NCBI GenBank assembly: GCA_029856155.1
Contig: JAHQWL010000056.1
Location: 1-33,453 of the forward strand
Length of the DNA: 33,453 nucleotides
Direction of reading: 5' to 3'
DNA from: Promethearchaeia archaeon
Lineage (GTDB): Archaea > Asgardarchaeota > Lokiarchaeia > Sigyniarchaeales > SOKP01
The translations under genes and the position numbers were made by a program. Each line of letters starts with the position of its first letter. Position 1 is the first letter of the stretch. This document shows, one piece after another, positions 1-33,453 of this stretch. The notes under the pieces are model-generated. The model had not been told where the DNA came from. It saw only the letters and a list, made by a program, of their open reading frames with translations, and did not search any database.

Positions 1-187
1 AACCATCAAGCGAACGTGGAGAATCAGGGACGTTAACACCGGAAACATCGCATGGTTTGAAGATAACTTAAGGCAATTAGAGGGCACCTAAATGATTTTG
101 TCGAGTGAGTGGGCTTTATCAATTAAGAAAAAAAGAAACAATAAAAGCATAAATACTCAAGTAATTTTCTTTTAACTTACTTTTTTC

Positions 188-679
188 TTAATTTTTCCCT
201 TCTAACCAACCGATTTTGGTTTTTTTATTATTGTCAAATTGAGCTACATAAGGTTTTAAATCCAAAATTGGTGTTCCATCTAATATATCAACATTGTCTA
301 CATGAATTCTATTTTCTTCAATTTTTAAAATCTATAATATTGAAAGACCTATAGGATTAGGGCGAAAAGGTGTTCGAATAGTAAACACTCCTTTCAATTC
401 ATTGTCCAAGAAAGGCTTTGACTGAAGTGGAACGGGTAATTTTACCATATCAAAAAAATATAAACAATAAATATGAGAAAACTCTGACAAATCTTTTAGA
501 CCAGATTTATATTCGGGAAATATCTCAATAGTACCTTTTGCATCGGACATTGATGGTTGAATAGGGATACCTTTAAGAGATTTAAATGGTGTATGAATTA
601 TGCCTATTGGTTTAAAACAAATTTCTTCTGGAAATTTCCGTTTTTCAATATCAATGATTTCTTTATTTGTGATTTCCAT
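188..679 (-). CDS. tsaA: tRNA (N6-threonylcarbamoyladenosine(37)-N6)-methyltransferase TrmO/TsaA, interrupted by one in-frame TAG at 332-334 (recoded or pseudogene)
   Basis: FKPIGIIHTPF, GVFTIRTPFRPNPIGLS; past the TAG the same frame reads ILKIEENRIHVDNVDILDGTPILDLKPYV...GWLEGKN to TAA at 188-190, giving the conserved DGTPxLDxKPY C-terminus. Confidence 0.9.
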
Positions 680-785
680 AAGGAATTAGATAATTAATAT
701 AAAAAAAGACTTTCTGATATTGGAAAAAAATTAAAAAATACAGTCTAAAATGTTATAAATATATAATGATATTGTATTAAATTTG

Positions 786-1514
786 CTAAAAATTCTTAGC
801 GCAGCGAAATCCTACAGCAAAATCAACCCAATTCGAAGGAAGTGCTTTTCGATAATAGACTTTTTTACACGTTATACCAGAATGCCAACTTCCACCACGA
901 ATAACTCGTAGAGACCCCTTTTCTGGACCTTTAGGGTTGTTTTTAGGACTTTCACTATAATATTTTTCATTATATATGTCCTCTACCCACTCCCAAACAT
1001 TACATGACATATCATATAATCCGTATGCGTTTGAAGCATAATTCTTAACTTCCACTATTAAGTTTTTCCATCCTTTACCTGGATCATTTCTTCTTAATGG
1101 GACAACCCAATCATTACCTATTGGAAATTCTTTATCAATAAGCCCTCCTCTGGCAGCATACTCCCATTCTGCTTCAGTTGGTAACCGTTTCCCAGCCCAT
1201 TCAGCATATTCTTTTGCAAAAGACCAACTTACCCCTACGACGGGATATTTTGGAAAATCCAAACCAGAACGAAAAATTTGTTCTCCCCAATATTCTGGTA
1301 ATTGATATTGTGTATCTTGACAGAATTTATAATAATCTGCATTTGTAACTTCATGTATATCAAGATAAAATGAATCTACATGAACTCTATGCGCTGGACT
1401 ATAATCAGCTCCGTGATCACTGTCTTTTCCCATAACAAAATCTCCCTCGGGGATAAGAACCATTCCATAGGGAATTTTTTCCTCATTGTTTTTATTTTGA
1501 TTTGTGAATTCCAT
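786..1514 (-). CDS. Formylglycine-generating enzyme (SUMF1/FGE-sulfatase) domain protein
   Basis: IPEGDFVMG, HEVTNADY, PVVGVSW, RLPTEAEWEYAARGG, NVWEW, RGGSW, GFRCA; ATG at 1514 preferred over TTG at 1538. Confidence 0.9.
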   Translation of the reverse strand: MEFTNQNKNNEEKIPYGMVLIPEGDFVMGKDSDHGADYSPAHRVHVDSFYLDIHEVTNADYYKFCQDTQYQLPEYWGEQIFRSGLDFPKYPVVGVSWSFAKEYAEWAGKRLPTEAEWEYAARGGLIDKEFPIGNDWVVPLRRNDPGKGWKNLIVEVKNYASNAYGLYDMSCNVWEWVEDIYNEKYYSESPKNNPKGPEKGSLRVIRGGSWHSGITCKKVYYRKALPSNWVDFAVGFRCAKNF

Positions 1515-1555
1515 ATTTATCAAAGCAAATTGGATCAATATAAGATTTTTCTATT

Positions 1556-3043
1556 TTAATCTAATTTTTTTAAAAGATTTAACAGAAAATTCCAAGTTCT
1601 TTCTACTGATTTGATTTCTAAACGTTCATCCGGGGAGTGAAGTCCCTTGGCATTAGCACCAAAAGCTATAGCATCAATTCCAGGAATTTTATCGATTAAT
1701 AGGGTAGATTCCAATCCTCCATGAATTATTTTTATTTCTGCTTCTTCTTTATTAACATCTTTATAGGCTTCTTGAGCAATTTTCAAGAGCGTGGAATTAA
1801 AATCTGGTTCCCAAGGAGGATAACTTCCACGATATTTGTTTTCCATTTCTAGACCTGAAAGTTCTAATATGTTTAGAACTTGTTCATAGATATCATTATT
1901 ATAATATTTACTTAAGCTTCGATGGAGCCACCTGATTTTAATATGATCTTCTTTAGTCCTTATTTTACCTAAATTTGTTGAGGTAAACATCAAATCTTTT
2001 ATTTTTGGATGGAATGCGATTGGACCATTAGGGAATATGTATAAAAGATCAAGTAATTTATTTTGAACTTCTTTTGAGAAGGTTTCATTACTCGGAAAGT
2101 CTTTTATTTTGTCGATCGAAATATTCATGTTCCTTTCGATTCCGTCAAAAAGCTTTTTAATTTCTTTGAAAATCTTAATGATATATAATTTGATTTCTTC
2201 AAACTGGTCTTCCTTAATAAAAAATGTTGAGGTCGCCTCTCTAGGTATTGCGTTAGCAGCACCTCCTCCATGTATAGAATTAATATGGATTGTATACTTT
2301 TTATTCAATTTCCAGAGAATTTGAGATAATAAATTAATTGCGTGGGCTTGGCCTTCATTACATCTTCCAGAATGTCCACCAACTAATCCATAAATAGAAA
2401 GATTTATTGGTGAAAGTTTTAACTGGCCTCGATCTATTAAAATAGGTTGTTTTTTAATTCTTGTATGAAATCCAATGCCCCCTGTGCATCCGATTGTAAT
2501 CGCTTTTTGACCAGAATCAAGATTGATTAGGTAATTTCCGTGAACAAGATTTGGATCAACATTTTTTGCCCCACCCATATCATATTCTTCACGAACAGTG
2601 AATAATAAATCTAAACCTATTGTATCAAATTTTAACTCGTTGTTGTGAATTTTTTTCATAAGAGTTAGGAGAAAACATACTCCTACACCGTTGTCTGCAC
2701 CTAAAGTAGTTCCTTCTGCTGTAATCCATTTTTCACCTTCAATATCGATTATTTTAGGTATTAAAGGATCTTTTGAGAAGTCATGAACAACATCCTCATT
2801 CTTCTCACATACCATATCCATATGGCACTGTAAAACACAATTTAGTTTTTGATTAATAGCGGGAATCTTTACAGCAATATTTCCTATTTCATCGATTTTT
2901 GAATTAAACCCAAAATTTTCTGCTTCTTCCTTAATAAAATTTCTTATTTTTTCTTCATTTCGGCTACACCTAGGAATTTCTAATATTTGTAAAAAGTATT
3001 CCCAGAAATCCTGAGGTTGCCCTAGATCTGCTAAATTTACCAT
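1556..3043 (-). CDS. pepD: Aminoacyl-histidine dipeptidase (peptidase M20C, PepD-like)
   Basis: LQCHMDMVCEK, TTLGADNGVG, EE metal ligands, GGHSG, IHGGLE, HSPDERL. Confidence 0.92.
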   Translation of the reverse strand: MVNLADLGQPQDFWEYFLQILEIPRCSRNEEKIRNFIKEEAENFGFNSKIDEIGNIAVKIPAINQKLNCVLQCHMDMVCEKNEDVVHDFSKDPLIPKIIDIEGEKWITAEGTTLGADNGVGVCFLLTLMKKIHNNELKFDTIGLDLLFTVREEYDMGGAKNVDPNLVHGNYLINLDSGQKAITIGCTGGIGFHTRIKKQPILIDRGQLKLSPINLSIYGLVGGHSGRCNEGQAHAINLLSQILWKLNKKYTIHINSIHGGGAANAIPREATSTFFIKEDQFEEIKLYIIKIFKEIKKLFDGIERNMNISIDKIKDFPSNETFSKEVQNKLLDLLYIFPNGPIAFHPKIKDLMFTSTNLGKIRTKEDHIKIRWLHRSLSKYYNNDIYEQVLNILELSGLEMENKYRGSYPPWEPDFNSTLLKIAQEAYKDVNKEEAEIKIIHGGLESTLLIDKIPGIDAIAFGANAKGLHSPDERLEIKSVERTWNFLLNLLKKLD

Positions 3044-3157
3044 TGATATCGCTTTAAATAATAAAGTATACGAATTGACTTAAATTAATTGTAAAATAAC
3101 AATAAATATAATAAAACCTTCAAGTATTTAAAATTAGATTTTGAAAAGGTTATAAGT

Positions 3158-3433
3158 ATGCCACGAGTAGGATTTCAAATTATTGGAACTATAAAAGAAG
3201 TAAAAGGATTTTGTAATAAAAATCATAAAGCAGGAGATGAAATAGAGTTAGATTGCCATGACTCAGGAGGATTGTGTGGATTTTTTTACCATGATATATT
3301 TCCTAATCTTATGATGCTTCAATTTGGAGGAGGTTTTCCTGCTACATGGGTCGAAGATCCTGATGTAATGGAACTTGAATGCCCAGATAGAACTAATGCT
3401 GTGAAAATTGAATTGAAAAGGGTAAGAGAATAA
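3158..3433 (+). CDS. Small Cys-rich TIGR04076-family protein
   Basis: VKGFC..HKAGDE, GLC, GGGFPATW, CPDRTNAVKIELKR pattern. Confidence 0.7.
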   Translation: MPRVGFQIIGTIKEVKGFCNKNHKAGDEIELDCHDSGGLCGFFYHDIFPNLMMLQFGGGFPATWVEDPDVMELECPDRTNAVKIELKRVRE

Positions 3434-3465
3434 TATTAAATTAGATTGGGAGGTGAAATATCTAA

Positions 3466-4269
3466 ATGCCTTATTTCAATAATGATGGAGTTAATATATA
3501 TTATGAAACTGTAGGTGAAGGTCCGCCTATATTAATGATTCATGGTTTTGCTTCAAATATAGAACAGAATTGGAAACATACAAAATGGATAAGCACATTA
3601 AAAGATAACTATCGTTTAATTCTTTTAGATTGCCGTGGTCATGGAAAAAGTGATAAACCACATGAAGATTCTTTTTATGGACATGACAAAATGATAAGTG
3701 ATGTTATTATTCTAATGGAAAATTTATCAATTGGAAAAGCTAATTTCTTTGGGTATTCTATGGGAGCATTAATTACATCCCAGTTATTATTACAAAAACC
3801 AGAACTTTTTATATCAGCTATATTAGGAGGTTTTGTATTATATTTACCTCAAAATGAAAAAGAAAGAACTCTTTACAGGGAAAATACACTTCTAAGAATA
3901 GAGGCTTTTAAAGCAGAAAGTATTGAACATATTAAAGATCCTATTGCTCGTAGATTTCGTCAATTTGCTGAAATTGGTGGCAATGATCTAAATGCTTTAG
4001 CTGCAGTTATGGCGGGAACCTTTCAAGAAACACCTGACTTGGTAGGATCTCCTTCTCAATCAAAAGCTTCTTTTAAAAAAGTAAAAACACCAATTTTAAC
4101 TGTTTTAGGATCTGATGATTTTATTCCAGGAGATAAAACATTAATAGCTCAATTGGTACCAAATGCTTGTCACTTCCAAATCCAAGGAAAGGACCATCTA
4201 ACTGTTGTCCCCGATCCAAGATTTAAAATGGTAGTTAAAGCATTTCTGGATTATGTAAATAAAGGATAA
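3466..4269 (+). CDS. Alpha/beta fold hydrolase
   Basis: IHGF, DCRGHGKSDKP, GYSMG nucleophile elbow, D and H triad (GSDD, KDHL); GGAGGTGA SD upstream. Confidence 0.92.
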   Translation: MPYFNNDGVNIYYETVGEGPPILMIHGFASNIEQNWKHTKWISTLKDNYRLILLDCRGHGKSDKPHEDSFYGHDKMISDVIILMENLSIGKANFFGYSMGALITSQLLLQKPELFISAILGGFVLYLPQNEKERTLYRENTLLRIEAFKAESIEHIKDPIARRFRQFAEIGGNDLNALAAVMAGTFQETPDLVGSPSQSKASFKKVKTPILTVLGSDDFIPGDKTLIAQLVPNACHFQIQGKDHLTVVPDPRFKMVVKAFLDYVNKG

Positions 4270-4340
4270 ATTGAGTTATTCATAAAAAGAATTTTTCTTC
4301 TTATTTTATTTCTATTTAAATAATGTATAAAACATGGTAA

Positions 4341-5168
4341 TTATAACTTTCCTATAAACATTGCTAATACAAATAATGAGCCTAAAATAGCTAAAGATAA
4401 TACATTTATAGTTCGTGCTATTTTTGGTGTCGGTCGAATAATAAACAATAAATTTAATGGAACCCCAATAACAATAATACTAATCATGCAAATCAGGTAC
4501 CCAATACCAAATAAACCTAGTAAGTAAATTACTATTCCAATAATATAAGCAATAAATTCATTTATTAAAAGAAAGTATCCCCCCCATTGAATTCCATATT
4601 TTTTAGGAATTGTATTCGTATCAGTTTTCTGATCATAAGGGAGATCTCTTGTGTCTCCAAGAACTCTTGCTCCAGTCATAGCAAAAAACAGAAATAATGC
4701 TAAAAGTATCACACTTAATTCAAATTTATAGGCAAAAAGAGCCCCAATCAGAACATAGAATCCTTGAAGAGTTCCTAAACTGAAGGCACGCAAGAGAGCA
4801 GAATCAAATAATCCTTTTACAAGGCCACCAATAACTCCTATTAAACATGCTAAGGGGATAAGTGCCCAAGGATTTATTATAATACATATTACACTACTAA
4901 TAGTAAAGCATGAGATAATGATTATAAGACCTCCTCTTGGAGATAATTTACCTCTCGCTATAGGATTTTTCAAGTTACCAGATTCACGATCCTTATTATA
5001 ATCTCCAAGATAATCAAAGAAAAATCCCCCAGCTGATAAAGTTGCTCCCACTAAGCCTGCTAGTAGAATATTTATCAGTGACCCTTCTAACCCAAATGAA
5101 ACTGAACTTGTTATAAAAAAAAACATGAGAATTCTGCCTAAACGCTAATCTCCAAATATAGTTTTCAT
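4341..5168 (-). CDS. UbiA-family prenyltransferase; probable start ATG 5168 with an in-frame TAG at codon 8 (5145-5147); alternative start 5126
   Basis: Asp-rich motifs DYLGDYNKD and DTRDLPYD, NPIARG, about 8 TM helices; upstream frame reads MKTIFGD*RLGRILMFFF. Confidence 0.82.
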
Positions 5169-5288
5169 TTTAGATGATATAAATGTTAATCCTTATGACA
5201 ATAATAATTCTAAATTAAAAAACAATAATTAGGCATTGTTTTTATATAATTAGATTTCTGTAATGTATTAATGTCTTAAAGAATTAGG

Positions 5289-6410
5289 CTAAGGAGACTC
5301 TTTATCTCTATTATATTTTTTTACTTCTTCAAACATTTCTTTTTCCCACTTTAATGCATCTCTTTCTTCTTCAAATTTCTGTTTTTCTCTTGCTAATTTA
5401 TCTTTGTCCTCTTGAAATTTTTCCCAGTTCTTCTCAAAAGTATCTTTCTGTTCTCCAAAATTGAATATTTCTTGTTTGAGTTTCTCTTTTTCTATTCCAA
5501 AATTTAATTTTTCCTGTTCAAACTTGTCTTTTTCCTCTTTGAACTTTAGTTTGTCAGCCTTAAATTTTTTTTTTTCTTCTTCTAGGTTTTGTCTTTCTTT
5601 TTCAATAAAATCTGTTTCAGCCTCAAGTTCCTCTTTTTCTTCACTTTTAAATTTTTCAATTTCTATTCTAGCATTCTTTTTTTTAATCTCTATGTCTTGA
5701 TCTCTTTCAAATTTTTTTACTTCTTCAAGCATTTCTTTTTCCCATTTAAAAGCTTCTTTTTCTTCTTCGAATTTTAGTTTCTCTTGTTTAAATTTTTCTT
5801 TTTCTTTTTCAAATTTTATTTTATCTTCTATTAATTTTTGTTTTTCTTGATCTTTTGTTAAATCCAATTTCAGATTAACATCTTGTTTAGTAGTTACGTT
5901 CTCGATATGTTCTTTCTTGATAACATCTATCACTTTATCTTTTTTCAACATTTCTGTATTAGCAGATGTTTGAATTTTTTTATTTCGTATTAACTCTATA
6001 AATTTATTCTCTTCATTTATTAGTGATTTTAATTTGTTTGAGAATGCAATAACAATTATTTTTTCAGAGATTTCAATGGCTTTATCAAATTCTCCTTCAG
6101 TAAAGTAGCGATTTTTAAGTTCATTTAATTTTTCTATTTCTTTTCTGATTTTACTAAAATCTAATTTTTCGGCTTCTATTTTCTCTATTTTATCTAAATG
6201 CTCACTTTCAATTATACCTTTTCTTAATTTATTCTCTTCCATTTGACCCTTAGCCTTGTCTATATTGTCAAGCCTGTTTAACATAGAAAAAATATTACTT
6301 TTTTTTGTTATTTCCTGAACTTCCGTATTGCTATTTATTTCTTGAACTATCAGGTTCTTCTTTTTTTCTTTTTTACTTTTCTTTTTCTGTTTTTCGGACT
6401 TATAACTCAA
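5289..6410 (-). CDS. Lys/Glu-rich coiled-coil protein with Phe-heptad repeats
   Basis: 373-aa ORF with TTG start; strict 7-residue EKxKF repeats and a duplicated KWEKEMxEEVKK block. Confidence 0.8.
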   Translation of the reverse strand: MSYKSEKQKKKSKKEKKKNLIVQEINSNTEVQEITKKSNIFSMLNRLDNIDKAKGQMEENKLRKGIIESEHLDKIEKIEAEKLDFSKIRKEIEKLNELKNRYFTEGEFDKAIEISEKIIVIAFSNKLKSLINEENKFIELIRNKKIQTSANTEMLKKDKVIDVIKKEHIENVTTKQDVNLKLDLTKDQEKQKLIEDKIKFEKEKEKFKQEKLKFEEEKEAFKWEKEMLEEVKKFERDQDIEIKKKNARIEIEKFKSEEKEELEAETDFIEKERQNLEEEKKKFKADKLKFKEEKDKFEQEKLNFGIEKEKLKQEIFNFGEQKDTFEKNWEKFQEDKDKLAREKQKFEEERDALKWEKEMFEEVKKYNRDKESP

Positions 6411-6957
6411 ACTTTAGCATCATTCCTTTAATTCTTTAATTTAAATATTTATCGCTCAACAATATATCTAATAAAACAAAATGCATAAAAACATTTGTTA
6501 ATAAAATTACTCAGTTTACTTCTTACAATCATTTTACAACCTTTAAAATCTATTCTCCTTATTGAATAAATTTTAAAGTTAAAATCTCCCGATCAAAAAT
6601 AATTTTCTATTTGAATTTGATTTTTTATTGGCAAAAAAAAATAAAATTGTTTACTGCAAAATAAAAATAAAGTAAAATTACTTGAGAATTTAATCATGAA
6701 GTAATTCTTTTAAGAGGGGTTCCTTTTTATAGATCCATTGTTTAAAACTTATAAGATCATTTTAAGTTATTTTGTATAAATTGAGTCCTATTAATAAGAA
6801 ATTAATATTCCAATTTCTAGAAACAAGTAAAAAATTATCCTATAAAATATAAAAAAAGATTATAATTTACCCTTCCTATTTATTAATAACCTTTTTTAAA
6901 TAAATATTAGAATCATATACGTTTAATATGTATTTATTATTAAGCTTCGTGTAAGAT

Positions 6958-7308
6958 ATGAAAGAGATTAGAAAAAATCCAATATTTCTAGCTTTAAGTC
7001 TTGTGATAATTTTTATTGCGGGAATATTAATCATTCTTAGCTTGTATGAAATCAATAATACACAGACGATTATAGATAATCAAAGAGAAATTATAGATGA
7101 GAATAGACAATGGGCAGAAAAAATTACATTTTGGGAAGTTACAGGGGGGCTAGGAGAGGATATTATCGAAGGCGAAAAAGTCTACTATGAAGCACTCGCT
7201 AAGTATTCTGCTGCATTGCAAGCACAAAGCATAGCGAAATTTTTCATAATTATATTAAGTATAATCATTATCCTCACAGTAGGAATCCTAATAGTTAAAA
7301 TAATTTAG
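6958..7308 (+). CDS. Hypothetical membrane protein (2 TM helices with a helical loop)
   Basis: Hydrophobic segments at both termini of a 116-aa ATG ORF. Confidence 0.7.
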   Translation: MKEIRKNPIFLALSLVIIFIAGILIILSLYEINNTQTIIDNQREIIDENRQWAEKITFWEVTGGLGEDIIEGEKVYYEALAKYSAALQAQSIAKFFIIILSIIIILTVGILIVKII

Positions 7309-7457
7309 ATGTCAGCAAATTATACAAAAATTTTGTAATACGTAGTATAAGGATTTAATTTTTTATTTAAGATATCTTAATTTTGGACAGAATAAACAAT
7401 GGTTTATTGATTTTAGTATTATTATCTTAAAACAAAAAAATAGCATTTTAGGTAGGG

Positions 7458-7512
7458 TCAGGTTAACCTCTTTTTGCTTCTCATTTATCTCGAAAGAGAT
7501 GGCTTTCATCAA
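7458..7512 (-). ncRNA. Candidate box C/D-like small RNA
   Basis: Minus strand: TTGATGA (C), 12 nt, TCGA (D'-like), ATGAGA (C'-like), 17 nt, CTGA (D); 55 nt, intergenic. Confidence 0.25.
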
Positions 7513-7558
7513 TTAAAAGATTGAAGTTTCCTCATCAATTAAAAGCATTGGGTTTTCT
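7506..7558. repeat. Imperfect tandem direct repeat, 26-nt period (TCATCAATTAAAAG core)
   Basis: tcatcaattaaaagattgaagtttcc followed by tcatcaattaaaagcattgggttttct. Confidence 0.7.
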
Positions 7559-7840
7559 TGATTTTTATTGATAAAGTTAAAGAGAAAATTCTAGGAAAAA
7601 AAGCTGCAACAATCTTTAGTTTATAAATTTTTAATTTATTTTTTTAATATTTCCAAAATATTCTGTTCTTTAATACTAAAAATTATTAATTAAAACTGAG
7701 ATTTTTAATAAGAACAATCATACTTTTGATAATTTGTTTATAATGGGTAATTTTTTATTGTTTGCTTTGCTAATTAAACAATAGTCTATTTAAATAAATA
7801 TCAATCATAATCATTTAAGATTAAAAGAGTTCTAGAGTAC

Positions 7841-9031
7841 ATGATTATCTCATTTCCAAATATGGGTCCTAATTGGGTAGCATTTAAAACATTATTCGAA
7901 GTCTTAGATCCATCAATAAAAGTGATCCTACCTGATCCAACTAATAGAGAAGCCATTAAAGTCGGCGTAAAATACAGTCCTGAGTTTGTTTGCTTTCCAT
8001 TTAAAGCCACCTTAGGAGATTTTGTTAATGCAATAAAAAAGGGTGCAGATACTTTAGTTATGGCTATAGATTGTGGGCCTTGTAGATTTGGATTTTATCA
8101 TGCGGTACAAGAACGCATTTTACATGATATGGGTTACAAACATGTGAGAATAATTCCATTAGATCAAGCAGATTTACTAGAATTTCATTGGGTAAAAACT
8201 CTCCAAGATATTAGTGGTAAAAGCGGTCTATTTTCGTATCCAAGATTCGTAAAAGCAGTGATTTTTTTCTTGAAGAAAGCAAAATTTTTACAAGACATTC
8301 AAACTGCAGAAGGTTTGTTCCGTGCATATGAACGAAATCAAGGAGATACTACAGAAGTGTTGAATAGTATATTAAATAAGCTTGATCAAGCTAATACGCT
8401 TAAAGAACTACGAAATTTTAAAAAAGTAATCAAGGAAGATTTTAATAAAATTGATGTTGATAAAACACGAACTCCTTTACGTGCAGCTATATTTGGTGAA
8501 ATTCATATAAGCTTAGAACCATATGTTAATGTAGACATTAGACGTAAGCTTGGAGAAATGGGTATAGAGATACATCAAAATCTAAGTTTATGGGATTGGG
8601 TTTCGCATAAATTCCACTTGAATTTTCATCGAAGATGGTTAGAACACTTATCTCATCCACACCTTCCTATGGATATTGGAGGAGAGTGCCAATGGGTTCT
8701 TGGCGAGTATATAGACCGAGCTAATAGTGGTTTTGACGGTGCTGTTCATTGCTATCCTTTTACATGTATGCCAGAGGTGACCGCAAGGACTATTATTACA
8801 AATAAACTTAAGCAAATGTATGATCTTCCGATTATATATTTCTCTTTTGATGAGCATTCTGGTACTGAGGGAATGAGGACGAGATTAGAAGCATTTGTAG
8901 ATTTAATGGAATCAAGACGTAAGCATAAATTAGGACTTGAAAAGATCTCATTTGAAGATAATAAGATGAATTTTTATAAATCAAATGGATCACATTTTTT
9001 TCAAGAGTGTATTCAATTAATTCAGGCATAA
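7841..9031 (+). CDS. COG3581 / PlsR-like Fe-S subunit (2-hydroxyacyl-CoA dehydratase D-component superfamily)
   Basis: SPEFVCFPFK, GPCRFGFY, GEIH..EP..N, PFTCMPE, FDEHSGTEGMRTRLEAFVDL. Confidence 0.85.
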   Translation: MIISFPNMGPNWVAFKTLFEVLDPSIKVILPDPTNREAIKVGVKYSPEFVCFPFKATLGDFVNAIKKGADTLVMAIDCGPCRFGFYHAVQERILHDMGYKHVRIIPLDQADLLEFHWVKTLQDISGKSGLFSYPRFVKAVIFFLKKAKFLQDIQTAEGLFRAYERNQGDTTEVLNSILNKLDQANTLKELRNFKKVIKEDFNKIDVDKTRTPLRAAIFGEIHISLEPYVNVDIRRKLGEMGIEIHQNLSLWDWVSHKFHLNFHRRWLEHLSHPHLPMDIGGECQWVLGEYIDRANSGFDGAVHCYPFTCMPEVTARTIITNKLKQMYDLPIIYFSFDEHSGTEGMRTRLEAFVDLMESRRKHKLGLEKISFEDNKMNFYKSNGSHFFQECIQLIQA

Positions 9032-9044
9032 TAAAGGTTTAATT

Positions 9045-10067
9045 ATGGTACAAGTTTCAGATAAAGTAGTTAAAGAAGACGGAAAGCTTGATGCCTTTCT
9101 TGGAATCGATATAGGAAGTGTTACGTGTAAATTTGTTTTAATGGGCATGGACGGTAATCTCCTCACAAGTGTATTTTTAAGGAATAGAGGTTCTCCTATC
9201 GACTCTGCTAAGGCAGGCATGGAAGATTTAAGAGAAAAAGTCGAAAAAAATGAAGAACTACAAGAATACACAATACGTTGTTGTGGAACTACGGGTTCAG
9301 CAAGGTATTTAACGAAAGCTATTGTAGGGGGAGATCTTGCGAAAACAGAAATTATTGCACATGCAGTTGCAACTCAATCATTATATCCTGATGTAAGCAC
9401 TATCTTAGAAATTGGTGGTCAAGATTCTAAAATCATCATTTTGCGTGATGGAATAATTGTAGATTTTGCAATGAATTCAGTATGCGCTGCTGGTACTGGT
9501 TCTTTTCTTGATCATCAAGCTTCTAGATTGGGTATTCCGATTGAGCAATTTGGAGATTATGCTGTGAAATCTAAAAATCCCGTGAGCATCGCTGGAAGAT
9601 GTACGGTATTTGCTGAGTCTGATATGATCCATAAACAGAATGCAGGGTATTCTAAAGAGGATATTATAGCTGGTTTATGTGATTCATTAGTTAGAAATTA
9701 TATGAATAATTTATCTAAGGGAAAGGAATTAGACGAACCAATAGTTTTCCAAGGAGGAGTATCATATAATAAAGGTATCATTGAAGCTTTTGAAAGACAT
9801 TTGGGTTGTGAAGTAATCGTACCGAAATATAATGTTTTAATGGGAGCTTTAGGAATGGCAATCCTCGTAAGAGATTATTATCTAGATAACCATACAGAGA
9901 CTTTATTCAGAGGACTTGATGTAGGGGATATAGAATTCAAAACATCAACATTCCACTGTGGAGATTGTCCAAATAATTGTGAAATAGTTCAAGTTAAAAT
10001 GCCTCAAGACGAAAATAAAGTAATTGCCCGTTGGGGTAGTAGATGTGGAAAATGGGAGGTATTTTAG
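9045..10067 (+). CDS. ATP-dependent acyl-CoA dehydratase activase (HgdC / BadF-BadG-BcrA-BcrD family) with C-terminal CxxCxxxC...C motif
   Basis: GIDIGSVTCK, TTGSAR, EIGGQDSK, MNSVCAAGTGSFL, GRCTVFAESD, FQGGV; tail CGDCPNNC...WGSRCGKW. Confidence 0.93.
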   Translation: MVQVSDKVVKEDGKLDAFLGIDIGSVTCKFVLMGMDGNLLTSVFLRNRGSPIDSAKAGMEDLREKVEKNEELQEYTIRCCGTTGSARYLTKAIVGGDLAKTEIIAHAVATQSLYPDVSTILEIGGQDSKIIILRDGIIVDFAMNSVCAAGTGSFLDHQASRLGIPIEQFGDYAVKSKNPVSIAGRCTVFAESDMIHKQNAGYSKEDIIAGLCDSLVRNYMNNLSKGKELDEPIVFQGGVSYNKGIIEAFERHLGCEVIVPKYNVLMGALGMAILVRDYYLDNHTETLFRGLDVGDIEFKTSTFHCGDCPNNCEIVQVKMPQDENKVIARWGSRCGKWEVF

Positions 10068-10071
10068 GAAT

Positions 10072-10266
10072 ATGACAGAATTTATAAAACAGATGAAAGA
10101 CTTGGGAGAGGAGTTTCTTGAAACTCTTAAGCATAAAACTAAGTTAAGTACGATTTTTGACCTTTATACAGAAAAGGTCATTCCCACGTTTGTTTCAGAA
10201 AAAGATTTAAAAAAATATTATTCAAAAAAAATGGAAGAAGTAAATGATTTTATAGATAAATTATAA
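10072..10266 (+). CDS. Small hypothetical helical protein (64 aa, MTEFIKQMKD...)
   Basis: ATG 4 nt after the activase stop with GGAGG/AGGA upstream; ends 17 nt before the next gene. Confidence 0.7.
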   Translation: MTEFIKQMKDLGEEFLETLKHKTKLSTIFDLYTEKVIPTFVSEKDLKKYYSKKMEEVNDFIDKL

Positions 10267-10283
10267 TAAGAGGTAATAAAAAA

Positions 10284-10985
10284 ATGAGTGAAAGTACAAG
10301 TACAGAAATAAAGGATGAAGGAGATAAGTTAAATCCAAAAGTTATTGCTTTTGATATGCTTTATGGTGCTGTAAAAGGACTAAGCGGTTTATTCTTTAAA
10401 GCTTTCATGGATTTAAAAATTGAAGGGAAAGAGAACATTCCCTTCAGAGGAAAAGCGATTTTAACCACAATCACTCCAAACGTAATCCGAGATATGTTAA
10501 TAATAGCTCAGGTATCAGGGCGAAAAATTCATTTTATGCTTGATCCAAAATTAATGAAGCATCAAATTGCCGGTCCGGTTTTAAAAAGTCTTGGAATGAT
10601 TCGAGGAACTGAAAATAAAGAAGATACTGAACCAATCGAAAAAGTATTTGAAATATTAAACGAGAAAGGTGATCTCGTAGGTATGACACCTGAATCAAGA
10701 CATGATCGTGAAGTACAGATAAAATCGATGGCGGCAATAATAAAATTTGCAATTGCAGGAGACGCTCCAATTATTCCAATAGCCATTTCTACAGAAAAAA
10801 CAAAAATATTAAACATGTTTACTGGAGATGGTCTGAAAGTAAAGATTGGTTCTCCTTTACGTGTCGAAAAAAGATTGAATCGGGAGAAGTATCGAGCTGA
10901 ACGCTATGAGCTCGCGGAAGATATAATAAATATTATTGAATCTTTGAAAGAAGTACCCGAATCTAAAGAACGCAATAATAATTAA
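10284..10985 (+). CDS. PlsC/LPLAT acyltransferase-fold protein with degenerate catalytic motifs
   Basis: IEGKENIP, IHFM, APIIPIAI, VKIGSPL match PlsC; HX4D replaced by TITPNVIRD and FPEGTR by TPESRH. Confidence 0.8.
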   Translation: MSESTSTEIKDEGDKLNPKVIAFDMLYGAVKGLSGLFFKAFMDLKIEGKENIPFRGKAILTTITPNVIRDMLIIAQVSGRKIHFMLDPKLMKHQIAGPVLKSLGMIRGTENKEDTEPIEKVFEILNEKGDLVGMTPESRHDREVQIKSMAAIIKFAIAGDAPIIPIAISTEKTKILNMFTGDGLKVKIGSPLRVEKRLNREKYRAERYELAEDIINIIESLKEVPESKERNNN

Positions 10986-11021
10986 ATTATATTTTTTCTC
11001 TATTTTTTAATACAATTTTGG

Positions 11022-11993
11022 TTATATTACTATTGTGAAATTAATTGATAGAAATAAAATTAGAAACAATATCAATACTATTCCATCTTTCAGGACTAAG
11101 CTTTGCTTTTTTGACATAAAAATAAAATAGATTATTATTATTGCTAATAGGAACCAATTCCAAAACAAAATCCATAAGAATTGGAAATTCGTAATAAAAA
11201 TAGCGCTAATTCCAAAAGTGAGTGTTAAATTCCAAATTACTTTTCCTATCATCCCTCCCAAGCCTATTTCAATGCTCTTCTTTTTTATAGATTTTATAAC
11301 TAATGTTAATTCCTCAACATTTGTTATGAAAGCAATTATAATGAGTCCAAAGAAAGTTTCTGGGATATTAGTCCGTATTATAATTTGTTCTGCGGTAAAA
11401 ATTAATAATTCTCCTCCTAAAAAAATAGATATAAAGCTAGTAATGATTAAAATAATTTTTTTACTTTTTGATTGTGCTTTTAATTCTTGATTGTCATTAT
11501 TACTCTTCATAAGATTTTCTATTGAACTAAATCTAATAGAACTTCCTTTAGAGAATTGTTTTATATTCCTAATCAAATATACAAAATATATGATAATAGC
11601 GATGATTCCAATAAATAGCATTCCAAAATTAACAATAATTCCAAGAAGGATTAAAATAAGGGAAATATACAATAATACAAAGTAAAATTGAGGAATTTTT
11701 TTAAAATCTACTTTATAGAAAAAGGCGGGAATAGCAAAACTTATTGTCAGCGCAAATATTGAGTTACCGATAACATTTCCTATTGCGAGGTACGAAAGTC
11801 CATTAATAGCAGCGATGATCGAAGCAATTGATTCTTCTGGATCGATGCCAATGAGTAATGCTCCAATAACAAAAGGGGATATTCCATATAGTATACAAAC
11901 TTCTTTTAAATTATCTAAAAAGACATCTGCAGCAAAATATATTATTAAATAACCAATAATGAATAATATAATTGATAGGCTAATGTCTAACAT
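11022..11993 (-). CDS. Ca2+/cation antiporter (CaCA, YrbG-like)
   Basis: About 10 TM helices in two repeats, GISPFVIG, AIGNVIGNS, IPETFFGL; alpha-repeats GIDPEE and TNVEEL. Confidence 0.85.
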   Translation of the reverse strand: MLDISLSIILFIIGYLIIYFAADVFLDNLKEVCILYGISPFVIGALLIGIDPEESIASIIAAINGLSYLAIGNVIGNSIFALTISFAIPAFFYKVDFKKIPQFYFVLLYISLILILLGIIVNFGMLFIGIIAIIIYFVYLIRNIKQFSKGSSIRFSSIENLMKSNNDNQELKAQSKSKKIILIITSFISIFLGGELLIFTAEQIIIRTNIPETFFGLIIIAFITNVEELTLVIKSIKKKSIEIGLGGMIGKVIWNLTLTFGISAIFITNFQFLWILFWNWFLLAIIIIYFIFMSKKQSLVLKDGIVLILFLILFLSINFTIVI

Positions 11994-12129
11994 CCTAGAT
12001 CACTTATAATTAATCAAAATTTATTATAATATTCAGTGAATAAAAAATTCTCCCACTTAGCACTAATGAAATGGGAAAAACTATACCTAAATGCTTTATA
12101 ATCTAAAGAGTCTATCAAATATATAAGGA

Positions 12130-12483
12130 ATGGTATTTCAAATGAAGGTTAAAAAAGTTAGTTTAAACATAAAAGAGATAATTATTGACTTTGTTTTATG
12201 TCCAAAAACTAATTTATACTTACAGAGTTTATATTGTCATCGATGTGGTTATTATAATTTTGATGATAAGACTTCTATTAATTGTTATTATAAAAAACCC
12301 AAAGTTAGTATTGCAGATCCCCAAAAAGATGAGCTAATAAAAATATTTTCAGCCATTAAAAATAAAAAAGAAGCCTCATTCTTCCAATTGGATGATAATG
12401 ATAAAATTGCCCCCAAAATGGATATTGAGATACTTAGAGCAGAGCTTTTACAAGCCTTAAAGAGGAAAACTGATTCTATTTAA
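12130..12483 (+). CDS. Hypothetical protein with 4-Cys putative metal site
   Basis: CP-x10-CHRC-x12-C pattern; 117-aa ATG ORF (alternative ATG 12142). Confidence 0.65.
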   Translation: MVFQMKVKKVSLNIKEIIIDFVLCPKTNLYLQSLYCHRCGYYNFDDKTSINCYYKKPKVSIADPQKDELIKIFSAIKNKKEASFFQLDDNDKIAPKMDIEILRAELLQALKRKTDSI

Positions 12484-12737
12484 TTATAATATTTTTTGCA
12501 TCGATTTGAACATATTTAAACCATATTAGGATTCTCTAACATGATCATTCTTGATTTCAAAAAATAAAACTCATAATAAATTTAGGTCAGTTGTTCCAAT
12601 GTACAAAAATCTGGAACTTAAACACTTTACCTTTATACTCCCCGTCACTTATGGCAGAGAATTTAAGAGAAAAAATTATTATCTTTTTTATTCCTATTAT
12701 TATTACAATATTAAATAAGTATTAAGGAGGATTCAAA

Positions 12738-13886
12738 ATGGTCGATTATATTAAGATAGAGGGCACACCCAAAGAAAGAGGACTGCAACAAGGAGAACAA
12801 TTGAAAGACAAAATTCATAATATGTTCGATATTGTCTTTCATTCAAAAATGTTTTCCGAAGTCACATCTAAATTAATTCCTCTCTCAATAATTAAACTTG
12901 GTTTAGGTATTATGGGTAAAAAGAATATAAAGAAGTCCTTACAAAAATTTGTTCCTAATCAGTATGAAAAAATGATTTCAATAGGTAAAACAGCTTCTAT
13001 AAAAAAATACATAATTCATGGAGCTCACTTTATCGAAGTGATGTCAGGTGATCCAAAATCTCTTTATAAGAATCCTCCCGTTCAAGCCTGTTCAATGATA
13101 TTTGCACTTCCTGAAGCTACATCAGATAATTCAATGATTTTTGGGCGTAATTATGATTTTCCTAACGTTCTCCAACCATTTCAAGTAATACGAGAAGAAA
13201 TACCCGAAGAGGGATATAAAAATATAAATTTTACCCAATATCCTCTTACAGGATGTCATATGGGATTGAATGCAAAAGGGTTAGCTATTGGATATAATTA
13301 CGGCCGTTCTTGGAAGCAAAATCCCATCGATTTTAGATTAAAGGGCGTCCCTGGCACATTTATAGTACAAGAAATGCTCGAAACTTGTGCATCAACTCAA
13401 GAAGCTGCTACATTTATCACTAACTTTACTGGTCGTTCAAATGGATGCCATTATGGGTTCATGGATGCATCAGGAGATACATGTGTTATTGAAACAACAA
13501 GCACTCGCCATGCAATCCGTCGCCCTGAAGATGGAATACTTGCTCATACTAATCATTACCAAACTAACGAACTAAGAGACGCTAATTTACCAGACTATGT
13601 ACGGTTCAAAATGGATGATATGGATATAAATCCTATTGAATCTCCAATAAGACGCTATCAGCGAGAGATCGAATTACTTAAGAAACTCAAAGGGCAAATT
13701 AATATAGATACAATTAAAAATATTTTAAGTGATCATGATAACAGAGAACCAGATGATTTCACAGTCTGTACACATGGCTCCGAAGCAGGTACTTTAGGAT
13801 CAATAATAGTCCTCCCAACTAAAAAGGAATTTTGGGTCACTGATAATCATCCTTGTAGTTCTGAATATGAGAGATTTAGATTATAA
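12738..13886 (+). CDS. Peptidase C45 / acyl-CoA:6-aminopenicillanate acyltransferase-like Ntn hydrolase
   Basis: GTPKERGLQQG, A-CS autocleavage Cys, FGRNYD, GLNAKGL, AHTNHY; AAGGAGG SD. Confidence 0.9.
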   Translation: MVDYIKIEGTPKERGLQQGEQLKDKIHNMFDIVFHSKMFSEVTSKLIPLSIIKLGLGIMGKKNIKKSLQKFVPNQYEKMISIGKTASIKKYIIHGAHFIEVMSGDPKSLYKNPPVQACSMIFALPEATSDNSMIFGRNYDFPNVLQPFQVIREEIPEEGYKNINFTQYPLTGCHMGLNAKGLAIGYNYGRSWKQNPIDFRLKGVPGTFIVQEMLETCASTQEAATFITNFTGRSNGCHYGFMDASGDTCVIETTSTRHAIRRPEDGILAHTNHYQTNELRDANLPDYVRFKMDDMDINPIESPIRRYQREIELLKKLKGQINIDTIKNILSDHDNREPDDFTVCTHGSEAGTLGSIIVLPTKKEFWVTDNHPCSSEYERFRL

Positions 13887-13914
13887 TAAAGAGTAAATAA
13901 AAAGAAAAAAAGTT

Positions 13915-14403
13915 TTAATATCTCGTTCGTGTAGCTTGAATTCTTAGTTTTGCTTTTGTTTGTTCTTTACTGTCTTGTAATATTACATATTCCGTTTTTG
14001 ATGGGAGTTTAATTTCAAATTCTTGCTGAGCAACAACTTCATCTTTTTTCAAAGGATCTTTTTCCCTCAGGATTACTTTAACTTTTTGTACAGCAGTATC
14101 ATTCACGTGAACTGTTTTAAATTGGCTCCAGAGGGACATATCAGCTTTACTAGTAAATTCTTGATTCCTTTGTAACTTTATTGTGCCTTTATTCGGCCAT
14201 CGGGCTTTGAATGTCTTAGGTCCATCTACCTTAAAATAGAATTCTCCGCGCCATCCAAAAATATCATAATCTTTTAAGGTTTTTAAACTCATTAATTCTA
14301 TGCTGATTAAGTAACGTTCTTTTTCCTCACCTACTTGATCCTGTTCGAAAGATTGATCTTTTGCATAGGTCTTCTTAGATTTTGCATAATAACGTCTAGG
14401 AAT
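13915..14403 (-). CDS. C2-domain-like beta-sandwich protein; probable non-AUG (ATT) start at 14403 (first ATG at 14292)
   Basis: YLISIELMSLKTLKDYDIFGWRGEFYFKV and VKVILREKDPLKKDEVVA resemble C2 strands and loops; AAGGTGA SD 7 nt before the ATT. Confidence 0.65.
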   Translation of the reverse strand: MPRRYYAKSKKTYAKDQSFEQDQVGEEKERYLISIELMSLKTLKDYDIFGWRGEFYFKVDGPKTFKARWPNKGTIKLQRNQEFTSKADMSLWSQFKTVHVNDTAVQKVKVILREKDPLKKDEVVAQQEFEIKLPSKTEYVILQDSKEQTKAKLRIQATRTRY

Positions 14404-14606
14404 TTTATGTTCACCTTTATGTTTTGATTATATTTGAAATTGTGTTTTAATTCTATTAAAATGTTTAAATATATATGTTTTGTTGAGGATGATTATTAAA
14501 AATTTAATAGAAATGTCAGTAAAAAAGTAAGAACACATAAATATTAAATAGAAATTTTACTCATTATTATTAACTATTTATCTCAATAATTCTAAATGTG
14601 AATATT

Positions 14607-15344
14607 ATGTCGGTTGTTGAGTTGCATTTATCTGGTATTTTTGGTTTTCTTACTGTTATTATCGCTTGGTTATACGGTGGAATTACTCTCTATAAATATA
14701 TTAAAATGAAAGAAAAAATCTTATTTTATTTCTTTTTGGCAATTATTTTTACAATGTCTCCCTGGTATCCCAGTGGGTTAGGATACATATACTGGATAAT
14801 TACTGGCCAGGAAATTGCCTATCCGTTCTATGTTTTAATAGGAACTGTAACAGTTCCTATTGCTTTATTATCATGGCTTCAAATTTATATGCCCGCTTTA
14901 CACGAAAAATATAAAGCTGTTGTTACATGGATTGTTTTTTGCTTCGCAATTGTATTTTATATTTATATATTTTACTTTCTATTCTTTGCCACAGGAGCTC
15001 CAGTAGTAAATTTAATTGGGATTAAAGAAAGTGTCATTGATATTGATTATAAAGGATTAGCTTTGGGTTTCCTTGCTTTCTCTCTACTCATTAGTACAAT
15101 AACTGGTAATGATTTTGCAATAGCTTCATTAAAAGAAAAAGACAACCCATCAATAGTATGGAAGGGGAGATTTCTACTTTTATCATTCAATTTATTTGCA
15201 ATAGGGGCAATTGGTGATGGATTTATTCCATTATCAACAACAACATTGATAATTTTTAGAACATTAATGATGCTTTCTAGTACATTTTATTATATTGGAT
15301 TTATACTACCAAGTTGGATGAAACGTTTACTTAAATTAGAATAA
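14607..15344 (+). CDS. Stand-alone 7-TM membrane protein (HisKA_7TM-like, Lokiarchaeia-type)
   Basis: Seven hydrophobic helices, WKGRFL before TM6, YIGFILP tail; ATG 14607 (GTG 14598 alternative). Confidence 0.75.
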   Translation: MSVVELHLSGIFGFLTVIIAWLYGGITLYKYIKMKEKILFYFFLAIIFTMSPWYPSGLGYIYWIITGQEIAYPFYVLIGTVTVPIALLSWLQIYMPALHEKYKAVVTWIVFCFAIVFYIYIFYFLFFATGAPVVNLIGIKESVIDIDYKGLALGFLAFSLLISTITGNDFAIASLKEKDNPSIVWKGRFLLLSFNLFAIGAIGDGFIPLSTTTLIIFRTLMMLSSTFYYIGFILPSWMKRLLKLE

Positions 15345-15364
15345 ATTTATCTAAAACTTTTTTT

Positions 15365-16300
15365 TTATTTATAATTTATAATAAGAACCGCAATTAAAAC
15401 TATAATTCCCCCTATAATATTCCATAAAACAATTGATTCACTCCTTTGAAGTAAGATTGAAAAAAGTAATGTAAGAAATGGTTCAATATATAAAAATGAA
15501 GCAACTTTTGATGATTTTAAAATTTTTTGAGAATTTTGCCAAATATAATAGCCTAAAACATAACACGCAAGTCCTAAATACAAAGCTGAGAAGAATAAGG
15601 AAACATTTAGAAAATTTTTAAGGAAAATAATAAATTCACCATTTAGTAACACAAAAATAAATAGTTCAAATGTGCCAATATAAGCAATATATTTATTCAT
15701 AATGATGCTTGAACTGGATTTTGAGATTTTTTTTGTTGCCGTAGAATATATTGCCCATAATAAGGGAGTCATTAATGCAAATAAATATCCTAAGAAGTTA
15801 AGAGAAGTAGGGTTAAAAATGTTGATATTCCCTCCAGTCACCAATAAAAAACCTCCAATAGTTGCAATTAAAAATCCTATTATCTTAGAAATATTCAATT
15901 TTTCTTTGAAAAAAATCAAAGCTAATATTGTAATAATTACAGGGGTTATTAAACAAACAAATAAAGCGGGAAGTGAGGGGCCAATACTTTCAATTGCGGA
16001 ATATTGAGCAAGGAAAAATATAGATATTCCCGTAAAACTTGCAAGTATCATTAGCACCCAATCATTCTTTGTAAATTTAGTCTTTTCTATTATTTTTTTA
16101 TTTGAGTTTTTTTCTTTTCTTTTAGTGAATTTAAAATAAAGATCAAGGATTAAAAATGATAATGAAGCAATAACAAATCGATAAAATGCGATAGATAAAG
16201 GTGGAATAAATTCTACAGCAATATCTACAACAACAAAAGAAAAACTCCAAATAATAACCATAAAAATTAGTTCAAGATATAACCCCAACATCAAGATCAA
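15365..16300 (-). CDS. EamA/DMT family transporter
   Basis: IIWSFSFVVV, PPLSIAFYRF, two 5-TM repeats, SFLYIEPF. Confidence 0.9.
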   Translation of the reverse strand: MILMLGLYLELIFMVIIWSFSFVVVDIAVEFIPPLSIAFYRFVIASLSFLILDLYFKFTKRKEKNSNKKIIEKTKFTKNDWVLMILASFTGISIFFLAQYSAIESIGPSLPALFVCLITPVIITILALIFFKEKLNISKIIGFLIATIGGFLLVTGGNINIFNPTSLNFLGYLFALMTPLLWAIYSTATKKISKSSSSIIMNKYIAYIGTFELFIFVLLNGEFIIFLKNFLNVSLFFSALYLGLACYVLGYYIWQNSQKILKSSKVASFLYIEPFLTLLFSILLQRSESIVLWNIIGGIIVLIAVLIINYK

Positions 16301-16402
16301 AATACTATTAGATTTTAGTTATCACTTAAACAAAAATATTCTACTAAAATGATTTATTAAATTAAATTAATAATAGAAAATTAAGAACAATAATAATTAT
16401 TT

Positions 16403-17014
16403 TTGGAAAGAGACTTCTTGAAGAAAATTAGCTATAGCTTGCGGATTGGATTCATCGGTAAGAAAGAATTTATTGAGGAGATTTTTATTGAAAGCCTTAA
16501 GAGATCCGCTATAGAATCTAATATTTCTGATGATAAATATGAGTTTTTAATTCTCTTCGACCAAATTCCAATTAAGATGAAGATATTCATAACAAAAACA
16601 CTTGAAAATTTAATATATAACTTTGAAAAAATTCAAAATCTTGATGTGATTATTTTCCCACTAAATTTATATGAGCCAACCTCACTTAATACTATTACTA
16701 AAGGTTTATTGGAAGAATTTAATGAAACATTTTCATTTCAAGGATTATCTATCTTAGTTGGAATGGATATTGGAAATTTATTTAACGGATCTGCTTCCAA
16801 AAATTTTAAAATTAGTAGATATCAATTAGAAAAAATTACAAAAGACTTGAAATTAATCTATTGTTTTGAATTAACCAACAAAAATAGTGATATAAATGAG
16901 ATTTACAATACTATTTTTAATGAATTTAAGATAAGGTTTCAATATTCAAGTCCAGAATTATTCGAAGCCGCGAAAGAATATGGAAATTATTTAATTAAAT
17001 TAAAATTCATATAA
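16403..17014 (+). CDS. Degenerate Ras/Rab-like small GTPase-fold protein
   Basis: LRIGFIG, IKMKIF, LDVIIFPLNL..PTSLNTI, ILVG, CFEL...INEIY follow G-domain topology; GKS/T, DxxG and NKxD absent. Confidence 0.6.
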   Translation: MERDFLKKISYSLRIGFIGKKEFIEEIFIESLKRSAIESNISDDKYEFLILFDQIPIKMKIFITKTLENLIYNFEKIQNLDVIIFPLNLYEPTSLNTITKGLLEEFNETFSFQGLSILVGMDIGNLFNGSASKNFKISRYQLEKITKDLKLIYCFELTNKNSDINEIYNTIFNEFKIRFQYSSPELFEAAKEYGNYLIKLKFI

Positions 17015-17127
17015 AATTACTATAAAAAAGATAGAAAATCGAAAAGTTATAAAAACAATAAGATACAAATTTAAATATAATTATTAAAAATGCCATTAGA
17101 TTAAAATAATAAGGATGGAGTTGAATA

Positions 17128-17325
17128 ATGGGAGAAGAATCAAATGGATTATTAACAATTGAAAGGGATGAAGGGACACGTAGAAAATGCCCAAGTTGTG
17201 GGGAAGAAAACAAAAATATGATTCATGAATCAACCGACAAGACGAATATTATAAATGACTATCCCAGAGTATTCGGGAAGAAGTACCGTTGCGGACGCTG
17301 TGGGCAGGAGTGGCGTGAAAAATAG
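17128..17325 (+). CDS. Small zinc-ribbon protein (TFS/Rpb9 C-ribbon-like)
   Basis: CPSCG...YRCGRCGQEWRE; GGAG SD upstream. Confidence 0.8.
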   Translation: MGEESNGLLTIERDEGTRRKCPSCGEENKNMIHESTDKTNIINDYPRVFGKKYRCGRCGQEWREK

Positions 17326-17466
17326 AATATAGATAGGACTAAAAAAGTTACATTTTTTGCTTTATCTATTTAAATTTGAGATAAAATATTAATTCCATAA
17401 ATTTTAAAATTATCATAAGGTAAAATTAATTATTTTACTTTAAATAAAGTTAGGGGATATTGAGTA

Positions 17467-18159
17467 ATGGATTTCGCTAGATTCATTCAAATTTATGTAG
17501 TACAAGGACTATTTGCTTTGTTTTTTCTTTATATGGCATATTTAGTACTAAAAAGAGGTAAAAAAGCGATTAATCTTTACTTAAGTAGTTTTTACCTTTC
17601 TGTCACGATTGGTGGAGTGTTAAATATGATCTATGCGAATATATTTGATCCAACAATCGTTTTTATTATGCATTTCATGACTTATTATCTCTTTTGTTTT
17701 TCAATGGTTTTTATTCTGATTTTTGTCCTAATCCTCATAAAACCAGCTAATCAGATTAATTTTAGATTGCAGCTTTTAATACTTATAATTTTTGGTTTAT
17801 TAATCTTAGGTCTTTTATTTATTCCTAATGGAATTATAATAAATGCAACTACAAATTGGAAACCAAATTGGAGCTGGGTTTTTTTTCTTTACTCTTTTAT
17901 AATTTGTACTATAATTATAATTTTTCCGACTATTTATTATTCAATTAAGATTTATATCAAGTTTGAAAGTGCGTATTTAAAGAAAAAATGGAAATATTTC
18001 TTAATTGGTATATTTGCTTATTTTTTTCTCTATTATGGAACGTCTCTTTCAAACACATTGAATCACGATACATTTAGGGTTATTTGGTCATTGATTTCAT
18101 TACCTACTCTTATTGCATTATATTTGATATATTATGGTGTAGGACGCCAACTTGAGTGA
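17467..18159 (+). CDS. Stand-alone 7-TM membrane protein (paralog 1 of tandem pair)
   Basis: Seven TM helices; NATTNWKPNW, LKKKWKYF, GVGRQLE. Confidence 0.8.
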   Translation: MDFARFIQIYVVQGLFALFFLYMAYLVLKRGKKAINLYLSSFYLSVTIGGVLNMIYANIFDPTIVFIMHFMTYYLFCFSMVFILIFVLILIKPANQINFRLQLLILIIFGLLILGLLFIPNGIIINATTNWKPNWSWVFFLYSFIICTIIIIFPTIYYSIKIYIKFESAYLKKKWKYFLIGIFAYFFLYYGTSLSNTLNHDTFRVIWSLISLPTLIALYLIYYGVGRQLE

Positions 18160-18311
18160 ATTTTGCATAATCTAGGCTTAATCCTAATAGAAGTAATGAC
18201 TAGGAATTTTTTTAAAGAAGAAAAAAGCAACAATAATAAATATAAAATAATAAATAAATACTATAACAAATATAATAACAAAACAACACAACTACGTTAA
18301 AGTGAGTTTAT

Positions 18312-19043
18312 ATGGTATTGTATCAACTAGAAAGTCCAATGCGAATAATTACAATTTATGGTGCACAAGGACTCGTTTTTGCTTGGTTTGCTTATTTAGC
18401 ATACCGAATCCTTAAACGAGATAGAAAAAGATTGAATTTAATTTTCGCCGGATTTTATTTATCTGTAGTAGTAGGAACAATTTTTAACTTTATCTATGGA
18501 CCAATTGCGAATGAACAAGTTGTAGTTATTTTAAATTATTTTACAAACTTTGGCGCTTTTTATGCTCCAATATTTTTCGTCGTCTTTAACCTAATTTTGC
18601 TGAAATCAGAAAAAGTAATCACTCCAACAAAACAGCTTATCATATTTATTGGATATGGAATTTATATGTTTTGTATGATCTTTTTCGTGTTAGCTGGCCC
18701 AGGATGGGGGGTTGAACTTAATGCTACTACAAATTGGTCACCCGTATGGCATCTACCTTTCTTTCTATATGTATTCTTAGGTGTAACATTATTTTCAATT
18801 ATTCCTTTGTTGTATTTATCCTTTCAAGTTTATAAGAAATTTGAAGATGAACAATTAAAAAAGAAATGGAAATTTTTTATACTCGGTGTTATAGCGTTAA
18901 CTATCTTTATGTATACAATATTCTTTGCAAATTTCCTAAACATCCCAACATTAAGGACTATAATCGGACTAATCGGTATAATCTTAGCACTCATCGGCGG
19001 GTACTTAATGTATATTGGTGTGGGAAGACAACTAGAAAAATAA
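18312..19043 (+). CDS. Stand-alone 7-TM membrane protein (paralog 2 of tandem pair)
   Basis: Seven TM helices; NATTNWSPVW, LKKKWKFF, GVGRQLEK. Confidence 0.8.
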   Translation: MVLYQLESPMRIITIYGAQGLVFAWFAYLAYRILKRDRKRLNLIFAGFYLSVVVGTIFNFIYGPIANEQVVVILNYFTNFGAFYAPIFFVVFNLILLKSEKVITPTKQLIIFIGYGIYMFCMIFFVLAGPGWGVELNATTNWSPVWHLPFFLYVFLGVTLFSIIPLLYLSFQVYKKFEDEQLKKKWKFFILGVIALTIFMYTIFFANFLNIPTLRTIIGLIGIILALIGGYLMYIGVGRQLEK

Positions 19044-19048
19044 TATCT

Positions 19049-19111
19049 CATTTTATTTTTTTTAATTTACTTATATTTTTATTTTAGTTTTTTCAACTCA
19101 AATTTTATTTT
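19049..19111 (+). terminator. U-rich archaeal-type terminator region
   Basis: Multiple T tracts directly after the 18312-19043 stop codon. Confidence 0.45.
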
Positions 19112-19217
19112 GACTAATTACCATTAATATATATAATTAGATTCAAAAATAGCTTTAAAATTATAATCTTCTCAAATAAGAGTTTTTTTTCTTAAATCTT
19201 TAAATTGTGCTTCGTTT

Positions 19218-19565
19218 ATGATTGAAGAATTAATTAGAGTAAGAGGAATAGGTCCCACAGCTGCAGAGAGACTAATGAATGCAGGAGTTAAAAGCATTGA
19301 GGAAATTGCGCAGTCTAAAGCTGAGGAATTAGCTTGGATTAAAGGTATTGGTATGGTCTCTGCGAAGAATATAATTCAAAATGCTAAAGAATTACTTAAT
19401 TTAGAAAAAGGAATACAAAAAGTTTTAAATTCAATAAAGGAAAATTTTTCGAAAAGTTGTCCTAAATGCGGAGGGGACATGAACGAAAGATTAATAATTC
19501 TTGGCCCTGAGAGGAGATTAAGAGCAAATCAATGTGTATTATGTAAATTTTATTTACCAAAATAA
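19218..19565 (+). CDS. Helix-hairpin-helix (RadA N-domain-like) protein with C-terminal zinc ribbon
   Basis: VRGIGPTAAERL and IKGIGMVSAKNI HhH pair; CPKCGG...CVLC. Confidence 0.85.
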   Translation: MIEELIRVRGIGPTAAERLMNAGVKSIEEIAQSKAEELAWIKGIGMVSAKNIIQNAKELLNLEKGIQKVLNSIKENFSKSCPKCGGDMNERLIILGPERRLRANQCVLCKFYLPK

Positions 19566-19662
19566 TTATTAGTATTTATTAAACCACAAAAATTATTAGT
19601 ATAGAAAAAAAAAAAAATTTTGAAAATTATTTACCTTAATGAATAAATAAAATCGATCTATT

Positions 19663-20643
19663 TTGTTAAAAAAAGACGAGATTTATAAAGAGGATATAAA
19701 AGGAATAGAATTAATTTGTCCTGTATGTCATACGAAAAAACTAGTGAAAGTACCCAAAAAAGTGGTGGAAAATTCTAAAACTCTTTTAACTATTTCGGTC
19801 CCTTCAAATTATATATGTCAACATGGCTTTCAAGCGTATGTAGATAGATGGTTCTGTGTCAGAGGTTATCAAAATGCTGACCTTGAACTAGAAAATCTAG
19901 AAATTTATGAAACAGGTAGTAAAATTATTGAGGATATTGTCACTTATGCTGTTTCTTTAGTCATTAAAAAAATTATTAATAATTTAAAGAAGCATGAGGA
20001 AGATGGAGTAATTCTGGGGGGTACGTTATTTAATCAAAAAGGAAACGTCTTATATTTTTCTTTACCTGATGAAATATTTCTTAATATGATAGAACAGTTT
20101 GAACTTCAAAAAGTAAATCGTGAATTCAAACTAAAAAAAATGATTATTGAATTGGAAAATAATCAGAAAATAATATCCGAATTTCTAAAAGTGGAAAATT
20201 CCACTCTAACTCTTGTTATTCTTTTTCCTTCTGTTGTTAGTATCACTGATGCAGAATCCTATCTGAATGTTTTTAAAAAATTTGTTATGGAGTATGAGGA
20301 TCCTATAGAAGTAAAAAAGAAAGAGCAATTAAGAATGAAAAAAATAGAGGACGCTCAAAAACGGAAAGCTAAAGGGAAAGTACCAACAAATTTTTGGGTT
20401 TATTCAAAAATAACCAGTGAAGTGCCTTTGGAAGAATTAACGAGTATTTATATTGATACATTAGGGATCGAAATTGATAAAAAGAATATCTTAAATATAG
20501 AAGAAATTATAGAGATTAGTAAAAGTAAAATATTTGAAGGTAAAATTTATTTGTCTAACAAATTTGTAAATTTAATGGAGGGTTTAGCATTAACCATGAA
20601 AGATGCATCAATATTGTTAAGTAAATTAAATAAAAAACCATAA
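19663..20643 (+). CDS. Zn-binding N-domain fused to a roadblock/longin-like domain
   Basis: CPVC...ICQHGFQAYVD..F.VRGYQ; ILGGTLFNQKGNVLYFSLP beta-hairpin; TTG start. Confidence 0.65.
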   Translation: MLKKDEIYKEDIKGIELICPVCHTKKLVKVPKKVVENSKTLLTISVPSNYICQHGFQAYVDRWFCVRGYQNADLELENLEIYETGSKIIEDIVTYAVSLVIKKIINNLKKHEEDGVILGGTLFNQKGNVLYFSLPDEIFLNMIEQFELQKVNREFKLKKMIIELENNQKIISEFLKVENSTLTLVILFPSVVSITDAESYLNVFKKFVMEYEDPIEVKKKEQLRMKKIEDAQKRKAKGKVPTNFWVYSKITSEVPLEELTSIYIDTLGIEIDKKNILNIEEIIEISKSKIFEGKIYLSNKFVNLMEGLALTMKDASILLSKLNKKP

Positions 20644-20674
20644 GAAACATTATTTCTGTATATCTAATTTAAAT

Positions 20675-21643
20675 TCATATCCAAAATGTAAACAGAAATA
20701 TATAAGATGTAAAGTAAAGCGATATAAATAGAATTCCTGCTTTTTTATCTATTTTCCTTCTTATAGCAATTGTTATAAAGACGATGAAACTTGCCATTAA
20801 AGTATACAAGACTGTAGGAACAGCAAGTGCTGCGGTTATATAATTAGGATTTTGATTAAATACAACGTGTCCTATGCCAATAGAAAGCGTAGAATCTACT
20901 ATGCAAGAGCCCACTATATCACCCATAGCGATTTGATGATGTCCCAATCTTAAAGCATTGATATCAACAGCCAATTCTGGAAGCGAGGTGCCTATCGCAA
21001 CTATAAAGAAACTTAAGATGTATTCATGAATGTTTAGATAACTTGAAATAAATAAAACTGATTCTACAATCATAAAAGACGCTATAGTTACACCAACAAA
21101 TCCTATTGCTGCTATTAAGAGGTGTAACTTTTTACTTTTGGGTGTTTCTATTTTCTCAATCATTTCTACTCTTTGTAGAATACTTTCCTTATTAGCATTG
21201 TAAATTAACCAAATATAAATTCCTAAACATCCAACCATCAAAATGGCGTTTAATCTGGTAATATAACCTTTCTCAACAATTGTAAAGATTAATATTAAGG
21301 ATAAAATTTCACATGCTCCCAAAATAATTATATCCTTTCTATGAATATAGAACATCCCAGAAACTAATGGTAAAATTCCAAAAATTAAAGTAAGTTGTGT
21401 CAAATCTGAACCTACAGAATCACCAACATCAATATCTCCATGCCCTAATGAGACAGATATAAGTGAATTAAAGATTTCTGAAATATCCGTTCCTATAGAA
21501 ACTAGGGATACTCCAATTATTAAAGGTGAGACCCCTAATGCAGCAGCAAGAATAGCAGAATGTTTTACAGCCTTCATACTAGAGTAAATAATAAGAGCGA
21601 TTCCACCAATAAGAACCAAAAAGGCTAAAATTATTTGAAACAT
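20675..21643 (-). CDS. Ca2+/Na+ antiporter (CaCA, YrbG-like)
   Basis: GVSPLIIG, SIGTDISE, AIGTSLPEL, GDIVGS. Confidence 0.9.
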   Translation of the reverse strand: MFQIILAFLVLIGGIALIIYSSMKAVKHSAILAAALGVSPLIIGVSLVSIGTDISEIFNSLISVSLGHGDIDVGDSVGSDLTQLTLIFGILPLVSGMFYIHRKDIIILGACEILSLILIFTIVEKGYITRLNAILMVGCLGIYIWLIYNANKESILQRVEMIEKIETPKSKKLHLLIAAIGFVGVTIASFMIVESVLFISSYLNIHEYILSFFIVAIGTSLPELAVDINALRLGHHQIAMGDIVGSCIVDSTLSIGIGHVVFNQNPNYITAALAVPTVLYTLMASFIVFITIAIRRKIDKKAGILFISLYFTSYIFLFTFWI

Positions 21644-21904
21644 AATCCACTTTTTTAATCTTTTGAATTTTTTTTTCCATCCCTATAAATTATAGAGTAG
21701 CTGAATAATTGAAGCCCTCAGTGTTTCAAATGTACAAAATTGTGAAAGAGATATTTTGTATTCAAAGAACTTCTAAGTTATAATCGTCCAGATGTTATAA
21801 AGGTAAAGTTATATATATAATTATCCAATTTTTATCCAAAAAGATCCATAGAAAATCCAAAAAAATAGTAAACTTATTATATAAAACTGTTCAAAAAATA
21901 ACTA

Positions 21905-22060
21905 ATGGAAAACGAAAAACATGAATTCCATATTGCTCTTGAAAAAGAATTATTTGAAAAATTAGAAAATATCAAAGATTATCATGGAATTAAAAATATA
22001 ACTGAAATTATTAGATTTTTGATTACTAAAGAATATAGAGAAATAAAAAAGTCTGAATGA
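21905..22060 (+). CDS. Ribbon-helix-helix (CopG/Arc-like) DNA-binding protein, 51 aa, absent from the ORF track
   Basis: MENEKHEFHIALEKELFEKLENIKDYHGIKNITEIIRFLITKEYREIKKSE: beta strand, helix, G-turn, TEIIR helix. Confidence 0.75.
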   Translation: MENEKHEFHIALEKELFEKLENIKDYHGIKNITEIIRFLITKEYREIKKSE

Positions 22061-22094
22061 ATTCAAAAATTTCTTTTAAATCCTAAATTTTATT

Positions 22095-22850
22095 TCAAGA
22101 ATTTATTATTTTAAGCAATTCAGTAAAAATTTCACCAGCACTACCTTTTAGAAATACATCTGCAAGATCATCCATAATTGTATTTTCTCGATTAATAAAA
22201 ATCAGCTGAGCACCATATTGCTTGGCAATTGATGGCATAAAATTAGCTGGTGAAACTAATAGTGAACTTCCTACCACGATTAGACAATCTGCATTAGAAC
22301 ATTCATTCATTGCACCTTCTAAAACACCATGAGGGAGTGATTCACCAAACAATACAACTTTCGGTTTAATATAGCCAGAGCACTCGCATACAGGATAATT
22401 CACGTCTTTAGTATTGATTTCATCAAAACTAAATTCTTTATTACATTTTACACAATGAAGTTTTCCATACTCTCCATGTAATTGATAAATATTTGCTCCA
22501 TATTTTCCACTTCCTGCTTTTTGATGCAACATATCGATATTTTGAGTAATAACTGCTTTTACTTTTCCCATTTTTTCTAATTCAGCAATAGCTATATGCG
22601 CTTGATTAGGATCTGCTGTACCAACTAAATCTTCAACTTCCTTATGCATTTTCCAGAATAAAGAAGGATCTTCTAAAAAATATTGATAACTCGCATATAT
22701 ACTAGGTTCATATCTTTCCCATAAACCTCCTGGGCTACGAAAGTCATCAATTCCGGATTCTGTAGAAATACCTGCTCCAGAAAATACTACAATATAATTG
22801 GAATTTTTGATGATGAGTGCTGCATCAAACAATTGTTCTTGATCAATCAT
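22095..22850 (-). CDS. cobB: NAD-dependent protein deacylase, Sir2 family
   Basis: GAGISTESGIDDFR, ITQNIDMLHQKAG, LHG, CVKC/CEC, KPKVVLFGE, VGSSL. Confidence 0.95.
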   Translation of the reverse strand: MIDQEQLFDAALIIKNSNYIVVFSGAGISTESGIDDFRSPGGLWERYEPSIYASYQYFLEDPSLFWKMHKEVEDLVGTADPNQAHIAIAELEKMGKVKAVITQNIDMLHQKAGSGKYGANIYQLHGEYGKLHCVKCNKEFSFDEINTKDVNYPVCECSGYIKPKVVLFGESLPHGVLEGAMNECSNADCLIVVGSSLLVSPANFMPSIAKQYGAQLIFINRENTIMDDLADVFLKGSAGEIFTELLKIINS

Positions 22851-22886
22851 ATTAATAAAACTGAATCATTAAAGCAATTAATTATA

Positions 22887-23561
22887 TTAAAAATTATAAA
22901 ATTTTCCTTTATCTTTCAAATTAAAAACTCCAAATCTTTGCCTGCGTACTTCTTTCATAGCTTCGGTCTGCCATACCATATCCTTAGTATAAAATTGAGA
23001 TTTATGTATTTTTAATGCTTCATAAACTTTAAATCTTAAGTCTCCTAGTTTGATTTTAATTAAGTGGTCTCCCTGAGCTTTTAATGGATTATAGAGGGTG
23101 TAAACGTAGAATTCAAGGTTCTTTAAATTGAGTTCTTCAGCAATTCTAATTGCAATATCATGGGTAGCTTGATGATCTTGGTGTTTATTGTTATCACTTG
23201 GAATTACAAATCTATCAGCATTTCTTATAATATATCTAATCAAGTCGACAGCCTTATCGATATTTTTATTTAATTCGGCATCATAAAATTTCAGAAAATG
23301 TCTATTTTCTTTTTTTACACCTAAAAACTCACCTGCAGCATCTGCTTCGGCTAATCTAATTTTCGCAAGTTCATCCTCTGTAATTCTTGTTTGTTCACAA
23401 TCTTCAAGGGTATTCTCCTGTCTTGCTTTTCGGTATCCTGCTCTGCCATCAGTAAACCAAATAATATGAACATCATTGCCTTCTTGAAGCCACTTCATAA
23501 TTGTTCCCCCTGCACCATAACTTTCATCATCTGGATGTGGGGCAAAAATTATTATTTTCAT
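22887..23561 (-). CDS. PIG-L/LmbE family deacetylase
   Basis: APHPDDESYGAGG, TDG, RLAE, HQDH, HKSQ. Confidence 0.92.
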   Translation of the reverse strand: MKIIIFAPHPDDESYGAGGTIMKWLQEGNDVHIIWFTDGRAGYRKARQENTLEDCEQTRITEDELAKIRLAEADAAGEFLGVKKENRHFLKFYDAELNKNIDKAVDLIRYIIRNADRFVIPSDNNKHQDHQATHDIAIRIAEELNLKNLEFYVYTLYNPLKAQGDHLIKIKLGDLRFKVYEALKIHKSQFYTKDMVWQTEAMKEVRRQRFGVFNLKDKGKFYNF

Positions 23562-23731
23562 TTTAAACCATTAATTTAATATTAATCTCTATATTTAAAT
23601 AAAGAAAAGTAGAGTGATTAAATATTGCTTTCCTTTTTGCCTATATTGACTATTTTATAAAACCCCTCCTAAGGAATTTAATATTGCATTAGATATAGAT
23701 ATAGTAGATTTTTAGAAGTGAGAAAGAATAA

Positions 23732-25132
23732 ATGAATGAAAAATGTGAAATTCTTATTGTAGGTGCAGGAACTGCTGGTACCTATTTAGGATGGCTCCTT
23801 GCTAAAAAAGGATTTTCAGTAGTTATTATTGAAAAGGATAAGAGGGAGGAGGTAGGAAAAAGATTGGATGTGATTCATTTTGAATCAGATAGGGTTGAGA
23901 AAGCAGGTATTCCACCATTTCAAGTAGGAGCACCAGATTGCATTGAAATTAGAGATGTTTCGACAGTAGTTACTCCAGATTTCAAAAAAGAGTTAAAAAT
24001 TAGAGCTTTACAAACTATTGTACGTTTAACACCATTTTTAAACCGAATGTATTCAGTATTAGAATCTGACGGGGTTAAATTGGAATTTACATGTAAATTT
24101 AAAAGTCTGATTATTGAGAACAATCAAATAGTCGGTTTAGTTGCTGAAAAAGGAGGAAAGAGCATAGAATATCGAACAGAACTTGTTATAGATGCTTCCG
24201 GTAAAGCTGCAGTTATAAGAACATCCTTACCTGAAGATTATGGCGTAGAAACATTCAATTTAGGACCTAATGATGTTATGTATGTCCTCTTACAATATAT
24301 CAAGTGGGAAAAACCAGAAGAGCCTCACCCAACCGCAAACACGGATTATAATTGGTGGTTATTATGGTTTGGTCCATCTTATGATCCAGAAGGAGCAATA
24401 TTAGGGGTTGGTCAACCCGGATCTTTTGATAATGCTCGGTTAGCGCGTGAAGATTTTCTTAAAAGAGCAGATCTACCTCCTTATGAAATAATCAAAAAAG
24501 AACAAGGAAGTACTCCATATAGAAGACCACCACATTCTTTAGTTGCGGATAGATTTTTATGTATTGGAGATGCTGCTGCAATTACCTATCCTTTTTCAGG
24601 CCATGGAGTAACAGCAACTTGGGTATTATGTATGATTGCTTCGGATGTTATAGAAGAAAATCTAAAGAATGGAAAGGATTTAACTAGGGATGTACTCTGG
24701 GAAATCAATGTGAGATATTATAGAAATCAGGGGGCAAAATTTGCAAGTCTTTTTACTCAATTGTCAGGAGTTTTGAATTTTAATGAAAAGGAATGGGATT
24801 ATTTTCTAAAGAAAGGATTGATTTATCAAACTGGAGAGGGAGAAGATATACCTGAGCCAAATAAAGAGTATGAAGAAGAGATGAGTATGGGTGAAATGCT
24901 GAATTTCTTATTCAAAATTTTGGGAGGTCTATTTCGCAGAAAATTGTCTTTTAAACATATGAAGAGTTTATTACAAGCAAATGGACTTGCTGGAAAAATA
25001 AAGAAACATTATGAAAATTATCCAGAAAATATAAAAGAATTTGATGATTGGGTCAAAAAGTCTCAAGAATTGTGGACTCAGAAAAAAACAGCAGTAAAGA
25101 AACTTCCCTCAGTAACTATTGAATATCATTAA
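23732..25132 (+). CDS. FAD-dependent oxidoreductase, geranylgeranyl reductase-like superfamily
   Basis: IVGAGTAG Rossmann motif, VIDASG, IGDAAAITYPFSGHG. Confidence 0.85.
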   Translation: MNEKCEILIVGAGTAGTYLGWLLAKKGFSVVIIEKDKREEVGKRLDVIHFESDRVEKAGIPPFQVGAPDCIEIRDVSTVVTPDFKKELKIRALQTIVRLTPFLNRMYSVLESDGVKLEFTCKFKSLIIENNQIVGLVAEKGGKSIEYRTELVIDASGKAAVIRTSLPEDYGVETFNLGPNDVMYVLLQYIKWEKPEEPHPTANTDYNWWLLWFGPSYDPEGAILGVGQPGSFDNARLAREDFLKRADLPPYEIIKKEQGSTPYRRPPHSLVADRFLCIGDAAAITYPFSGHGVTATWVLCMIASDVIEENLKNGKDLTRDVLWEINVRYYRNQGAKFASLFTQLSGVLNFNEKEWDYFLKKGLIYQTGEGEDIPEPNKEYEEEMSMGEMLNFLFKILGGLFRRKLSFKHMKSLLQANGLAGKIKKHYENYPENIKEFDDWVKKSQELWTQKKTAVKKLPSVTIEYH

Positions 25133-25318
25133 TATAAATATTTACTTGGATTTTTGACATAAGATTCAATTCTGAGCTTTTATAAACAGTTATAAATCTT
25201 AACGTTTAAAAGATATCTAATATAAAATTTATTAATTTTTGAAAAATATAGGCTTCTCAAAAACATCAAAATTATAAGTTTTTAAGGAAGTTATATTAAA
25301 GAAAGGGAGTCTAGAAAT

Positions 25319-26737
25319 ATGTTAGAAAAAACAAATGAAGTAGTTTCTTATAAAAAAAGTATAATGGCTTCATATGGGTCAAGAGAGCTTTTCGGACAAT
25401 GGATAAGTGCTGCTTTTGGATTTTATGTATTCTTTTTTTATGAAAACGTAATAAAATTACCCGTAACCTTAGCCGCATTAGCATTTACGATTTACTCTAT
25501 ATGGAATGCCGTAAATGACCCCTTTATTGGTTGGTTAATGGAAAAAATTCATATGCCTTGGGAGAAAAAAGGGTATAAACGATTTCCCTGGATGATGATT
25601 GGCGCAATTCCTTGGTTAATTACATACTTACTTATCTTTCTAGTACCAGCGGCTTGGCATGCAGACCCTATAGGGAATCAATGGTTGATCTTCTGGTGGT
25701 TTTTAGGAACGCTAATTCTTTATGATACAGTATTAACGTTATATGATGTAAATGTGATTTCCGTGTATCCTGATAAATTTCGTGGATTGAAAGAAAGGAG
25801 GACTGTTCAAGGGTATGGAACGATACTGGGAATTCTAGGTCTTGTTCTTGCTTTCATAGTACCCTCATTTTTCATAGAGAAATATGTTGCTCAAACTTAT
25901 GTAAACGCAGCGATTTTTAGTGTAATTTTCGGTTCCATCTTGTTCTTATTTATTATTCCTGGAGTTTATGAAGATAAAAAAGTTAGAAGCTTATATCAAC
26001 AAAGAAAAGATACTAACCAAATTATTGAAGTAGAACCTTTTATTAAATCAACTGTTAGGGTTTTTAAAGATAGGACATTCATGATGAAAGTCATATTTTT
26101 CTTTGGATACCAAGTAGGAGGGGTAATGATTCAAACATCGGCATTATATGTCTCATTTAATCTATTACTAATGGAAGACGAGGCGATTATTTCCTTATTA
26201 GGAGCAATGCTCCTTGGAGCACTCATTTCAACACCAATATGGACTAGTATTTCACATAAAGTTAATGATAATAGAAAAATGAGTATAGCAGCAGGTATTT
26301 TGTTATTTGTTACATTCTTACCTTTAATTTTTGCGTCAGATGTAATAAGCTGGTCAATATTTTTATTCTTTTTTGGTATGGGTATAGGGGGTCATTGGTA
26401 TGTTGATCCTCCCACAATGGGAGATATACTTGACGATATTGCAGTTAGAACTGGAAAAAGTCAACAATCAATATATTATGGCTTTCAATCATTTTTCATT
26501 AAATTTGGTCAAGCATTCATCGCAATAACAATAGCATTAAGCCATGTGTTTACTGGCTATGTACCTGGTCAAGCAGTGCAGGATGGGTTAGCCCTATTTG
26601 GAATTAGGATTCACACAGCGATAGTACCTGCGATTATTGTTCTGATTACATTAATCTTGTTCTGGAAATACTATAAGCTTACACCAGACAAAGTTGCTGA
26701 AAATAAGAGAAAGTTAGCGGAGATGGGCTTACGATAA
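25319..26737 (+). CDS. MFS transporter, glycoside-pentoside-hexuronide (GPH/MelB-like) family
   Basis: IWNAVNDPFIG, KRFPW, DILDD...TG, about 12 TM helices, YKLT tail. Confidence 0.9.
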   Translation: MLEKTNEVVSYKKSIMASYGSRELFGQWISAAFGFYVFFFYENVIKLPVTLAALAFTIYSIWNAVNDPFIGWLMEKIHMPWEKKGYKRFPWMMIGAIPWLITYLLIFLVPAAWHADPIGNQWLIFWWFLGTLILYDTVLTLYDVNVISVYPDKFRGLKERRTVQGYGTILGILGLVLAFIVPSFFIEKYVAQTYVNAAIFSVIFGSILFLFIIPGVYEDKKVRSLYQQRKDTNQIIEVEPFIKSTVRVFKDRTFMMKVIFFFGYQVGGVMIQTSALYVSFNLLLMEDEAIISLLGAMLLGALISTPIWTSISHKVNDNRKMSIAAGILLFVTFLPLIFASDVISWSIFLFFFGMGIGGHWYVDPPTMGDILDDIAVRTGKSQQSIYYGFQSFFIKFGQAFIAITIALSHVFTGYVPGQAVQDGLALFGIRIHTAIVPAIIVLITLILFWKYYKLTPDKVAENKRKLAEMGLR

Positions 26738-26740
26738 AAC

Positions 26741-26775
26741 TTAATTTTTTTTTTTTATTTTATTTTTTAATTTTG
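26741..26775 (+). terminator. U-rich terminator after the MFS gene
   Basis: Long T tracts immediately after the stop at 26737. Confidence 0.55.
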
Positions 26776-26978
26776 ACATAAAATACAAATTATAATACCA
26801 AATATAAGAATTCCACCACCTCCACATCAAAAAAAAAGAAAAAAAGTTCTAAAGCACTTCAAATTATTGTACCAGAGATCGATTTTGTATATAAAATTAA
26901 CAAGTGATAATTTAAAAAAACGAAAATTAATTTCTATATTCAATTTAATCTTGAAAATTTGTATGTTTGTGTTTAAAA

Positions 26979-27614
26979 ATGGATGTATTTGAAAAAATCA
27001 AAGAATTTAAAATCATACCTGTTGCTATTATAAATAATGTGAATGACGCGATTCCATTAGGAAAAGCCTTAATTGAAGCAGGACTTCCAGTTATAGAAGT
27101 TACGTTTAGAACTGAAGCAGCTGCTGAATCCATTAAAAAACTAACTAAAGAACTACCAAATCTTTTTGTTGGAGCGGGTACAGTTCTAAAAGTTGATCAA
27201 GTCAAGAAAGCTGTAGAAGCTGGTGCTCAATTCATAGTAACTCCAGGCTTCAATCCTAAAGTTGTAGATTATTGCGTAGAGCAAAATATCCCCATTATTC
27301 CTGGGCTGAATACTCCAACAATGGTAGAATGGGCACTTGACCGGGGTGTAAAAGTAGTAAAATTTTTCCCCGCTAATCTTTCTGGTGGACCAAAAATGCT
27401 TAGAAGCTTAGCAGGTCCCTACCCTGATATGAGATTTATGCCTACGGGAGGGATAAACAATGATTCCTTGAATAAATATTTGGAATTACCTAATGTAATT
27501 GCATGCGGAGGAAGTTGGATAGTGAGAAAAGAATTAATTTCTGAAGGTAAATTTGAAGAAATCAAGAAATTGATAAAAGAAGCAATTTCAAGAACCGAAC
27601 ATAATATGGTTTAA
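26979..27614 (+). CDS. eda: 2-dehydro-3-deoxyphosphogluconate / 4-hydroxy-2-oxoglutarate aldolase
   Basis: IEVTFRT, VGAGTVL, FIVTPG, VKFFPA (Schiff-base Lys), FMPTGGI, CGGSW. Confidence 0.95.
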   Translation: MDVFEKIKEFKIIPVAIINNVNDAIPLGKALIEAGLPVIEVTFRTEAAAESIKKLTKELPNLFVGAGTVLKVDQVKKAVEAGAQFIVTPGFNPKVVDYCVEQNIPIIPGLNTPTMVEWALDRGVKVVKFFPANLSGGPKMLRSLAGPYPDMRFMPTGGINNDSLNKYLELPNVIACGGSWIVRKELISEGKFEEIKKLIKEAISRTEHNMV

Positions 27615-27622
27615 ATGTGCAA

Positions 27623-28531
27623 ATGAAAGGTATAATATTTGACATTCAAAATTATGCGATATATGATGGACCCGGCATAAGAACTCTAATCTTTTTGAAA
27701 GGATGCCCTTTAAAGTGTGTTTGGTGTCAAAATCCTGAATCACAAAAACTAACTCCCCAAATATCTTATTTTGAAGAAAAATGTTTAAAATGTGAAAGTT
27801 GCATTAACGCTTGTCCTAATAAGGCTCTTCAACTACAAAACGATAAAATTGTGAGAAATGAAGAATTATGTACAACTTGTGGAACTTGTGTCGAAGTATG
27901 TCCAAATCAAGTTATGGAAATGGTTGGAAAAGAAATATTAGTTGAAGAATTAGTTGAAATTGCACTTAGAGATAAACCTTTTTATGATAATTCTGGAGGT
28001 GGTGTGACAATTTCAGGAGGAGAACCTACAATGCAGATAAAATTTCTTTTAGAAATACTTAAAGCTCTGCAAGAAAAGGGTATCCATACAGCAATAGAAA
28101 CATGTGGCTATTTTAACGATGATATAATAGAAGAATTAACTAAATTTGTTGATTTGTTTTTATTTGATATTAAGCACATTGATTCTTTAATTCATAAAGA
28201 ATACACTGGTGTACCGAATGATAAAATTTTAGCTAATTTCTCTAGATTACATTTAAAAATTGGGAGTGAAAGAATTATCCCTCGTATACCCATAATTCCA
28301 GGAGTAAATACAGATGAAGATACTATCAAAAGTATAGCATCCTTCTTGAATAAAATAAAATACAATGGACCAGTACATCTTATGCCATATAATAAATTAG
28401 CTAAAACTAAATATGAAAAAGTCGGAATGGGGAATTTATATAGAGATATGGGTGAACTTTCAGAAGAGGACCTTCAAAATATTACACATCTATTTCAATC
28501 ATATTCTTTTCATGTTGTTATTAATCATTAA
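27623..28531 (+). CDS. Glycyl-radical enzyme activating enzyme (radical SAM with 2x[4Fe-4S] insert)
   Basis: DGPGIRT..FLKGCPLKCVWCQNPE, two CxxCxxCxxxCP motifs, GGVTISGGEP (GTG 27617 alternative start). Confidence 0.95.
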   Translation: MKGIIFDIQNYAIYDGPGIRTLIFLKGCPLKCVWCQNPESQKLTPQISYFEEKCLKCESCINACPNKALQLQNDKIVRNEELCTTCGTCVEVCPNQVMEMVGKEILVEELVEIALRDKPFYDNSGGGVTISGGEPTMQIKFLLEILKALQEKGIHTAIETCGYFNDDIIEELTKFVDLFLFDIKHIDSLIHKEYTGVPNDKILANFSRLHLKIGSERIIPRIPIIPGVNTDEDTIKSIASFLNKIKYNGPVHLMPYNKLAKTKYEKVGMGNLYRDMGELSEEDLQNITHLFQSYSFHVVINH

Positions 28532-28690
28532 GCTATAGATTTTTTTAGATCTCTTAAACTGATTCAAAATACCAAATTATAAATATTTCTACTATATAGT
28601 TTTTAATTAGTTATCAGAAAGTTTATATTATTTCTAGGAGTTTTATAAAATTCCAAATCTCTAAAAAACCATTTTAGGATGTGGTAAAAA

Positions 28691-31276
28691 ATTATAGAAT
28701 TTATTGATAATGCGAGTGAGAGAATAAAAAGGATAAGAAGAAGACTCCTTGATGATATTCCTTTGATTTCTATAGAGAGAGCCAAACTCTATACAGAGAA
28801 ATGGAAGAAAACTCAAAATAAGGGGTTACCTCTTGGTGTAAGAGTTGCACTTTCAATGAAAAATGTTCTTGAAAACATGACTCTATATATAGATCCTGAC
28901 GATCGAATAGCAGGAAAATGGACAGAAAATTTCATCGGAATACCTGTTGATATTGAACGTGGAATATGGAACAAAGTTTTTGAAATTGAACTTGATGCAA
29001 AAACAATGAAAAAGTATATGAAAGAAAGTAACAAGAACTACATGTCATATATGATAAGAAAAATTGGACCTGATGGTCTTCGTGAATTACTTGAAAATAC
29101 CAAAAAAATAGGAGCGCCTATTACAACTCTTGGAACGGACACATTAGAACAAAGAAAAATAAATCCATATACTATTAAAGAGGATGACAAAAAACTCCTA
29201 CTTACAGAACTTATTCCTTATTGGAAAGAAAAAACACTCGCTGATATTCTAGAAAAAGAATATGCGAATTCTGAAGTATATACTGGTGAAGCATATGAAT
29301 TCTTATCTCATTTACCCTTAAAAACAGCTCAAAATGATATAGTAATATCCCCTTGTGCAGTGATTGGTGTATGGCAAGGTCATTTAGTTCTTGATTTTGA
29401 GACAATCTTGAGAAAAGGACTTTTAACTATGCAGAAGGAAGTCCAAGATGAAATTGAAAAAAATAAAGATTTACCTGATGAACAAAAAGAATTTTTGCAT
29501 TCTATCGAAATAACTCTCGAAGCTGTAATAATTTATTCGCGTAGGTTGGCAGAAAAAATAAAAGAAGAATTAAATAAAACTAGTAATGTCGATAGAAGAG
29601 ATGTATTATCAGATATGTATGAGACATGCAAACGAATCCCAACTTATCAACCTACTACATTTAGAGAAGCAGTGCAATTATTTTGGACTGTTAAAACAAC
29701 TGTGGATTTAGCGATCCCCTTTAATGTGCATGGACCAGGTCGTTTAGATCAACTTTTTTATCCTTTTTATAGCTCAGATATTAAAAAAGGTCTTATCACT
29801 CGAGAAGAAGCGCGAGAATTACTTGAAGAGTTAGTTCTAAATATAATGAGTCATAATATCCGTCCTTATTCTAATGCTGTAAGTGATTTTAGCCAACGGT
29901 TTGAAGGTTCAGAACCAGTGACAGTAGGAGGTTTAAGTGAAGATGGAGAAGATGCCACAAACGATCTTACTTATCTTGTATTAGAAGCAGCAGATAGATC
30001 AAAAGCTTCTCTTAATTTTGCTGTTCGTTTTCATGATAATACCCCTGAAGAACTATATATGAAGGTTGCTGAAATCCAATACAATGGATATTCAAGCATA
30101 TCTGTATTAAATGATAACGTATGTATTGAAGCGTTAAAGAAACGAGGTATTACTGAAAAAGATGCGAATGCCTATTCAATCACAGGATGTGTGGATATGT
30201 GTAGTCCAGGGAAAACAGGAGGAATTGGTTTTTCAGCTATTTTATTGTGTAGAACTCTGGATATGACACTTCGAAGTGGCAACTGCTTAACAATCGGTGG
30301 TCTAGTAAATGATGTGGGATTGAAAACAGGTAATCCTGATAATTTTGATACGTTCGATGAATTTCTCGATGCTTTTTATCAACAAATAAGTTTTGTTATT
30401 CAAAAAATAGTAGAAGCAACTACTATACGTGATAGATTATTTGCGAATTATTTTCCTGCACCTTTCATATCTGCATTCATGCGAGGATGCTTTAAGAGTA
30501 AAAAAGATGTAACTCAAGGAGGTGCTTATTACGATGCGGAAGGAATTCTTATAATGAATAGTATAGCAAACATGGTTGATTCTTTATATGTGATTAAAAA
30601 ACTCATCTTTGAGCAAAAAAAATTCACTTTTAAAGAGTTAATTGAAGCAATCGATAATAATTTCACGGGTAAATATAAGAAAATCCATAAACTTATTTTA
30701 GACCTGGAAGGAAAATGGGGAAATGGAAACCCTGAATGTGATGAACTTGCTCGGGAAGTTACAACTCAAATATTTGAGGAAACTTATGATTATAAAACTT
30801 ATAGAGGTGGAGTTTATGCTCCTTTTATTATATCAATGACTTCTCACACATATGATGGACGAATAGGTATTGCAACGCCAGATGGTAGACTTGCTGGGAA
30901 ACCATTTGCAGCAAGTTGTAATCCATACAATGTCGAGAAGAATGGACCAACAGGAGTCATGCGATCAGTAGCTGCTCTTGATTTTGAGCATGTTTGTGGC
31001 TGTGCAGTTAATATACGAATGCATCCATCTGGGATTGGAAAAACAAAAGAAGCTAGAAAAAAGTGGATTTCTCTTCTAAAAACTTACTATAGTTTAGGAG
31101 GTCAACAGCTTCAACCTACAGTTGTATCTACAGAAGTACTGAAAGCAGCTCAACAGAACCCAGAACCATATAGAAATATAATTGTAAAAGTTGGAGGCTA
31201 TTCTGCTTACTTTACTGACTTAGGAAAAGAAATTCAAGATGAGATCATTTCTAGAACAGAACATACTATAATTTAG
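28691..31276 (+). CDS. Glycyl radical enzyme (PFL2/eliminase-like, uncharacterised subfamily); probable ATT start at 28691 (first canonical start TTG 28763)
   Basis: ISIERA, GRLDQ, ATNDLTYL, ITGCVDM Cys loop, ATPDGR, IIVKVGGYSAYF Gly loop, ISRTEH end. Confidence 0.92.
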   Translation: MIEFIDNASERIKRIRRRLLDDIPLISIERAKLYTEKWKKTQNKGLPLGVRVALSMKNVLENMTLYIDPDDRIAGKWTENFIGIPVDIERGIWNKVFEIELDAKTMKKYMKESNKNYMSYMIRKIGPDGLRELLENTKKIGAPITTLGTDTLEQRKINPYTIKEDDKKLLLTELIPYWKEKTLADILEKEYANSEVYTGEAYEFLSHLPLKTAQNDIVISPCAVIGVWQGHLVLDFETILRKGLLTMQKEVQDEIEKNKDLPDEQKEFLHSIEITLEAVIIYSRRLAEKIKEELNKTSNVDRRDVLSDMYETCKRIPTYQPTTFREAVQLFWTVKTTVDLAIPFNVHGPGRLDQLFYPFYSSDIKKGLITREEARELLEELVLNIMSHNIRPYSNAVSDFSQRFEGSEPVTVGGLSEDGEDATNDLTYLVLEAADRSKASLNFAVRFHDNTPEELYMKVAEIQYNGYSSISVLNDNVCIEALKKRGITEKDANAYSITGCVDMCSPGKTGGIGFSAILLCRTLDMTLRSGNCLTIGGLVNDVGLKTGNPDNFDTFDEFLDAFYQQISFVIQKIVEATTIRDRLFANYFPAPFISAFMRGCFKSKKDVTQGGAYYDAEGILIMNSIANMVDSLYVIKKLIFEQKKFTFKELIEAIDNNFTGKYKKIHKLILDLEGKWGNGNPECDELAREVTTQIFEETYDYKTYRGGVYAPFIISMTSHTYDGRIGIATPDGRLAGKPFAASCNPYNVEKNGPTGVMRSVAALDFEHVCGCAVNIRMHPSGIGKTKEARKKWISLLKTYYSLGGQQLQPTVVSTEVLKAAQQNPEPYRNIIVKVGGYSAYFTDLGKEIQDEIISRTEHTII

Positions 31277-31297
31277 TTCTTAAATTTCCAAATCATT

Positions 31298-32224
31298 TTA
31301 ATTGATTTTTTCAAGCCATGGAATTATTCGAGTTAAAACCTCTTGTATATTTTCTTGAAAAATTAAATGTGAAGCACCATCCAAGATCTCTAAACATTTA
31401 TTTTCACATGTTAGCCTGTTGTAAATCTCGCTCATATATTCTACTGTAAACAAAACATCTTCGGTTCCATTTATTATCATAACAGGTACTTGTATTTCTT
31501 CTATAGGTATTGGTAATGGATCTCTCATCTGAGTTCTAAGGGCTTTAAACGTGTACTTAAGGCTAATTAGTGGATCCTTTAATAACAAGTTTATTCGTTC
31601 TAAAACCCTTTCTGTTTTAGCTAGATTATCAAAATCCAAGTATAAGGTGGTACTTAGTTTTAGTTTGGGAACAATCTTAGCGGCCACAGGTACTAGATGT
31701 ATTAATAGCTTTAAGACACCATGTAAATTAATTATTTTTTTGTAAGCTTTTTCATTGAATATTGCAGTATTATGGCATATGGCACCTTTAAATCTATTAT
31801 CATAGGCTACAGAATAAAGAGTATTAATACCCCCCAAACTTGAACCCATTAGACAATTTTTCTTATCATAATTTTCAATAACATAAGAATTTACATCATA
31901 TACAGTCTTTTCAAATTGTTTCATGGTAAAATGCCCTCTAATTCCCTCACTTAAACCATGCCCCATCATATCAGGTGCTATAATTCTATAACCCTTTCTA
32001 AAGAGGTTATATAAAAACTCAGAATAAAATCTACTATACACAGATGTACCATGTAGGAACATAATATTCCCTTTAAACGATTTCTCTTCGTCATCATAAA
32101 TGTCTAAATGGATTTTTAATCCTTGAGAAGATATATACTCTTCTTTAATAAGATCTTTAATCTCTTGTGGATTTATATTAAAACAGTAATTAAACCAATA
32201 ATCATTATATTCCAATTTAGACAT
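31298..32224 (-). CDS. Alpha/beta hydrolase, lysophospholipase/monoglyceride lipase-like
   Basis: FLHG, DMMGHGLSEGIRGH, GSSLGG, GTEDVL, GASHL. Confidence 0.88.
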   Translation of the reverse strand: MSKLEYNDYWFNYCFNINPQEIKDLIKEEYISSQGLKIHLDIYDDEEKSFKGNIMFLHGTSVYSRFYSEFLYNLFRKGYRIIAPDMMGHGLSEGIRGHFTMKQFEKTVYDVNSYVIENYDKKNCLMGSSLGGINTLYSVAYDNRFKGAICHNTAIFNEKAYKKIINLHGVLKLLIHLVPVAAKIVPKLKLSTTLYLDFDNLAKTERVLERINLLLKDPLISLKYTFKALRTQMRDPLPIPIEEIQVPVMIINGTEDVLFTVEYMSEIYNRLTCENKCLEILDGASHLIFQENIQEVLTRIIPWLEKIN

Positions 32225-32293
32225 TATATTTCTAAGGCTAGTATTTTTTTTCAGTTTGTTCTATTAAGCCCTATGGTCAATAAAGGAAGTATT

Positions 32294-33160
32294 TCAGCTT
32301 GTTTGGTTAAAATTAAACCTGCTTACCCATTTCACAGCATCTCTTAGAAGCGGCCAATCTGATTCTGGATCATAAGGTCCAAATTCCGGATCAGGATAGT
32401 CCACACCATCACGGTCGTTATCTTCCTCTATCTCTGGATGTGTACCTGTAATAAACACACGCCCTTGACCATATTCACATGTAGCTATTGCTATTTTCCC
32501 GGTCGCGTTGTAAAGCGCAAGAACAGTCACTGATTTATTGTCAGAGAGTTCAAGAAAGCATCCGCCCTGGTAATACATTGTCATTCTCTCAGGTGCTGAA
32601 TAAGTAATGGGATGAGTGGTATTGATGATATTGAGTACAGCCATTCCCCATCCAGGCTCAGGACGTTCGGCAAGTTCGAGTATTGGGCCACAAGCTACTC
32701 CAGGAAATATGCCTAGATTGTTCTCCGGGCTCCCAGCTTCATCCATCCAAACATTGTATTCACAGGCTATATACGCACCTTGGCATATCCCTACATAACC
32801 GCCACCACTTTCTACAAAATCGACAATTTTTGCTCTCCCTAGAGATCCTAATCCCTCTTCATAAGGGATGCCATCACCTCCAGGCATTATAACAACATCT
32901 ACTTCAAGGAGAGCATCGTTCCTAATGTCCTCATCATCAATCACTTTATATTCAATACCCGACCATTCGGAGAAATGGGATAAGATAATGTCCGCATCTT
33001 CAATCACACCAGGCCCATTGTAGATAGCAATCATAATATCGTTTGGACTTTCGTCTGAATCCACTTGGTTTGATAATAGGAAGAAAATAAAACCTGTGAT
33101 AGGAATAGATACTACTACTATTATCACAATCAACAATATGAGAAGTCTTCTGTGTTGCAT
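32294..33160 (-). CDS. Membrane-anchored BPL_N (biotin-protein ligase N-terminal / class I glutamine amidotransferase-like) protein
   Basis: N-terminal TM; IAIYNGPG, MPGG, GGGYVGICQGAY, YYQGG, GTHPE. Confidence 0.85.
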   Translation of the reverse strand: MQHRRLLILLIVIIVVVSIPITGFIFFLLSNQVDSDESPNDIMIAIYNGPGVIEDADIILSHFSEWSGIEYKVIDDEDIRNDALLEVDVVIMPGGDGIPYEEGLGSLGRAKIVDFVESGGGYVGICQGAYIACEYNVWMDEAGSPENNLGIFPGVACGPILELAERPEPGWGMAVLNIINTTHPITYSAPERMTMYYQGGCFLELSDNKSVTVLALYNATGKIAIATCEYGQGRVFITGTHPEIEEDNDRDGVDYPDPEFGPYDPESDWPLLRDAVKWVSRFNFNQTS

Positions 33161-33378
33161 TAGTCAATTACCATCTATGATAGAAATGTCAGTAGGAAAA
33201 TATAATACTCGAAATTTTTTTATCAATTATGGTATACATTATAATTATGTGAATATAAAGATAAGGGACGCTTTTCGATCAAAACATGATATTACAATTT
33301 TATTTCATTTATTGTAAATAATTTTTAGATTATTTTTCCTATTAACCGATTACTTGATATAAATCTATAATCTTTCTC

Positions 33379-33453
33379 TCACCAGCGCCAAAAAATATCT
33401 TCCGCATGGCCTAACATGTTTTCAATGTGAATTTTCTCACCACTATCTAATAC
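33379..33453 (-). CDS. C-terminal fragment of a probable DUF2804-family protein (runs off the window)
   Basis: VLDSGEKIHIENMLGHAEDIFWRW* resembles the G.AE....RW terminus of DUF2804. Confidence 0.55.
   Translation of the reverse strand, partial: VLDSGEKIHIENMLGHAEDIFWRW

Follow-up and report, generated by a model that had tools for sequence, protein, structure and literature searches.

The four co-oriented genes at positions 7841-10985 of the analysed DNA, a stretch of 33,453 nt that makes up one whole contig (hereafter, the window), make up, judging by the gene order in sister genera, the downstream half of a seven-gene cluster that is conserved in Lokiarchaeia and, in this genus, split between the window and another contig (C68) of the same genome. 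In our estimate, there is an even chance that this cluster represents a PlsC-coupled ester-to-ether glycerolipid system with a split PlsA/Ger-like reductase; the ester-to-ether chemistry of its subunits Red1, Red2 and activase is proposed by analogy. The preliminary description had pictured the window's genes as a possibly "minimal" system, a view that has to be abandoned, since half of the system, including the Red1 partner, is encoded outside the window, on C68, although it was correct in stating that the window itself contains no separate DUF2229 subunit. Its suspicion of an Asgard origin is borne out by relatives with 72-96% identity, which are labelled as Promethearchaeota, Loki-, Hermod-, Thor-, Odin- or Hodarchaeota MAGs.

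All four genes lie on the forward strand, and their coordinates and 13-, 4- and 17-nt gaps agree with the initial reading. Red2 (7841-9031, 396 aa), the second of two predicted catalytic Fe-S subunits in a split enzyme of the DUF2229/HGD-D (PlsA/Ger-like) type, is followed by an activase (9045-10067, 340 aa), a BcrAD/HgdC-type ATPase with an Act2-type four-cysteine tail, then by a conserved acidic and basic protein of no known family (10072-10266; 64 aa from its ATG, or 80 aa from an alternative TTG at 10024) and by a His-less PlsC-fold protein (10284-10985, 233 aa). The tight spacing, the Shine-Dalgarno-like GGAGGT/GAGGT motifs preceding genes 3 and 4, and the presence of a T-run solely after gene 4 lead us to infer that the four genes are co-transcribed. 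This T-rich tail (10986-11021, forward strand) is likely an archaeal oligo-T terminator, and beyond it lies a convergent CaCA exchanger gene of the Na_Ca_ex family (11022-11993, reverse strand). On the other side, Red2 is preceded by an AT-rich, non-coding leader of ~530 nt (7309-7840, forward strand) with no ORF of at least 50 aa, presumed to be the promoter region of this half-operon in this genus; the 6-8 kb interval is the GC minimum of the window (0.244). Further upstream, a UbiA-family prenyltransferase gene (4341-5126) is kept at that place in this genus, and the window also encodes a geranylgeranyl-reductase-like flavoprotein.

The upstream half on C68 comprises an HAD phosphatase, a tandem PlsC and Red1, with a 21-nt spacing to the latter. 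The tandem PlsC retains both HX4D motifs and is strongly supported by PF01553 (1.5e-56) and TIGR00530 (164.6 bits, above the cut-off of 102.95). Only three PF01553 domains were found in this genome, which is 97% complete, and all of them belong to this system; PlsY was not found in it. In sister genera, the genes form one contiguous cluster in the order HAD, PlsC-PlsC, Red1, Red2, activase, 64-aa protein and His-less PlsC, so that HAD, PlsC-PlsC and Red1 occupy the upstream position there and the UbiA neighbour falls outside the cluster. Another Asgard family (f2) carries a version with 47-57% identity that consists of PlsC, PlsC, Red1, Red2 and activase and from which the 64-aa gene is absent. 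The arrangement is no product of chance: where at least 2.3 kb of sequence is available downstream of Red2 (65 loci at species level), the activase follows in 63, the 64-aa gene in 61 and the PlsC-fold gene in 59. The suggested link to PlsC thus persists across genera and in f2, and is reinforced by the tandem, intact PlsC preceding Red1. The association is not universal: families f14 and f22 possess PlsC but not this reductase, in f5 a distant Red1-Red2 pair occurs with no PlsC, and one complete sister genome kept HAD, PlsC-PlsC and the His-less PlsC while losing Red1, Red2, the activase and the 64-aa gene, from which it follows that the reductase is dispensable to the acyltransferase part.

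Domain matches show Red1 and Red2 to be paralogous subunits of the DUF2229/HGD-D type. Red1 matches DUF2229 (PF09989) over positions 1-217 of 218 with an E-value of 1.8e-45, and Red2 carries DUF2229 at residues 8-72 (3.6e-10, above the Pfam cut-off) and a C-terminal piece of HGD-D at 296-354 that stays below it; in both subunits, HGD-D (PF06050) covers merely ~60 C-terminal residues, scoring 22.8 and 26.2 bits (cut-off, 28.4). Each subunit has three invariant cysteines, and the invariant residues of Red2 are C51, C81, C309, H303 and E312. The AlphaFold model of Red2 (pLDDT 87, pTM 0.89) matched, at a Foldseek E-value of at most 1e-3, solely catalytic subunits of DCCP, HadBC and Bzd/Mbd reductases, and the modelled fold is that of the ATP-dependent radical enzyme superfamily.

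The activase matches BcrAD_BadFG (PF01869; 1.1e-46) and TIGR00241, the acyl-CoA dehydratase activase (9.6e-59), has HadI (E-value of 4e-36), HgdC, MbdQ and DCCP-R as PDB relatives, and ends in C-G-D-C-P-N-N-C ... R-C; it is indeed of the HgdC type with a CxxCxxxC...RC tail, as originally described. In our alignment, the motif FxCxxCxNxCE...RCxKW is common to this protein and the Act2 tails of fused bacterial proteins and occurs neither in Act1 nor in the Hgd-type activases of the same genome, from which we deduce that a four-cysteine motif after Act2 defines the PlsA/PlsR/Ger family. Moreover, the three proteins are collinear with bacterial BcrAD-BcrAD-DUF2229-HGD-D proteins of ~1400 aa: residues 14-339 of the activase correspond to Act2 plus the linker/tail, Red1 to ~660-990, and Red2 to the C-terminal unit (~1000-1400). 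Taken together, the separate genes for activase, Red1 and Red2 mirror the Act-Red1-Red2 layout found in PlsA/PlsR and Ger-type proteins. PlsAR has the domains Act1, Act2, Red1 and Red2 (PMC12838417), while Ger, which turns the sn-1 ester into an ether, has the architecture BBDHDDH, with "BB" (two activase domains) conserved in all alkyl-ether producers (PMC13159169). The Asgard cluster departs from this two-domain rule, having one activase gene, which aligns best to Act2; an activase homodimer could replace the two fused domains.

The closest known systems are PlsA/PlsR of Clostridium perfringens (a single gene in Enterococcus and Lactococcus) and Ger (Thermotoga maritima Tmari_0479 and Desulfatibacillum alkenivorans SHJ90043), the likeness being one of architecture and not of directly compared sequences. 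They share with the Asgard system the block order, a BcrAD-type activase, a DUF2229-type Red1 and a DUF2229/HGD-D-type Red2, the four-cysteine tail after Act2, three conserved cysteines per Red unit, an anaerobic host and an association with glycerolipid genes. However, the Asgard system is archaeal, consists of three genes instead of one or two, has one activase in place of two fused domains, and is operonically coupled to three PlsC domains, the HAD phosphatase and the 64-aa protein. It also stands apart phylogenetically: in trees of the Red1 and Red2 halves, which took in fused proteins by architecture and left out the characterised PlsA, PlsR and Ger sequences, the split Asgard system falls outside a fused BB-DH-DH clade (support 100/100 and 100/99) and, together with Red1-Red2 fusions of ~725 aa, forms a clade of its own. 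The split system is therefore better regarded as a sister subfamily than as an orthologue, and since its nearest neighbours are uncharacterised fusions, its substrate may differ. The Red1 and Red2 trees are concordant, which implies that the two subunits evolved as a pair. The kinship with PlsA and Ger that had been proposed is thus upheld by the DUF2229 branch and the collinear Act2, Red1 and Red2, and weakened by the position outside the fused clade.

These ~725-aa fusions (annotated as "acyl-CoA dehydratase activase-related protein", e.g. P0130, P0132, P0135 and P0139) are the closest non-Asgard relatives found, lying on the same side of the tree, with 31-36% identity to both Red subunits and scores of 243-283 bits against the Asgard profiles. 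Of three loci inspected, two have one stand-alone activase gene of ~320-340 aa next to the fusion, as in the Asgard system. Yet their Red units are fused, the proteins are uncharacterised, and their neighbours encode an alpha/beta hydrolase or a full-length BB-D protein, with no PlsC/HAD/64-aa/His-less PlsC set. Among the closest bacterial relatives examined, none adjoins PlsC genes, save one with a convergent PlsC neighbour.

ATP-driven electron injection is a principle common to HgdAB/HadBC, the benzoyl-CoA reductases and this family. The Red2 fold resembles that of HgdAB/HadBC (with HgdC/HadI) and of the class I benzoyl-CoA reductases (TM ~0.5), and the activase belongs to the same activator family as HadI; the match of Red2 to HadBC (3o3m and 3o3n, Foldseek E-values of 3e-6 to 4e-5) indicates likeness at the superfamily level only. 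In contrast to these enzymes, the Red subunits match HGD-D over no more than the last ~60 residues, their N-terminal motifs are those of DUF2229, and the Asgard cluster is devoid of CoA-ester pathway genes. The genome encodes its canonical HgdAB-like pair separately, on contig C53, with two activases of its own and full-length HGD-D matches of 302 and 155 bits (8.6e-90 and 4.2e-45). Together with the DUF2229 affiliation, this pair speaks for the earlier view that the window's subunits are not amino-acid-fermentation dehydratases. The top Foldseek match of the Red2 model is DCCP of Carboxydothermus (YjiM/YjiL type; 7yyl and 6eno, E-value of ~4e-7), and its partner DCCP-R is a homologue of the window's activase. 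Unlike DCCP, with which sequence identity amounts to 11-13%, the Red system is heteromeric (Red1/Red2) and has just three invariant cysteines per subunit, whereas a double-cubane cluster requires more ligands than three cysteines.

The assignment of the fourth gene to the PlsC fold stands in terms of fold: it matches PF01553 (Acyltransferase; 1.5e-8, 34.9 bits against a cut-off of 23), and its model (pLDDT 71) is most similar to T. maritima PlsC (5kym), followed by LpxM, GPAT and PatA. It also keeps the HX4D aspartate, an FPEG-like glutamate and a (V/I)P(I/V)xP-like motif. However, the catalytic HX4D histidine is missing from all 14 orthologues, in which its position reads Thr/Pro, Ser/Asp or Ser/Lys, the protein fails the TIGR00530 (AGP_acyltrn) cut-off with 35.7 bits, and the family is narrow and Asgard-restricted (six clusters at an E-value of at most 1e-30 among 1.84 billion). 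The protein is therefore probably non-catalytic or non-canonical. For the 64-aa protein, no Pfam or NCBIfam family and no usable Atlas match were found; nevertheless, variability by codon position of 0.12/0.05/0.31 across 59 ungapped orthologues indicates, along with its presence at most loci, that this ORF is a genuine gene.

In the pathway that we propose, the tandem PlsC would use a glycerol phosphate and an acyl donor to make an acyl-ester glycerolipid (e.g. lyso-phosphatidate first and phosphatidate second), and ATP hydrolysis by the activase homodimer would push a low-potential electron into the Red1/Red2 heterodimer. At the Fe-S centres of this heterodimer, the ester carbonyl would be reduced and the product dehydrated, giving an alk-1-enyl ether and perhaps, after another reduction, an alkyl ether, as with PlsAR and Ger. 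The phosphate would be removed by the HAD enzyme, with the His-less PlsC-fold and 64-aa proteins serving as lipid-binding or assembly accessories. This scheme is favoured by the PlsC linkage, the partner locus, the collinearity into the Act2 tail, the separate HgdAB-like pair and the concordant subunit trees. Against it weigh the single activase gene, the tree position outside the fused clade, bacterial relatives not located beside PlsC, the sister genome without the reductase, the lack of a detectable PlsY, and the Asgard families in which PlsC or a distant Red1-Red2 pair occurs without the other. The lipids of the single cultured Lokiarchaeon analysed were archaeal only, although ester lipids may have been overlooked (PMC13400652).

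Several of these observations would also fit an enzyme of the same class and lipid context with another chemistry, in which the module modifies or breaks down acyl chains or acyl esters differently, for example, by dehydrating or reducing hydroxy-/oxo-acyl groups, by reduction to an aldehyde or alcohol, or by remodelling or catabolizing scavenged bacterial phospholipids, with the PlsC domains moving acyl groups on and off a carrier lipid. We consider this rather unlikely, if still worth serious attention: the split system groups with uncharacterised DH-DH fusions outside the clade of PlsA/Ger architecture, one such fusion adjoins an alpha/beta hydrolase and no PlsC, the superfamily is so diverse that dehydratases, arene reductases and DCCP match the Red2 fold about equally, and one sister genome dispenses with the reductase block. 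Nevertheless, the characterised DUF2229-type enzymes named in the cited papers all make ethers from esters, collinearity reaches into the cysteine tail of Act2, and the intact HX4D acyltransferase domains, along with the phosphatase, suggest synthesis instead of breakdown.

Alternatively, the acceptor may be archaeal, with PlsC acylating a mono-isoprenyl glycerol phosphate (GGGP-like) or G1P and the reductase turning the resulting ester into an ether, which would yield chimeric isoprenyl/alkyl diethers. The UbiA-family gene conserved just upstream in this genus, the geranylgeranyl-reductase-like flavoprotein and the failure to find PlsY agree with such a scenario, as do the proposal of chimeric lipids for Lokiarchaeota (PMC6737245) and the acceptance of both glycerol-phosphate stereoisomers by bacterial PlsC and PlsY (PMC13400652). 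It appears improbable, however, as UbiA is not part of the cluster in sister genera, two intact acyltransferase domains fit two successive acylations, and no chimeric lipid is reported in the literature consulted. Lokiarchaeia ferment amino acids, and a fermentative 2-hydroxyacyl-CoA dehydratase or benzoyl-CoA-reductase-type enzyme might merely neighbour lipid genes; the weak matches to HGD-D (Pfam) and HadC (PDB) in the final 60 residues and the fold common to HadBC and Bzd/Mbd could be read this way. We disfavour this reading as very improbable, given that the HGD-D match is partial and below cut-off as opposed to the full-length DUF2229 of Red1, that C53 separately encodes a pair with full-length HGD-D and two activases devoid of the cysteine tail, that the cluster contains no CoA-transferase or dehydrogenase genes, and that the PlsC linkage is kept across genera and in a second family.

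It is an open question how eukaryotes, with their fatty-acyl membranes, arose from an archaeal host whose membranes consisted of isoprenoid ethers. Lokiarchaeotal homologues of Ger and PlsC have already been published, and Asgard homologues of PlsC and PlsY, and of Ger, have each been cited as hints on the lipid divide (PMC6737245, PMC13159169, PMC13400652); operonic coupling of a split Ger-like reductase with PlsC was not found in the literature searched. As this locus shows, the PlsC-type genes in one Lokiarchaeial order are not loose bacterial imports: each of the three PF01553 domains found in this genome is part of a single conserved cluster, where they are joined by a split PlsA/Ger-like reductase with a dedicated activase, by a phosphatase and by two accessory proteins specific to the lineage. 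A vague genomic hint thereby becomes a defined seven-gene set and a concrete candidate for making fatty-acid-derived ether lipids. The predicted products, alk(en)yl glycerol ethers whose chains are straight or derived from fatty acids, could have been missed or misassigned when the lipids of Asgard cultures were analysed; ester lipids may have been overlooked there (PMC13400652). For enzymology, the cluster offers a naturally split, single-activase form with a conserved His-less PlsC-fold partner. Only tentatively do we suggest that Lokiarchaeia possess a self-contained pathway to non-isoprenoid, fatty-acid-derived alk(en)yl-ether glycerolipids or to chimeric isoprenyl/alkyl diethers. If this were true, the long-discussed "bacterial PlsC homologues" of Asgard archaea would serve an archaeal reductase that forms ethers, instead of supplying an ester membrane of the bacterial type, and the lineage nearest to eukaryotes would have a biochemical link between the two sides of the lipid divide.

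Four genes in the same orientation on the window's forward strand, separated by gaps of only 13, 4 and 17 nt, make up the module analysed here. Gene 1 (Red2; 7841-9031, +; 396 aa) carries an N-terminal Pfam DUF2229 match (residues 8-72, E 3.6e-10), and its residues 296-354 correspond in Pfam to the end part of HGD-D at a score under the cut-off. Gene 2 (9045-10067, +; 340 aa) encodes an activase with a BcrAD/BadFG ATPase domain (1.1e-46) that passes the cut-off of TIGR00241, named 'acyl-CoA dehydratase activase' in NCBIfam, while gene 3 (10072-10266, +; 64 aa) belongs to no family, with neither a Pfam or NCBIfam match nor a usable match in the ESM Atlas. Gene 4 (10284-10985, +; 233 aa) passes PF01553 (Acyltransferase) and fails TIGR00530. 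An AT-rich leader of 530 nt lies 5' of gene 1, genes 3 and 4 are preceded by the Shine-Dalgarno-like motifs GGAGGT and GAGGT, and a T-run follows gene 4 ahead of a convergent gene; together with the spacing, these sequence features make co-transcription of genes 1-4 likely.

The host is an Asgard archaeon, and gene 1 has its relatives of 72-96% identity in MAGs that bear the names Promethearchaeota or Loki-, Hermod-, Thor-, Odin- or Hodarchaeota. At two further loci (L116 and L127) the Asgard cluster appears at 73-74% identity under the labels 'Candidatus Nanopelagicaceae bacterium' MAG and 'uncultured bacterium', and these are probably mis-binned contigs. Around the module, a UbiA-family prenyltransferase upstream (4341-5126, -), and a CaCA exchanger (11022-11993, -) and an AAT/Ntn-hydrolase-family gene (12738-13886, +) downstream, keep their positions in many related genomes. 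The window also encodes an alpha/beta hydrolase (3466-4269, +), another of which sits 5' of one bacterial-type Red1-Red2 fusion, and a geranylgeranyl-reductase-like FAD protein (23732-25132, +).

The window spans the whole of contig C56, in an assembly of 4.1 Mb and 97% completeness, and contains just one half of the system. Scanning the genome for DUF2229 identified the partner subunit Red1 (352 aa) on another contig, C68, with a full-length DUF2229 domain (PF09989, 1.8e-45) and the C-terminal piece of HGD-D. Its start lies 21 nt after the end of a gene for a 557-aa tandem PlsC protein with two PF01553 domains (1.5e-56), which scores 164.6 bits against the TIGR00530 cut-off of 102.95 and keeps both HX4D and both (F/Y)PEGT motifs; a HAD-IA phosphatase gene lies 5' of the tandem PlsC. 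Sister genera within the family (L037, L042, L044, L045 and many more loci) have the two halves joined into a seven-gene cluster in the order HAD, PlsC-PlsC, Red1, Red2, activase, 64-aa protein and a PlsC-fold protein orthologous to gene 4, hereafter the His-less PlsC. The AAT-family gene remains downstream where this cluster is contiguous.

We assessed how constant this arrangement is in 80 species-level loci, the best 80 of the scan and all from uncultured MAGs. Sequence reaches 2.3 kb or more past Red2 in 65 loci; of these, 63 have the activase, 61 the 64-aa gene and 59 the His-less PlsC. Upstream, where at least 3.3 kb was available in 47 loci, Red1 was present in 20, the tandem PlsC in 19 and HAD in 16. 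In the other loci, either a paralogous module has been inserted or the layout is the split one of the window's genus, where UbiA and a 116-aa gene take the upstream positions. The link between the Red2/activase pair and PlsC drawn in the preliminary description is therefore conserved, with the His-less PlsC in 59/65 loci, and a cluster is found also in the sister family f2 (47-57% identity), where it runs PlsC, PlsC, Red1, Red2, activase and lacks the last two genes. The paralogous module, located beside or within the cluster in some sister genomes (L040:8281-13141 on contig C38 of G113; L038:8269-12409), encodes an 837-aa FAD_binding_4-Red1' fusion, a 441-aa Red2' with about 41% identity to Red2 and a 343-aa Act' with about 52% identity to the activase of the window. 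Alkyl-DHAP synthase, the eukaryotic ether-lipid enzyme, likewise has the FAD_binding_4 fold. In the window's own genome, only truncated remnants of this module were seen, at a contig end (C86:92440-93835) beside a MULE-transposase-like gene.

The activase, Red1 and Red2 are collinear with bacterial proteins of about 1400 aa that have the order BcrAD, BcrAD, DUF2229, HGD-D, and profiles built on the Asgard alignments gave the same collinearity. Activase residues 14-339 match the second activase domain (Act2) and the next linker of these fused proteins, Red1 their residues ~660-990 and Red2 their residues ~1000-1400. The glycerol ester reductase Ger, published with the architecture BBDHDDH (PMC13159169), and the plasmalogen synthase PlsAR, with the published domains Act1, Act2, Red1 and Red2 (PMC12838417), share the domain architecture of the fused proteins onto which the Asgard genes map. 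The C-x2-C-x3-C ... R-C tail previously ascribed to the activase can be read directly in the gene 2 sequence, and in alignment this protein shares the motif F-x-C-x2-C-x-N-x-C-E ... R-C-x-K-(W/Y) with the tails that follow Act2 in the fused proteins; Act1 and the genome's other activases do not have it. The Red2 model (pLDDT 87, pTM 0.89) matched, at E <=1e-3, only catalytic subunits of ATP-dependent radical enzymes (DCCP, HadBC, and Bzd/Mbd reductases). Each subunit has three invariant cysteines in equivalent motifs (C51, C81 and C309 in Red2; C63, C101 and C286 in Red1), which fits one predicted [4Fe-4S] cluster per subunit, as in HadBC. Sequence searches of the PDB returned marginal HadC matches for Red1 and Red2 (E 0.002 and 0.58) and no PlsA or Ger structure. 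In the control genomes of Thermotoga maritima and Lactococcus lactis, DUF2229 was detected.

An IQ-TREE phylogeny of the Red units (59 rows, the PlsA/Ger architecture being represented by uncharacterised proteins), in agreement with a separate quick tree, splits Red1 from Red2 with support of 100/100. Within the Red1 half as within the Red2 half, a single clade (100/100 and 100/99) unites the fused BB-DH-DH proteins and takes in a 977-aa BcrAD-BcrAD-DUF2229 protein of some Lokiarchaeia, and the split Asgard system forms its own clade (100/100 and 100/99) beside uncharacterised ~725-aa Red1-Red2 fusions. Since the two topologies match, the pair co-evolved. On this tree, the window's system is placed as a sister subfamily of the proteins with the fused PlsA/Ger architecture, assembled from the same parts. 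With a filter of e <=1e-50 and at least 30% query coverage, Sahonero-Canavesi et al. found 'Ger homologues' in Lokiarchaeota (PMC13159169); subunits of 340-400 aa would hardly reach that coverage, so that the homologues they reported are most likely of the fused type. At L040:13475-17835, the 977-aa protein is followed by a 469-aa protein without a Pfam match, a two-gene layout like that of PlsA/PlsR. The Red1 unit of the 977-aa protein groups, on a long branch, with the fused bacterial clade, and this protein is probably the kind of homologue reported. The window's own genome yielded no protein of this type and just four activase domains. The fourth of these, a tail-less activase of 260 aa (C17:7263-9018; L061), lies directly 3' of a ketopantoate-reductase/GpsA-like dehydrogenase and an aldehyde:ferredoxin oxidoreductase, and no Red-type partner was seen near it on this short contig.

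The last two genes of the cluster are distinctive. All 14 of the gene 4 orthologues lack the histidine of HX4D, with T-P, S-D or S-K instead, and keep its aspartate and the downstream motifs, while the generic PlsC proteins that gene 4 matches at 25-33% identity retain N-H. The gene 4 model (pLDDT 71) is closest in fold to T. maritima PlsC, followed by LpxM, GPAT and PatA, and the family is narrow, with 6 members at E <=1e-30 and 29 at <=1e-10 among 1.84 billion representatives. In an 872-aa Asgard protein, a tandem PlsC is fused to a third domain resembling gene 4; after this triple-PlsC fusion, its locus (L146:1915-6372) encodes a LarA-like (Lar_N/LarA_C) protein and then a HAD hydrolase. 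In a sister genome of 100% completeness (G083, contig C6; L150:5142-9421), the order is HAD, PlsC-PlsC, an inserted 204-aa gene of the deaminase-toxin-like Toxin-deaminase family and the His-less PlsC, and the whole block of Red1, Red2, activase and 64-aa gene is missing. Judging from the fusion and from this locus, gene 4 belongs with the acyltransferase part no less than with the reductase. An uncontrolled complex prediction of Red1 and Red2 with the His-less PlsC as the scored partner ended at an ipSAE of 0.00, a value that carries no weight on binding either way. Variability by codon position in the 64-aa gene, 0.12/0.05/0.31 across 59 orthologues, shows that it is under purifying selection.

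Only three PF01553 domains were found in the window's own genome, all in this system; PlsY was not found there, and Pfam scans for GpsA and G1P dehydrogenase gave weak, generic matches only. Across 151 Asgard genomes, which are related, so that the family counts are descriptive only, PF01553 was scanned and relatives of Red2 were sought with the Red2 protein as query. Both were present in family f1 (PF01553 in 25/25 genomes, a Red2 relative in 24/25) and in f2 (2/2 each); PF01553 occurred without a detected Red2 relative in f14 (4/4) and f22 (7/7); and in f5 PF01553 was found in 0/13 genomes and a Red2 relative, from a distant Red1-Red2 pair of about 33% identity, in 10/13. This distribution therefore makes the PlsC-reductase coupling a feature of this order and not of all Asgards. 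That PlsC adjacency is general to the enzyme family was considered and rejected, a PF01553 neighbour being present in one of six bacterial or uncultured loci, and convergent there.

To the observed parts list, homology, conserved cysteines and conserved linkage we attach a mechanistic proposal that, taken as a whole, we give an even chance. The tandem PlsC would make an acyl-ester glycerolipid; an activase dimer would spend ATP and pass a low-potential electron to the Red1/Red2 heterodimer; the latter, like PlsAR and Ger, would turn the ester by reduction and dehydration into an alk-1-enyl ether, or go on to an alkyl ether; the HAD enzyme would take off phosphate; and gene 4 and the 64-aa protein would act as accessories. 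Some other chemistry on acyl lipids is possible and would share the linkage to PlsC genes, and we hold it to be distinctly less probable than the conversion of ester to ether. The use of an archaeal acceptor, giving chimeric lipids, appears improbable. Least credible, at a very small residual probability, is the dehydratase of amino-acid fermentation, to which the HGD-D pieces might point. The genome has a separate canonical 2-hydroxyacyl-CoA-dehydratase-like pair of 373 and 437 aa with full-length HGD-D (C53:205-4402; L060), together with two tail-less activases of 261 and 300 aa, and we therefore rejected that role for the window's genes.

PlsC homologues of Lokiarchaeota have already been published (PMC6737245, PMC13400652), as have Ger homologues, with the same evolutionary speculation (PMC13159169). 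In the literature searched, we found no description of the split single-activase form, of the seven-gene cluster joining the split reductase to PlsC genes, or of the His-less PlsC-fold partner and the 64-aa protein. The interest of the cluster is high, as it makes an old lipid question directly testable.
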